Source: Caecitellus pseudoparvulus
Lineage: Eukaryota; Protista; Bigyra: Bicosoecida
Length of the DNA stretch: 64,000 nucleotides
NCBI GenBank assembly: GCA_965644315.1
Contig: CBFFRQ010000057.1
Coordinates: forward strand, 667,018-731,017
Direction: 5' to 3'
Shown here: piece after piece, positions 1-64,000 of the stretch
Layout of the letters: every line of letters begins with the position of its first letter
How positions within the stretch are numbered: position 1 is the stretch's first letter
The notes under the pieces: model-generated
Databases searched by the model: none
What the model was told of the DNA's origin: nothing
Seen by the model: the letters and a program-made list of their open reading frames with translations, nothing else
Translations under genes and position numbers: made by a program

Positions 1-2
1 CT

Positions 3-3000
3 GTCCCGGCACCGGGGGAGAACCGCACCAGCCCTGTGCCAGACACGTCTGGCTTAGTGGTGGCGGCAGTGTTGCGTGCACAGGCCTTTCACGCTGAAGG
101 TGGCACGGCCCTGGCAGCTGGGGAGCTCCCGGCAGAGGAGGCCCCCCCTGAGGCGCCTGAGACAGGCGACGACGAAGGCAAGGACTCCGGGGGCGCGAGT
201 GAGAGCAAGGATGCAGGTGCTGCCGCCGAGCCAGGCGCGCGCAGTGAAAGCCGGGCCCTGCCTCGTTCCGTGTCTGCGCTGTCTGCGCTGTCTGGCCTCA
301 GCTCCGCGGCCCCGGCACCCCGTGCCCAGGCTGAAGGCGAAGATGACCTGCCCCCACCACTCTTCGGGTTCGGCATGTTGTCCCTGTGGCCGGCTCCGTG
401 CGACGTAGAGGTGCTCCAGCACTGGCGCAGCCACACGTCGGTGGTGTTTGGCGCCCGAGCAGCAGTTGGCATGCGCATCACACAGCTAGCAGCCGCGGTA
501 ACGTCGGCGCCGGCAGGCGGGGATGAATGGGGCTCCCCGCGCCCGGACACTCCGAAGCAGCGCGGAGCCCAGCTCGCCCTGCCTGCTGGCGCTGCACACG
601 AGGACGCTGTGACTGCAGCCGTGCCTGCGCCTACCCCAGCAGCCGTCGGACGGGGGCAGGCTCGGAGGCGTGCAGCTCAAGTCCTGGGCCCTGCCCTCTT
701 GCCCCTCCTGCTGTCTGTTGGAGGCGACACCGATGGCTGGTCCAACCAGGCCAGCTCCAGGAAGGCCAGTGCCGCTCTGAAGGAGCTGTTGGGCTGCCTG
801 GACTCCCTGCAGTGGACAGTGTCTGGCCACGGTTTCCGGGTGGAGGCCATGGGGCAAGGCTGGTTCAGGGTGCCCCCCGCCGGCTACGGCGGACCTTTCT
901 GCCCGCGAGGGGACCTTGGCAAGCGGGTGCGGGTGTCTCCCTTGCGCCACCTCGGCGAGCGGGGTCTCGCCCTTGGCGCCGCGTACGACCTATCTCAGGA
1001 AGCACAAGGCGAACCAGGCTCTCCAGGCAGCCACCGCCGTGTCAGCACGGCGGGAGCTGCCCGAGCAGTGCTGGCAACGATCTCAGCTCGTTCCCTTGTC
1101 GGCACTGCGGAGCAGAAGGTGGAGTCTCCCACTGCCGGCGACGGTGGCAAGCGTGCCCAAGGTGAGGGTGGCTTGGCAGCTCTGGCGTTGGGAGCGCTGC
1201 GTCGCCCCTCTGCCCGAGCACCCGGCTTGGCCAGTGGCAGGGTGACCCTGGCGGACCTGGGCGTCTCGGAGGCCGAAGCTCGCACCGTACCGGGAGGCCG
1301 CGTTCGGCGCCTGTTCGACCCCACCCCCGAGGAGCGCATCCAGCTGCTGGCCGAGTCGCTGTTTCGGCGTGTCGTGGTGCTGGGCGGCGTGCGCATGCCC
1401 AGTTCGCGTGCCGGAGTGGCTCCCGACCAGGCTTCCAGCCGGCAAGGCGCCCTGCCGTCAGTGGTGGAGGACGCCCCGGCACGGGAGGTGTCGAAAACCG
1501 ACAGCGCTGCCACTCACGGCGTGCCCACTTCCCACCTAAGCCAGGCCTTGCAGGGCGTGCTGGCCCGGAGAGAGGGTGAGGATTACGATGCCTGGTTCAA
1601 GCGCGCCAACGACGACCCTCGCCTGTCCGACATCTGGCGGCACAGGCAAGCCCTGGCAGAACAGCGCTCCCTGCAGCGCAGGCGGGGCCGCCCAGTGGAC
1701 GGGGAGGTTGTGGTGGCCCCCTCCTGCCTGCAGGCGGCCAAGCTGGCTTCCAAGGGGGGGCTGTCCCAGCGTGGCTTCTTGCCCCTCACCAGCATCTTTC
1801 ACCTGTGCTGCGCGCCCCCTGCTCTGCAGGGCCAGCCAGACGCCTCCGGCGTGGAGGACCGCCCTGCAATTGGACAAGGGGACGCTGCCGCTGTGGATGG
1901 GGGGGATAATGTGGACTTGCCCGCACGGCGCCTGGCGCGTATCGCCTCAGCTGGACTCATGTCCGTGTCAGAGGTGACGGACGAGGGCGCAGTGGCAGCA
2001 GCACTGCTGCAGAAGGGTCGCCGGACGCAGGAGCTGGCGGACGTGCGGCGACCAGACCAGCTGCGCAGTTTGCGCCCGCCAAGCGTGGGGCGCTTTCGCC
2101 CTCATGAGGCGCCCGTCGTGCCGACGCCTGGTAAGGCAGCAGCAGGCGGTAGTGGCCCGGCGTCCACTGCCGCGGGGCAGCGGGCACACGCGCGGCATTT
2201 GGTTCCATCTGCGCTGCCCGACACGCGCACGGCGCAGACGCTGGTGCAGATCCTAGTGAACGAGGTGGAGGGCGAGGAGGAGGTGAAGGGCTCTGGCCGA
2301 GGGCTGCAGTTCCCCCGCAAGGAGCCCCTCTTGGTGGCGTCCTCCACCACCAGCACCCTGGCAGCCCTCCTCAAGCGTGACGCCAGGGCGGATGCGGCGC
2401 GGTCGGAGCAGGTGCGCGCCATCCTGCCTTCTGCCATGGTGCGACGCTTCCCCACTGGAACGCAACTGCAAGGTCCCGTGCCGGAAGGCACCCTGATCAA
2501 GGCTGCCAAAGCCGCTCGCCGCGCTGAGGCGGCAGCCAGTCGAGAGGCGCTGGCCGCCCTCATGGGCGTGCAGACGCAGCCGGTGATGGATTCGCGTCTG
2601 AACAGCGGCGCGCCCGTCGTGGCTGCGGAGGCCGCCATGGTGGGCGGCGCCGTCCGCTTCCCCCCCACTGCACTGAGTTTGCACCGCCCAGAGGACCGGC
2701 CGCCACCCCCGTCGCGCATGCACACAAGTGCCACCAGCCTGGGCTCTGGCGTGCCAGCTCTGCAGGCCACCATGTCAGCTCACCAGGCCCTGGTGCCTTC
2801 TGCAGCAGCCCAAGACGCCAGCCGGCCTCGTGGGCTGGTGTCTCCGCTGTGCATGCCAGGCCCAAGTACTACATCTCTGGGCGCAGGAGATTCCCTGGGA
2901 GCGGCCAGCTCGGCGTCCTTTCTCCGAGTCCCACCAGAGGCCGGGTGCCGGTATGGCATGGCGGGCTCCGAGGCTGACGTGGCGGCTGAGGAGTGGCTGC

Positions 3001-5057
3001 AGGGCGCCAGCCCCAGATCTGGCAGGGAGGGGCCCGATGCACGGCCCACCACTCCCCAGCAGAGGGCCAGCATCACCGCCGACGACTCGGATGATGAGGC
3101 GCTGCCGCCTCCGAGTACATTCCTCGCGGATGTGGCCAGCGGCTCCATCTCTGCGGTGGATGTCGTACCAGGGTGGACGGCCCCCCCCAAAGCCGCTGAC
3201 ATCGTGGCCATGCGCCAGCGTGAGGCCCGGCGCCTGCGCAGCCGGGGCGGAAGCAGGGCTGCAAAAGCGCAGACCAGCCCCAAGATCACCTCCACGGCGC
3301 CGTCACGGGCCTTGGCCATCGCGCCCATGGGCGCAGAACGACAACGCCCCTCCCGTGTTCTGCACCCCGCCCTTGTTCAGAGCATGAAGGCGTCTGTGCG
3401 GCGGGAGCAGACCAAGCAGCACCGACGGGACATGCAGAGCCAGCGGGGGGAGCGGGGGACTGCACAAGCTGACTCCGCTGGTGACCAGGGGCGCACTCTG
3501 GCGCAGCGGGAGGTGCTGGGCGCCCCCACATCCACCATTGAGTTGGGTCCACCCGGCGGCGCACCAGGCCAGCCAGCAGAGGAGGGCGGCGGCGTCTCGC
3601 CCCGATTCACCGTCGCGGGGGCCTCGGCGCTCCTGCACGTAGAGCGCTATGCCGGCGACCTGGAGGCTTTCGGCGGCTCGAAGGATGCGGAGGAGAAGGG
3701 AGGCGCTGGTGCACCGGTGCGCGCTCGTCCCGGCCCCGGGTTTCTCCTGGACGGCCAGGTGGCTGATGTGAACGAAGGTGCGCGGCGCGGGATCGGCGGC
3801 AGCATCCCCTTCTCGGCACCACCGCGTCAGCGCTCCGCCATCGTCAGCCCGTTGAAGGCGGGCGGCAAGGCAGGTGCCTCCCTGTGGTTGTCAGCTGCTG
3901 ACGTCGTTGTGGCTGAGCGCAGCAAGCGGGCCCACCCAGGAGTCTCGGCAGCTGCAGCTGCTGCGACGGGGGACGGTCTGTCAGCGGCCCAGGCGGCGTA
4001 TGTGGGAGAGGGCAAGCGAGCTGGCAAGCGAGCGGGCGCGCGCGTGCCTGGTGACGTGCGTGGCTTCGTGACTCCCCGCAGCGAGGAAGGTGGCCCGCCG
4101 TTGGTGCGTGCAGCCAACAGCGCAGGGGTTGGGCGCAGCCTGCGTGCCCGTGGCACTGCCCCTGCTGGCCGTTCACTGCTGTCAGTGCACCAAAGCACTG
4201 AGCGCACGCTGCGCGCTGCCGCTCATGGAGCCGCCTCAGCGCCACGCCTTCGGGATGTCGAGCAGGGCATGGACGACGAGACAGTGAGTGAGCTGGCCAA
4301 GTACGGCATGTTCACTCTAAAGGACACGTTACAGAGCCGGGTTGTGCCCGCCCTCGGGTCTCGCCGACCGCACTCAAGCAGAGCTGGCCTGTCAGAAGCC
4401 ATGCACGTGGCGCTGGGCGGCAGTGACTCCATGGCCAGTGTGGGCGCTGGAAAGCGCATCAAAGGTGACTCGGACGTCGCCCGGGCCGCAAGTGTCGTGC
4501 GTGGGCTGGAAGTGGGGGACACGGGCGCTGGCCTACGCAGTGCATTGCAGGGCGACAGTGACTCAGACGAGGAGCCTCTGGGCCGCACCCAGGCCGGTGA
4601 TGGTGGCGCACAAACTGCCAAGGCAAGCCACTCCGGCTCCAAGTTCAGCATGGCCGGACCAGCCGGCAGCGTGGCGCCTGGCTTTGCCAGTGCCAAGTCG
4701 TTGGAGGCTGCCCAACTGCTGGAGGCAACGACGCGGGCCGCAGCGTACGTGGCGGGGAAGCGGGGACCAACGACAGGCGGCCTGCCCGATGCAGCCTCGT
4801 CACAAGTTCGAGTGCACGGCGTGACAACGCCTGCTCGCATCAAGGCTTTGCGAGTGCGCGGCGCAGCCACTTCAACTCCGCCTTCCAAGCAAAAGCGCGA
4901 CCCCAACGCAGCCAAGACTGGTGGACGGGAGCAGGCCAGCGCCATGTTCGTTGCCAAGCAGCCTGTGCTGAGTGCTTTTGACAAGCCCATGCCGCGGCCC
5001 AGTCTCAGCACACTCCGCAAGCAGATGCAGGAGGAGCGCCGCAGCGGAGCTAGGTAG
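3..5057 (+). CDS. Large low-complexity Ala/Ser/Pro/Gly-rich hypothetical protein, probably 5'-truncated by the window edge
   Basis: The 1673-aa ORF frame is open from position 3 to TAG 5057. No recognisable domain. Confidence 0.7.
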   Translation, partial: VPAPGENRTSPVPDTSGLVVAAVLRAQAFHAEGGTALAAGELPAEEAPPEAPETGDDEGKDSGGASESKDAGAAAEPGARSESRALPRSVSALSALSGLSSAAPAPRAQAEGEDDLPPPLFGFGMLSLWPAPCDVEVLQHWRSHTSVVFGARAAVGMRITQLAAAVTSAPAGGDEWGSPRPDTPKQRGAQLALPAGAAHEDAVTAAVPAPTPAAVGRGQARRRAAQVLGPALLPLLLSVGGDTDGWSNQASSRKASAALKELLGCLDSLQWTVSGHGFRVEAMGQGWFRVPPAGYGGPFCPRGDLGKRVRVSPLRHLGERGLALGAAYDLSQEAQGEPGSPGSHRRVSTAGAARAVLATISARSLVGTAEQKVESPTAGDGGKRAQGEGGLAALALGALRRPSARAPGLASGRVTLADLGVSEAEARTVPGGRVRRLFDPTPEERIQLLAESLFRRVVVLGGVRMPSSRAGVAPDQASSRQGALPSVVEDAPAREVSKTDSAATHGVPTSHLSQALQGVLARREGEDYDAWFKRANDDPRLSDIWRHRQALAEQRSLQRRRGRPVDGEVVVAPSCLQAAKLASKGGLSQRGFLPLTSIFHLCCAPPALQGQPDASGVEDRPAIGQGDAAAVDGGDNVDLPARRLARIASAGLMSVSEVTDEGAVAAALLQKGRRTQELADVRRPDQLRSLRPPSVGRFRPHEAPVVPTPGKAAAGGSGPASTAAGQRAHARHLVPSALPDTRTAQTLVQILVNEVEGEEEVKGSGRGLQFPRKEPLLVASSTTSTLAALLKRDARADAARSEQVRAILPSAMVRRFPTGTQLQGPVPEGTLIKAAKAARRAEAAASREALAALMGVQTQPVMDSRLNSGAPVVAAEAAMVGGAVRFPPTALSLHRPEDRPPPPSRMHTSATSLGSGVPALQATMSAHQALVPSAAAQDASRPRGLVSPLCMPGPSTTSLGAGDSLGAASSASFLRVPPEAGCRYGMAGSEADVAAEEWLQGASPRSGREGPDARPTTPQQRASITADDSDDEALPPPSTFLADVASGSISAVDVVPGWTAPPKAADIVAMRQREARRLRSRGGSRAAKAQTSPKITSTAPSRALAIAPMGAERQRPSRVLHPALVQSMKASVRREQTKQHRRDMQSQRGERGTAQADSAGDQGRTLAQREVLGAPTSTIELGPPGGAPGQPAEEGGGVSPRFTVAGASALLHVERYAGDLEAFGGSKDAEEKGGAGAPVRARPGPGFLLDGQVADVNEGARRGIGGSIPFSAPPRQRSAIVSPLKAGGKAGASLWLSAADVVVAERSKRAHPGVSAAAAAATGDGLSAAQAAYVGEGKRAGKRAGARVPGDVRGFVTPRSEEGGPPLVRAANSAGVGRSLRARGTAPAGRSLLSVHQSTERTLRAAAHGAASAPRLRDVEQGMDDETVSELAKYGMFTLKDTLQSRVVPALGSRRPHSSRAGLSEAMHVALGGSDSMASVGAGKRIKGDSDVARAASVVRGLEVGDTGAGLRSALQGDSDSDEEPLGRTQAGDGGAQTAKASHSGSKFSMAGPAGSVAPGFASAKSLEAAQLLEATTRAAAYVAGKRGPTTGGLPDAASSQVRVHGVTTPARIKALRVRGAATSTPPSKQKRDPNAAKTGGREQASAMFVAKQPVLSAFDKPMPRPSLSTLRKQMQEERRSGAR

Positions 5058-5166
5058 GCGAAAGGGAGACCAGGCGGGTCCACTGACAAACACCACGTCG
5101 CGATGGCAATGCACACACAGCAACATGGTCAGTGGGGGGCACAGAGTTCCGAACATCGCTGCCCAC

Positions 5167-6868
5167 TTACTGCCAGGCTGAGTCTTCGGGGTGTCGCGAG
5201 CGGGAGTCCACGCCCCCCGTTGTCGTGTAGCCATACGCGGCAGCAGTAGTGGTGTACTGCGCACTCTGTGACAAATCTGCATACGTACCAGGATGATACG
5301 CCGCACTAACGCCGTACCCCTGCGAGCCATGGCCGGCATCGCTGTTGTATGGGTCGTCCATGAGATCGTACGTGGGCAGAGCATCTTCTTGAGCTGCCTT
5401 GGAGCGACAGACACCGCAGGCATACATGCCAACTGCAATGAGGAAGCAACCAGCGCCGACGCCCACTCCAATGTACACCCACAGCCACTTGTCAACTGGG
5501 TGCTTCGGCAGCTTGTAGGATGAGGGCTGGGGCGGCTCAGAGCTCCCAGTGGGGGCTAGCCCCACCCTGTGCTGGTCCTGATCAAAGGCAGATGCAAAGG
5601 CAATCTGGAATGTGTCCCCCAGCAGCCACTCTCCACCCGGCAGGGTGGAGGGGATGCCATCCACCCGCAGCGCACACACATCCTGCCGCAGTGTGCAGGG
5701 GGGCCCGCAGCAGTAGTACTGCGAGGGCCGCAGCACAAAGTCATACAGGCCGTCACCTTGCACACCACCTTGCACGACGTGCATGACAAAGGTTATGTTG
5801 GGCAGAGCTGGCAGCGCCGCTTGCGGGCAGGAGCCGGAGTACGAGTCGCAAGCATGCCCAGCCGCGCTGGATGCGAGCAGGACCGCCTCAAAGAAGTCCT
5901 CAAAATCCTGGCCTGGCATGAGCAAGAGGGACGTGCCGGTGTCCACTACCCCAGGCACGGGCGCTGCGTTGGGGGTATCAGGCACGAAGTCCATGGCGTC
6001 GTATGTGACGTCGCCGTCATCGCTCTCGCTGCGCCCGACGAAGGATGAGAGGACTACGTGGTAGAGCTGCACAGAGTAAAACGCGAAGGAGGACTTCCCG
6101 CGGGACAGCCGGTACTGCAGGGTCGGCATCCATGCCCAGGGGTGGCGGGAGTACGAGGAGTTGGCGGCACCCAGCGTCATGGAGCTACCTGCCTGCCCAT
6201 GGCCAGACATGTAGAAGGAGAAGACACGTGGTTCGCCCGCTGCATCAGCCCAGCGCTGGAACCAGGTGGGGGAGGTGACGGAGGCAAGGGCAGGGTAGGC
6301 CAGGCCCAGGATGCCATCAGCTGCAAAGCCACAGGTCCACGGCTCCTGTGTGCCTGCGCCCGCCACGCCCAGGTCCAGGTCTGGAAGCGCCTGCCCTCCC
6401 AGCGTGACTGTGTCCGTGCCCACGGCCACGGTCACGTTCCCACTGCCATAGCCTAGGAACTGCTTTCGATCAGCGTTGTGCCACGTCTTGCTGGCACCGG
6501 TGTTGAACAGGCTGTGCTCGTTCCGGCAGGAGGGGTTTGGGAACGGCACGTCTGTGCCGAGCACCCACAACTGCAGGAGGCGCGGGGCAAGTGTGCGGAG
6601 CACGAAGGGCCCAATCCAGCTGCGGTGGAGCACTCACATCAGAGGAGCCGGTGTCCAGCTGCACCTTGAGCTCTTGCCCGCCAATCGTCAGCGTGGCGCC
6701 GTAGGCTAGATTGTCTGTGTTGTCTACTGGGACCAGGCCAGAGGCAAGGCGCCGCCTCTGAAATGTCGAGCGGATACGAGTGAGGGGCAGGGACAGGGGG
6801 ACTGCATGGATGCCTTGGACACACAACCAGAGGCCTACTGCGAGGCGTAGTAGTGAAGTGGGTGCCAT
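5167..6868 (-). CDS. Pepsin-like (A1) aspartic protease with signal peptide and C-terminal TM anchor; 1 intron (6571-6637)
   Basis: Hydrophobic N-terminus MAPTSLLRLAVGLWLC. Splicing GTGAGT..CTGCAG restores DTGSSD|LW. Also DGILGL, a second DTGTS, WLLGDTF and a TM segment WLWVYIGVGVGAGCFLIAVG. Confidence 0.92.
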
Positions 6869-7218
6869 CTCCGGCTCTTTGCACTTGGGTGAAATCTCAG
6901 CAACTTCCGCGCAGCAGCAGCACAAGCCACGCCTTGGCCACACCCAGTGCACCGAGGCTGGAAGGGAGGCGCAGAGAAAGTAAGCCGAGTACGTAGAACA
7001 CAGCAAGTCTAGTGTGATGTTGTGGTCTGTGCACTTTGCACGGCGGGCGTGTTTCGCCCAGCGACAGGGGGTGGCTGGCCTTGGCAGCCGCCTTCCCCGA
7101 GAATGTGGGTCCTGGCGCACAAAGTCCTCGCTGCACCACATCCATTCTTGCAGGTTGCATAGCCATCGCTGACGACCCCAGGACTTGGACGGCAGCCCAC
7201 CAGCCTTTTACGCACAGC

Positions 7219-9207
7219 ATGTCCGGACTGCAAGCTGCAGCCAAGGCCCGCGTGGCCTCGGCAGCGCGCCGCATTTTCGGGGACTTCGAGCTCACGAACG
7301 GCGCTGGGACTGGGCGCAAGTACCTGAAGGCGGTGAACCGCGCACATGGTGTCCTGAAGTACACCCCCGATCAGATGCGCGACTTCAACTTCGCCGGCCT
7401 GCCCCACGCCAAGGCGCTCTTCCAGTATGACTACAAGCAGTACCTGAAGAGCCAGGGTGACGCGAAGTATGAAAAGCTGAAGGAACGAGACGGCTTCCAC
7501 CCTGACATCCACGACGTGCACAAGGCACACCAGCTGAATGCTGTTAAAGAAGAGCACGATGTTGGCGTGGGTGAGGTGCTGCCTGAGGAAGTGGCGTCGT
7601 TCAGCGCTGCTGCGGAAAAAGGGCAGCTGGTTAGTGCCGTCAGTTTGGTTGAGAGCATCGTGCAGCGCCTGGAGGCGGCCGCCGAAGGTGCAAAGGAGCA
7701 GGAAGCCGCAACTATCGAGGCCCTCCTCTCCTCCCAACGGAGCAGGCTGGAGACCTTGCAGAGTGCGCTGGAGGCACTGCCTGAAGGTGATGGCGAGGAG
7801 ACGGTGCCCGAGGCCGCTGCTGCTGCTAACTCCATCGCTGCCATCGACCCCACTGCCCTAATGGGCCCTGGTGCAGTGGACTCCAAGGCATTCCCAGGCT
7901 ACACCATGTATGCCATTGCACGGCAGCGACTTGGCAGCGCCCCCTCCGCCGGGACTGCCTCTGCCTCCAGCGACCAGAGCAGCCATCATGATGAGGCGAG
8001 TGGAGCAGCCGCACCAAGGGCAGCAGCTGCAGCAGCCCTGGCGCAGTACTTCCAAGCCATCGTGCCAGCACCTCTGCACACCTTGGATCAGTACAAGCCA
8101 GGCGCTATCCCGGTGCTGGCCCCGCCCACCCCCGCCGACGCAGCTGCCGCTGCCCCCAGCATTGACTCTGGCGATTACGACGAGGCGCTGCAAGCTGCCG
8201 CCCGTGGCGTGGAGGGCGACGGTGTGGAGGCCGCCCTTCAGGCCCTGCTCGCCGGCACGGCCGCGGCAGAGGACCCCGCCGGCTTGGAGGCGTGGGCGAC
8301 CACCATGGTCTCCGCATCCCTCCTGCACACCTTTGTGACGTGGCTGGCAGCTGTGCGGCCCAGCGCAGCGCCAGCCTCTGTCGGGGCCCTGGACCTGGAA
8401 AAGTACGTGCCGGGCCTGCACTCTGACGTGGGGTCCCTGGAGCTGCCGCTGTCCGCCTTAGGCACAGATGAGGCTGCCCTGCCGGCCCTGCTCAGCGCCC
8501 TGCTGGCAGATGCGACGCCCTTCGCGCAAGACGAGCGGCAGCTGGCCGGCATGCCCACTGGCGGCATGGTGACGGAGGAGGACCTGCGACTGGAGGAGGC
8601 TTGCGCTGCCACCGTTCTGGACGGCGCCGTGGACGCTTGGCAGTCGCCCACGAGCTTGTTGGAGGCTGCCGCTGAGGGTGGCGTGACCGCCCTCCCTCCC
8701 TCCCTGCGCACGCAGCTGCGAGTGCAGGTGGTGGACCATCTTATGCAGGCGGTGGCCGTCTTGCGGGGTGATGAGTGGGCACAGGCAGACACGCTGGGGG
8801 TTGGGCAAGGCCTGACTGCTGAGCAGGCCTCCGAGCGAGTGGAGCACTTCCTGTCCTGGCTGCTGCCTTGGGCAGGCGAGGCGAAAGCGTTGCAGGACAA
8901 GGCCCGCTTGGCAGCCGTCTTTGCCGTGCAAGACTGGGTTGCCGCTGGCTCTGAGAAGGTGGACGCGTGGGAGGCAGCGGTGGAGGCTGACGCTGACAGC
9001 GAGGTGGCGGCGAGTGTGCCCGTGCTGGCCACTGGGGAGGCAGTGCGGTCTGCTGGCATGCGGCGCCTGCAGCACCTGTGGCGCACTGTGCAGTACCCCA
9101 CGACGGCCCATGCCCTGGACGCCTACGCAGTGCATTTGGTGACCACAGACAGGCACCCGCTGGCCCTGGACCTGGCCCTGCCTCTCGGCCAGGCTGAGCG
9201 GGCGTAG
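7219..9207 (+). CDS. Hypothetical protein with an N-terminal mS33/Rsm27-like segment and a long Ala-rich extension
   Basis: Long ORF. The N-terminus VASAARRIFGD..NGAGTGRKYLK..GVLKYTP resembles the mitoribosomal S33 pattern (S.RIF....N..RTG.K.L....G....Y.P). Confidence 0.55.
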   Translation: MSGLQAAAKARVASAARRIFGDFELTNGAGTGRKYLKAVNRAHGVLKYTPDQMRDFNFAGLPHAKALFQYDYKQYLKSQGDAKYEKLKERDGFHPDIHDVHKAHQLNAVKEEHDVGVGEVLPEEVASFSAAAEKGQLVSAVSLVESIVQRLEAAAEGAKEQEAATIEALLSSQRSRLETLQSALEALPEGDGEETVPEAAAAANSIAAIDPTALMGPGAVDSKAFPGYTMYAIARQRLGSAPSAGTASASSDQSSHHDEASGAAAPRAAAAAALAQYFQAIVPAPLHTLDQYKPGAIPVLAPPTPADAAAAAPSIDSGDYDEALQAAARGVEGDGVEAALQALLAGTAAAEDPAGLEAWATTMVSASLLHTFVTWLAAVRPSAAPASVGALDLEKYVPGLHSDVGSLELPLSALGTDEAALPALLSALLADATPFAQDERQLAGMPTGGMVTEEDLRLEEACAATVLDGAVDAWQSPTSLLEAAAEGGVTALPPSLRTQLRVQVVDHLMQAVAVLRGDEWAQADTLGVGQGLTAEQASERVEHFLSWLLPWAGEAKALQDKARLAAVFAVQDWVAAGSEKVDAWEAAVEADADSEVAASVPVLATGEAVRSAGMRRLQHLWRTVQYPTTAHALDAYAVHLVTTDRHPLALDLALPLGQAERA

Positions 9208-9216
9208 GCGCAAGGC

Positions 9217-9693
9217 TCACTTGCTCAGCAACTGCTCAATGATACCCTCCACACCCTTCTCTACCAACGCCACCACACCGGCATGCCCCCCCTCGTAGTA
9301 CGGGTCAGGCACGTCCGTGACACCCTCCTCTGGGCAGTAGCTGCAGAACATGCTGAGCTTGCTGTGGTGCTCGGGGGCAAGCAGTCGCTTGAGGTCGTGC
9401 ATGTTACTGGTGTCCATGGCAATGATGTGGTCATACAGTGCCCCGTCTGCCTTATTTACTTGGGAGGCTGTGTGCTCGCTCAAGTCGTACCCTGCAGCCT
9501 TCGCAGCGCGGACCATGTTGCTGTCGGCGCCTTCGCCAACGTGGTGGCTGCAGGTGCCAGCAGAGGCGATGGTCACTGGCACGCCAGCAGCCTCTGCCTT
9601 GTCCTTCAGCACCCAGTGTGCGACGGCGGAGCGGTTGATATTGCCCAGGCAGACCAAGAGGACGGAAGGTGCTGAAGCGCTGCTCGACGCCAT
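9217..9693 (-). CDS. Low-molecular-weight protein tyrosine phosphatase
   Basis: P-loop VCLGNINRS, SAGT, IIAMD and DVPDPYY motifs. Confidence 0.92.
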   Translation of the reverse strand: MASSSASAPSVLLVCLGNINRSAVAHWVLKDKAEAAGVPVTIASAGTCSHHVGEGADSNMVRAAKAAGYDLSEHTASQVNKADGALYDHIIAMDTSNMHDLKRLLAPEHHSKLSMFCSYCPEEGVTDVPDPYYEGGHAGVVALVEKGVEGIIEQLLSK

Positions 9694-10410
9694 GGCGAAA
9701 CGCCCACTGATGCAGCTGCACACGAAGGAGACGCGGCAACTAACGCGTAAACAAAATCAACAGTGCACCGGAGTCAGAATTGAACACGCTGCCCGCGCAC
9801 ATTGGTCGGTTTTCAAGTTGCTTCACCAGAGGCTTTTGATCGGGGTGGCATGGAGCTCGCGGAATTTGAAGCCGCCCTTCAGGCATACCCTGTCGTGCGG
9901 CCAGCCACCACGGTCTTGCCACCACCAACTGTGAGTCTGGGCCTGCACCCAAACCCTCCACATGGAGTCTGCTGTGATGCACCCCCCGCCCCCTTCTCTT
10001 GATTTGCTCAGAGTCAAGGGGGCCTCTTTGGATCGGCTGGCGGAGGCGGCGCTGCCAAGTCCACGAGGCAGAGGGCCGCGGCGCCCCTTGCCCTGCACCT
10101 GCCAAGCACAGCCGAGTACAGCGCACTGGCTAAAGCGGGTGCCCAGCCATCAACTGCTGACGCCAAGCTGCGCGCATGGTGCGCTGCTGCCGGCATGTCA
10201 CGGGACACTTGCCGAGAGGTGGAAGGGCGCATGCGTCTCCTGTCCACGGTGGTGGCCTTGAGTTTAAACCTGGAAGACATGGAGAGGGTGGCGCTAGCCC
10301 TAGAGTGCAGCGGGTGAAGTGCGGGGCAGAGCCGTGCGCTGCGCTGGGTGGACTGCTCCAAGCATGTTCATTAGGGGGCAAGGTCGCGAAGCACGGGCCA
10401 GCACACCACC

Positions 10411-13400
10411 TCACTGTTGTGCTGCTGCGGCGGCGCCCTGCGCTGCGTAGGTGCTCTTAATCTGCTGCAGGCGCTTGGGGTCTCCTAGGCCCCACATCTC
10501 CAGCACCACCAGCACCTTGTCGCGCGGCGTGCGGTAGAGGCTGGCAAAGGCAGGGCGGGACAAGCACACCAGTGCCATGCGCCCGACAGCCTCTGTGAAG
10601 GCAGCAAACGTCAATGCAGTGGTTTTGTCCTTGGTGCTGGCCTTGGCACCGGGCTGCATGAGGCCGTGCGTGACTGCGGTGGCTGCGAAGATGCTCTTCA
10701 CTTCACTTTTGGAGGTGAAGGTAGGCACCACCATGTAATCCTTGCACAGGCGCAGGAAGGCCGACGCCGTCATGCCCGCACTGGGGCCACTGCCACAGTC
10801 AGCGTAGAACTTGAACAACTTGATGAGGGGCTTGGTGAAGTTGTCGAACAGCGCCATAACCTCTGGCTGGAACAGCTCGGCAGGGGCGTCCCCAGCGTCA
10901 GCAGCGCCGCCAGGCGCAGGTGCTGCCGGGGCAGGCGAGGGCCCCGACGCCGCTGCTGGCGCGCGTGTGGGCGGAGAGGACAGAGTGGGCACGCCGCCAG
11001 GCGTGACGGCGGTGGATGCCGGGGCACTGCCAGCAGCGCCTGCCGGGCCGCCGCCACGACGAGGAGGAGGAGACGCCGACGCAGCTGAGGCCAGCGCGTG
11101 TGCGTCCTGCTTCACCTTCTCGCCCAACTGGGTCATGGTGGCAAGCTGGGATGAGACCAACTCCCGGTCACGGTCGATGGACGCTCGCATGGCCTGCAGC
11201 TCCTCCATCTGCCGTGCGAAGTCTGCCTTGGCTGCCTCCAGCTCAGCCCGCTCCGCTGCCAGCGCGGCGCTGCCCTCGGACGTGTGAGACGCCGAAGTAG
11301 CAGTCAGGTGGGAGGGGGGGGGAGGGGGCGCGCCGGCCTCCTGGCTGGTGGGCGGTGGAGGGGGCACAGGTGTGGTGGAGGTGGCCGGGGCCGCTTGCGT
11401 CGTTGCCGTGCTGGCCCACGTGCTGGCAGCGTCGAAGCTGTGGCTGGCTGTGAACCCCTGGGATGCGGACTGCACAGTGCTGCTGGGTGTGTGTGCTGCC
11501 GAGAAGGAGCCGACGCTGCTGGGTGCAGGGCCCCCTGTCAGGCCTGTCCCCGCGAGAGCAGCGGTCAGTGCCTGCGCCCTGGCGAGGGTGGCCTGCATCT
11601 CCGGCGACAGCGCGGACACGGCAGCGGACACGGGGGGCGACGCCACGGGCTCCGGAGCCTGTGCCGCTGCTGGGCCCATGGCGGCGTCCATGTCCTCCTT
11701 GGTGAACAGGACCTGGGGCAGGAAGGGCGAGCCTGCGATGGGGCGCGCGTAGAAGAAGCCCTCCGCGTGCATGTTCACCTCCACTTCGATTTGGGGTGCG
11801 ATGCCACGCTGCGCCTTCTGCACATCCTCTGGCCCCAGCTGCACCTCGTACGTGACAGTGTAGCAGCCGTTGCCGTGGTCCACGATGTCGTACGGGACGG
11901 CCGGGCCATGCACCAGAATCTCAAACTGGTCGCCGCCTTCGTTGCGAGGGCTGTCGAATTGATCCCGCGCAACCACTGTGAAGGTGTTCTTCTGCCCCAG
12001 CCGGGCGAACTTAGCACCCTCACCCGTCACGACGCAGTGCTTGGGCGCCGTCGGGGCAGGCCGCACTTCCGGCAGGAAGGGCGAGCCGAAGATGTGCTGC
12101 CCCTTGTACTTCACACACAGCTCGAAGGTGCCAGCTTTGGGAGGCACGTAGTTGACCTGCAGCGTGCCGTCTCCGACATCCTCCGGGTGCAGCTCGATCT
12201 CCAGGTCCGCGTTGGACAGGGACACAGTAAAGGGCTCCTCGTCGTCCCCGTCGGCAGGCAGCGGGTTCCCGTACTCGTCGAAGTTCTGCTGCGGCTGCGG
12301 CATGGCCTCCTCGTCAGGCTGGATCGTGAAGGTAGCCTGCTCGCCCAGCACAGCCTCTGACAATCCTGGCCCCCAGGCACGGTGCCGCATAGCGAGGTCC
12401 TTGTGCGCAGCTGCCTTGTCGGCCTCCTCTTTCTTGTGGGCCTCCAATGCAGCCATACTACTCAATGGGTCCATGTGGGGATTGAAACCCGCGTGGCCTT
12501 GCTCTGGGGAGGGGGCGCGGGCACCGTGAGTGTGGCAAGCCGGCGCGAAACGCCCGTGCACATGAAACGCAACTTACGCTGTTGCCGTGCGCGCTGCCGC
12601 GCAGCGCGCTTCTCTGGATCGTGCACATCCTTGTGGGCCTGGATCAAGTACTGGATGGTTTCCACCCACCTGTCAGCCTCATCCTCATTCTCACACGCCA
12701 GGACCATCTCCTCCTCACCAGACGGCCTCACGGTGAAGGTGTGCACGATGTCTTTGTTCGTGTGCTGGCCCTTGGAGTCGCCCGCCTCCACCTCGGTCAG
12801 CTCATCGATCTCGATCTCGGCTCTAGGGCGGTAGTCTTCCTCCTTGTCAAAGTACTGCAGTTGGCTTCCCACAACCCGCAGCAGCTTGTCAGCCCACCTC
12901 TTCCTCGTGAACCGGGAGCGAGACTTCTTCTTCACCCACCCTTCCCGGATTGCCAGCTTCGTTTCATCCACTTCTGGTTGCATGCTGTCCTCATAGTCAT
13001 CATACATGCCGTCCCCACCCTGATACCCGTCACCGCCGCCCCACCCAGCCCCGGACGCGTCTGCCTCTACTCCGTACCCACCAGCGCCTCCTTGCTGCTG
13101 CGGCGCCACGCGCGCCATCAGCAGCCTGCTGCGCGTGGACTCGATCGTGTCCTCCGTCTCCGCCAGCTTGTCTTGCAGCATGCGCATGTTCCAGGCACGC
13201 TGCCTGTCCACACGGTACGGCATACCGTACCGCTTGGGCGACGAGCCGTAGGCTCCGGTGCCAGCTCCCGCCAAAGGGCCGCGCCGCGGACCCGGGCTGC
13301 CGAAACGCCCTGACCCCGCGCCACCACTCTGCCCGAAGCGGCTGGGGCTGTCCCCGAATGCCCCTGCAGCATCATGATACCCATCATGATCTGCATACTG

Positions 13401-13430
13401 ATCGTACTGATCGCCGGGATCGTACGACAT
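10411..13430 (-). CDS. PH domain + two filamin-type Ig repeats + coiled coil + C-terminal p25alpha/EF-hand-like domain; 1 intron (12504-12577)
   Basis: PH motifs REGWVKKK..W..LQYF..EADRWVETI and filamin motifs GDGTLQVNY..HIFGSPF and GNGCYTVTY..IAGSPF. A GTAAGT..CCCCAG phase-1 intron joins the two ORFs in frame. Confidence 0.8.
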
Positions 13431-13817
13431 GGTTGCTTGCAACCCTTAGTGCGAAACGCCGCTTGCAGGTGCGGAAGTTGCAGCACAAGTGTTGACAAGT
13501 GGGAGGTTTGCACGACAATGACGCTCGCGGCTCAGCGAATCTCACGTGACATGCAGCTTTCTAGCGGTGGAGGAATTTACTCTCGTTAGTAAGGTTTGCC
13601 TGGCTTGTGCGCAGGGCGCCATTGCCACCCCCCCAAGGTCAGAGCTGAGGCTAGCAGACTGGCGCATCTTGCCGAGGAATGCACATCACCCACCCACTCC
13701 CCTTCTGCAAGCACCGCTACTTGCGACCCTCTCTGTCTTTTCAGCTCCCTGAACCCCTCCCTGCGCCAGCTGTGCTCCGCAGGATCGTGGCGGAAATTGC
13801 CTCCTGAAGTTGCAGAC

Positions 13818-14951
13818 ATGGCAAACCTCACGGCCGTGGCCGAGTCAGGCAAGTGGGACGAGCTTCGGGATGTCGAGCAGCCCACCACATGGATGCTGGT
13901 GACTCTGAAGGCTGGGTCAAAGAAGAAGCTCGTCGTTGACGGCACGGGCGCTGGCGGGCTCGATGAGTTCAAGGCAGCATTGCGGGACGACACTGTACGT
14001 GGCAGCGTGTCACGTGACGGACGCTGCCGATGTGCAAGGCCTCTGCACCCCTGTCCGTGAACAGGTGCAATTCGGAGTGTATCGTGTGCTCGCTCTGGAC
14101 CAGCGAGGCGGCCGCACTAGGTGAGACGAGCGCAGTTTGCACGCTGGCGTGGCTTGGCACGCGATTTCACCTCGCCACCCACCCTTGCCTGGTGCAGCAA
14201 GCGCTGCCGACTCCTGTATGTCCACTGGCAAGGGCCTGAGGTGAAGCCAATGGCCCGCGCCCGCTTCACGAGCATCAAGGCAGATGTTGCAAGCTTCTTC
14301 ACTGGCTGCTCCAACACTTACTTCATTGAGGACAGAGACGACATCAGCGAGGAGCGCTTCACCGCTGACCTGCTGGCCTGTGGCGGTGCCCACAAGCCCT
14401 CCAAGTATCAGTATGGTGCCGATTCTGAGGCCATCGAGGCCGTGCCTGCACAAGCCCCCGCGCCTGCTGCTGCAGCTGCCGGCTCAGGCTCTGGCCCCGT
14501 CGCTGCCCCTGCTCCTGCCCCAACTCCTGCTCCCGAGACGGAGGCGACCCCTGCTGAGGAGGAGGCGACCCCCGCTGAGGAGGAGGCGACTCCCGCTGAG
14601 GAGGAGGCGACTCCCGCTGAGGAGGAGGCGACCCCCGCTGAGGAGGAGGCGACCCCTGCTGAGGAGGAGGCGACCCCCGCTGAGGAGGAGGCGACCCCCG
14701 CTGAGGAGGAGGCGACCCCCGCTGAGGAGGAGGCGACCCCCGCTGAGGAGGAGGCGACCCCTGCTGAGGAGGAGGCGACTCCCGCTGAGGAGGAGGCGAC
14801 TCCCGCTGAGGAGGAGGCGACCCCTGCTGAGGAGGAGGCGACTCCCGCTGAGGAGGAGGCGACTCCCGCTGAGGAGGAGGCGACCCCCGCTGAGGGAACA
14901 GCTGTGACCGAAGATGATGAAACTCCATCGGACGATGGCGCTGAGGAGTAA
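13818..14951 (+). CDS. Coactosin-like ADF-H actin-binding protein with an acidic repeat tail; introns 13995-14064 and 14121-14197
   Basis: Spliced product TWMLV..GTGAGGLDEFKAAL.DD|VQFGVYRV..S|KRCRLLYVHWQGPEVKPMARA matches the ADF-H/coactosin pattern. Confidence 0.85.
14541..14894 (+). repeat. Coding minisatellite, 21-bp unit x ~17 (EEEATPA)
   Basis: GAGGCGACYCCYGCTGAGGAG is repeated from 14541 to 14877 at a 21-bp period. Confidence 0.98.
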
Positions 14952-15441
14952 GCAGTCTTGGTGGCCCTTGCCTGTTGGTGAGATTGGCACAGTTTCAAGT
15001 CACTGACAGCTGCATACTGAGCCCAGCTCGCTTTATACAGAGTGCAGAACACCCCAGAAGAAGCCAGGCAACAAATGCATAGATCCAACTGGCCTGCACG
15101 TGCATCACTTCATGCTGGCTGGTGCCTGCGCTCAGGCTCGGTACGCTTCGCAAGCGCTTGCGAGTAGAGCAGAGGAGGTTCTTGCCCTCGGCGTCAGCTG
15201 TACAGACTGTACACAGACTGCATTCAACTGGTGTGCTGCACAGTTTTGACGGGCGTGGAGCTGATGCAGCCCGGGTGAGCAACGTGTCAAGGGTTTGCAT
15301 TCATGTGTGGGATCTCTGTATGGTTGGCGCGCGCTTTGCCACATCAACACGAGCCATGCTCACTTTCCAATTCTACGCGTGCCTAGCCACCACAGTCAAG
15401 CAGTCGTGTTGAAGGCTGCGTGCTGACTCGCGACAGTCGTC

Positions 15442-18400
15442 ATGGCTTCAGGGCGGTCAGCAGCTTGGGAGGATGTGCGCGGTGTTGCCTCAGCGGTGCC
15501 GGCAAGCCATGCTGCTGAAGCTGTGCTGAGTGGGGTTTCGACCGTTCTCCGTTTGCGATGGATTTCAGCTGTGGCGTTGTCTACTGCACTGCTCAGTGCG
15601 GCGACAATTTCCCTGTCACTTCCTTGGGTGGCCGCTGTGTGGGTTCCACTGACAGTTGCGGAAGTTGGACTGAGCGTTGTGCACGTGGCTGCATCGGCGC
15701 TCTCCTTGCCGACCCCAGAGAGTGCTCTTAGCTATGTGCATGGATGGCAGAGTAGCATTGTGCTTCCCGCGACGCATGAGGTGCTCTTCATGGTGGCAGC
15801 AGTCTTCCTCGCTCTCTGCGCTTGGCACGCTGTGCTGTGGCTGAATGCTGGCGTTGTGGGGTCCAAGTTCAGCTCTGCTGCATTGACAGTGCGATGTCTC
15901 GTGAGGCCACGCCAGTGGATCTTGTTCGGGGCAGAGCTCCTCATGAACGGCGTCTTCGTCTCAATGCTACTATGGGGGGGTGCATGGGCCGCGATTGAGG
16001 CCGTGGAGTGTCCTGCTGAGCTGTACAGTGCGTTCCGAGCCATCCCATTCCCGCACACCCAGCTCGCAGCACACACCCCCTTCCATCGAGCGCTCACAGG
16101 TGCACCTTCTACTCACAACCCCGCACACTATGCTCGCATTTCGTCAACCACGCCTCCTGAGCACGATGCATGGGGGGATGACAACGACTTCGGCGGCCCT
16201 GGCCAGTCCCCGCTGCAAGCTGAGGCGCCTCCTGCAATGGACACGGCCGGGGTGGCGTATGGGTGCTATGCTCTTCCGCCTGCGGCAACTGCTCTCATGG
16301 TGTGCCTGCTGACTGTCTCGGCTTTCGTCACACTGGCAGTCTTGCGTGCTGACCTCAGTGTGGATGGTCGGTGGCAGCACCGATGGGCAGTCATGGCAGG
16401 TCTGCACCAGCGTCTCACCGACTTTGCGACTGACGCACAAGAAGCTGAGGAGGTGGATTGGCGCAGCGTCAAGGCGGGTGGCGTTGAGGAGCCCCATCGA
16501 CACGCCGGCGAGTCACCAGTTGGCATGTCCGCTGCGCAAGGCAGGACAGGGCGCCTGAACACCTCTGCCTTATCATCTGCGACTTGGGCGTCTTCCTTGT
16601 CTCTACCAGCATGGGCTTCGGGGGGATCAGCTCATCCTTTAGTTGTGCCCCCCCGACTTTTGCCCAGCACTGGTGTGGCTCCTGGTGCTCCTTCCTGCCG
16701 CGCACCGCTGCTGCACCGCCTGACGGCAGCTCCTGTGGACATGCTCAGGCTCCTGCTTGACGTAGCTCTCCCTTCTGGCATGCTGGCTTTGGTTCTTCTG
16801 CTCACTTGCGGGTATCCGTTGGCCTTGGGTCTGGATGGAGTGTTGGGCAGCGTGTCCACCTTTGTTCGCCCGGGCTTCCGACTGGTGGTGCCGGCGTCGT
16901 CCCTCTCACTCTGGCACCAGTCCCCGCTTCAAATGCTGTGGCTTGCCGGAACGATTTGCTGTGCCGTTGCCTGCGCTGTGTCGGTGCTCTCCGCTGCTGC
17001 CCTGCTGCGGGTGACTCTGACCGCTGGTCGCCTGTCTGGGCCACTGGCTTTCGAACCCATTCTGTACGGGATGCCCATGGCCTCTGTGCCTGCCAAGGTG
17101 AACTGGGCGGCAAAGCCCGCACTCAAGCACCATCAGCCAGGCCTGGAGGACCCATTGGCTCCAACGGCAGCTTCGCTGCCGTTTGGCTCGTTTGACGCCA
17201 ACACCCTTGGCATTGGGGAAGGCCAAGTGGACGCCTTTTCCGTTCGCTTTTCGGCAGCGACAATGGCCCCTTCAGGGACTCTCACGTCGTACCTCCAAGG
17301 CTGGTCCGCACGTGGCCTGGTTGCGGCGCAATTGCACTCCGGTGCCTTGCGGCGCCCCACCTCGAGGACTGCCGGCGCAACCCGAGCTGCACCTCCACGC
17401 ACATCCGCGGCTGCCTCTGCCCTGTTTCAGGCGCCTGCTTCTGGTGTTGCCGCAGACAACGTGCTTGCATGGGTGCATCGCATGCGAGATGGGCAGCTGG
17501 CGTTGTACGCGGGAGCATGCCGTGCTGCCCCTGCCCCGAGCGCGATGGCGCCACCACCAGGTGGTGTGCAGGCTGGAAGCCGCATGCTCCAGGCAGGTGT
17601 CTCTGCAGGCACAGGGCGCGATGTCCCTGTGGTCACCCCAGCGGTGGCCGCCCTAGGCTGCGTAGCTACAGAGGGCATGCACGTTCGGGGCGCTGTTTGT
17701 CGCGCCTATGGCCCCCACCTGCCACCCGTCACTGCTGCCGATGTTACCAGCCACAGCTCAGAAGCTGGGCTGGCCCGATCTCTGGCTTGGCAAGATATGG
17801 CAGCTGCGCTGGGGAAGAATTCGTATGATTTGAAGGAGGTCACGGCGGACCCGTCGGGGAACCGGCTGTCTGCCTTGGTGTGGGCTGCCACGGCAGTGCT
17901 GGACGCATCAGCGCTCTCCCTCCAGGCTGCTTCTGCGCAGACAGAGGCACCCACTGCTGCTATTGCCAAGGGCATCTCAACGTTGAACGGAGGGGGTAGC
18001 GTTGAAGCCCCTGGCTTCGTTTTGACGCTGCTCCGGGAGTTGGCTCCCCTGGACCCCGTGGTGGAGCAGGCACGCTGGCTGAGTGGAGGGAGTGCAGGGG
18101 CCAATGCCAGGGCAAGGGCATCTGCTCTTGCATCCACCCTACCCAGCACACCCCGCTCCAGGAGTGGAGCTCGCCGTCGAAGTAGCCAGGCTGCGCTGGC
18201 CCCTTCCTCCTTCCCAACTCCCCTTGACGCACGTGCCAACGGTTCGGCAGCGGATGTACATGGCAGGTCCAAGGTCGGCGATTTTAGCGCCATGTCTGGC
18301 ACAGGCCTGGATGGCAGCACACTTCTGGCCTCCATCCCTGCTGCGGCAAGAGCGGACAGCACGACAGGACGCCAGCTGGGACTGTCAGCGCTCAACGCAA

Positions 18401-19413
18401 CAGGCGTCACCCTGAGCGACACGGCAGGAGATGCAGGCGGGATCACGGCTGTGTACATGCATGTGGATGGGGCTGCTGCGTTTGACTATGTGGTCCAGAC
18501 GGCTTGTGTCCCAGGCAGCGGGCTGTCCGTCGGCCCAGGCATTTTGCTCTGCCCGCTGCCCAGTGTGGGGGGCCTCGCCGCCGCCGACTCGTTCGTTGGC
18601 CCAGATGGCTCCTTGCCGGATGACACCTTGAACACATCAGCCGCCTCTGCATGGACAGCAGTCAGCCGCGCCTCTGTTGCCACGGGTGTCTCTGCTTCCG
18701 GTTTGCTGGACATCTCCGGGCAAATGTCTGAGCTCGCCGCTCTGCGGGAGGCTGGGGCCACTGCAGTCTCGCACTCCAGCGTTCTCGTTCGCTTGGCTGC
18801 CATGGCGTTCAAGGACACAATTCCAGGCCAGCGCTTGGGCTTGCTTGGGCGCATTGTCGGCCCGCTGTTGCGCACGCCACGCCAAGCCCGAGAGACCCTG
18901 CTGTGGGATGCTGAGAACACTGCCAGTGCCCTGCAAACCCTGCAGCATCTGGCCGTTCGAGGACGTAAGTTGGACAAGCACCAAAAACTACCAGGGTTTG
19001 TCCCTACCATCCTCTGTTCCATCTCCACGCTGTACTTGTCGGCACGTGAGTTTGCCCTCTCTCCAGCTTGCAGTGGGGGCACTGACGGGTGGGCGAAGCC
19101 GTTGTTGATCATGGGAGGTGCTCGTGTGAACCGCCACAACGAGGTGCTGGGGCAGAACCCGTCACGAGCACTTCGTCAGGCGCGTGTGATCATGTGCAGC
19201 CTTGCTTTCCGCCACCCTGCTCTGCTCGCCCTCATCCTCGGTGCACGGGGCGCACTGGTGGCCATGCTGAAAGCATACGGCAAGGTGCTGCTGGATCCGT
19301 CCGAGTGCCCGATGCCCCCGAGTCCCACGGCAGTCCTGGCGCAGGTGCACCGAGACATGCAGCAGGGGCTCCCATGGGGAGTGGAGCTGTCAGAGTTTAA
19401 GGAGGAGGAGTGA
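15442..19413 (+). CDS. Multi-pass membrane protein, Ndc1/TMEM48 nucleoporin-like
   Basis: About 6 N-terminal TM segments. Motifs ARSLAWQDMA, ALQTLQHLAV..LDK...LP..VPTIL and ALVAMLKAYG recall the Ndc1 C-terminal helices. Confidence 0.55.
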   Translation: MASGRSAAWEDVRGVASAVPASHAAEAVLSGVSTVLRLRWISAVALSTALLSAATISLSLPWVAAVWVPLTVAEVGLSVVHVAASALSLPTPESALSYVHGWQSSIVLPATHEVLFMVAAVFLALCAWHAVLWLNAGVVGSKFSSAALTVRCLVRPRQWILFGAELLMNGVFVSMLLWGGAWAAIEAVECPAELYSAFRAIPFPHTQLAAHTPFHRALTGAPSTHNPAHYARISSTTPPEHDAWGDDNDFGGPGQSPLQAEAPPAMDTAGVAYGCYALPPAATALMVCLLTVSAFVTLAVLRADLSVDGRWQHRWAVMAGLHQRLTDFATDAQEAEEVDWRSVKAGGVEEPHRHAGESPVGMSAAQGRTGRLNTSALSSATWASSLSLPAWASGGSAHPLVVPPRLLPSTGVAPGAPSCRAPLLHRLTAAPVDMLRLLLDVALPSGMLALVLLLTCGYPLALGLDGVLGSVSTFVRPGFRLVVPASSLSLWHQSPLQMLWLAGTICCAVACAVSVLSAAALLRVTLTAGRLSGPLAFEPILYGMPMASVPAKVNWAAKPALKHHQPGLEDPLAPTAASLPFGSFDANTLGIGEGQVDAFSVRFSAATMAPSGTLTSYLQGWSARGLVAAQLHSGALRRPTSRTAGATRAAPPRTSAAASALFQAPASGVAADNVLAWVHRMRDGQLALYAGACRAAPAPSAMAPPPGGVQAGSRMLQAGVSAGTGRDVPVVTPAVAALGCVATEGMHVRGAVCRAYGPHLPPVTAADVTSHSSEAGLARSLAWQDMAAALGKNSYDLKEVTADPSGNRLSALVWAATAVLDASALSLQAASAQTEAPTAAIAKGISTLNGGGSVEAPGFVLTLLRELAPLDPVVEQARWLSGGSAGANARARASALASTLPSTPRSRSGARRRSSQAALAPSSFPTPLDARANGSAADVHGRSKVGDFSAMSGTGLDGSTLLASIPAAARADSTTGRQLGLSALNATGVTLSDTAGDAGGITAVYMHVDGAAAFDYVVQTACVPGSGLSVGPGILLCPLPSVGGLAAADSFVGPDGSLPDDTLNTSAASAWTAVSRASVATGVSASGLLDISGQMSELAALREAGATAVSHSSVLVRLAAMAFKDTIPGQRLGLLGRIVGPLLRTPRQARETLLWDAENTASALQTLQHLAVRGRKLDKHQKLPGFVPTILCSISTLYLSAREFALSPACSGGTDGWAKPLLIMGGARVNRHNEVLGQNPSRALRQARVIMCSLAFRHPALLALILGARGALVAMLKAYGKVLLDPSECPMPPSPTAVLAQVHRDMQQGLPWGVELSEFKEEE

Positions 19414-19454
19414 GCCCTGCGTTTGGCTGCGTGAGCGCCCAGACTGCTTGCATT

Positions 19455-22400
19455 TTATCGGTCCTCCAATGCAGCCTGAGCACCGCTTTGGGTCAGCTGG
19501 GGCAGAGGGCTCCCGGCTAGCTCAGCTTCGTACTTCCCGAGGAAGCTCGCATTCGCGTGGCTGCAATGCAGGGCTTCGGCAGTGTAGCTGGCCAGGGCGG
19601 CTTCCCCTTCTGCGGCTGCTTCAGCGAGCATGCGCACCTCCTCGGCCGCCTCAGCCTCTTCTCCCTGCAGTTCGCCTTTCTGCAGTGCCTGTTGCAAGCG
19701 CTGCCGAACTGCACCCCACTGCTGCTGTGCCTGGCTCTTGCCGCTGGAGGGCCCGCCTTGCGGCTCCGGCACCGTGTTCCAATCGCGCACGGCTTCGTAT
19801 TCAGCTTGCCATGAGGTGGGGCTGAGGTCAGGTGCCACTGCACTGGCTGATCGAATGGTAGCGCGGGCAGCCCCCATGCCGTACTGCAGAGCAGTGCCCA
19901 TGTCACGGCCCTGACACAGCGCCGCAACCGTCCCAGCCACCAGCGTATCCCCGGCTCCTGTGCAGTTGACCATGTCACTGGGAGGAGGCAAGAACAGGTG
20001 GAAGTCAAAGCCGGTCTGGATGGATGCCTCGAAGAAAGGCAAGTTGCACATGGCCAGGAAGTGCTCTGCCGAAGTGAGGGGGGGAGAGGACAGCCACAGG
20101 ACCCCCCACTTGCCCAGCGTAATGACAACGTGCTTGCAGCCCTGCACTAAGCCTGCGTTCCGCTGCACACATGCAGGGTGGCACATGGCAGCCAGCAAGC
20201 GCTGGGCACACGTCAATAGCTCACCATCCAGGCGCATGACGGAGCCATCCGCGCTGTCATCGGCGTGCAGTGTGCGGTGAGTTGCATCCCCTTTGACACC
20301 GTGGTGAAAGCTGTGCTGAGTCTGGCCACCTTCTGCAGACACTGTGAAAGCGGTGTACTTCTCTGCATCACCTTCCACTGCATGGGCATCCGCAGGATCC
20401 TTCAGACCCCTCAAGGCTGCTGGCGTGAGTTCATCATCGTCGCTCTCTTCGTGAGGACTGCAGCTACCTTCCGACTCCACGTCAGGACCAGATCCCAATG
20501 CTGATGGCAGGCTGATGTCCACAGACCCATCTGCGTTCAGCTTCGTGTGGGCTCGCACAAACTCCTTCATTTCCGCGGGGCTGACCCCGCGCTCGGCCAG
20601 CTTGTCTGCGACCTCACGACTGTCCCAGTCCACGTCGGCCAACTGCATGCCGTCCAGTGTAAAGCTCGCCCCATCCAGGGACAGGCCCCCAGGCGAGGAC
20701 CCACTTGTCGCCGCGGATTCCGGAGCGTCTTGGTCACGCCCCACGGCACCCTGCCCCTCCAGGTGCTCGTGCAGTGCCTCTGCCATGGCAATGCACTCAT
20801 CGGCATTGGGAGAGATGACCGCCAGCTGAGCCAGTGTCCAGGGCGTGGCAGCCTTGGTAGCTTTTGCCACTGACGTGGGCTCAAACCACACCGGCACACC
20901 AGGCGGCCCCCCTTCCGCCAGGAAGTCGTCCATGGTCACCTCGCCGGCAGGCTCCGCCGGCGAAGCGCTGGCTTGCAAGGCTTCTTCCGCTGCATCCACA
21001 AAAGCCCATGACGCACCCGCGATACACGAAGCTTCGCACAGCATTTCAATGGTGTCTGTGGGCACGTTGCCGTCTACCACCACCATGGGCGCTGCGTTGA
21101 CATAATTCACAATGCTCTGCACCGTGGCAGGGGAAACAGCGTCCATGGCTGCCATGTCGGCCACCGCTGCCACCAAGTCCCCATCTTCATCCAGCACCGC
21201 GTTGTACACTCCCGTCTTGCCGGCCGACTCACCCCCTACGAGAGCACTGGCCACTGCCGTGGTGATGCCAAGGCTCTCTGCGTGTTCCAGTAGCGCGCTC
21301 CCCAGCGCATCTCCGCCTGCCTCAGTCAGCAGCACCGGCTGGCGGTGCAAGCGGGCCAATCCCTCGGCAACGTTGCGCCCGACACCTCCAAAGCTCTGTT
21401 CAACCTGGCCTGGGGTGCTGCTGGCCATCGTCAGGCTGCAGCCAGCCGCGGGCCGAGCTGTGAGGTCAACAACAGCCCCCCCCACAACGACCGGGTGCTT
21501 GCCCCTGTGCGGTACGAGGGACCCCAGCGCAGGCACTCCCCCGGCAGCAACACGCTCAATGGCAGCTTGCATGCGCTGTGTCGCGCCTGACCTTGCAGCT
21601 GCGGTGGAGCTGAAGCTGCGCCTGGGCTGGCCTTGCAGGTTGGCAAAGCGGCGCGCTATCCCGGCGCCAACTCGGGCATTGTTGCGCACCAGGGCAATGT
21701 TGGCCCGCAGCGAAGCACCCTGAGTCAACTCATTCACGCGCTGAAGCAAGAAGGGCGTCATGTCCCTGCCGGCAATGCCCTGTGCTGTGGCCTCGGTCAA
21801 CGCTCGCTGCACGGCGGCCTCGATGTCAGCAGCATTCCCTGGCTCTGGATTTGGCACAGCGATGACGGAGCCGGACTGAACATCAAGCTGCTCTGCAGCG
21901 AGCAGCAGAGCTGCTGCCTCTGCTTCGTCCTTCAGCGTCATGGGCGCCGGCAGCCCTGAGTCCGGTGTGAAGAAGGCAGGGAAGTTGGCTGCCCCCAGCG
22001 CTGCCACTGTCACTCCCTGTGTCTCCAGCACCTCCAGCGTGCGGGGAATGTCCAAGATAGACTTGACACCCGCACACACAACGGCCACGCGCGTTCTTCC
22101 GAGCTCCATGAGGTCCGCGGAGATGTCCATCGTGTCTTCCACACCTCGGTGCACGCCGCCCAGGCCGCCAGTGGCAAACACTCGAATGCCAGCACCGGCC
22201 GCCACCACCATCGTGCCAGCCACTGTCGTAGCACCACACTTCCCTTGCGCAACAACTGGCGCAATGTCCCGCCGGCTGCACTTCTGTACTGCTCGGCCGA
22301 GCTTGCCCAGGCGTTCCAGCTGCGCTGGAGCCAGGCCTGCACACACTTGGCCGTCCATGATGGCCACTGTTGCAGGCACACAGCCACCCTCCCTAACAAT

Positions 22401-22627
22401 GCCCTCAAGTTCCATGGCAGTCTCAACATTTTCGGGGTATGGCATTCCTGTGCGCGGCGTTGTCGCAGGAAGGCGTTGTGTGCAGCTGGTTGGGAGGCGC
22501 CTGCGTTTTGCACGCGTTTCGCACCGTGCGAAATAATGGTGGATTCCAGTGCAACGACGGCCTTCCCATCGTGCAGGGCTTGCGCCACTTCATCCGACTT
22601 TTGAATCATTGCACTGGCTATTGCCAT
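19455..22627 (-). CDS. Bifunctional pseudouridine-5'-phosphate glycosidase (PsuG/IndA) + PfkB-family pseudouridine kinase; intron 22448-22524
   Basis: VVALESTIISHG|MPYPEN, GATTVAGTM, FATGGLGGVHRG and GVKSILD (PsuG); GGVGRNVAE and NCTGAGDT (PfkB). Confidence 0.93.
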
Positions 22628-22755
22628 GTTCCTGCGTGCTGCCCCAAACTGGCACGGGCGTGCGTGGGCAGCAGCCCGGTGCAGGGGCAGACGGCGACAT
22701 GCTGCAGAGTGCATTTCGAATATGGGAAGAAATCCGTCCCAGCACTCTGTGCTGC

Positions 22756-25700
22756 CTACGCAAAACCTCTGAGCAGATTGGCGGGGGCGTGAGATTGTGC
22801 TGCGGCAGCGCTCTTGGCATCCATGCGCAGGTCCCCAGCCGCCTTGGACACCGCCCAGGAAACCCGCAGGGCACAGGCCATGTGCTTGAGAATGGAAGGC
22901 GGCACGCCAGAGGCGTCACACGCCGATTCCACTTCACCTTGTAGGGCACTCATATGTTCAGCCCAAGCCTCGTCTGTCCGCAGGTACTCGTGTGGGGCCT
23001 GGATGGCAGACATGACTGGCTCCAGCGCGTCGCCAAGCAAGCGCTCGGCCATGTCCGCCAACTCCGTGAAGGGCATGTGCACGTGCAGCAGGTGCAGCAC
23101 GGAGCAGAGGAGCCCCCCTGCTCGAGCACGCAATGCCCACTCCAAGGTGACCGTGAACAAGTGCCTGAACCCGCCAGCCGCTCCAGCATTGCCGCTTGAC
23201 ATGGCTGCTGCGGCCGCCGCCAGCATGCCAGCGCAGTCAGCCGCATGCTTCGACACGGCTGTGGGCAGGGACACCTGCACTGGTGCATCGGGAGTGGGGT
23301 CTGGCTCTCCCAAGAGGGATGCCAAAGCAGCGTCCAGCAAGGCTGTCTCCCTGCCCCACACTTCCTGCTCGGCAGAGAACGAGGCCGATGTCCCCCGGGA
23401 CCTGCCTCTGGATCGTGCTGACCTGGAATCTGAGGACTCCTCAGAGGCCGCACCACCCCCACCTCTGGCACGCGTAGCCTCCCGTGCATCTTGCATCATT
23501 TGCGCAAACTTGCCCTGGCCAGGTGGGGCGCTTGCGGCAGTTGCCGCTGCGCGGGACTCGGATGGCGCCTCCGGTATTCCCTCCCCAGCAGCTGCCGTCT
23601 CGGGGACTGCTTCGGAGGCACCCTCCACAGGCGCCCGCGGAGGGTGCCCCGGAGCCGTCCAACGACAAGACAGTGCTAGAATGCGCCCTGGCATGGTGGT
23701 AATGTTGGAGGTGGCGCCAAGTGACGCGCCCCGCAGCGCCTGGCGCAACATGCCCAGCGCTGCTGTGAACTGCCCAGCCTCGCACAGCACCAGCACGCTT
23801 TGGCGGAGAAACCCCGCGGCAAACAAGACCCTGCCCCGCGCCAGAGTTTGCCACAGCTGTGTGTCACTCAAGTGGTCGCTGTCAGAAGTGCTGTGGGCTG
23901 TGTGCTGGGGTGGGGCGGGGTGCACAGCGGAAGCCGGCATTCCAGCAAGGATGCTGTGTGGCAGCGGCGGTGGGCGATCAGGGACAAAGTCCAGAACGCT
24001 TCCCACCAGAGATGCATGCTGGCATGTGCCTGGTGCCCCTGCTAGCCACTGGAGCGTGTCGACCGGCGCCGGCGGCGCTGGCAGCGGCGGCAGGGCAGTA
24101 GCACCCGTCTTGACATCGCAGTGCGCTGCCGCGGCGAGTAGCGTCGATAGCAGCCACAAGATGCGCTTGGGATGGCGATGGAAGTACAGCTGCACCAGGG
24201 CTGGGAGCACGCTGTTGACTATGTCAGAGCTTGGTTTGAACAGGTCGGGGTGCAGAATGTCAAGCATGTCTGCAGCCTGCCCTTCGTGGCTGCGGCACGC
24301 TGAGATGCCCAGCTGCTCTTCCAGCGTACGGATCATGTCTTCCTGCAGTGAGGCACGTAGGGCGCCCTCGTCAAGCTCCGGGCTAATGCTTTGGCCAAGC
24401 AAGAGTTGAGCAAGGGTCCCAGGGCGGGCGGGAGTGAGAGCTTCGCTGATAGCCTCAGCAGTGGGCAGGCCCACACTGTGCGGCACTGCGAGCTCTGTTG
24501 TGGCAGCCTCAGGGGTGTCCATGTCGATAGCACTCGTGCTGCTGCGGCGATGGGGAGGCAGTGGGAAGGCCGGCACAGTGGGCAGGCTCCCAGAAGATGC
24601 CCGCACCCCGTCACCCGGCAGGAAAAGCGCCACGGCGGTGGCTTCCGCTCGCAAGCTGCGCACGACCTGCATGGCGTGCGGCAGCTGTGCTGCAGACTGC
24701 AAGTCCACCAAGGCTGCGACGTGGCGCTGCAGTGCTGCATGTGTTGCTGGGGCGGCGGCTTCCAGCTTCGCCGCCACGGCTCGCAGTCGATGGCATGCCT
24801 CGCCCAGGAGAGCATGCTCCTGATCTGCGATGGCTGCAAGGTAGGCGGGGGCAGCATCTGGGTCATCTGCAGACAGGACTGTACCGGCCCCGAATGGAGC
24901 CACCGCGAACACCCCCTTCGCGTTCTTCCCTCGAGGCTTCGCCGCTGCGTCCTGGAAGTCGGCTGCGAAGACGTCTTGCAACGACCGCAGGGTATCGCTC
25001 ACGACGCTGCCTCGTCTAGCCTCCTGGGGGGAAGCGGCTGCCGCCCGTGGCTGTGGAGGTGGGCTTGATTCATGGACTTGCAAGGCAGTCTGCAAGGCCT
25101 GCGTGATGCCTGCCCACTCAGGACAAGGTGGTACGCCCGCCACCTGCGCCAGGAGGACGGGGTGGGCCACATCACACAAAAGGAAGGCGTGCACGGCTGC
25201 TACACAGACGTCCTCGCAGCCACGTCTAGCCACCTCGCTGTCCAAGAGGGGCAGCAGTGCCCACGCTTGGGCAGAGTGTACCCTGTGCAGGCTGGAGTGC
25301 GCAACAGCGCCCAGTGACGGCAGCATACCCACTGTGCCTCCTAGGCGTGGCGCCCATGCAGCCGAGAAAGCTTGCCAGTGTGGGGAGCGAGGCGATCCCA
25401 GGACAAGGGGGGCAGGGGCACCGCCCTGGGGGCTGGCAGCGGGCACCATGGAAGGCAGTGGGAAGGAGGTCTGGCCGGTGAGCCCTTCTAACAGCATGCA
25501 GGCGGAAGCGGCATGTGCCAGGCACATGCGCGCCAACCAACGGACCCCACTTGGAGAAAAGCTGCCAGAACTAGCTCTGAGCTGTCGAATGCTGGCCAGG
25601 GCGGCGAGGTGCCCCCGCAGCGCCTGCTGTACGCCTCCCTCCCACTGGCGCTTGGCGCTCACCGCCACGGAGGCCACGTACAGCAGCATATTCGGCGCGT

Positions 25701-27165
25701 CAATGATCTGAAAGCCTGCCACACCACACACGCCAAAGCCTGACCCTGCGTCCTTCCCGATGCCTACCTCAGATTTGCACTCGCCCACTGTCATGTCAGC
25801 CATTCCTCGAAGGGAATACCCCGTGTACGCCGGCAGAATGTCGTGTGGCGCGCCGTCAAGCAGCGCGAAATCCACGTCGCTGGCCTCGGGCAGGGGTGCT
25901 TCTCGGGTCCAGGGCCCAGTCGGACTCCACGAGAATGCGTCTCCCTTGCCTTGTAAGCTCCATACGAGGGACTCGGCAGGCACCGGCGTCGCCGCCGTGG
26001 ACAGGCAGGCAGCGGTGGCGATGTCGAGGAAGACGATGCCTGCTGAGCAATGCACAGCAGCCGTGCTTTCGGTTGCATGCATGCTGTGCACTTCTCCCCA
26101 CTGCGGCTGCCAGCCCTGCACAGGCTTGCGGCCACTCCATGCAAGCGGACACAGGCTGCCTTCGCTGGGCTGCGGAGTAGGGTGACCAGTAGGCGACAAG
26201 GCGCGTTGCATGCCGTGCACAATAAAAGGGGCATCGGCATGTGCATCTTGGATCAACACAAGCAGCTCGCTGGAGTCGCCAGAGCTGCAAGCTGCCAGCA
26301 TGCTCGTGCAGGCGCTGGGCAGGGCACACGACGGCAGGGCAGCTGCCTGGCCTGCCACAGAGCTGCCCACCGTCCAAGCTGCTGGAGTACAACACGGCGG
26401 AGTGGAGATGCAGACACCACTTGCTAAGGCATGTAGTTGGAGGCGGCCTGACTCGGCAACAACAGAGCAGACCAAATCAGCCGTGGAGCCGATGGACACC
26501 CGCGGCTGCGGCGCCGTGAGCTGACCACCCGACGGGGGCTCATGCTGCACATCAAGGGGGGCGCAATATGCCAGCAACTCCCGCTCGCCTGCATGGTTGG
26601 AGGTCGTTGCGATGGCCAATAGCCCTGAGCCAGGGTGGTGCAGGAAGCCAGTGATTTCCATGGGCAGGTCCGGGGGAAGCAGCGGGCCCAAGTCTACTTC
26701 ACACAGCAGCTGCCACTGGGGCGAAAAGGGCGTCTGCAAGGATGACCAAACCAGAAGGCAGTTGTTTTGCAGCAGCACGAGGCACAGGGTGCCGTGCAGG
26801 CCCTGCACGAGCTGGAGCTGCAGGGCTGGGCATGGGAGCACAGCCAAGACCATGGGGTCAGCGCCCCCGCCCACATCTTGCAAAGGCACTTGGCCACATG
26901 CGCGCTGCAGTCGCTGTACAATGGGGTGGAAACACTCTGCTGGTTGCGGCACGGCATCCAGGACAGCCAGCATGTGCTTGTCCGGGGCCAGCTCCCACAC
27001 CACTCCCACGTGCCCTGCTGCGTGCACTTGGATGTGCCTCACAGAGGGGCGCTGAGTCAAGCCTACGTTCCCAAGTAGGTCAAACAACTCCCATCCTCGC
27101 AGCTCGCTCCACTGTCGAGGGAGATGGGGCTGCAGGGCAAACATGCCTCGCTGCGTCTGCTGCAC
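22756..27165 (-). CDS. Large hypothetical protein (beta-propeller-like N-terminus, helical C-terminus; possibly HPS6-like)
   Basis: Uninterrupted 1469-aa ORF. Only weak motif resemblance. Confidence 0.6.
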   Translation of the reverse strand: MQQTQRGMFALQPHLPRQWSELRGWELFDLLGNVGLTQRPSVRHIQVHAAGHVGVVWELAPDKHMLAVLDAVPQPAECFHPIVQRLQRACGQVPLQDVGGGADPMVLAVLPCPALQLQLVQGLHGTLCLVLLQNNCLLVWSSLQTPFSPQWQLLCEVDLGPLLPPDLPMEITGFLHHPGSGLLAIATTSNHAGERELLAYCAPLDVQHEPPSGGQLTAPQPRVSIGSTADLVCSVVAESGRLQLHALASGVCISTPPCCTPAAWTVGSSVAGQAAALPSCALPSACTSMLAACSSGDSSELLVLIQDAHADAPFIVHGMQRALSPTGHPTPQPSEGSLCPLAWSGRKPVQGWQPQWGEVHSMHATESTAAVHCSAGIVFLDIATAACLSTAATPVPAESLVWSLQGKGDAFSWSPTGPWTREAPLPEASDVDFALLDGAPHDILPAYTGYSLRGMADMTVGECKSEVGIGKDAGSGFGVCGVAGFQIIDAPNMLLYVASVAVSAKRQWEGGVQQALRGHLAALASIRQLRASSGSFSPSGVRWLARMCLAHAASACMLLEGLTGQTSFPLPSMVPAASPQGGAPAPLVLGSPRSPHWQAFSAAWAPRLGGTVGMLPSLGAVAHSSLHRVHSAQAWALLPLLDSEVARRGCEDVCVAAVHAFLLCDVAHPVLLAQVAGVPPCPEWAGITQALQTALQVHESSPPPQPRAAAASPQEARRGSVVSDTLRSLQDVFAADFQDAAAKPRGKNAKGVFAVAPFGAGTVLSADDPDAAPAYLAAIADQEHALLGEACHRLRAVAAKLEAAAPATHAALQRHVAALVDLQSAAQLPHAMQVVRSLRAEATAVALFLPGDGVRASSGSLPTVPAFPLPPHRRSSTSAIDMDTPEAATTELAVPHSVGLPTAEAISEALTPARPGTLAQLLLGQSISPELDEGALRASLQEDMIRTLEEQLGISACRSHEGQAADMLDILHPDLFKPSSDIVNSVLPALVQLYFHRHPKRILWLLSTLLAAAAHCDVKTGATALPPLPAPPAPVDTLQWLAGAPGTCQHASLVGSVLDFVPDRPPPLPHSILAGMPASAVHPAPPQHTAHSTSDSDHLSDTQLWQTLARGRVLFAAGFLRQSVLVLCEAGQFTAALGMLRQALRGASLGATSNITTMPGRILALSCRWTAPGHPPRAPVEGASEAVPETAAAGEGIPEAPSESRAAATAASAPPGQGKFAQMMQDAREATRARGGGGAASEESSDSRSARSRGRSRGTSASFSAEQEVWGRETALLDAALASLLGEPDPTPDAPVQVSLPTAVSKHAADCAGMLAAAAAAMSSGNAGAAGGFRHLFTVTLEWALRARAGGLLCSVLHLLHVHMPFTELADMAERLLGDALEPVMSAIQAPHEYLRTDEAWAEHMSALQGEVESACDASGVPPSILKHMACALRVSWAVSKAAGDLRMDAKSAAAAQSHAPANLLRGFA

Positions 27166-27525
27166 TGCACATGCAGCCCTGCGCCGAAGCCAGCAAGCGC
27201 CCTGAAGCTTCTACTAGTGGCACCCGACAGCAGTAACACAATCCTCCCAGCTGCGTACGGTGCCGTGGTGGCTTGAAGATTTTGATTTAACGTTTGGGCC
27301 GCAAAGGTTGCTCCTGCCGCTCTGGCACGGAAGCCCTGTCAAGCAAAATCCACAAACCCCGGCACCCGATCTGACGCGGTTTCCTGCACCGCACAACCTA
27401 CAGCTGCTATCTTGACTTCGGGCCTGCGGCAAGCCGCCCGCGGACCTGGACTTCTTTGGGCAGACACCAGGAGTGCGCGACTGAGACACTGCTGAAACGC
27501 CGAGCACCTCAGCTCAGTGCCAGCC

Positions 27526-29344
27526 ATGGTGGACGTCTGGCTCATCATCTTGGCCGTCATCTGCCCCTTCGTCTTGACCTTCCTGAATGTCGTCATTCTG
27601 GCGCGGTACATCGACCCCGCCCATGCGAAGGGGCACTACCTGTCCAAGGCAGTCATTGTGAGGCGTGGCGCACTGCCCGGAATGGCCCGCTCACGTTCAC
27701 TGTCTGGCACTGCCGACGTGCTGCCCCCCTGCAGCTCTTCACGCTCCTGCTGGCTGAGGTGGGCGTCTTGGCTCTCCCATTTGACGTGGTGAGTACTTCG
27801 TGCTCCGCCGTAGTCCTTGTCGCAAGCTGGGCCACGCCCGCGTTTCACTGGCGTGCCACCCGCAGGCCAACCGCAACGGCCTCGTCGGCTGCGGCAGCTT
27901 CAACGACGCGTGCGGGAACTTGGACCTGGTGCTAGTGTGGCAGATTCTCTTCATTTCCATCGCCATCATGGCTATCATCGTCATTCCCTTCACGGTCTTC
28001 TTCTACGAAGCAGATGACGAGGGCGTGGGCGCGAGGAAGCGAGCCCCCGATGACCTCCTGAAGCGCTGCACTGACACGACAAACTGCTCCCGCAGTCTCG
28101 GCTCGGCTTTCTTGTACACGACCATCACTGTCATTATCACGGCTTTGGTGGTGGCGATACCCTTTGCCTTCCTCAACACGACAGAGATCCCGTACAAGGT
28201 CACCACGATCTCCACGTCCAACGCCAACTTCTTCTACTCTGCCCAGACAACCCCTGCGCAGAAAGGCTGCGGCAAGAGCGCAGGCTGCACTTTCTCGGAC
28301 GCAACCCTGCAGCTGACGGTGTCCTTTGTCGTGTGGCTGGCTGCCATGCTCATGCTGGGCGGCTGGGTGGTGTTCATCTTCTACGCTGGGGTTGGCTTGG
28401 TAGCCCTGCCGCTGGACGGTATCAACGCTTTCCGCGACCGACCCAAGGTACTCACCGTGGCTGAGGCCCGCAACATCAAGCAGAACCTCCTGGACAAAAC
28501 CAAGAAGCTGCTGGCTGCTGCCACTGAGCTAGGGGAGCAAATCACCAGTGCCTCCACCTCTCGCCTCTCTTGGAGCGAGAAGCGCAAGTTCAAACGCGAA
28601 GAAAAGGAAGCTGTGCGGCGCCTGCGCGTGTTGACTGATAGCCTGGATGACGAAGTGCTGGAGTACCAGACCTGCGAGCCCCGCGCCTACCGTGAGCACT
28701 ACAACCCCATCGTGCCATACTTGAAGCTGGTGGGCAGCATCGTCGGCATTGTCGTGTCTGTGTGCTGGGTGGCCCAAATCATCCTTGTGGTGTTGATTCA
28801 GCCCCCCGTCGACCCCCTGCTGAACAACATGTTCGCTGCGCTGGACGGCGTGGCTGACTTCATTGGCACTGCGCTGTTTGCCCTGTTCACCTTCTACCTC
28901 CTCCTGGCGGTGATCCGGGGCAACCTGAAGTTCGGCACGCGCTTCTTCATCATCAAGTTGCACCCCATGAAGCCAGGGCGCACTCTCATCAACTCGTTCC
29001 TCTTCAACCTGCTCTTCGTCCTTCTCTGTGTGCTGCCAGTGGTGCAGCTGTCCGAGGATGCCTTCACTGGCTACACACGGCTGACAGATGCAGGGGTCAT
29101 CTTTGGAACTCAGGTGCAGTACATGCAGTTCTTCCGCTACATCTTCGAGACCAAGGCTCACATCTACGCTCTGCTGGGCGTCATGTTCCTCTCCTTCCTG
29201 TACTTCCTCATGTATCCCAGCGACAGGGAGTACCACAGTCAAGTGATGAAGAGCATCCAGACGCAGGTGGCTCAGAGGCGCACTGATGCCCGCAGGGACA
29301 TTGACTGGGCTGGTGGTGCTGGCATCGAATTGAAGGAGCGGTGA
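27526..29344 (+). CDS. LMBR1/LIMR-family membrane protein; introns 27658-27734 and 27789-27865
   Basis: LALPFDV|AN, IIVIPFTVFFYEADD, GVGLVALPLD.I..FRDRP and LHPMKPGRTLINSFLFN motifs. Confidence 0.92.
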
Positions 29345-29506
29345 GCGCCAATGCATGCATCCGGTCAAATGAACGCACCCGTGGCGCGGCTCGCGACACA
29401 CCGATGACACCCGTTCACAAGTGTTGGCTTTGGAGCTTGCTTGGATTGCGAGGCGGCGTCCCGCATTGACTCCCCAAGGCGTCACGCTGCGCCAGCACCA
29501 CTCACC

Positions 29507-32104
29507 ATGGGCGGTACAGCCAGCGCTCCGTTGGGCAGCACCGACCTGCCCCCTGGCGACCCAGCGGCGTTTCAAGTGGCGCCTGATGCAAAGATATCTG
29601 ACATGCACGTCATCCCCAAAGCACGGCGGGGCAGGAAACTCACGGACCACTACAGGATCCCGCAAGCGGATGAGCTCGGACGAGGTACGTTTCTGCAAGC
29701 GCCGCAGCAACACACCACCTTCTCACATGTCTGCTTGACCCACCACAGGGCACTATGGCGTCGTGCGCATAGGAACACGTATCATTGATGGAAAGAAGTT
29801 TGCGGTGAAGACGATCGTCAAGAAGCGCCCGCTCTACGTGCTCATGCTGGTGCGGGGCATCCGCCGTCGCTCGCGACTGGTGCCGGGCACTTAGCTCATG
29901 CAGCCGCCTTGCCTCGCTCTGCAGCGCAACGAAATTCGAATCTTGGAAGGCTTGCAGCACCCATACATTATCCAGATGGTGGATGCATTCGAAGAACCTG
30001 ACGTCGTGCAGTGCGTGGCACCCCAGCGCGGGGGCGAGGTGTGCTTGGCAACAGCGGATCACATCCTCTGCCCGCGCTGCGCAGCTTGATTTTTGAGCTG
30101 GCTCCGGGAGGAGAGCTCTTTGAACCCATCGCGGACACCAAGTTCTGGTTTGATGAGCAGATGGCGTCGCGTGTCATGCGGCAAAGCCTGGAGGGCTTGC
30201 GGTACCTGCACGAGCGCAACATTGTGCACCGAGATCTGAAGCCCGAGAACATCCTACTTGTCAGCAAAGACTACCCGAACTCAACTCTGAAGGTGATTGA
30301 CTTTGGGCTGGCGACGCAGTTTGACCCTGCAGACCCCCCCCTGCGCAAGCACGTGGGCACGCCATACTACATCGCGCCTGAAGTGCTGCACAAGCAGTAC
30401 CGGGAGAGTGCTGACGTCTGGAGCATGGGCGTCATCATGTTCACCATCATGTGTGCTTATCCACCCTTTTGGGGCAACACTGAAGCAGACATCTACAGTC
30501 GCATTCGGAAGGGCATGTACCGCTTTCAAGGCGCCGAGTGGCAACGCCGCTCAGACGACGCCAAGGACATGGTGCGCAGCCTGTTGCAGCTGGACCCCGC
30601 CAAGCGCTTGAACGTGCACACAGCCTTGCAGCATCCGTGGATTGTGTACGAAGGGGAGCCACACCTGCCCCCCACATCTCCTCGTATTGTCAGTTTGCTG
30701 CGCACCTGGACCTCCTTCCCATGGCTCAAGCGCCTGCACATTTTGCTGGTGGCTGCGCGCTGGGTACGGAAAGCCGAGACTGTCCCGAGGGAGAACCAGC
30801 TGTGGGCTGGTTTGACGGGCAGCAAAGATGCAAAGGAGATCACGCTGGGCTCTCTGCATGACGCGCTGCAGCGCATTGCTCTGCAGCACCCGCCGTCCGC
30901 CGTGAGCATCTCCCCGCCGGTCATGGGCAGCGAGGTGACAGGGCGTGCAGTGCAAGGTCAAGAGCAGGGCGATGACAGACAGAACCTGTCCACTTGGCCG
31001 GAGGGGGATCTCCCCCACTGCGCGTGGCCTCGCCCGCCCTCTTCGGAGCTGGGCCGCCTGATGGCCAAGCTGGACACGGGCGCTTGCGGGGCGGTGTCGA
31101 AGGCTGAGTTCATGGCATGGGCGTGTCCCCGCACGCAGTACTTGGACAGTAAGAACATCATCCACAGCTTCAAGCAGCTGGATGTTGATGGGGACGGCCT
31201 GATCTCAGCGGACGATCTGGTGGCCGTGGCGCACCGCCTGCCCACCTTCACGGGCATCACGCCCCACCGGCCTTACAGCCTCGAGCACTACGTGTACCAC
31301 ATCGTGCAGGAAGCCAGCTTACTCCCTCCAGCTATTTCCTTGCAAGGCATGCCAATGCCGGACTGGCAAGAGGGCGTGCCGGCGGACATGGATGCAGAGG
31401 TCACTGCAAGGCGGTTGGGCGGTGAGAGGGCTGATGACACCCCCCGTGGAGGTGGCAGCCCTCCTGCTCCACCCTCTTCAGTACATGCGACGCCTCCAGC
31501 ACAGCGTTCAGCGCAGGACCCCATGCCTGCCGCGCCGTCGTCCGCTCAGGGGAGTCGTGTGGCACCACATCCCCGGGGCAAGGCTGCTCATGGCAGCCCT
31601 CCCGGGGATGGCGTGTCCCATCCTACAGGCGCTGCCGGGAGCAGGAGTGACAGCGGCCGACGCCCACCACCGTCATCTTCTTCCCATGAGCCGCCCACAG
31701 CAGCGCCTGAAAAGGCACGGTCCATGGTCTCCAAAGGCAGCTGGGCTGGAACAGGCAAGTTGGCTGTGCACCCTGCGCCTGCTGCACAGGCCAGAGCCCC
31801 AGCGGTGGGCGGGTGGACCATGCAAGACGCAGGCGGGGACAGCAAGTCAGATGAGGCGCATGATGCCACATCGGACTCAAGTGATGGGTTTAGGGTGGGC
31901 GGTGGTGGGCTGAAGGGCGGAGCGCGGGAGGAGGACACGACTCCTTCCACGCCGCCGCCTCTGGTGTGGGAGGGGCCCAGAGTGGCGTCCCCTACGCGAC
32001 TGCCCGGCACGACCCAGCTCCCAACAGACCAACGGGGCATGCCTGCAATCCCCATGGGCACTTTCCTCCGAATCGTCACGGGAGGGGAGCAGCTGGCATA
32101 CTGA
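29507..32104 (+). CDS. Calcium-dependent protein kinase-like (CAMK kinase + EF-hands), N-myristoylation motif MGGTAS; introns 29685-29748, 29850-29924 and 30011-30084
   Basis: LGRG|HYGVV, FAVK, HRDLKPEN, DFG, GTPYYIAPE. EF-hand DVDGDGLISADDL and a degenerate DTGACGAVSKAEF. Confidence 0.9.
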
Positions 32105-33584
32105 CGGGCTCCCGACTACCTGCCGCGCCAGCTGCGGCAAGCTCCACCCACCCGCGAGAAGCGCAGGCTGCCAGCAGCTCCTCAGCAGCTTCACCTTCCT
32201 CTGAGCTGAGGGGTGGGTGTGCCCAGTCGCACAGCTCGTGGCGACAGGAAACAGCCGCACCTACCTCCCCCTCACTCATGGCCTGCAGCCCCGGCCACGA
32301 CAGCACACGGATCCACACCTGCTGCGTATCCAATGCAATGCCTTCGCGTAGCGAGTGGACTCTGCAGCTGGTATGGCCTGGGTCAAGCTCTGCTTTGTCT
32401 TCGCCGCGCACCAGCCCCAGCTCCCACAGGCGGCTCCACCCGCCTTGCGCCGCGTCTGGCAACGCAGATTGGCCAGATGCCACTATTGCGGGAAGCAGCC
32501 ACTGTACCGCCGCATTGGGAGGCGGTGCTGGACCCATGTACTCCTCAGCACTGATAATGTCTCTACAAGGCTGCACTGTAGGCGAGTCTTGGGCTGTGGT
32601 GTCGGTGTGGGTCGCTGCTGTGGCGAGGCACTTGGCCACCGCGCCTGCTGGTCCACACACCAGCGCCGTGCGGAGCAGCAAACGCTGTAGACTGACTACG
32701 ACGCGATGGCACGGCGGGCTGTCTACCAGGGTCTCAGCAGCTCCAAGGGCAGCTGAAACACAATGGAGGATGCTCGAGGTAAAGCAGAGCACCTCTGACT
32801 CCAGGCGCCGCACACAGGCCCGACTGGGGTGCACAGTCTGGAGCAAAGAACCCACAGAATGTGTCAATTCATCAGCTAGATGCAGGCACACTTGGGCAGC
32901 GTGCGCCGCTTGCTCCCCTGCAGCACTGCGCGCCCAGGCCTGCGTCGCCATCGAGACCAGGGCGAGACCAGGGCAGGGCCTGCCCATGCCTTGAGGCGGA
33001 GTGAAGGTGTGCCACTGTTCCATGCCAAGACCTGGGACAACTATGCTCTGCAGAGGGCCCACAACCTGCTCCACAGCGCCCTGGAGCAACAACTGACTGG
33101 CTTCTTGGGCTTGGGCAACTGTCGCGGTCAGCCGAGCGCCCAACACAGGCGCCTGAGCACCCACACTTGCCACGCCCCCCACGAGATCGGCCTCCATTGT
33201 GACGTCCACGCACGCCTCCGCTGTGGCCTGCATGCCTTGAAGTGTGTGCCGCCACTTGCCGAGCTGTGCATCCGCTGCCTGCAGGGCAGCTAGGGCGCCA
33301 GCCACAGTGGCTAGGACCTGCTGCGGTCGACTTTCGTCTGCTTCACTGACACGCGCCAAGGAGCTCTGGATGCGAGATTGGTGCTCCTGCAGCTGCAGCT
33401 CGCAAGCCTGCAGCACTGCTGAGGCGCAAGCTGGCACCAGGTGAGGCTCTGATGCCTTGGCCATCGCAGCTGCCACAGCACGCCCAGCCGCAGCAGCATG
33501 CTGCTGCTGATGAGGCGCTATCGCACTCTCCAGGATGTAAGCAGATACTTCCTCTGTAGAGGGCGTGAGCCACGGCACGCACAA
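32076..33584 (-). CDS. Hypothetical helical protein (5' exon structure uncertain)
   Basis: 502-aa ORF with a coiled-coil-like N-terminal half. Its stop overlaps the 3' end of the kinase. Confidence 0.55.
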   Translation of the reverse strand: MCVPWLTPSTEEVSAYILESAIAPHQQQHAAAAGRAVAAAMAKASEPHLVPACASAVLQACELQLQEHQSRIQSSLARVSEADESRPQQVLATVAGALAALQAADAQLGKWRHTLQGMQATAEACVDVTMEADLVGGVASVGAQAPVLGARLTATVAQAQEASQLLLQGAVEQVVGPLQSIVVPGLGMEQWHTFTPPQGMGRPCPGLALVSMATQAWARSAAGEQAAHAAQVCLHLADELTHSVGSLLQTVHPSRACVRRLESEVLCFTSSILHCVSAALGAAETLVDSPPCHRVVVSLQRLLLRTALVCGPAGAVAKCLATAATHTDTTAQDSPTVQPCRDIISAEEYMGPAPPPNAAVQWLLPAIVASGQSALPDAAQGGWSRLWELGLVRGEDKAELDPGHTSCRVHSLREGIALDTQQVWIRVLSWPGLQAMSEGEVGAAVSCRHELCDWAHPPLSSEEGEAAEELLAACASRGWVELAAAGAAGSREPVSMPAAPLP

Positions 33585-34075
33585 GGCTGCGGCCGCGGCT
33601 TGGTCGGCTTCCAGCTCAGCGTCACTGGCCCAAGCCTGAAACCCGACACTGGAACCTTCGCCAGACCTGGGGAGGAGCTAGATTCACGTACACAGGAGCA
33701 CAACTTACATGTATAGCAGCAAGCAAGATTCACGTACGATGGCGTGCTCATCCAAGACTCCACGACCTCTGAGACGGCCTGCGGCAGCCGTTGCATCGCT
33801 GCGGAAATTGGCTGCTCCAGATCCAGTTTGGTGAAACCGACACAACTTAAGCAGGGCGAAGTGCTGATGATCATTGGTGGCCTTTCCTGCACGTGGTGGC
33901 TCAGTTTTCTCCCTGCCCCCCTTTCTGACTGTCGTCTGTGCGCGGTTCCCGGCAATCCAACCCGGCCCGGCGAGGCTTTGCCTTGTTTTTTGCCTGCGCT
34001 TCTCCCTGCATCAAGCGGGTCAGCATAGACAAGCTGTGCACGTGCATCAATTCGCCATTTTGATTCAGGGCCACC

Positions 34076-35137
34076 ATGTCGGGTATCGCAAGCATCCCCC
34101 GCTCAACTCTGGCCAGCGAGGTCTTGAGGTAAGGCTGTAGGCGATTTCCGCAGGGGGCAGTCGCATGCCTCCGCACTAGGCCTCCTCTCTACGCTTGCGT
34201 TTGCAGCATTCTTCGCGGCTTGCGGGAAGGCCTTGCATATGGTGTGCGCATTCGCCTGCCACACGCCCTGGTCATGACGGCACTCTTCCGCAGCGGCTCA
34301 CTGCACAAGCTGCTGTCAGGAATCCTGGGATTGACTTGGGAGCACGCCAAGCGCCTGGGTTTGTTTGTTGCCGTGTACAAGGGCGTCCTGTCCCTCATGC
34401 GCCTGGCCCGAGGGCACATTGGTCCCACGCCCACTGGACAGCCCGCGGCCCCCCTGGACCCTGCAGTGGCTGGTGGACTGGCCGCCTACCTCGTTTGGTA
34501 CGGAGGCGCCTATCATGGCGTGTCTTACCAGATTGCTCTGTACTTGCTGGGGCGTGTCCTGGTGGCAGCCGCCCGGTACGCAGCCGCACAAGGCATTCCT
34601 CCCTTCTCCTACGCCACGTTCAAGGGCAGTGGGTACCCAGCCTTGGTGGTGGGCACCTGGGCTGCGGTCATGTGGCTGTACGAGACCGAGGGGGCACGGG
34701 GCCACCTGCAGCACAGCCTCACGGCGTCCATGCGCACCCTGTACACGGACTCCAACGCAGTGGCCATGGCAGCTGACGGCACTACCTCGTCTACGCTTGC
34801 TCATGGCTCATCATTGGATGTAGCGTCCCTGGCCCCCACAGCGGCCCTGGCCGCTGTGCTGGTGTGGGCAGGGCAGCGTGCGCTGGGGGGAGGGGACGCA
34901 GTGCTCAGTCTGCTGCAGGCGCTTGGCCTGCAGGACGTGTGCATTGGATCGGCACAGCCGGGCCGAGCTGCAGCTCCTGGGACGCCGCGAGCAGTGCAGG
35001 GCACCCCTGCGGCCCGGCCAACGGCGACGCCCGTGCGTGGGCCAGCCGTCACGCCAGCGGCAGCAGGCGCGCCTTCTTCCGCGTCCAGTGGGGTCGACCC
35101 TGCGGCAGTGCTGTCCAGTGGCTTGCCCAGGAGATGA
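34076..35137 (+). CDS. PXMP4: Peroxisomal membrane protein 4 (PXMP4/PMP24, Tim17 family); intron 34129-34206
   Basis: GLREGLAYGVRIRLPHALVMT.LF, EHAKRLGLFVAVYK and WAAVMWLYE..LQ.SL.ASM..LY.DSN motifs. Confidence 0.88.
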
Positions 35138-35163
35138 AATGCATGTCCACCTCTGCTGCTGGT

Positions 35164-35536
35164 TCAGTCGTTCTTCGTATTGGCGCCCCCACGAAGGCGC
35201 AGACGCCGCTTCATCTGCGAGTGGGAAGTGTGCGGAAAATGGGCCGCTGCTGCCACCACCAGACTGGGCCACTGAAGACGAACGCGGGGCGCTCACCTTC
35301 TTGTACTTGTGCTTGTTCATCATTTTACCACGGCGGCGCTTCGTGCTGATGCTCCTCGTGATCCATTCCGTCCCAGGGGCGCTGGGAGCGGACGCTGTCG
35401 CTTGCCCAGAGGCACAGGACACAACGTGGAATGCCTCCACAGGCACAGCCCGCGCTTGCTGCGCTGGCAGCCACATTTTCTGAATCGCCGCGCGTGCCAA
35501 GCAAGCACTGCGCATGGCAATTGCAGTCGCGGACAT
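35164..35536 (-). CDS. Mitochondrial ribosomal protein mS38 (Cox24/AURKAIP1-like); intron 35215-35296
   Basis: Transit-like N-terminus, then STKRRRGKMMNKHKYKK|MKRRLR across a GTGAGC..CGCAG intron. Confidence 0.8.
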
Positions 35537-35878
35537 TCTCGCTGGTCGGGCCGAGGTGTGCAGAGACTGCGAAGCAGCCGGGTCTCCGCCCCTTGGGACA
35601 CAGGCGGGAGAGGAAGATCACAACAGGCAAAGCAACCTGGCGCATTGGAAGATCTACGTGTCATTGAATTTGACGCTGGGGGCAGGAATAGAGCCAGCGG
35701 CCAGCAGCGCCTGTGCTGACCGGCGCTCTTCCTTGCAAGGGTCAAGGACGGTCAAAGGGGCCCTGCTGACAGCCACTGCTACGGATAAGTGCACACCCTC
35801 TGGCCCTGGCAGCATGGGCACTGCAATCCTCGCGCAGTTTGTGCGGGGGCTCCCCAAGCAGTGCGGAAATTGCCACCC

Positions 35879-36232
35879 TCACACGTAGATGTGCACGAGC
35901 GCGAAAGCGAGCGTCCAGAACATGATGAAGGTGACGAGCTGCTCAAGCAAGGAGCCAGTCCACAACGAGAAGGCAGAGGCCTGCCAGTACTTCCCCAAGT
36001 CCCCTCCAGCCTTCAGCAACAAGACGACCACTGCGATGGCCTGTACCACTGCGTAGACAGCGAAGCCGGCCAGCCCTGTGAAGCCAAGAATTCCGGTAAC
36101 GATGCCACCCGCAACAGTCAAGATGGCCTTCACCATCATCATGGTCTTCATGTTGCTCTGCAGCGCGATGGGGTCGACCTTAGCGTTGGGGGCACTTGCC
36201 CCTGCCGCTGGGGCGGCACCTGGCATGGCCAT
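35879..36232 (-). CDS. EMC6: ER membrane protein complex subunit 6 (Rab5ip family)
   Basis: AGGIVTGILGFTGLAGF and TFIMFWTLAFALVHIY motifs. Confidence 0.9.
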   Translation of the reverse strand: MAMPGAAPAAGASAPNAKVDPIALQSNMKTMMMVKAILTVAGGIVTGILGFTGLAGFAVYAVVQAIAVVVLLLKAGGDLGKYWQASAFSLWTGSLLEQLVTFIMFWTLAFALVHIYV

Positions 36233-36382
36233 TCTGTTGTCCGGGCGTATTGTGACGGCGAATACGGCAAGTGCGTCGGCAGAGCGGGCGCGAGGGGTGT
36301 GCCACTGGCGTTCCGACGTTCACTAGAGACGTAAATTTGAGGCAGCCACACGCTTGACTGCTTGCGGATCCCCGGCCTGGCA

Positions 36383-39300
36383 TCACGGATCACTGGCAGC
36401 TTGTCCCGCCGCCAGATCGGGGTCACCAAGGTACTGTGCTGGCAGAGGCTGGGCCGCCGAGGGTGCAGGCGGGGACTGGGCCCACACAGATGGAAAGTGG
36501 GCAACATCAGAGGCATCCACTGCATCATGCAGCGCCCACCATTTTCGCAAGGAGGCCTGCACCTGCGCAGGCAGCATGGCAGACATGTCCACCACACGAG
36601 CCATGGTCTGCAGCTCTGCCGAAGCGGCGCCGATGCTCTGAAGGTTGAAGCGGTAAGAACTGCCGGAAGGGATGGCAGCCTGCCCCTCTGGCACGTCGTG
36701 TGTGTGGAAGACGGCTTGGTGCGGTGGCGGAGCTTTTGGGTGCACCGAGCGGATGGCAGTTATCAGCAGGCGCCTAGACGGCGTGCGGAGTTGGCTGCGC
36801 AGCGCGCCGGGGACCTTTCCTTCAGAGGGCCCTGACCAGAGCCAAGATAAGATTGACGTCTCGTGTGGCGGAGGGACGGGGGTCGCTTGGGATCCTTGGT
36901 GGGACTCAGTGGGCGGGGGCGAAACGTGCGTAGCGCAGAGTCCAGCGTCGATCGTTCGCTTGTTGCCAGGGGCAGCCAGGGGGGCCAGGGGCATGAACGC
37001 ACTATCGTAGAACTGCAAGACCGCACTGGGCGACAGGCTGTGGCTCGAACGGACAAGCTCTAGGGCCTTGGCGAAGTCGTGCTCTCCGGAGGCGACCTGC
37101 CGCAGAGCGCGCGTCGCGAACGCCCCCCAAGTCTTGGGGGGTTGCAGCCACTGTCGTCTGAGCACCTTGGCAATGGCCAGCAGGGGATCATCGCTGTCCA
37201 AGGACGTCTGCAGCTCCTCGCGGAACGCAGCCAGGAAGGCGTGGATGCGGGACTCGATGTAGGCGGGCGTAGCCACAGCAGATTGCACCCGCAGCCTGAA
37301 CAGCACTGCCCCAGCAGACAGGGACAAGCCAGAGTGCACAATGTACCCGAGCTGCTCTTTCGTGCGGAGGGTGTCGAACGCACGTTGACGCATGAGCTGT
37401 GCAATGATGCTGCCAAGCGCGAGAACATCTGCGTCGGCGCTGCAGCCGAGCTGCCATGTGAACGAAACAGCGCAGTTGGCATCAGCAGGATTGGAATGGG
37501 GGCGCACAAAGCGGAAGTCTCCTGGGGGGAGCTGAAGCATTGGACTCTTGAATGAAAACGATTCCAGGGTGGGGATGGGGCCGCTGCTGTCGCTCCCCGC
37601 ATCCGGCAGCAGCTCACAGATGCCCGACGCGAGGGTGCGCGCAGTGTCAACAACAGATGCCGCTTCGACGTCTCCGACAGCGGCGACATCCGCAATGAAG
37701 GAAGGTCCATCGTGCGCTGCATCTGCGCCCCAAACGAGTCGCAGCTCTGCTTCCAAGTCCTCCGTTCCAGCTGCTTGCAGTGCTTCCAAGCTGGCGTCAA
37801 CACCAGCATACTCCTCGACCAGCAACTCGCTTGCCAACTCCACGGCAAGGTTGTGAGGCTGCCCTAGCTTCTTGTTGGCAAGCCCGCGCAACAAGCGGTC
37901 CTTGTGAGTCTCCCACAGCGGCAGGAGCTCAGGCAAGCGCCGAGGGGATGCGAGGGTTAGCATGCGCTGCGCGAAGGCGGCCAGTTTGTCGCTGAAACCA
38001 GCAAACTCCATGGACACAGTTGACGAGCCCAGAGACACACGTCCTTGCATACCAGCGAGCTGCGCATCATACGTCTCAAGACTTAAGCTGTCGCTGAGCA
38101 TGCGGTTGAAGACCTCCCGCACAACCTGGCGCTTGGGCGTTGCAGCACACGCCCGACGAGGCAAGTGCAGCGTCATTGCAAGGGCAGCCTTGGGCAGCCT
38201 GAAGTGTGTGTCCGGAACATACCAAGCACGCATGGGCACGGAGCCTTGCCACCCCACGTGCACGCAAGGAACGGTCATGGGGAACGGCATGTCCTGGGCA
38301 GGCCAGCCAGAGCAGGGCAGGTCCAAAGCGCTTTGTGCTTTGTCGGCAGACATGTCAGCAGCCTGGAACCCTCGGGTGGCGCCTCCACCTGGCGGTAGCA
38401 ACGGTGGAGCGACGAGGCTCGTGCGCTCGGGCAGGAGGTCATTCTTGTGCGGCAAGTGAAGGGGCAGCCCCTCTCCAAACCCTGCACCCGAGGGCCACGC
38501 CCACCACCGAGCTGGAGACATGTCACCGTCCCCCAAATCCGCCCCCTCCAGCACTGGGAGCAGCAACGAGCCAAAAGCCGGGTGCGCTTGCATCGCCGTC
38601 GCGCCTTCTGCAGTCTCTGCACCCCATGTCGCAAGCTCGGCTTCAGTGAGTGAGCGGGCAGAGTAGCGGGCGCCGAACCACGGCTCGACGAGGTCTGCCT
38701 CCTCCGCCCAGGTGGGGCTTGTGCGCACGGTGATGGAATTGTGGGGAACCAGCCCTTGCAGCGCCTCCTGCACATCCCGCACAGGCAAGCTCTCTGCCAT
38801 GGCATAAGGGCCCCACTGAGCGTCGGCCGGGGAGTAGTGCTGCAGACGTGCTGCCAAAGTGCGAGCTGTGCTGTAAGCATCCGCCGGTGATTGGAATGCA
38901 AAGGAGACGCAGTTCATGTCACGCACATCGCCCCAAATGTAGTCTGGCAGTGTGCAGGGCTCACCAGGCGCACCAGCCACCCCCCGCAGCATGGCGATGT
39001 AGGCGTACACCGTCTGCACTACCTCCTGCCACGCAGCTTCCCCCTTCAGGGTCAGGGTCACGGTGACCGTGCAGTTGGACGCGTAGGAGGTACTGGCCGT
39101 GGATGCTGACAGCCCCGTGGCTAGCCCACGGGCTTTCAGGCTGGCGAGGATGGAGCCTTCACCTTCATGCCCGAGCAGGTGAGAGAGAAGCCGGTGCGGC
39201 TTCTGCAGGTCGCCCTGTGGCCGGGCAGGCAGCGGCCACTGGATGTGCAGCGAGCGGACGGCCTTTACAGGGTTCACAGTCACCAGTCTGCCGCATTGGG

Positions 39301-40237
39301 GCAGCTTGAATGGCATGCCGTGGGCGGAGAAATCGGGCGGGTGCGCAGCTGGGTTTCCACGCACGGCGGAGAAGTGCTCCTGCACCAGCTCCAGGAGCTT
39401 CCCCGTGTCCTCTCTACCACAAACGGCCAGCGTCATGATCCCAGCATCGTAGTGCTGGGCGTACCACTGCATCATGCGCTCCCGAACGTCGATGCCCCGA
39501 CTCTCAGGGCCTCGCTGCAAGGTGGCTGCGTTGCCACTTCCGAACCGGTTGAAGGGGTGCCCCGGAGCAGCCAAGCTGCGCATGAGCTGGAACTTGCGCC
39601 GGCTGTCCAGCTGCAGGTTCTTGCTGTACTCTGACTCCACTGCCGCAACCTCTCGCTGTGTCGCTGATGCCGTGAAGAGAGGGCAGGTGAAAAAAGCAGC
39701 GAAGCGGGCCAAGGCGCCTTCGAGGAAAGGCGCCTGCACTTTGAAGTGGTACTGCGTGCGCTCTGTGCCTGTGGAGGCGTTACTGCCTCCGCCATGCTCC
39801 AGCAAGTACCTCTTGTACTCCCCTTCGACAGGAAACTTCTCTGTTCCCAGGAAGAGCATGTGCTCCGTGAAGTGGGCGAGCCCAGGCAGGTCCTCGGGGT
39901 CGCTCATGTTGCCCACGCCCACTGCCAGACATGCGCCCGCGATCGTCGTGTCTGGGTCAGACACTGCAACCACACGCAGCCCGTTAGGCAAGGTCAAGCT
40001 AGCGAATTCCCTGCATTCGCCTAAGGGGAGCCGCATGCCCCCCTCGTCCTGAACAGCGCAGGCAGGAAGCGGGAGCCAGTGACTGAAGGCAAGGTTGAGG
40101 TACTTCGCCCCTAGCTGTTCACGCACGATCTTGAAGGGGGTGAGGGTGCTCATGGTACGAAAGGGGACAAAAAAACGACGAGATAGTGGCCCAAAGGCGC
40201 GAAAGGGTGCCGTGCGTGCTGAGATCGGCCGTAGCAT
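36383..40237 (-). CDS. IDE: Insulysin/pitrilysin (M16A metallopeptidase); probable in-frame intron 40049-40126; alternative ATG at 40153
   Basis: LPNGLRV..VSDP, GLAHFTEHMLFLGTEKFP (HxxEH), HLLGHEGEGS and FDTLRTKEQLGYIV motifs. Confidence 0.9.
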   Translation of the reverse strand: MLRPISARTAPFRAFGPLSRRFFVPFRTMSTLTPFKIVREQLGAKYLNLAFSHWLPLPACAVQDEGGMRLPLGECREFASLTLPNGLRVVAVSDPDTTIAGACLAVGVGNMSDPEDLPGLAHFTEHMLFLGTEKFPVEGEYKRYLLEHGGGSNASTGTERTQYHFKVQAPFLEGALARFAAFFTCPLFTASATQREVAAVESEYSKNLQLDSRRKFQLMRSLAAPGHPFNRFGSGNAATLQRGPESRGIDVRERMMQWYAQHYDAGIMTLAVCGREDTGKLLELVQEHFSAVRGNPAAHPPDFSAHGMPFKLPQCGRLVTVNPVKAVRSLHIQWPLPARPQGDLQKPHRLLSHLLGHEGEGSILASLKARGLATGLSASTASTSYASNCTVTVTLTLKGEAAWQEVVQTVYAYIAMLRGVAGAPGEPCTLPDYIWGDVRDMNCVSFAFQSPADAYSTARTLAARLQHYSPADAQWGPYAMAESLPVRDVQEALQGLVPHNSITVRTSPTWAEEADLVEPWFGARYSARSLTEAELATWGAETAEGATAMQAHPAFGSLLLPVLEGADLGDGDMSPARWWAWPSGAGFGEGLPLHLPHKNDLLPERTSLVAPPLLPPGGGATRGFQAADMSADKAQSALDLPCSGWPAQDMPFPMTVPCVHVGWQGSVPMRAWYVPDTHFRLPKAALAMTLHLPRRACAATPKRQVVREVFNRMLSDSLSLETYDAQLAGMQGRVSLGSSTVSMEFAGFSDKLAAFAQRMLTLASPRRLPELLPLWETHKDRLLRGLANKKLGQPHNLAVELASELLVEEYAGVDASLEALQAAGTEDLEAELRLVWGADAAHDGPSFIADVAAVGDVEAASVVDTARTLASGICELLPDAGSDSSGPIPTLESFSFKSPMLQLPPGDFRFVRPHSNPADANCAVSFTWQLGCSADADVLALGSIIAQLMRQRAFDTLRTKEQLGYIVHSGLSLSAGAVLFRLRVQSAVATPAYIESRIHAFLAAFREELQTSLDSDDPLLAIAKVLRRQWLQPPKTWGAFATRALRQVASGEHDFAKALELVRSSHSLSPSAVLQFYDSAFMPLAPLAAPGNKRTIDAGLCATHVSPPPTESHQGSQATPVPPPHETSILSWLWSGPSEGKVPGALRSQLRTPSRRLLITAIRSVHPKAPPPHQAVFHTHDVPEGQAAIPSGSSYRFNLQSIGAASAELQTMARVVDMSAMLPAQVQASLRKWWALHDAVDASDVAHFPSVWAQSPPAPSAAQPLPAQYLGDPDLAAGQAASDP

Positions 40238-40434
40238 GCGCCTGCCGTTGTGGAGCGGAGAAAGGACTCCAAGCAAGCGCTGGGGGGCACCCGCTTGCGC
40301 TCGACGGGAGTCCACGATTCCTTCTGCAAGCAAAAGGCAAAATGCGCATCATACTGCGCCAATCAATTTTGCTGTGTTTGGAATTTTCCGTCTTGCCGGG
40401 GTCCTGTGGTTCACACTCAGAGGTGGGGCGTGAC

Positions 40435-42186
40435 ATGGAGCTGCCAAAGTGGGATGACATCTCGGAGCCTGCAGCCCACTCACTGCCCCCTCACCACATG
40501 TTGCCCTGTGTGGCGTCACGGAGTGGTTACGCTGATTCAGCCAGGCCCACTGCGCAGCCTCAAACACCAGGCAGCAGTGGCAACTTGCGGAAATTGCAAG
40601 CTCCCCCAACGCCCAGCACAGTGAGCTCCACAGAAACGTCGCCCTCAGCTGCCCGCGTCGCACAACTGGCAAAGATGGGATTGACTAAGTTCTCCCATCT
40701 ACTTCAGCATCCGGCAAATTCCAGCGCCTCTGTGCATGAGTTTAGGTTTGCAGGGCAACCAACCGCTGGCTACCTGCACAAGTCGCCTGCTGCTTCTCGC
40801 GCCCGCTCCCAGCCTCAACTGCCCGACAGCGCCTCTGACACCAGTTTCTTCAGCACATCCACACTTCCCCTGCCCTCTGGCGCTGGTCTTTCAGGGGTGT
40901 GGAATCGCAGTGCTTTGCCAGCTGCCTCTCGGGCCCCCACCCACGCTGCCGATGCGATGCAGGCTGCCTGGACTGGAGCGCACCGGGCTTGCGAGTCAGC
41001 CCAGGAGTGGGTGGACAAGTGCAGAGCAGCGCTGACCCTGAAGTCAGCACCCGCCGCTGGCCGCACCCCCCAAGACACTAGCAGTGAAGGAGGCAGCTTG
41101 TCGGAGGTCCAGGTGTTGGACATGCCAGCCCTGTCTGCTCGCCTGCAGCGCCTTGAGCGCGAGTGCGAGCAGCTTTACAGCTGTCAGCAGCGGTGGTATG
41201 CAAGCACTATTGCGCAGTGCTCTCGAAAAGAACGTTTGGCGGTGGAGCGGGCGGTCGCGGAGGCCGTCGAGGGCACCGCCGCATTGTCCACTGCCGAGCA
41301 GACCCGCTTGCAGCGCCGGCTGGAAGCGCAAGCGGTGGCTCTCAAACGTGAGCAGACAGAGAAAGCCAATCTGGAGGTCCGGCTCCGTGAGTGGGAGGAG
41401 AGCGTCTCGCAAGCGGGGGAGGCTGAGGAGGCTCTGCGCGGAGAGCTGGCTGAAGCAAAGGAAACGGCCAGCGCGGCTGGCAGTGCAGAGCAGGAGCTGC
41501 GGCAGGAGTGCGCGAGATTGAAGGGCAGCTTGGCTCGTGCCGAAGGCGACCACCAGCATCTCGCAGAGAAGCTGCAGGCTGCGCGCAGCACCATCTCAGA
41601 GCTCCGTGCTGCGATAGCGGAGCGTGAGAAAGATCGGGAAAAGCCTTCCACCGTGACACAAGCTCAAGCCGCACAGGCCGAAGCGGCGACCGAATCAACT
41701 GTGCAGGAAGGAAGGGAGAAGCTTAGGCAGGTGCGCTTCGCCGCGGCCGCTTCCTTGCAGCAGTGCGGCACCGCTGTGAGGGAGGTCCTTGAGTCGGTGC
41801 GACAGCACCTTGCACGCCTGCCTGCTTTCCTGCCCGCACATGCAGCCCAGGGCATGGCTTCTGCGTTGGAGCAAGCACGGACCGACTGCGACGTGCTGCA
41901 TGCATCCATTTTAGTGGCAGCCCACTGCTTCCGCCAGGGACAGCTGCGAGACGTGCCGCACATTGAAGTCAAACCGGCCACAGTTGTGCCCGAGCCTGCC
42001 AACCAACAGCCTCCAGCCCGAGACGAAGACACGCTTGAGCATACCCCAGCCAGTGCTGCATTGCTTTCACGTGCGATTGATGCTTCTCTCCCCGAGCAGA
42101 GCAGCGCCATCGCTACATCTGTGCGTACAACTCGGTATCTTCGGCAGCTTGAGGCGTACCTGCAGCAGGCTGGCAGCACAAGTTAG
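40435..42186 (+). CDS. Coiled-coil hypothetical protein
   Basis: Long ORF with an extended E/A/R/Q heptad region. Confidence 0.65.
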   Translation: MELPKWDDISEPAAHSLPPHHMLPCVASRSGYADSARPTAQPQTPGSSGNLRKLQAPPTPSTVSSTETSPSAARVAQLAKMGLTKFSHLLQHPANSSASVHEFRFAGQPTAGYLHKSPAASRARSQPQLPDSASDTSFFSTSTLPLPSGAGLSGVWNRSALPAASRAPTHAADAMQAAWTGAHRACESAQEWVDKCRAALTLKSAPAAGRTPQDTSSEGGSLSEVQVLDMPALSARLQRLERECEQLYSCQQRWYASTIAQCSRKERLAVERAVAEAVEGTAALSTAEQTRLQRRLEAQAVALKREQTEKANLEVRLREWEESVSQAGEAEEALRGELAEAKETASAAGSAEQELRQECARLKGSLARAEGDHQHLAEKLQAARSTISELRAAIAEREKDREKPSTVTQAQAAQAEAATESTVQEGREKLRQVRFAAAASLQQCGTAVREVLESVRQHLARLPAFLPAHAAQGMASALEQARTDCDVLHASILVAAHCFRQGQLRDVPHIEVKPATVVPEPANQQPPARDEDTLEHTPASAALLSRAIDASLPEQSSAIATSVRTTRYLRQLEAYLQQAGSTS

Positions 42187-42238
42187 AGTCACTTGCATTG
42201 CACTGATGAACACGCGGGGAGGACGAGAATGCGCTTCG

Positions 42239-43877
42239 TCAGGCGTCCCCCACCGCAGCGGAGGCAGGAGCGCCGATGGGGCTGGCGGAGCTTCCTCCGG
42301 GCGCCCGAGAAGAACCAGACACACCAAACGCAGCCACAGGGTGCCCTGTGCCGTGGACGGGGGTAAGAGGGGAAGCTTGACGTGCACCCGAAGCTGCAGA
42401 GGCGAGGCGCTCCGGGTCTGTGCCGTTGCCAGCACTCTCGTCCCGGACCGTCGAGTGGGGTGGTCCGGGATGACCCTGTGTTGCTGAGGGACTGGAGAAG
42501 ACGTAAGGAACGTAGTCTCCAAACAGACCCAGAGCCAAGGCAGCATTGCACCACACTCGGTATGCTTGTCCCAGGGTATCTAGCAGTTCGTGGATGTCGT
42601 CTGTAAGTCGAAACACCTCCACGCCAGCACCTACGAGAGTGAGCACCTGTGGCCCCCCGGTGATGATGACATACTTGAGTTTGCGGCGCATGTCGTCGCT
42701 CAGAACCACTCGAATGCGCTGGTCTGTCAAGAAAAGCAGCAGCTCTGAAACCAGCTTGCGGTCTCGCTGGCTTGACTCCTCTGTGGCGCCGCCGCTTGTG
42801 GCCTTGGCTTCGCAGAAGTCTGGCACCGCAGGCATTGAGCCATGGGCGAAAGAATTCGCAAGCTGCTGTGCTTGTGTGCTCATGCGACCCCATGCTGTGA
42901 GGGGAGCCGAGGGCTGGGCTGTCAGGGGCAGATGGTGTGGTCCACGCGCTGCGAGGGCTTCCCCAGCTGCCACGAGGGCTTGCCCGCCTCGGCTCGGGGC
43001 AGCGTGCGCCATGCGAAAGTACGGGTTACTGGGCACTTTCGGCAGGACAGGGCCAGTCCCCACACTATACATCGCCTCATGAGCGCTGCTGTCAGCCAAC
43101 CCCCTGGAGGTATCGAAGAGATCGGCTGAGTCTGGCTCTCCATCCCCCCGCCCGCTGAACCTGGGCTCCAACGCGCCGACTCCCATAGCCTCATTGATGC
43201 GAGCGTAGCGCTTGCCGTTCCGGTTTCGCACTTTGGGCCGCGCTTTGAGGTTCGGGTTCGCCTCTTTTGGGATGTGCAGCACAGACCCCACGGCAGCTGC
43301 GGACGCTCGGGAAGTTGGCAGCACCTGATCGCTGGAGGCCGATGGCTGGGGGGACGGAGGAGGCACAGTGGAAGCGCCCTGCGAGTCTGCCGCTTCAGCT
43401 GCTTTGCGGCGCTTGGCTGTGCCGGCATCTGCACTGCCACCGCCACGGCGCCTGCTCTTTTGTCTTTTCTTCTTCTCTTGCGGTGCCTGGTCGTTGAGGC
43501 CCTTGTACACGAAGTTTAGGTACCGAAGCTTTCCTCGCTTGATTGCTTCGATGTCGTATGCCTTGGCTGCTTCGTCCTCTGTGTCGAAGTCACCGATGGT
43601 GTACTCCACCTGCGCGGGCGGAAGCTTACTGCCATGTGCGAGCAACGCAGCGCCGATCGTGCAGCCTGTGGTCCCTCCGAGCCACCCTCACACACAGAAA
43701 TGCAACGCTGTGACACACCTTATCGATGCAGATGCGTGCTCGCCACCGGTTTCCTTGGCTGCTTACCCCCCGGTATGCGCTACTCGACTTGGCGCTGCGC
43801 GAGGGAATGCTCGGCTTTGCGTTCACGTTGCGCGCCACGATCTGCAGGACCGAGGGCACGATGGAAGCTTGTTCCAT
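42239..43877 (-). CDS. AP2/ERF-domain DNA-binding protein; intron 43610-43718
   Basis: The spliced domain SSAYRGVS..GNRWRARICIDK|VEYTIGDFDTEDEAAKAYD.EAI..G...LNF is followed by a basic NLS. Confidence 0.88.
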
Positions 43878-44214
43878 GGTGGCAACGAGGCACACGAAGG
43901 AGGAGGAGTCAAGTTCCCCCGATTTGCTGTTGGATGCGCCAGCTGGGGCCGCTGCGTCGACAGCTGGAAAGCCAGCTGCGTGGCCACGCTTTTTCCGCAA
44001 GGTCACACTGGCTAGTGCTTGGCTGAGGCAGAAAGCACGGGGCTTGTGGAGCTGGGGGGGGGGGGGGGTGCATGGAAAATGGCACAAAGCACCACCATTC
44101 ACATTTCCTCCACACCACCCAGCCCTGAGCCAGTCTCCTTTCACAGCATCGGGGGGCACGGACACCCTCCGCGACGGCTCGACGCAAGTGAGACGTACCC
44201 TCCTCAAATCCACC

Positions 44215-45122
44215 ATGAGCAAGCGGCGCCGCGGCATGAGCCTGGAGGAGAAGCGGCAAGTGATGCTGGACATGCTGCAGGAATCAAAGGAGCCCTTTCT
44301 TCTGAAGGAGCTCGAGAAGCTTGGCGGGAAGAAAGGTGTCGGTGGGTAGGAGCGACGCACTGCATGTTGTCTGCGGAAGTTGGCAGGCACGAGCCTCCCC
44401 TTGAGGCCCAGTGGTGCAAAGCATCAAAGAGGTGCTGCAATCGTTGGTGGATGATGGACTGGTGGACTTGGAGAAGATTGGAATCCAGAACTTCTATTGG
44501 TCGTTCCCCACAAAAGCCCTTGTGAAGGTGAGGCAAGCCCAAAGCAATGGCGCAGCAACGCCTCCACACACCACGCCGACCGCTGGCGGCTCCCTTCTCC
44601 CAGCTCACTGCCAAAAAAGAGGAGGCCCAAGAGAAACTTGATAGTGAGCTCTCTCGAGTGGAAGAATTGAAGGGCGAAGTCGCGGCCTTGGCGGCCGAGC
44701 GCACAGAGGGGGTGAGGTGACGTGAGGGTTTGGGCGCAAGGGCTGGCCAAGGCTTCACGCGTCTGCTTTGCCCACCTTCTCGCACAGGACGAGCGCTCAG
44801 ACAAGCTGGCCCAACTCGGTGATCTGCGAGCAAAGAAGCGCAGACTGGAAGGACAAGTCCAGGAACAGCGCGCAAACGACCCAGAGACGCTGAAGGCACT
44901 TGGAGAGGACGTCGCGAAGGCAAAGGATGCAGCCAATCGATGGGTTGGTGTGTGCTGGCAGGCGTCCGTGTGCCAGCCACAGCACCACACTGTCTTAGCC
45001 TGGCCCCCTTCACAGACAACATATTTACGCTCAAGTCCTACTGTGTAGAGAAGTTCTCCATGGTGTCGTCCGAGTTTGACAAGGCTCTGGGCCTGCCAGC
45101 TGACCTGGACTACATGACGTGA
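44215..45122 (+). CDS. MND1: Meiotic nuclear division protein 1; introns 44342-44411, 44528-44603, 44712-44787 and 44948-45015
   Basis: GMSLEEKR..FLLKELEK, VVQSIKEVLQSLVDDGLVD.EKIG..NFYWSFP and AKDAANRWV|DNIF motifs. Confidence 0.93.
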
Positions 45123-45168
45123 CCCACACACCACCACCCTTGATTGAATGCATTGCCTTGTTTGGGCC

Positions 45169-47334
45169 TCAGGTCATGAGCGCTTCACTGGGCTGCAGGT
45201 TCTTGCTCTGCGCTTCCAGCCTCATCTTCTCGCCAAGCCGTCGCTGGCGAACTTTATCTGAGGCAATGCGCAGGGCATCCTCCTTCAGGCGATCGCGACC
45301 TCTGTACTCACCAGGCTCTTCTTTGGTCTGCAGCATGAACTCATCCACTTCTGCGCCAGCCATGTCCATCGCAGATGCGATGAACTTGGTCAAACCGCTT
45401 GCCTTGAGCCCCTTCTTGTGCTTGGCCTTGGCAGCCTGTGCGCCGCTTCCAGACACCCGCACGTCGCCGACCTCCGCATAGGCCTGCGCAAGGGCCCCTT
45501 GGATCTCAATCAAGGTGCCCTTGCGACGAGTGAGTGAAGCATCTTTCGAGAAGGGATCCATGCGGCCACGCCTGGTGGAGTCCCTCGTGAGTGGGCGCCC
45601 TGGGATGCCCCCAGTGAGGCCAGTGTCTGTGGAGGCGACAGATTCACCACCAAAGCTCCCCCTGCGGCCGTGACCGGCAGGTGTGGGTATCCCGAGCGTC
45701 TCCTGAGGTGTGTCAACTTCTGGCGTTGACGAGGCTTGCCTGGTTGACTCCATGGACTTCATGAACTTGCTGTGAGTGTTCGCGAACTGGTGTGCAGTGT
45801 TGTGAATCACGGCAGAGTGGACTGTCTCATGCCCGCTTCGAATTGAGGCACCCGCTGCCGTGGGCTGCACACGCACAATGCGCCGGTTTGCGACGACCAT
45901 GTCCCCCATGCGGGCTTCCATCTCTCGGCTGTCGATGTCAAGCGTCTCCGCTCCACCCTCACCCTCGCCATGCACGGCAGCTCGCACCACGCGCAAGAGG
46001 TATTGCAGCGTGTTCTTCACCTCCAACACCTTCTGCACTGCGCCTGCCGCCCACATGGAAGTGCCAGGGGGCAGGTCCTTCAGGGAGGCGCTGCCCAGTG
46101 CTGGGGTCGGGGCCAGGCTGCACTGGGCGTGCATGCTGTCTAGCGCTTGGTCAAACTGCACTTTGACACCTCTGAGGTCTTCGAACTCCTTTTGGGTGGC
46201 TTCTAGCTTTCGCTTGGCTGCATCTCTTTCAGATTCGATGGTGACCAGCGTGTGTGGGTCAAAGCCATCTTCGTCCCAATGGTTCCGGGCTTCGGGCTGC
46301 ATCTTGTTGCGCAGCTCAACTTCTGCTTTAGCAAGGTACGCAAGCCGCTCATTCAATGCTTGAAGTCGATCAGACACCCTGGACAACTCTGCTTGCTGCT
46401 GCACAAAAGCTTCCACGATATCATCTGGGCGAGGCGGCGGCAGCTCGGTGGCATCGCAACCCTCAGGCAGCTCAGATTGAGGCACCCCAGCAGCGATGCG
46501 CACTCTGCTGAATAAGTCGTACAAGTCATCCACGGTCTGCGCGAGCACCTGCTTGCGGTAGCTCAGCATGGCCTCTTCTTGCTGCAGTTCCATGGTGCGA
46601 GCTCGCAGTGCAGCTTCCTCCGCCGCCGTAAGGTCGCCTGCAGCTCGGGCGTTCAGGGTGGCCTCCTTCTTTGCGGCTGCTGCTTTCTCCAGCATCAGCC
46701 TCCGCCTTGCTTGGACTTCTTGGCGTCGAGTCTCGAGCTTTTCGGACAGCAGTTTGTGGTGCTGGGCCACCTCTGCCTGCGCCTCGGCCAGGTCCCTCTT
46801 CTCCTGAGTGTATGCCTTCATAACACTCGCCAAGAGGCGTTCCTGCAGTGATTGCTCTTGTTTTTGAACCCGCAAGGCATCTTCCAGCACCTGCAGAGTG
46901 CTGATGTGGTGCTGCTTTCCATCTCGCAGACGCTTGTACATGTGCTCCAGGGTGAAGTAGTACATGCAGGTCGCCTCATACTGTGATTTTTTCTGGGCAA
47001 CCTGGTCTTGTGCGTCAGTCACCTTTATTGACGCTTCACGTCGCATCTCATCAACGTTGTCTTCGAACTGCAGGCGGTCCAGCTCGGCGGTGGCCTTCTC
47101 GAACTCCCTTTGCTTCGCAACAAGTTGCTCTTGGATCTGTGACGTCTCACGCCGCAAGCGTAACACCTGAGCTTGTCTCTCTTGCCTTAGTTTGCTTGCA
47201 GCCTCGGTCGGGTCATAGTCTGCGAGGCCTGATGGTCCAGTCGCGTGGGTGCCTTCCTCGGTGGGCTTCCTCGTGCTAGCCTGTGGTTGGCCACACGTAG
47301 CACAAAGTTCAAGTGGAGCGTCCAAGGTAGGCAT
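45169..47334 (-). CDS. Long coiled-coil protein (flagellar docking-complex-like appearance); possible extra 5' exons up to ~47850
   Basis: 721-aa ORF dominated by heptads. The upstream region has splice-like signals that could not be resolved. Confidence 0.6.
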   Translation of the reverse strand: MPTLDAPLELCATCGQPQASTRKPTEEGTHATGPSGLADYDPTEAASKLRQERQAQVLRLRRETSQIQEQLVAKQREFEKATAELDRLQFEDNVDEMRREASIKVTDAQDQVAQKKSQYEATCMYYFTLEHMYKRLRDGKQHHISTLQVLEDALRVQKQEQSLQERLLASVMKAYTQEKRDLAEAQAEVAQHHKLLSEKLETRRQEVQARRRLMLEKAAAAKKEATLNARAAGDLTAAEEAALRARTMELQQEEAMLSYRKQVLAQTVDDLYDLFSRVRIAAGVPQSELPEGCDATELPPPRPDDIVEAFVQQQAELSRVSDRLQALNERLAYLAKAEVELRNKMQPEARNHWDEDGFDPHTLVTIESERDAAKRKLEATQKEFEDLRGVKVQFDQALDSMHAQCSLAPTPALGSASLKDLPPGTSMWAAGAVQKVLEVKNTLQYLLRVVRAAVHGEGEGGAETLDIDSREMEARMGDMVVANRRIVRVQPTAAGASIRSGHETVHSAVIHNTAHQFANTHSKFMKSMESTRQASSTPEVDTPQETLGIPTPAGHGRRGSFGGESVASTDTGLTGGIPGRPLTRDSTRRGRMDPFSKDASLTRRKGTLIEIQGALAQAYAEVGDVRVSGSGAQAAKAKHKKGLKASGLTKFIASAMDMAGAEVDEFMLQTKEEPGEYRGRDRLKEDALRIASDKVRQRRLGEKMRLEAQSKNLQPSEALMT

Positions 47335-48317
47335 CGCGGGTGTTGTTTCATACCTCTATGGACCGGGTCCTGGAACCTTCGTCTTCCTGAGCAGAAGCGC
47401 CGGTGGCGGGCTTCCGAGCAAACCTGCACCTGAGCCAGCGGCGCAACACGCACGATAACAGTGTGATCTGCAGGCCCTTCCACAGCCAAACCTTTTCTTT
47501 GAGTGCCCGAGAGTGCTGCTTGTAGATCAGGCTTTCCTGCGTACCAAGTATGGGGTTCGAGTGCACTCACGCTTCCTGACAACAACGCGCGAGCTGAAGT
47601 CGTTGCGCAAGTCATGGGCAAGGAAGCCCACAAGGAACCCTTACGTGACTTGTCCTCTTGGTATTGGTACTGAAGACCCTGCTTTTGGGCTCTCTTTGTC
47701 GCCTGCAGCGGAGCGGCGCGCAATCGCAGATCAGGTCGGGTGGCATTGAGAGTCACAGCGATTTCCGCACCTCAGTTTCCTCCGCCAGTTGTTGCACAAG
47801 GGCTGCAATGCGATCAGCTTTCAGTGACAGCTGCACTGCTTCCATGTTTGAACTCTCCGGTAGAGCGAGTGAGGCAAGCACTCGGGCTGCGGCTCCTGCG
47901 AGAGCGGGTGGTGTGAGCAGTGTCACGTGGCCCAGACCAAGTAGACTGGAGATGGGCAAGCCCACTTCGGAGCCGATCAAGCTTTGGTTCCCCAAGATGT
48001 GGGGGGTACTTTGGTTGCTCGTCTTTGAACCAGCACGTGCAGTGCCGGCCCAAGGTCGTCAGCCCCAGCAGGCCCCTCCAGGGAGGGGGTGACAGGCGGA
48101 AGGCAAAGCCGCGGTCCGTCGTACAATCCGAAAACAGCATCCATACATGCGCCCACCTTGCCCCCTACGGCCCTTGCTCCTGCACGACGCCGAGCACCAA
48201 GGCAACCGGCGCCTGGCAAGCAATTCGCCTGGCAACGATTCGGGGCTGTACTCTGGTTCTCGCAGTTCAGTGCGGTGCCGTTGCAGGGTTACCATAGCAT
48301 CTGATTAGCAATCCAGT

Positions 48318-51300
48318 ATGCCAAGAGTCAACAAAAAGGCGCAAAGAAGGGACAGGTACCAGCAGCTGGCGAAGGAGCAGGTGCGTGGGTTGCGGAAGTT
48401 GTTCATGTTCCACCCTGCCGCCACCCAACCCTTTCCCCGTACTCGTGCCTGCTCAGGGATACAGAGCTCGGTCAGCATTCAAACTCATCCAACTCAACAA
48501 GAAGTATGACTTCCTTTCCAGTGCTCAATGCGTCATCGACCTGTGCGCTGCCCCAGGCGGATGGCTGCAGGTGGCGCAGAAGTTTTGCCCCATGTCGGCA
48601 CGCATCATCGGAGTGGACCTGAACCCCATCAGGCCTATCCACAACGTGCTAACCCACCAAGCTGACATCACCACTGTTCAGTGCCGTCAGCTCCTGCGTC
48701 GTGACATGGGCAGCGCGAAAGCTGACGTTGTCCTTCACGATGGTGCTCCGAACGTCGGCGCTGACTGGCGATCTGACGCATACCAGCAGTCCATCTTGAC
48801 ACTGCACTCTGTGAAGCTGGCGACAGAATTCCTTCGTCCTGGCGGCCTCTTCATCACGAAGGTGTTTCGTTCAGCAGACTACACATCGCTGCTGTGGGTC
48901 TTCAACCAGCTCTTCTCCAAGGTGGAGGCGACCAAGCCTCACTCCTCACGAAATGCCTCTGCTGAGATCTTCGTTGTATGCCAAGGCTACTATGCCCCAT
49001 CCAAGATCGACGCCCGCATGCTGGACCCAAACCACGTTTTCAAGGATGATGTCGATGTGCACGCTGCAGCCGCTGGCAGCTCTGGTGGAGACAAGCCCTT
49101 GTCGGTCATGCACCCCAAAGGCCTCATGCAGCGCCGCAGCCGTAATGGCTATAAGCCTGAACGGGGCCTTCTCCAGCTGAATGAGGTTCCTGTGCGGGAC
49201 TTTTTCCTCGCCACGGACCCGGTTGAGGTGATTTCCGATGCCACTGCTTTGGTGTTCACAGGCGAGTCTGAACAGTACCTTTCGCATCCTTCCACAACCA
49301 GTGAAATTAAGGCCCTGTGTGAGGACCTGAAAGTCATCGGCAGGGCAGACTTTAAGCTGCTCCTCAAGTGGCGCATGCGCATCAACAAGGAGGAAGTGGC
49401 GGCGAAGCGAGCAGCCGCAGCAGCAGCTGGTGGTGCCGACCAGGCTGGGCACGGCAAAGACTCAGCCACTGGCGGAGGAAGCGAGTCTGACAGTGATGAA
49501 GACGAGGAGCTTGCTCAAGCCCTGACGTCAGAGGCCAAGCGCAAGCGGGCGGAGCGCAAGCGCGAGGCCAAGCGCCGACAGCGGGCCATCAAGAAGCACA
49601 TGTATGGCATGACAGGCCAGAGCGTGGACATTGATGCCATGAATGCGGAAGTGCCACGGTTCAGTCTGGCAGCCATCACCGGCAAGCTTTCGAACCCGGC
49701 AGTTCTAGATGAGATAGCAGATGTGGACTTGGACACCATGGATGCCACAGACCAAGCTGGAATCGATGCGATTTATGAAGGCGAGGCCCCTTTGAACCCC
49801 TTGGCAGAGAAGCCTGATGGTGACGCCAGCGATGCTAGCGAAGGAGTGGGCGAGGAAGAGTACTTGGCGGCCCTGGAGGGCGCTCTAGACCGCCACTACG
49901 AGGAGTTCAAAGAGAAGCGTCGTTCTCGAGACGCAGCCGCTGCGAAGGCCGCCATCGAAGGTCGTGTGTCCAAAGGTGTGAAGCTGACACGCCGCGGCCG
50001 CATGGAGGCAGAAGCAGCAGCGAAGGTGGCACAGGCTGAGGCAAAACTTGATTACAAGCACCAAGAGTATTTGAAGCTGCTCGCCGGCATGCGGGCGAAG
50101 GACAGCAGGCCTGTTGGAGGGAGTGACGACGAGTCATCCGGCGACGAAGGCGGCGCCAGCGACAACTCGGACGGGTTCTGGGATGCACACAAACAAGACC
50201 GCACCGTGGACAGCGACGAAGAAGGGGACGCTATCATTCCGTCAGGCAGTTCTGCTTCCGCTGCGGCTGCCCGCTGGTTCAGCAACCCTGCAGTCTCAGG
50301 CGTGCTCCCAGTTGGGACTGTGGAGTTCAACACTGAATCCCGTGGGACAAAGCGTGCGCGTGGAGGCGACTCGGATGATGATGGGTTTGAGGACGGCAGT
50401 GATGACGACGGCCTCCCTGATTTCATGCGGGATCTGCCCAAGTCTGAGCGAGAGCTTCGCAAGGAGCGCCTGAAGCGGGCGAGGGAAAAGGAAGAGTACC
50501 TCGCAAAGAAGCGCACCGCGCATGATGACAGCAAGCTGCAAATTGTGAAGGGGCCTGCAGCTTCATACGAGTCTGAAGGCGATGAATCGGCAGACGATGA
50601 AGGCAAGGTGTCCCAAGCCACGAAGGATTTGATTAAGGCTGGCATGGGCGCTGCTCTGACCGGCAAATCTGTTTCGAGCACAACAGGAAAGGCTGCCGGC
50701 CCAAGTGAGGGTGGCTTTGAGACTGTGCCTCGCTTGGGGGATGCAGCAGATGATGATGATCCACGGGACCAAGAGTACGACTCTGACACCCACGCAGAAA
50801 TCCTCGCTTTGGGAAAGCTCATGCGCCAGCACACCACTGCGAAGGCGCTTGTGGATGCCAGCTACAACCGGTACTCATTTGATGATGGGGCCTTGCCCTC
50901 ATGGTTTGCTGCTGACGAAGCCAAGCACTTCCGGCCACAGCTTCCCGTGTCAAAGGCAGATGTGGAGCAGATTAAGACACGCTTCCGCGACATTGCCGCC
51001 CGGCCCATTCACAAGGTCATGGAGGCGAGGGCGAGGAAGAAGCACCGTTCCACAGCAAAGCTGGCGAAGGCACGTCGTGCTGCAGAGGCGATTGCAGCGG
51101 ATGAAACCATGGGTCACACCGAGAAGATGAAAGCCATGGCACGCACTTATCGAGGCACCCAAAAAGAAAAACGGGAGAAGGTTTATGTGGTGGCAAGCAA
51201 AGGAGGGAACTCGTCCCTTGCCGTGCGAGGTGCCCGCAAACGCGGTGCAGCGGTGAAGCAAGTTGACTCACGACTCAGGGCAGACACTCGCGGGGAGAAG

Positions 51301-51351
51301 AACGCAAGGTTCCGCTCGAAGAAGCGGGCAGCGAAACGCCGTCGCAAGTAA
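48318..51351 (+). CDS. SPB1: Pre-rRNA 2'-O-methyltransferase Spb1/FTSJ3; intron 48381-48456
   Basis: RDRYQQLAKEQ|GYRARSAFKLIQLN, DLCAAPGGWLQVA, VLHDGAPNVG, SRNASAEIFVVC and the C-terminal RPI.KVMEARARKK..KQVDSRLRAD motifs. Confidence 0.96.
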
Positions 51352-51414
51352 AACATAGCTGGATATTGTTCTGGTGAGTGGCTGGTGTGGCTGGTGTCGT
51401 GTGCCGCGCCGTGT

Positions 51415-51588
51415 GCGACTGCTTGCCACAGTGCTGGGCTGCCCCCCGGGGCTGTAGCCTGAGAAACTGCCAAAGCGGTCGAAGATCAAACGTGTATTGC
51501 ACGGACTAATATAGGAAACTGTCCACGCTCTAAGCAGCGAAAGCTGTGTGCACCCGTGTGTGGCCGGGGTCGAACGTCCGTAACATAT
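51415..51588 (+). ncRNA. Box H/ACA snoRNA, snR34/U65 (SNORA65)-like, copy 1
   Basis: Hairpin 1 (CGACTGCTT/AAGCGGTCG), box H AGATCA 51483-51488, hairpin 2 (ACGGAC/GTCCGT), ACA 51583-51585 + 3 nt. Pockets are antisense to the conserved LSU sequences UGGC-UU-GUGGCAG and UUCGAUGUCGGC-UC-UUCCUAU. Confidence 0.82.
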
Positions 51589-51724
51589 CACACGTCACGT
51601 GTCATGTCGTGCGCAGGAGTCGGACAGCGAGAGGGGGAGAGAGCATGTGCAGGCCGGGGAGCGATGCAGTGGAGTGGGCGTCTGCTGTGACGGTGAGTGG
51701 ATGGTGTCGTGTGCCGCGCCGTGT

Positions 51725-51898
51725 GCGACTGCTTGCCACAGTGCTGGGCTGCCCCCCGGGGCTGTAGCCTGAGAAACTGCCAAAGCGGTCGAAGATCAAA
51801 CGTGTATTGCACGGACTAATATAGGAAACTGTCCACGCTCTAAGCAGCGAAAGCTGTGTGCACCCGTGTGTGGCCGGGGTCGAACGTCCGTAACATAT
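51725..51898 (+). ncRNA. Box H/ACA snoRNA, snR34/U65-like, copy 2
   Basis: Same core as copy 1, offset by 310 bp. Confidence 0.82.
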
Positions 51899-52034
51899 CA
51901 CACGTCACGTGTCGTGTCGTGCGCAGGAGTCGGACAGCGAGGGGGGGAGAGAGCATGTGCAGGCCGGGGAGCGAAGCAGTGGAGTGGGCGTCTGCTGTGA
52001 CGGTGAGTGGCTGGTGTCGTGTGCCGCGCCGTGC

Positions 52035-52208
52035 GCGACTGCTTGCCACAGTGCTGGGCTGCCCCCCGGGGCTGTAGCCTGAGAAACTGCCAAAGCGGTC
52101 GAAGATCAAACGTGTATTGCACGGACTAATATAGGAAACTGTCCACGCTCTAAGCAGCGAAAGCTGTGTGCACCCGTGTGTGGCCGGGGTCGAACGTCCG
52201 TAACATAT
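52035..52208 (+). ncRNA. Box H/ACA snoRNA, snR34/U65-like, copy 3
   Basis: Same core as copy 1, offset by 620 bp. Confidence 0.82.
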
Positions 52209-52387
52209 CACACGTCACGTGTCGTGTCGTGCGCAGGAGTCGGACAGCGAGGGGGGGGAGAGCATGTGCAGGCCGGGGAGCGATGCAGTGGAGTGGACTT
52301 CCTGCGCAACCAATGTTTGGGGGTCTTTGGCAATGCACTACCGGGTGCTTTTTTTCTGTGCTGCAAGTCTTCTTGCTGGTAGGCCAA

Positions 52388-52422
52388 CGAACACGTGACC
52401 GTCAAATTTCTCGAACACGTGA
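52388..52422. promoter_or_regulatory. Paired E-box (CACGTG) direct repeat upstream of cytochrome b5 reductase
   Basis: CGAACACGTGA occurs at 52388 and 52412, 50-85 bp before the ATG. CCAAT lies near 52311. Confidence 0.35.
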
Positions 52423-52472
52423 TGCAGAATCTTTCGGTGTCCTCTTCACGCTGGTAAGGCAACGTTTGCACC

Positions 52473-53473
52473 ATGTTGCGCTCAGCAGCCCGCATGGCGG
52501 CTCCGGCCGCAGTCATGGCCAGCCTGGCTTGGACCAGCAGCGCCAGCGCAGCTGACGACGAAGACCTGTTCATCGTCAAGACAGCTCTGAACCCCAAGCA
52601 GTGGAAGGACTTTGAGTGCATTGAAAAGAAACAGCTGACTCACAACACTGCGCGACTTCGCTTTGCACTGCCTCCTCACCACGAGCTGGGCATGACCACC
52701 GCCTCGTGCCTGGTGGCTCGTGCGGACATTGATGGTGTGTCAGCCTCCGCCAGCCCCCAAGCACTGTGCGCGAGTCCATGGATCTCGCTTTTCCTTACGC
52801 AGGGAAAACTGTCGTGAGACCCTACACCCCCACTTCGCGCGAGCACGACAAGGGCTTCTTTGACCTGGTCGTGAAGACGTATCCCGAGGGCAAACTGAGC
52901 AAGTAGGTGTAGCTGGCGGCATGAGTACCTTCCAGACGCAAGCCGCTTTTCGCCTGCTGCCACCTCAGGCACATTTACGGGCTGGACCAGGGCGATTTCC
53001 TGGAATTCAAGGGACCCTTTAAGAAGCTGGACATCTCTTCAAACTCGAAGAAGGCCATCGGCATGATCGCCGGCGGCACGGGGATCACGCCCATGCTACA
53101 AGTGATCCAGAAGCTGCTGGACGACCCCCGGGACAAGACCGAGCTGCGTTTGCTGTACGCGAATAACACCGAAGATGACATTATTCTGAAGAATCAGCTG
53201 GACGCCCTTGCCTTGGTGCACCCTCGCTTCAAGGTGTACTACACGGTGACCGAGCCCAGCGAGGGCTGGACCGGCTTCACCGGCTTCGTGGACGCTGACA
53301 AAGTGGCAGCGACGCTCCCCCCCCCCAGCGATGACCACTTGGTGCTGGTGTGTGGCCCCCCTCCAATGGTCAAGGCAATGAGTGGAGGGAAGGCCAAGGA
53401 CAAGTCGCAAGGCCCGCTGGAGGGGCTGCTGAAGGAGATGAAGTACACGTCTGAGCAAGTGTTCAAGTTCTGA
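52473..53473 (+). CDS. NADH-cytochrome b5 reductase (Mcr1-like, mitochondrial-type N-terminus); introns 52735-52802 and 52903-52968
   Basis: [32 protein letters not shown]|[21 protein letters not shown] and EQVFKF motifs. Confidence 0.93.
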
Positions 53474-53502
53474 GCGCCGCGGAATGCATTCGGAGGGGTC
53501 CA

Positions 53503-54991
<1,489 letters not shown>

Positions 54992-55429
54992 GGTCACTGT
55001 GCTGGCCTCCAAGCAGGCGATGCAGCTGAGCAGTCTCTCGGACCTGCGTGCCCGACCCCCGTGAACGCCAGGCGGCTGCACAGCTCCTCGGGCACGGCTG
55101 TATCTCAGCTCTGATGGGGACGAAGTAGTGCTCAACAAGGTCGCGCGCATACCTCAGCCTTGGCCTGTGGCACGGCAGATCGGAGTTTGTCACTTGGTGT
55201 CATCTGCTTTGCTGTGGCTCCCCGCAACATTCATGTGCCGACCATCGGATGCCGAACAGTTCGGCCTGAACTGCTCTCCTACAAAAATGCAACAGCAACT
55301 TTCTTTCTGGGGGGTCAATTGCCCTCCCTCTTTCAAGGCTTTGGGCTCTTGCCTTCCGCTAGCTGGCTCGCTGACTCCGCGCTATTGAAACTCTGCCTTG
55401 CACCTGGCAGCACACTGTGGGCCCGCATC

Positions 55430-57112
55430 ATGCTCAGCGCCCGGCACGCAGTCACTGCAGTGTCTGGAATTGCAGGTTTCTTATACTGTTGGGTTCTTTT
55501 GCTCGTTTGTGAGCAGGTGGGTCGCCACAGCAGGCAGCCTGCCATGCGCCTGGCGTTCGAAACGCCACCTAACCTGTGCTGCACGGCCTGCGACAATGCG
55601 CAGGCGAGGAGGTATGCCCGAAAAGCTCAACTGCTTCGCACACGCCCTGGGTACCAGCACAAATACTCAAGGCAGTCCAGCTGCTTGGCTTGCCGGTGGA
55701 GGTTCCGGGGTGTGTCCATGGCTTGCCTTGCCGCAGCGTTGCCACTGCGTATGGTGTACATGCTGGACCCAGAGGGGGCTGTTTGGGGCCTGTACACACC
55801 AAATGGATGGATAGAGACAGGTTTGAAGCGGGTTCCCCAGCTCTGCATCGTTGCATCTGTGGTCCTGGTCACGTTCCTGTGGCGGCGCCTGCTCCGCTCC
55901 AGGGCCCAGCTGCGCCGCATGAGCTCCCAGCTCAGCACTGGGCAAAAAGGCGGCCTTTCTTCCCTAGCGCTGCTGTTTATTGGTGGTATTGTCACGTATG
56001 GTGTCGATCTTGGCGACAAGGGAAACATAATCGCCGAGTATGCTCTGTGGTTCGTGCCGAAAACCAGCGGCAAGTGTGCCCTGAGCCGCCCGGACACCGC
56101 CCATGCCCCTCCCGTTATGCACAGGACATGCAGCGTGACCTTTATGTCTGTACTGTGCATTCTCATTCTGCACTACACCGCTAGTGTCGTTTCTGCCCTT
56201 GGAGAGGTGCTGTCGTCAGGCGATCGCGGGTCAACACATCAACTTGCCCCCAGTCGAGGGTCTGTACGCAGCTCTGCGGCACCTCCTCCCCACCTGTGCT
56301 GGGGCCCATCTGGCCTTTTGTACTGCTTTTCTTCGCCAAGGAACCAGCGCTTTAGTGAGCTCCGGCCGAACAGGCGCCGCCTTGTCGACGAAGGACCTGC
56401 AGGTCGCCGCCGGAGGATGTCCTTGCACCGCCTGACAGCCACCGACTCTGTATCTTCGACATCTACCGTGCAACGAGTTCGCAGGGGCGTCTTGTGGACG
56501 TTTGCACTTTGGCTGACAGCGCTTCTATTCCTCCTCCCAGCATTCTCCGTTGACTCGTTGCTGCTCTTCTCGCGTCAACAGGGGGACTTGGAGTGGTCCT
56601 CAGACGGGTATCTGTTCGTGTATTATTTCGCATCCTTCAGGCTTTCAGAGGTGCTGTGTTGTTTGGGAACCCTCCGTGCCTTGTGGCTCGACTTGCCTGA
56701 AGACCTTGGCTGCTGCGGTCCGCCACACAGTGTCTACGATTCCGTTCGCAGTCACTGTTTAGCGTTGCTCCGTGACGCCAACCCTGTATACATCTGGATC
56801 GCCCTGCTGCGCCTTGATGACGACTCTGATAAAGAGAATTCTGTCTTGGAGAACCTCAGTATGAGTTCTGGCAAGTGGAGTCAGAGCCGCCGTGCTCTCA
56901 AGGCACACCTAGCTTCCAAGGCGACGCCCAACGCCGCACCAAGAGCGATCACGACCAGCATGGCCGGCCGCAATCGGCAAAGGCATCCAATCTTACCCCC
57001 CACAGCCTTGACAAACATGATTCGCCTGCAAGCAAAACGTGCAGCCTTGCGGGCAGCACTAGCTGAGCGCAGCAGCTCGCTTAGCGGCTTGCCCAGCGGC
57101 TCGTCACGCTGA
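55430..57112 (+). CDS. Multi-pass (~7 TM) membrane protein of unknown function; probably contains in-frame introns
   Basis: Long ORF with several hydrophobic segments and a basic cytosolic loop and tail. Confidence 0.6.
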   Translation: MLSARHAVTAVSGIAGFLYCWVLLLVCEQVGRHSRQPAMRLAFETPPNLCCTACDNAQARRYARKAQLLRTRPGYQHKYSRQSSCLACRWRFRGVSMACLAAALPLRMVYMLDPEGAVWGLYTPNGWIETGLKRVPQLCIVASVVLVTFLWRRLLRSRAQLRRMSSQLSTGQKGGLSSLALLFIGGIVTYGVDLGDKGNIIAEYALWFVPKTSGKCALSRPDTAHAPPVMHRTCSVTFMSVLCILILHYTASVVSALGEVLSSGDRGSTHQLAPSRGSVRSSAAPPPHLCWGPSGLLYCFSSPRNQRFSELRPNRRRLVDEGPAGRRRRMSLHRLTATDSVSSTSTVQRVRRGVLWTFALWLTALLFLLPAFSVDSLLLFSRQQGDLEWSSDGYLFVYYFASFRLSEVLCCLGTLRALWLDLPEDLGCCGPPHSVYDSVRSHCLALLRDANPVYIWIALLRLDDDSDKENSVLENLSMSSGKWSQSRRALKAHLASKATPNAAPRAITTSMAGRNRQRHPILPPTALTNMIRLQAKRAALRAALAERSSSLSGLPSGSSR

Positions 57113-57125
57113 CCAATTCCCCCCG

Positions 57126-58192
57126 TCAGCTGGCACGGGAGAAACATGCACACGAAATCGGAATGCAGGACCTGAGCTGCCCCCAAGGCGTGCCCCAAGA
57201 GTTCAACCACAAGTCTGGACGCTGCAGGCCACGTACATGAATGCTCGCTGTGAGGCCTGCCAAGATGAAGTCGGCGGCAAGGCATGCGGCAGCAGACAAG
57301 TTGAAGGCAAACAGTGCCGCGACGTCCTGCAGCACGTGGCCCTCCAGGTCAACAGAAGTCCACGCAGCCCCCAATGTGCAGCCTCCAATGTGCTCCAGGA
57401 TGAGGGACTTAGCAGGGTCAATGCTGTTTCCAGTGAGAGGGGGGTTAGATCCTTCAGCATCACCATCCGCCCCGGAGCATACCCGGCCGTCTTGGACAAG
57501 CAGGCGCCCCCAGAAGCTGAGCAGGGTGAGGGAGAGCATGAAGAGCAATCCGGCAAACTGCACCCAGTCCACTACGCCGCATTGATTGGGGCAAACCTGC
57601 GAGAGGCTTGTCACTGCTTTGCTCGCTGAGCTGTCTGGGCGCTCATCCCAAGGCTCACTGGCGCTGGCCGGCCGGGGCGAGCTGCCGCGCCCAAGCTGCA
57701 AAAACGCACAAGGCAGGGATAGGCGGCCCCACAGCATCCCAACTGCTACAATCATGCACAAGACAATGTAGTTCATCATGGTTGACAGCAGCAATCCGTG
57801 CATGGTGGTGTAGTGGTCGTGACACTGACTGAGACCTCCAGGCAGGCCAGGGGTCCTCATGCCAAGGGTTTCGTTCAGCTCAAGCTGGGAGTCTTGGTAC
57901 TCCTGTTCTGGTGTTCCACATCCACAAGTATAGTGCCAAACGGAGCTACCGCAGTTCCCTGTGTCTCGCAGAACAGCACTGCAAGCTAAAGTGCACGTGC
58001 CAATGGATGGCACCGCTGCAACGTCTGCGGAGCAGTCAGCATCTGAGGCAGGGGAGGGCTGTGACCACTGCTGAACATCCGCACCAGACACACTGCCCTC
58101 GCAGAAACATGCCCCCAGTAGTGGGGTCGCGCAGCCATAGCCTGGTACAGGTGCCCTGTCGATGACATACGTCCTGTAGAAGGCATACGGGT
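57126..58192 (-). pseudogene. 3' part of a Cys-rich membrane protein gene interrupted by the Ngaro insertion
   Basis: The frame is open right up to the element junction and the ORF-track start lies inside repeat A1. Encodes a Cys-rich ectodomain plus about 3 TM segments. Confidence 0.7.
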
Positions 58193-58371
58193 CCGAGGTT
58201 GCCGGCACCCCAGCCGGCAACCATGTTTCCCGGCAGGAGGGGCGGCGGGCAGTCCCACGCTAGTGGCACAATTGTCCCCCGCCGCCCCAACGCAGAGTAG
58301 ACGACGGCAGGACCGGGCATGACAAAACCAGTCATTAGCCGGCCTCGTCACTCTCTTTCCTTTTTTTTCGA
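58193..58371 (+). repeat. Ngaro repeat A1
   Basis: Matches 63673-63860 apart from the terminal T-tract length. Confidence 0.95.
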
Positions 58372-58372
58372 G

Positions 58373-60454
58373 ATGGCATCGGATGATCCAGCTTCCAGCG
58401 ACACGGAGGGCGGAAGCTGGGAGGACATCCACGACAAAATGATGTCTGTCAACTCCGCCAAGCAAGCCAAGGCGCTCATAACGGAGCAGGAGTTCGAGTA
58501 CTGGCTGAAGTGGGCGGATTCTGAGGATTTTGGTAAGATGGAGGCCGCTTGGCGCCTCCGGGAGGTGCCCGAGGGATTCCGGGCAGATCGCATGCGATCC
58601 CTCATTGCGGGCAGAGCTTTCCGCCTCCCCGCTGACGGTGCCCCTCATCGCGCAGGCGGCTCACCACGGGGGCACGGCACGAAGCGAACCCGTCCGCGCG
58701 GTGCGAGCAGTGGCACGCCCTACGGCCCGCACCTACCCCCGCGCCCGACCCAGCCGGACGCAGTCGCAGGCGACCTCCCGCAAGATCCCGCCACAGTGCT
58801 TACGTGGTTCCTGCAGAGGGGAGCGACGGTGCCGAGCGAGGACGTCGCCGTGCAGCTGCAGTTCTACGTGGGCTTGGCAACGGAGGAGACATCGCCGTAC
58901 GCCCTCTCCGCTTGGCCTCCACGGCGCTTCGCCGCATGGTGCAGACTCAACGGTATTCCCCCCGACCTCACCCCCGACGACATCGTGATGCATTTGCAGC
59001 GGGTCCTGGAGGCCGCGCTGGCGGGCGACGACGACTTTGGCGACGACGATGCCGGCGCCCCGTTCTTTCCCGTTTTCCCGGGCACCACACCGGATGCCGC
59101 CCGGTTACAGCCCCGTGCGGCGGCCCCGGGTCACCCCCCGGCCTCCAAGAGGCACAGGGCGGCCTATAGCCCGCAGCCCCCCTCCCCCGTGGGGCGGCGG
59201 AGCCTCGCCGGCAGTCCACCCCGAAGGCGGGTCGGCTGTTTTCGGTCACATGGGGGAGAACAGCGGTCGGTCGTCGCCAGCCGACGAGGTACTGGTCACT
59301 GTAGGCGCGCTGCGGGTCATTGGGCCGACCGCACACCCCTCGTCGGCGGTGGCCCGGGACCGCCTGTCAGCCTTGGGGGCAGTTTTCGCTGCGGGGACCA
59401 CAGACGCCTTGACCACGGTGGCTGTCGAGATGGCTGAGGCTGCTGCACGAGAGGTGCCCGCAGCAACGGGCCCAGTGCCGTCAGGTACGTTCCTGTCCCG
59501 CCAGCTCCCCCCCCACTCGCCCCGCGTGCCCGCTCCCGGCGACCCGTCCTGGCTCACAGCCCCCGGCGATGAGGTAGCCCCGCCGTCCGCGTCGGTCATG
59601 ATGGACGACGCTATGGACGTAGTGACTGCTGTACGCCTGGTGCAAGGGAGGGTGGAAGTTACAGTTGACCCAACCCATCTAGTGGCAGTAACTGGGGCGG
59701 GTGCCCTGTCGGCATGCCACATGCTGGGCAACCGTGGGGGCGCTTGGTGGCTTGCTGCGATGACCAGGGACTTGCTGACGGCGCCTTCCGACGACCTCCA
59801 CCGCTCCCTCCGAGCGTTCTGGTGGAAGTGGGCGTCCGAGGTGCCCGCCCTGGCAGACCAGCGGGGCCTGTGCCGAGCCATGGCGTGCGCACTCCTGATC
59901 ACAATCGCAGTGCGGGCCGTGGCGCAGACCGCCGCTGCGTTGCCCGAAGGCCAGCGCAGGCGATGGGCCCAGCTGACGTGGGCCTCCTGGGTGGCCACGT
60001 TCCGCACTAACGCCACCATTGTCATGATGGCGTCGGCGACGGGGCAAGCACTGGTGGCCAGCTCGCTGGCGCGCGAGGCATGGGCGGCCGGGGCCGCCGC
60101 CACACCGATGCCAGGTGCGGGGGCGGCCCGGCGCAAACCCCCGCTCGTGGCCCTCCCGCGGGGCTGTACCGGCAGGACGACCCGAGCACATTCGTGTGGT
60201 GCCCCGGGTGCGTCGGATCCGACCGGCGGCGCCGGTCGCTGGCATCCTGCCCACGCCTGGCCCAGCATGTGGCCCACCTGCGCCGGACCCACACAGTCGG
60301 AGGTAAGCCCGCAGAACTTACCCAGGCGCAGGCAGTGGCCATGCTGGTGCGCCAGTGGGAGCGGAAGGTGGCATCCAAGGGACGTGACTTCCAGCGGCGC
60401 ATGCAGCCCCGCGCTGTCACCACGGCCATGGTGGAGGCAGCTCTCAGCCTCTAG
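58373..60454 (+). CDS. Ngaro ORF1 (gag-like), split over frames; ends in a CxxC..H..H segment
   Basis: ATG directly after A1. ORFs 58319-59437, 59037-60479 and 60080-60454 overlap. WCPGC..LAQHVAHLRRTH motif. Confidence 0.5.
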
Positions 60455-60969
60455 GAGGTGGGCCGGAGCGCGGTGGTGAGAGCGACCACGGGGTACCGGG
60501 CCGTGCCCGTGGAGTGGAGGGCTGCCGCCCCGCTCTCGACAGACCACCGCGCCATGGCCGTGCTCATCGAATCAATGGTCCAGCAGCTGCATGGGGACCG
60601 TTGTTGGACTCCACCGGGGCTCTTCGAGGACATCTTGCGTGGGGGCTTGGACTGGGGCCCCCACCCCGTGGTCTCATACTGGGGTTGCCAGGAGGCCCAC
60701 GCTGACGTGTGTCCCGCATGCGGCGAGACCACTTCCAGATTACGGCAGCTTGAGCGGTGCGCAGCCATGCGACTGCTCACCGTGGTCACGCTGCGCGGGT
60801 GGGACCCCGCTTGGCTGCTGTTCCGCCGCCCCCCGGCAGCGGCATCCCCGTCCTCGGCATACGTGCTGCAGCCGCACGACGAGCGGGCGGTGGCAGCGGC
60901 CTATGACGCCTTCGCGGCTGCGCGCGTGCTGCAGCCGGTCACCCCCAGCAGCTGCAGCAGCACCGAAAG

Positions 60970-62672
60970 ATGGGGGGGCCAGCCGCTTCTGCCTTCGTTG
61001 TCACGACATGGGCCCCCCAGCCGGGCGTCAGCGACGAAGCTCTGCGACAGTGGGCTGCTGCGAACCCAGGCGAGGCGGTGCAGGCCGCCAGCTCTTCCCG
61101 CGCGCCCGCCCGCCCGAGCCGCCTGTTCCGGGCCAAGCAGCGGGTGGTGTACGATCTGGCAGCCGTCAACCAGGCCTCAGTGAGCCCCCCATTCCACTAC
61201 CCCACGCTGGAGAGCTGGGCGCTGCGCCTCCCGCCGAACTCGGACTGTGTTGTCCTGGACGTGGAAGCAGGGTACACGGCCATCCCCATCGCTCCGTCGG
61301 GCGCCGGACTGTTCACCATGCTCGCCCAGGGCAGGCCAGCCTTCCGCATGCTTCGGATGGCCTTCGGGTACAGCCCGGCCGGGGCCATTTTCTGCTTTTT
61401 TTCTGGACTTCTGGGCGCCAAGATCGAAGCGGCGTTCCCAGCAGGGCATGTGGTTGTGTACGTAGACGACGTCGGGCTTGGGGGAGCTACGTTGGGGCCA
61501 CGGCCATCGATCGTGCCCAAGATAACTCAACTGTTCGAGGACGTGGGCTTCCGGGTGTCGCGCAAGAAGACGCAAGGGCCACAGCGCGTCGTTCAGTACT
61601 TGGGGATGGTGGTCAGGTGTGCCCCGTGTGGGGTGTACCTTGAGTGTCCTCAAGCCAAACGAACTCAGCTGCGGTGGCAGCTGGCCGCGGTCCTTAATCG
61701 CCTCGGCGCTTGCTCCACCATCCCCAAGCGCGTTTTCGCCGCGGTCACAGGGCGCTTGCACGGCCTGTCGGCCGTGGTGCCCCACGCAAAACAAACGCTG
61801 TCGCTCTTGTACGACACCATGCGCACACACAAGTACCGCGTCGGCCCCCCGGCGCTCTCGTGCCTGTCCCCCCGGCGTCGCACGGGGCCCTGCGGACCCT
61901 CCTTGAGGCCCTCGGTGGGCCGTTATCGACGGGCCCGATGCGCCCGCTCTCCCCACTGTCAAGCAGGTGGCGCGCCGCCCTCTTTGGCTCGTGCGACGCG
62001 TCGGGGGAAGGCGGGCTGGGGGCAACAGTGTCGAGGTGGGCAGGGCCAGGAGAACGCACAGACTCCGCTTGGTACGCGTCCATGCGCATCCCCGGCACAG
62101 CCCCGGGCGAGGAGCTCGTGGGAGCCTCCACGATGCTGGAGCTGTACGCAATCGCCTTGGCTATGGCAATGGCGCGGCATGTTTTTCCCGAGCCGGGGCC
62201 GCTGCTGCTATGCCTAGCTGCGGACAGCCAGGCAGCGGTGGCGCTGGCGCGACGAGGGTACAGCAAGCACAGCCGTGAACTCACGCGCGTCTGCGGGGTC
62301 CTCGAGCGGGTTTCCCGCGTTTTGGACGTCCACTTGGCGCCTCGGTGGATCCCGAGGAGCCTGAATTGGCGGGCGGACGCCCTCAGCCACCCCGAAAGGG
62401 TGGATAGCAGCACACCGGCAGCGCTCGGCCTCCCGCCAGGGCAACCAGCCGAGCTGGAGGTATCAGCAGGGGGAAGCAGCGCCGCTGAGCGGTGGCATGA
62501 TGTGTCCCTAGACGTAGGGCCGTCGGGAAAGGCCGGGGCGGGCACCGCGTGGATTCACTCAGCTCAACTCTCCGTCGCCCTGCACAGACACACTCTGGAT
62601 AAGGAAGCAGACCTTCTGGCAGATGATCAGGGCCATCCCCGCGTCCCCGATCAGCAGGATTCACCAACATAG
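60970..62672 (+). CDS. Ngaro reverse transcriptase + RNase H (-1 frame change near 61845-61850)
   Basis: RT: LDVEAGYTAIP, MAFGYSPAG, YVDD, QYLG. RNase H: CDASG..GLG, ELYAI, ADSQAA, WIPRSLNWRADALS. Confidence 0.88.
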
Positions 62673-63780
62673 GCTGGCAAAGGGGACGGTGGTCAAGTAC
62701 GTTCGCGCGGTTGCTGGCCTGATCAGGGCCGCTCCAGCACCCCGGGACAGGGCGCGGACCATGGTGGGCATCTTAACGGGCGGCGTGGCCGCAGGCAGAT
62801 GGGCCCCCCATCGGGCGAAGCAGATCCTGGCGCAATGGGTCGGTGGTTTTAGGTATCTGGGCCTGCCAATCCCGTCGCTAGCCCCGCTGGGGCTCACAGT
62901 CGGCAGCATCTGCCGGGCAATCCGCCGGCTCCACCGAGGGAGAGGGGAGCAACACCGCCGCCCTATCAGCAAAGAACAAGTCATGGAGGCCATGAAGCGG
63001 GCATGGGACGGGCCACACCTCGGGAGGCATGCCCCAACTGCCGCCGCAGCTATCTACATCGGCTTTCATGGCATGTGCAGGCCGGGAGAGCTCCGGGGCC
63101 TGCGATGGGAGGAGTTGCACTTCGGGCGGGCGGGCCCCCTGCAGTGGGTGGAGGCCAGGGTCACGGATAAAACGCACCTGAGTGCAAACCGCCACATCCA
63201 GGTGGTGCGCCAGGCCGAGTGGGCGGGGGCCTTCGACCGCCTCCGGGAGCAGGCCCGGGACAAGCGGGGAAGCCTGCTCCCAAGGTGGGCGTGGCTCAGC
63301 CTGCAAGGCATCCTGAAGGCTGTAGCGGGCGTGTCCTTGGCCCACCTGAGACCCGGGGGCAATATGTTCTGGACAGGCCGGGCCCCCGACGTCTTGGTGG
63401 AGCACGCGGCGGGCTGGGCGGCTGGCTCCCCCACCCGGGCACGATACTACACCCAGGGGGGTGGGGGCGAGGCTGTGGCACGAGGCCATGACACCCAGGG
63501 GAGGAAGCAAGCATTGAAAAGTATTGGCGGGTGCCGCAAGGAGGCGTCCCCTCCCCCAAGAGATGCAGCGAGCCCTGGTGGCCGCTGGCATAGAGGGGGG
63601 AGGGGACGGCCTCGAGGCGGGCCCAGTTCAATGCATTTCGATTGCCACGCACAACGCACCAACACGAGGGAACCGAGGTTGCCGGCACCCCAGCCGGCAA
63701 CCATGTTTCCCGGCAGGAGGGGCGGCGGGCAGTCCCACGCTAGTGGCACAATTGTCCCCCGCCGCCCCAACGCAGAGTAG
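62623..63780 (+). CDS. Ngaro tyrosine recombinase
   Basis: Catalytic set GMCRPGEL (R), DKT (K), HLRPGG (HxR), AGW (W) and ARYY (Y). Overlaps the RNase H end. Confidence 0.88.
   Translation: MIRAIPASPISRIHQHRLAKGTVVKYVRAVAGLIRAAPAPRDRARTMVGILTGGVAAGRWAPHRAKQILAQWVGGFRYLGLPIPSLAPLGLTVGSICRAIRRLHRGRGEQHRRPISKEQVMEAMKRAWDGPHLGRHAPTAAAAIYIGFHGMCRPGELRGLRWEELHFGRAGPLQWVEARVTDKTHLSANRHIQVVRQAEWAGAFDRLREQARDKRGSLLPRWAWLSLQGILKAVAGVSLAHLRPGGNMFWTGRAPDVLVEHAAGWAAGSPTRARYYTQGGGGEAVARGHDTQGRKQALKSIGGCRKEASPPPRDAASPGGRWHRGGRGRPRGGPSSMHFDCHAQRTNTREPRLPAPQPATMFPGRRGGGQSHASGTIVPRRPNAE
63523..63672 (+). repeat. Ngaro repeat B1
   Basis: Identical to 63860-64000 over the visible length. Confidence 0.95.
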
Positions 63781-63860
63781 ACGACGGCAGGACCGGGCAT
63801 GACAAAACCAGTCATTAGCCGGCCTCGTCACTCTCTTTCCTTTTTTTTTCTTTTTCTCGA
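63673..63860 (+). repeat. Ngaro repeat A2
   Basis: Copy of A1, directly abutting B1. Confidence 0.95.
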
Positions 63861-64000
63861 TTGGCGGGTGCCGCAAGGAGGCGTCCCCTCCCCCAAGAGA
63901 TGCAGCGAGCCCTGGTGGCCGCTGGCATAGAGGGGGGAGGGGACGGCCTCGAGGCGGGCCCAGTTCAATGCATTTCGATTGCCACGCACAACGCACCAAC
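63860..64000 (+). repeat. Ngaro repeat B2 (truncated by the window edge)
   Basis: Copy of B1 at an offset of 337 bp. Confidence 0.95.

Follow-up and report, generated by a model that had tools for sequence, protein, structure and literature searches.

The window analyzed here, i.e., the whole stretch of 64,000 nt of Caecitellus pseudoparvulus DNA, carries on its forward strand a two-exon coding gene directly followed by a tandemly repeated, non-coding extension. Upstream of the repeat, the gene is assigned as SPB1 on the basis of its Pfam domains, with matches of the open reading frame (ORF) to FtsJ (1.8e-49), DUF3381 (4.1e-32), and Spb1_C (7.5e-51). Yeast Spb1 is a 2'-O-methyltransferase acting on the A loop of the large-subunit (LSU) rRNA. 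A word-based protein search, queried with the single ORF piece in which exon 1 is not joined to exon 2, returned more than 6000 homologues, many of them labelled SPB1 by their source. The search assigns the organism to the stramenopiles; the best named matches are those of Cafeteria and oomycetes, and the closest matches are marine sequences. The conserved N-terminal Spb1 segment starts on a short first exon and resumes in frame at 48457, behind an intron. The mechanically defined ORF starts within this intron, at a GTG at 48385, its first 24 codons being intron sequence, and this false N-terminus is carried by prokaryote-style public gene calls (e.g., P0001, 988 aa).

Contigs of four runs were aligned to the locus. 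Run X1 comes from a labelled organism, runs X2 and X4 are metatranscriptomes of seawater, and run X15 is DNA-like. Labelling of the runs is uncertain (“RNA?”, may be DNA), and the three RNA-type runs X1, X2, and X4, of poly(A)-biased or total RNA, span two studies. Combining sequence reading and these alignments, the following features were defined.

48318 to 48380, forward strand: SPB1 coding exon 1 (63 nt, 21 codons), read from the sequence, with an ATG start and a GTGCGT donor directly after it.
48381 to 48456, forward strand: intron of the SPB1 coding region, 76 nt, with GT and AG ends; the FtsJ domain starts directly after its acceptor.
48457 to 51351, forward strand: SPB1 coding exon 2, with the Pfam domains FtsJ, DUF3381, and Spb1_C and a TAA stop at 51349 to 51351.
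51352 to 51373, forward strand: start of the 3' UTR, 22 nt lying directly before the first donor; contigs of X1, X2, and X4 follow the coding sequence to 51372 or 51373 and then continue at an exon start.
51374 to 51616, forward strand: 3' UTR intron A, 243 nt, from GTGAGT to GCGCAG; joints lead from 51373 to 51927 and from 51373 to 52237.
51416 to 51588, forward strand: candidate H/ACA snoRNA copy 1, 173 nt, of the snR34/U65 type, by a weak Rfam match, a two-hairpin fold, its pockets, and a score of 205.6 bits with our own model R1.
51617 to 51692, forward strand: non-coding 3' UTR exon, 76 nt; an X2 contig covers 51633 to 51693, and a joint leads from 51692 to 51927.
51693 to 51926, forward strand: 3' UTR intron B, 234 nt, by the X2 joint, a 234-nt skip with GT and AG ends.
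51726 to 51898, forward strand: candidate H/ACA snoRNA copy 2, identical to copy 1.
51927 to 52002, forward strand: non-coding 3' UTR exon, 76 nt; in X4 contig 18, 51926 to 52001 is joined to 52236 to 52265.
52003 to 52236, forward strand: 3' UTR intron C, 234 nt; it is removed in X4, by the joint from 52002 to 52237, and kept in contigs of X1 and X2.
52036 to 52208, forward strand: candidate H/ACA snoRNA copy 3, identical to copy 1.
52237 to 52302, forward strand: last 3' UTR exon, with 52302 as an upper bound for its end; the RNA contigs listed reach 52280.

The next gene downstream (52419 to 53473, forward strand) has its ATG at 52473 and a 68-nt intron at 52735 to 52802, and encodes a predicted oxidoreductase of the cytochrome-b5/ferredoxin-reductase type (NAD_binding_1, 1.1e-31). 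RNA contigs of this gene start at 52419 to 52431, approximately 120 nt past the end of the SPB1 transcript. In the spacer between both genes, the contigs of X15 fork at 52377 to 52406, one end (depth 33) matching the window and the other (depth 16) carrying 27 unlike letters, which points to another allele or to structural variation in this spacer.

Analysis of the extension by Tandem Repeats Finder revealed a 310-bp unit present 2.9 times with 98% matches (51387 to 52296). A preliminary description of this DNA, made from the letters alone, had read the SPB1 3' UTR as a duplicated cassette of one intron and one exon, and the 310-nt period, together with a relative carrying at least two copies (see below), bears this out. 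All coordinates given there were found to be right upon re-reading of the sequence: the GTGAGT donors start at 51374, 51693, and 52003, the GCGCAG acceptors end at 51616, 51926, and 52236, and each acceptor lies 28 nt past the predicted end of a snoRNA, i.e., the ACA box plus 3 nt, at 51588, 51898, and 52208. Introns of about 235 to 245 nt, separated by 76-nt exons, had been proposed, and the measured lengths are 243, 234, and 234 nt for the introns and 76 nt for the exons. Likewise, the proposed length of about 70 nt for ordinary introns of this genome agrees with the 65 to 76 nt measured for introns of UPF1 and Mago, for that of the downstream reductase gene, and for the 5' intron of SPB1; the snoRNA-bearing introns are thus about 3.4 times as long. 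Repeats of the type GTGGCTGGT are found in the window just after the 3' UTR donor, and intron A holds one extra 9-nt copy (243 vs 234 nt).

Since the array might have been created by the assembler, its copy number was derived from word depth in X15. A contig of the repeat body had a depth of 139 compared with 40 to 46 in the flanks, corresponding to ~3.2 copies, and the contig leading from the exon end into the donor had a depth of 98 (~2.3 copies), as expected for a junction occurring twice. X15 may be the source sample of the window itself, so that these depths represent read-level support for the assembly rather than a second strain. The triplication is real and no assembly artefact; the single copy that read depth could have exposed was not seen. 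Comparison of the three units showed six variable sites, all of them located in the 137 nt outside the snoRNA, while the snoRNA copies are identical. By our own arithmetic, the chance of all six sites missing the snoRNA is ~0.008. Unequal crossover or gene conversion has probably raised the number of cassettes and kept them uniform. The recurrence of the splice motifs is a consequence of the 310-bp repeat and hence provides no independent evidence for splicing.

Such evidence came from the RNA-type runs, in which four joints with GT and AG ends were detected. Two of them are 234-nt skips, from 51692 to 51927 (X2) and from 52002 to 52237 (X4). The other two start at the first donor, namely a 553-nt skip from 51373 to 51927 (X1 and X2) and an 863-nt skip from 51373 to 52237 (X4). 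Of the three junctions put forward in the preliminary description, the second and third were recovered as predicted, whereas the first appeared with 51373 joined to the near-identical exon copies at 51927 and 52237 instead of to 51617. The lengths of the longer skips equal 243 + 310 and 243 + 620 nt, and could reflect removal of intron A with the joint placed on another near-identical exon copy, or true exon skipping. Each snoRNA is bracketed by joints seen in these runs, is wholly intronic, and lies on the host strand, one per intron. The SPB1 coding contig crosses the first junction in all three RNA-type runs, the coding region being physically joined to spliced 3' UTR exons. Because joints from exon to exon exist, at least two introns are removed. 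Contigs cannot separate the near-identical exon copies, and the joints represent evidence per junction rather than for one molecule free of all three introns.

The runs also define the extent of the transcript. No RNA-type run has cover in the bin 52303 to 52363, and there is next to none up to ~52418, a stretch covered by X15; the SPB1 mRNA appears to end by ~52300. Introns are likewise barely covered or uncovered in the RNA-type runs; in X4, cover is zero over the intron bodies and the spacer, with both genes covered. Intron C is retained in record 1 of X1 and record 14 of X2, both running unbroken through 51976 to 52265, so that splicing is incomplete or precursor is abundant in these two runs.

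Given that the labelling of the runs leaves room for DNA among them, and that a tandem repeat is prone to changes in copy number in strains otherwise differing by single-base changes, we considered whether the joints represent DNA differences between strains (deletions or repeat number) rather than RNA splicing. This appears very improbable. None of the skip lengths of 234, 553, and 863 nt is a multiple of the 310-nt period, and a change in repeat number is therefore no explanation for the joints, which in addition start with GT and end with AG exactly at the predicted sites. None of them was found in the DNA-type run X15, where both the intron bodies and the intergenic spacer are covered, and the missing cover of intron bodies and spacer in X4, despite both genes being covered, speaks against this reading as well. 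One transcription unit spans SPB1 and the cassettes, with introns spliced. The proposal that the SPB1 3' UTR serves as a spliced snoRNA host thereby gained transcript evidence, its GT and AG joints appearing in all three RNA-type runs.

The identity of the intronic RNA was approached by family, fold, and target. At gathering thresholds, no Rfam family matched between 45000 and 58000. A permissive Rfam search placed snoR2/U65 (RF01292) at full length on all three copies, with 18.5 bits and E = 1.2 for 51416 to 51588, which is far below the gathering score of 44. The minimum-energy fold consists of two hairpins in the copy of the window as well as in that of the relative. Along the RNA, a first hairpin is followed by a hinge with AGAUCA, corresponding to the H box consensus ANANNA and located 67 nt into the snoRNA, a second hairpin, and an ACA box (51583 to 51585 in copy 1); the respective boxes of the relative are AAAGCA and ACA. 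Fold energy was not unusual for the composition in the window copy (z = -1.12; relative, z = -2.74). In view of this weak signal, covariation and targets were used as support for a functional RNA instead. The consensus fold of 42 pairs contains six stem pairs with compensatory changes between the two species, while the guide segments are invariant.

Targets were searched in the LSU rRNA of the same genome (L004, 1501 to 4673) by scanning for two-part pairing whose spacing to the boxes is as expected. With the 5' pocket, 4+7 bp form around U2670 (L004, 4170), 14 nt from the H box, and with the 3' pocket, 5+7 bp around U2724 (L004, 4224), 14 nt from the ACA box. Both residues are 54 nt apart, matching the spacing in yeast and human, and by alignment to the 23S rRNA they correspond to E. 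coli U2457 and U2511. Assuming that the offset between yeast and E. coli numbering is 369 nt in this region (Gm2922 being G2553), we take U2670 and U2724 to be the equivalents of yeast Psi2826 and Psi2880. These are the targets of yeast snR34 (PMC11121408). In a naive pairing scan, the snR34 sites were not the top matches, coming second with hairpin 1 and sharing places three to five with hairpin 2. Accordingly, family alignment, geometry, and conservation of the guide segments were taken together for the assignment. This combination supports an intronic H/ACA guide of the snR34/U65 type for two residues near the peptidyl-transferase centre, in line with the three guides for this region suggested in the preliminary description. 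Pseudouridylation of LSU U2670 and U2724 is predicted from base pairing.

Only the three copies at this locus were detected in the 30.6-Mb genome, using both a DNA search and our own covariance model, with the next match at E = 0.67. Since the locus is the sole detectable source of the guide, guide output would be tied to SPB1 transcription.

These observations were combined into a model of guide production that we regard as likely, in which an SPB1 pre-mRNA with three cassettes has its introns spliced, three guides are released, and U2670 and U2724 are targeted. SPB1 and the cassettes are transcribed as one pre-mRNA reaching approximately 950 nt beyond the stop. This extension comprises three tandem cassettes, each with a 234- to 243-nt intron and a 76-nt non-coding exon, the last exon being shorter, and each intron holds one two-hairpin H/ACA snoRNA, a presumed ortholog of yeast snR34, human U65, and plant snoR2. 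H/ACA proteins would assemble on the nascent intron. After excision, debranching and trimming to the H/ACA particle may yield up to three identical guides per transcript, which would direct two pseudouridines beside the peptidyl-transferase centre. The snoRNA ends 28 nt from the acceptor, which places it near the branch site, and its 3' trimming should therefore require debranching.

In plants, yeast, and trypanosomatids, the processing of tandem snoRNA arrays by endonucleases is a familiar route. Accordingly, the array might be cut by a nuclease from unspliced read-through RNA, or form a separate transcription unit, with splicing as a mere by-product. The X1 and X2 contigs retaining intron C demonstrate that unspliced, snoRNA-bearing RNA is present, which is in favour of this view. 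Against it, the SPB1 coding contig runs across the first junction in every RNA-type run, and no separate start was seen among the RNA contigs. In addition, the arrangement of one snoRNA per intron and intact GT and AG sites are kept in a relative whose exon sequence has diverged fully. The retention of splice sites despite exon divergence speaks for selection acting on these sites as such. We consider both variants quite improbable and retain release of the guides from spliced introns as the preferred explanation.

The relative in question has an SPB1 61% identical to that of the window (L006, and a longer version of the locus, L013, recovered by a metagenome pattern scan). Its upstream neighbour is 52% identical to that of the window, and thus the locus is syntenic. 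The same scan returned a second candidate, L014, which was rejected as a chance match in a bacterial-looking ORF, L013 being the true locus. In L013, the SPB1 stop (13012 to 13014) is followed after 11 nt by a GTGAGT at 13026, and the acceptor AG lies at 13286. The intron in between contains a (TG)n run (13046 to 13070) upstream of a 173-nt snoRNA homologue. Next come a 75-nt exon (13287 to 13361), a further GTGAGT, and another snoRNA copy, the latter being 100% identical over the 121 nt preceding the contig end. The cassette of the relative is consequently present in at least two copies.

Comparison of both species with shuffled controls revealed conservation of the snoRNA (z = 6.6) and none of the spacer exon (z = -0.4; 51617 to 51692 vs L013, 13287 to 13361). 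Near-identical copies within each species, combined with unrelated exons between them, indicate independent recent amplification or continuing homogenisation. The length of the spacer exon is nearly constant (76 vs 75 nt) despite the unrelated sequence; a lower limit on exon size or a need for a certain spacing could account for this.

Further loci were inspected for the same arrangement. For a strain with 99% identity (L008), the contig breaks off inside the repeat, 92 nt past the stop. In a third lineage (L007), a GTACGT is located 22 nt past the SPB1 stop, followed by a TG-rich run (3630 to 3645) and then the contig end, which is suggestive of a similar arrangement. Three independent public contigs, L006, L007, and L008, all stop 92 to 180 nt past the SPB1 stop, as would be expected if short-read assemblies break at the tandem cassette. 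A permissive Rfam search of the loci of six relatives found no snoRNA, the copy of L006, which is cut by the contig end, being missed as well. Likewise, a motif scan near SPB1 in L009 to L012 (42 to 45% identity, including Cafeteria roenbergensis) revealed no such snoRNA. Judged from these loci, the arrangement seems to be restricted to a less inclusive clade, although the distant ones may carry a copy that has moved or diverged.

In respect to nonsense-mediated decay (NMD), the positions of the exon junctions merit attention. In the spliced mRNA, they are located 22, 98, and 174 nt past the stop, the second and third exceeding the 50 to 55 nt used as NMD criterion. Proteins of NMD and the exon-junction complex appear to be encoded in the genome, i.e., UPF1 (zinc domain, 127 bits), an SMG5-7-like protein (EST1_DNA_bind, 91 bits), and Mago (three exons); a match to Smg4_UPF3 is weak (26 bits, UPF3-like). 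Domain searches of the genome for Upf2 and Btz were blank, which does not equal absence. On this gene content, a lack of NMD in the organism would be unlikely.

A mainly regulatory role of the spliced 3' UTR may therefore be considered, in which junctions at distances above 50 nt from the stop expose the mRNA to NMD and thereby set the balance between Spb1 protein and guide RNA. It would extend the production of guides from spliced introns rather than replace it. [quoted passage not shown] For these human hosts, it has been suggested that NMD makes the output of snoRNA independent of that of the host (PMC4233243, PMC5238794). On the other hand, spliced SPB1 mRNA is abundant enough to be assembled in three runs, Upf2 and Btz domains were not found (which, again, does not equal absence), and exon-junction-dependent NMD is itself putative in this lineage. 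In sum, we hold such regulation to be unlikely. A more far-reaching version would see the cassette as a conserved dosage device, with exons of 75 to 76 nt directing the mRNA to NMD and crossover tuning the number of guides, so that the ratio of methyltransferase to guide is adjusted from one promoter; this we consider more doubtful still.

Among known systems, the closest precedent is the intron cluster in the 3' UTR of Drosophila mfl/Nop60B, the gene of a pseudouridine synthase (dyskerin), which contains four DmSnR60 and two snm60 copies, one per intron (PMC1821038). Both loci share a gene for an rRNA-modification enzyme with duplicated snoRNA copies in 3' UTR introns, one copy each. As in the present case, repeated duplication gave rise to the fly cluster, and conservation between species is confined to its snoRNA parts. 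The fly snoRNAs, however, are box C/D (DmSnR60, in four isoforms) plus two snm60 RNAs, have diverged, and reside in alternative extended 3' UTRs, whereas the locus described here carries three identical H/ACA copies in what is apparently the only 3' UTR of the gene. Furthermore, the host is a methyltransferase gene instead of a pseudouridine synthase gene, the organism is a stramenopile, and the array appears to be the sole source of its guide.

With snR34 of yeast, U65/SNORA65 of human, and snoR2 of plants (RF01292), the RNA shares the predicted two-hairpin H/ACA architecture and the proposed division of labour between the 5' pocket, at the equivalent of Psi2826, and the 3' pocket, at that of Psi2880, both in domain V. 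It differs from them in its three tandem intronic copies and in its sequence, the divergence of which keeps the match below the Rfam gathering score. Yeast snR34 is an independent gene. Intronic snoRNAs in ribosome-biogenesis genes are common in fungi, e.g., snR191 in NOG2 and snR59 in RPL7 (PMC8476143). Here too, protein and snoRNA are co-transcribed and serve large-subunit maturation, and the intron is kept for the snoRNA; those fungal introns are located in the coding region and are single-copy, while the present ones follow the stop and are tandemly amplified. Human GAS5/SNHG hosts likewise combine one snoRNA per intron with short, poorly conserved exons and junctions downstream of the stop (PMC4233243, PMC5238794). 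In contrast to the present locus, these hosts are mostly non-coding or contain short unconserved ORFs and are NMD targets; the product of SPB1 is a full-length protein, essential in yeast, and NMD of the SPB1 mRNA is only putative.

Most work on the biogenesis of intron-encoded snoRNAs concerns animals, fungi, and plants, and a stramenopile case with transcript evidence can now be added. The layout of the fly dyskerin gene, i.e., an enzyme gene with amplified snoRNA introns in the 3' UTR, recurs independently, here in the apparently only 3' UTR of the gene. For genome annotation, the 3' UTR exons and snoRNAs of such loci will escape gene callers, and short-read assemblies break at the array. 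At the level of the ribosome, one promoter would serve two sets of modifications around the peptidyl-transferase centre, Um2921/Gm2922 of Spb1 and Psi2826/Psi2880 of snR34 in yeast numbering. Both sets interact genetically in yeast (PMC11121408). Finally, several constitutive 3' UTR introns on a gene that is essential in yeast may provide a natural test case for exon-junction-dependent NMD in this lineage.

Follow-up and report, generated by a model that had tools for sequence, protein, structure and literature searches.

The window analysed here, a 64-kb stretch of Caecitellus pseudoparvulus DNA, carries on its forward strand a gene for an SPB1/FtsJ3-type rRNA 2'-O-methyltransferase, and the 3' untranslated region (UTR) of this gene runs into a tandem repeat. 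The features of this part of the window are listed below, with positions counted from the first nucleotide of the window, and with hairpins, arms and boxes given for copy 1 of the predicted small nucleolar RNA (snoRNA).

48385..51351, + strand: SPB1/FtsJ3-type rRNA 2'-O-methyltransferase open reading frame (ORF), the host gene, start provisional, with stop codon TAA at 51349-51351 (Pfam FtsJ, DUF3381 and Spb1_C, E 1e-32 to 1e-51; homologs named SPB1)
51352..51373, + strand: start of the SPB1 3' UTR, 22 nt, ending at the first 5' splice site (an X1 contig crosses 51373/74 into the next exon)
51374..51616, + strand: intron 1, GTGAGT...CAG, 243 nt, with snoRNA copy 1 (spliced contig joining 51373 to 51617; alignment of the repeat units)
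51415..51588, + strand: H/ACA snoRNA copy 1, 174 nt predicted (folds, Rfam snoR2/U65 alignment, targets and distances, 199 bits with covariance model R1, X12 contig 51415-51567)
51416-51481, + strand: 5' hairpin
51423-29 and 51469-72, + strand: pocket 1 arms, UUGCCAC and GCCA
51483-88, + strand: box H, AGAUCA
51500-05 and 51576-81, + strand: lower stem of the 3' hairpin, ACGGAC / GUCCGU
51511-17 and 51569-73, + strand: pocket 2 arms, AUAGGAA and GUCGA
51583-85, + strand: box ACA
51617..51692, + strand: cassette 1 exon, 76 nt, non-coding (X1 contigs spliced on both sides, with loose ends at 51616 and 51693)
51693..51926, + strand: intron 2, GTGAGT...CAG, 234 nt, with snoRNA copy 2 (5' joint at 51692/93; 3' end placed by identity with unit 1)
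51725..51898, + strand: H/ACA snoRNA copy 2, identical to copy 1 (DNA search, model R1)
51927..52002, + strand: probable cassette 2 exon, 76 nt, non-coding (identical to the first exon except for two substitutions)
52003..52236, + strand: probable intron 3, GTGAGT...CAG, 234 nt, with snoRNA copy 3 (placed by identical splice-site sequences)
52035..52208, + strand: H/ACA snoRNA copy 3, identical to copy 1 (DNA search, model R1)
52237..52350, end (poly(A) site) approximate, + strand: probable terminal 3' UTR exon, which begins like the cassette exons and exits the repeat at about 52296

Tandem Repeats Finder reports a single array at 51387-52296 (period 310, 2.9 copies, 98% matches). Within it, the three snoRNA cores of 174 nt each (51415-51588, 51725-51898 and 52035-52208) are 100% identical, and a DNA search of the 30.6-Mb genome returned no further copy of the core, in agreement with the later covariance model. 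Alignment of the units places all differences between them outside the cores: unit 1 has a 9-nt duplication at its start that is absent from units 2 and 3, unit 3 has a single substitution 3 nt upstream of snoRNA copy 3, and a few changes also lie downstream of the cores. A first-pass annotation, made from the letters of the window, had described three identical copies in a 310-bp repeat with differences confined to the flanks, and the array and unit alignment bear out both statements. Its further view that the repeat "hides" a guide RNA holds insofar as there is an RNA inside, but the repeat is more than that, with each unit comprising an intron and an exon of the SPB1 3' UTR. GT-rich GGCTGGTGT repeats occur at 51380-51400, upstream of copy 1, where the 9-nt duplication of unit 1 is also found. 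A Pfam search of minus-strand and overlapping ORFs within the array gave no match.

Each unit has GTGAGT at its start and CAG 28 nt past the snoRNA. We aligned public assembled contigs to positions 50700-51700; as contigs, they report joined sequence without RNA ends, strand or abundance. A 798-nt contig from X1, a run labelled metatranscriptomic, proceeds from the end of the SPB1 coding sequence to 51373 and then directly to AGTCGGACAGCGAG, the sequence that follows the CAG at 51616. Further X1 contigs join 51692 to this exon start and connect exon ends to 51617. Because these spliced joints fall at the ends of both segments, 51374-51616 is a canonical GT-AG intron holding the snoRNA and 51617-51692 is an exon, and the pattern repeats. 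In a second run, X12 (an RNA library), the sole contig on 50700-51700 covers 51415-51567, and none covers the SPB1 exons. This pattern fits a stable RNA that exceeds the host mRNA in abundance, with DNA carry-over as an alternative source of the contig.

The 5' hairpin, formed by the first 76 nt of the + strand, has a lower stem of 9 bp and an upper stem separated by an internal loop. Its folding energy is -32.4 kcal/mol (z -2.67), which 0 of 200 shuffled sequences matched; the reverse strand gave no comparable fold of this region. The 3' hairpin adopts the expected succession of stem, internal loop and stem, though shuffles fold just as well (z -0.02). Across the whole 176 nt, both minimum free energy and centroid folds have the order hairpin, hinge, hairpin and tail. 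The hinge starts with AGAUCA, directly after the 5' hairpin, which matches the box H consensus ANANNA, while ACA opens the tail 1 nt past the lower stem of the 3' hairpin and is conserved in a relative described below, the 3' end of the RNA itself being a prediction. In both pockets and in both species, the pocket arm lies 14 nt from its box, where the rule for H/ACA RNAs is 14-16 nt from the top of the pocket (the target U) to box H or ACA (10.1101/569061). Where the guide helices of pocket 2 meet the upper stem, one nucleotide is unpaired on each side (A51518 and G51568). The computed folds agree with the hairpin-AGATCA-hairpin-ACA arrangement that the first-pass annotation read on the + strand, and a scan of the pockets confirms its 14-nt distance from the top of pocket 1 to box H. 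The motifs it named are all present, and the positions it gave are exact (TTGCCAC 51423-29, GCCA 51469-72, AGATCA 51483-88, ATAGGAA 51511-17, GCCGGGGTCGAA 51563-74 and ACA 51583-85).

In every structural feature tested, the RNA conforms to the H/ACA class. A trypanosomatid-style cluster of single-hairpin AGA-box RNAs was also considered, and was ruled out by the stramenopile SPB1 homologs, the spliced units and the ANANNA hinge box with its 14-nt spacing. Two observations concern the apical part of hairpin 2. Its loop is GNRA-capped, with GAAA here and GAGA in the relative, and a T>C difference at 51547, fixed in an X1 seawater contig, converts an apical-stem G.U pair (G51534-U51547) to G-C.

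Potential targets were sought in the organism's own rRNA. The rDNA consists of tandem 8.45-kb units, at least four of them on one contig (G000:C81:463382-494910; L001-L004, L022). With SSU, 5.8S and LSU boundaries set with Rfam, the SSU is 1,696 nt long and the LSU a compact 3,173 nt, and LSU positions are counted on L001 1501-4673. The 28S rRNA contains GGGAUAACUGGC-UU-GUGGCAGCC, with the core CUGGC-UU-GUGGCAG and its first U at 2670, as the target of pocket 1, and UUCGAUGUCGGC-UC-UUCCUAUCAU, with a core that ends in UC-UUCCUAU and its U at 2724, as the target of pocket 2. We scanned all SSU, 5.8S and LSU uridines with H/ACA pairing rules, and each of the two uridines was the single best canonical target for its pocket: U2670 for pocket 1 (5' arm ending at C51429 and 3' arm starting at G51469; 4+7 bp) and U2724 for pocket 2 (5' arm ending at A51517 and 3' arm starting at G51569; 5+7 bp). 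When the arms were shuffled, 0 of 3,000 trials equalled the observed pairing at either named site, and only 3% and 1.6% equalled it at any rRNA uridine. The two uridines are 54 nt apart, as are yeast Psi2826 and Psi2880, both of which are assigned to snR34 in a review table (PMC5699541), and snR34 is described as the homolog of human U65 (PMC5778458). The first-pass annotation had proposed that the two pockets frame the equivalents of exactly these yeast pseudouridines and had named snR34 as their guide; the review supports this assignment, and the proposal, which made complementarity to the organism's 28S its own check, is upheld by the presence of both sites there, at the yeast spacing and as the best site for each pocket.

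To place the locus among relatives, we compared SPB1 proteins and the sequence downstream of them. The nearest named homologs are those of Cafeteria and oomycetes, and marine metagenomes and Logan assemblies supplied closer proteins, at 99% and 61% identity. Sequencing runs that contain DNA of the window are seawater or marine samples, and the genome is accordingly that of a marine stramenopile. The SPB1 contigs of the 99% protein and of two 61% proteins all end 92-180 nt past the stop codon (L008:6886-7066, L009:3584-3676 and L010:6967-7059), and such breaks just after SPB1 in three independent short-read assemblies fit a tandem repeat at this place in all of them. L008 has GTGAGT 14 nt past the SPB1 stop, followed by the 5' half of the snoRNA, while L009, from the second 61% lineage, has GTACGT 24 nt past the stop and is too short to reach any snoRNA. 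Upstream of SPB1, the opposite strand carries an ORF of 711-721 aa, free of Pfam domains, both here (45169-47334, - strand) and in the 61% relative (L008:201-2336, - strand), and local gene order around the host is therefore conserved.

A metagenome search with the SPB1 C-terminus gave 600 pattern matches and no confirmed relative. A gapped DNA pattern found nine loci in metagenome contigs, one of which (L018) is an ortholog; the other eight are chance matches in unrelated, mostly coding DNA. L018 belongs to the same relative as L008, with an SPB1 61% identical to the one here, and includes one full unit and the start of a second. Its snoRNA (13082-13254) lies within a GTGAGT...CAG intron at the same place after the SPB1 stop, and this intron is followed by a short exon unrelated to the exon here and by a second intron with a second copy. 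(GT)n microsatellites of differing length occur just upstream of each copy (L018:13044-13072 and L018:13383-13399).

The RNA of the relative has the same architecture (z -3.22). Pocket 1 arms and the 5' lower stem are identical between the two, box H is AGAUCA here and AAAGCA there, both conforming to ANANNA, and ACA is conserved. Elsewhere, pairing is kept through changed sequence: the upper stem of hairpin 1 has compensatory changes (e.g., U-A to C-G), and the lower stem of hairpin 2 is ACGGAC/GUCCGU here and GCGACC/GGUCGC in the relative. RNAalifold counts 6 of 42 pairs changed on both sides, in an alignment of two sequences only. With one complete independent ortholog, the covariation of the snoRNA is real but thin. 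Pairing of the relative's RNA with rRNA amounts to 4+7 bp in pocket 1 and 5+5 bp in pocket 2, where U2710 scores an equal count (7+3). R1, a covariance model of these two sequences, recovers only the three copies in this genome, and neither R1 nor Rfam gave a match downstream of SPB1 in a 42% relative (L020) or in Cafeteria (L021). In E-value mode, Rfam searches of the relatives' loci returned noise only (CRISPR-DR29 and mir-598).

Searches with Rfam at gathering thresholds detected no family in the whole window. When the array was searched permissively, every copy had RF01292 (snoR2/U65) as its top family, aligned over the complete model (1-149), with CCAC, the G(C/U)CA arm, the hinge, AUAGGAA, the G(C/U)CGA arm and ACA on corresponding model positions, and with plant GCCGA aligned to GUCGA here. 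The score was 18.5 bits (E 1.2 in a 1.1-kb search), under the gathering value of 44. No family of the U65/snR34/snoR2 clan (CL00042) reaches its gathering score, and RF01292 gave no genome-wide match at E<=10. The Rfam check that accompanied the first-pass annotation thus returned the expected family on top and over its full length, but below threshold. Other sub-threshold matches in the array (MEG8_2, mir-1421 and Six3os1) were set aside as chance, with E values of 5.7-8.1 and models that are structureless or scores far under thresholds.

Together with this top family, the two 28S targets and the L018 ortholog, with its guides, boxes, 14-nt spacing and covarying stems, support the U65/snR34-type identity of the earlier reading. 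Very probably, the locus comprises three cassettes in the SPB1 3' UTR, each made of a GT-AG intron with a two-hairpin H/ACA snoRNA and a 76-nt exon, and the snoRNA is the ortholog in this lineage of yeast snR34, human U65 and plant snoR2. It would be a functional and positional ortholog by virtue of its targets and not of its Rfam score, with function deduced from the sequence. An RNA of a known kind is the expected finding here, in a lineage where it was previously unannotated.

How pocket 2 is paired bears on two other readings of the RNA. The first-pass annotation was right about the AUAGGAA arm and the uridine that it frames, but had drawn the 3' arm as 12 nt (51563-74), a segment that begins 20 nt away from ACA and lacks conservation. 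A genuine H/ACA snoRNA could have an extended, non-canonical pocket 2, in which GCCGGGGUCGAA at 51563-74 pairs with UUCGAUGUCGGC and melts the base of the upper stem. Such an arm would form 11 of 12 pairs here (with two G.U pairs and one G.G mismatch) and frame the same U2724, but its 20 nt to ACA fall outside the 14-16 nt rule (10.1101/569061), and the segment also builds the upper stem's conserved base (C-G and U.G/U-A). GUCGA (51569-73), the shorter arm, forms four Watson-Crick pairs and one U.G wobble with UCGGC, frames U2724 and lies 14 nt from ACA. It is common to both species at this distance and agrees with plant GCCGA and with yeast snR34, whose 3' pocket also makes 5 bp on its 3' side (10.1101/569061). 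The relative settles the question of register because it loses the CCGG pairing, having AGAGC in that part of the 12-nt arm, which is unable to pair with rRNA, yet keeps GUCGA and the 14-nt spacing. Most likely, therefore, pocket 2 works with GUCGA as its 3' arm and not with the 12-nt GCCGGGGTCGAA, and the extended pocket is improbable. A further register, GUCGAA with UUCGAU (a 7-8-nt rRNA loop, with the equivalent of E. coli U2506 as target), was dropped in favor of the canonical GUCGA:UCGGC pairing at 14 nt in both species.

Even in this register, the 3' pocket includes a wobble and has fewer pairs, which number just 5+5 in the relative, with U2710 equal there, and the 3' hairpin folds no more stably than shuffles do. 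These features would be compatible with an RNA in which only the 5' pocket is catalytic and the 3' hairpin serves RNP assembly or stability, or acts as an rRNA-binding chaperone. We regard this as highly improbable: lineages whose surroundings have diverged retain both guide arms and the 14-nt spacing, the 10-12 bp of the 3' pocket exceed the minimum of 8 bp in total, with at least 3 bp per side, around an unpaired U-N (10.1101/569061), and the dual-target design is the same as in snR34, U65 and snoR2. A satellite or degenerate repeat with fortuitous hairpins and complementarity, or a decaying array of snoRNA pseudogenes, could be suspected from the lack of an Rfam match at gathering thresholds and from the frequency of inverted repeats in tandem repeats, but is hardly credible and already largely refuted. 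Guides, boxes and spacings are conserved and stems compensated while the cassette exons are unrelated in the relative, the introns are spliced at canonical sites, the cores are identical between variable flanks, and no shuffled arm among 3,000 trials reached the named sites. The dual-guide snoRNA carried by spliced cassettes is accordingly the reading followed below.

Production of the RNA would begin with splicing, which would free the intron, and exonucleolytic trimming to the hairpins protected in the RNP would then leave an RNA of about 174 nt that ends 3 nt past ACA. Cbf5/dyskerin, Nop10, Gar1 and Nhp2 would be expected to bind it. In the assembled particle, the 5' pocket (UUGCCAC/GCCA) may pair with 28S CUGGC-UU-GUGGCAG and present U2670, which corresponds to yeast Psi2826 and E. 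coli 2457, and the 3' pocket (AUAGGAA/GUCGA) may pair with UCGGC-UC-UUCCUAU and present U2724, which corresponds to yeast Psi2880 and E. coli 2511. The two uridines lie in the peptidyl-transferase centre, where they are candidates for pseudouridylation, and the triplicated cassette could supply three snoRNA molecules per host transcript. The genome encodes a DKCLD (dyskerin-type) domain and Gar1 domains. The Gar1 domain is matched four times with near-equal scores of 59.8-60 bits (G000:C122:22345-22494, C54:434008-434157, C2:8966-9115 and C45:68731-68880), which suggests several near-identical gene copies or a duplicated segment.

Yeast snR34 is independently transcribed, single-copy and about 200 nt long, whereas the RNA described here is intronic, triplicated and 174 nt long. 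Both are two-hairpin H/ACA RNAs; the yeast 5' pocket targets GGC-UU-GUGGCAG and its 3' pocket UCGGC-UC-UUCCUAU, with 5 bp on the 3' side of the latter and targets 54 nt apart in the peptidyl-transferase centre, as here. Differences in pairing are a U.G wobble in the 3' arm here (GUCGA), and 7 bp on the 5' side here compared with 10 in yeast. Plant snoR2/U65 (RF01292) and vertebrate U65/SNORA65 (CL00042) share CCAC, AUAGGAA, G(C/U)CGA, box H and ACA at the same model positions, and plant snoR2 also shares the single unpaired nucleotide on each side of the pocket 2 upper stem; in contrast, hairpin 2 here has an apical part that exceeds theirs by 19 nt, and stem sequences are unrelated.

In terms of gene organization, the closest parallels are mammalian. 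SNORD116 and SNORD115 (downstream of SNURF-SNRPN), SNORD113/114 and hosts of the UHG/GAS5 type consist of repeated cassettes of a snoRNA-bearing intron and a short non-coding exon. In these arrays, conservation is confined to the snoRNA and does not extend to the exons, and the cassettes lie downstream of a protein-coding ORF, features they have in common with the locus here. By contrast, there are three units here, they encode H/ACA and not C/D RNAs, and they occupy the 3' UTR of a protist ribosome-biogenesis gene, and the imprinting or tissue specificity of the mammalian arrays finds no support at this locus.

The pseudouridines that snR34/U65 guides belong to the most conserved rRNA modifications in the catalytic centre of eukaryotes, and finding their guide in a little-studied lineage of marine stramenopiles extends this conservation. 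The locus is also a compact case of snoRNA cassettes (intron plus exon) in a ribosome-biogenesis 3' UTR that are kept while their exons drift. In practical terms, its value is for genome annotation and the design of Psi-mapping experiments, including a two-species covarying seed for annotating protist H/ACA snoRNAs missed by Rfam; no new mechanism is implied. Hosting of the snoRNA in the SPB1 3' UTR extends to at least two stramenopile lineages, whose SPB1 proteins are 61% identical. In yeast, Spb1 methylates G2922 in the same catalytic centre (PMC5699541). Because the yeast counterpart of the host thus modifies the same centre, and because exon junctions downstream of the stop codon could trigger nonsense-mediated decay (NMD), a regulatory coupling is conceivable, though unlikely, in which one unit would give both Spb1 (for the Gm2922 equivalent) and a snoRNA for two pseudouridines from an NMD-sensitive mRNA. 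If true, methyltransferase dosage would be tied to snoRNA output and splicing. Further along the window, downstream of the array, an ORF at 52473-52817 that has no Pfam match and an apparent GT-type splice site at its end may represent exon 1 of a larger gene.
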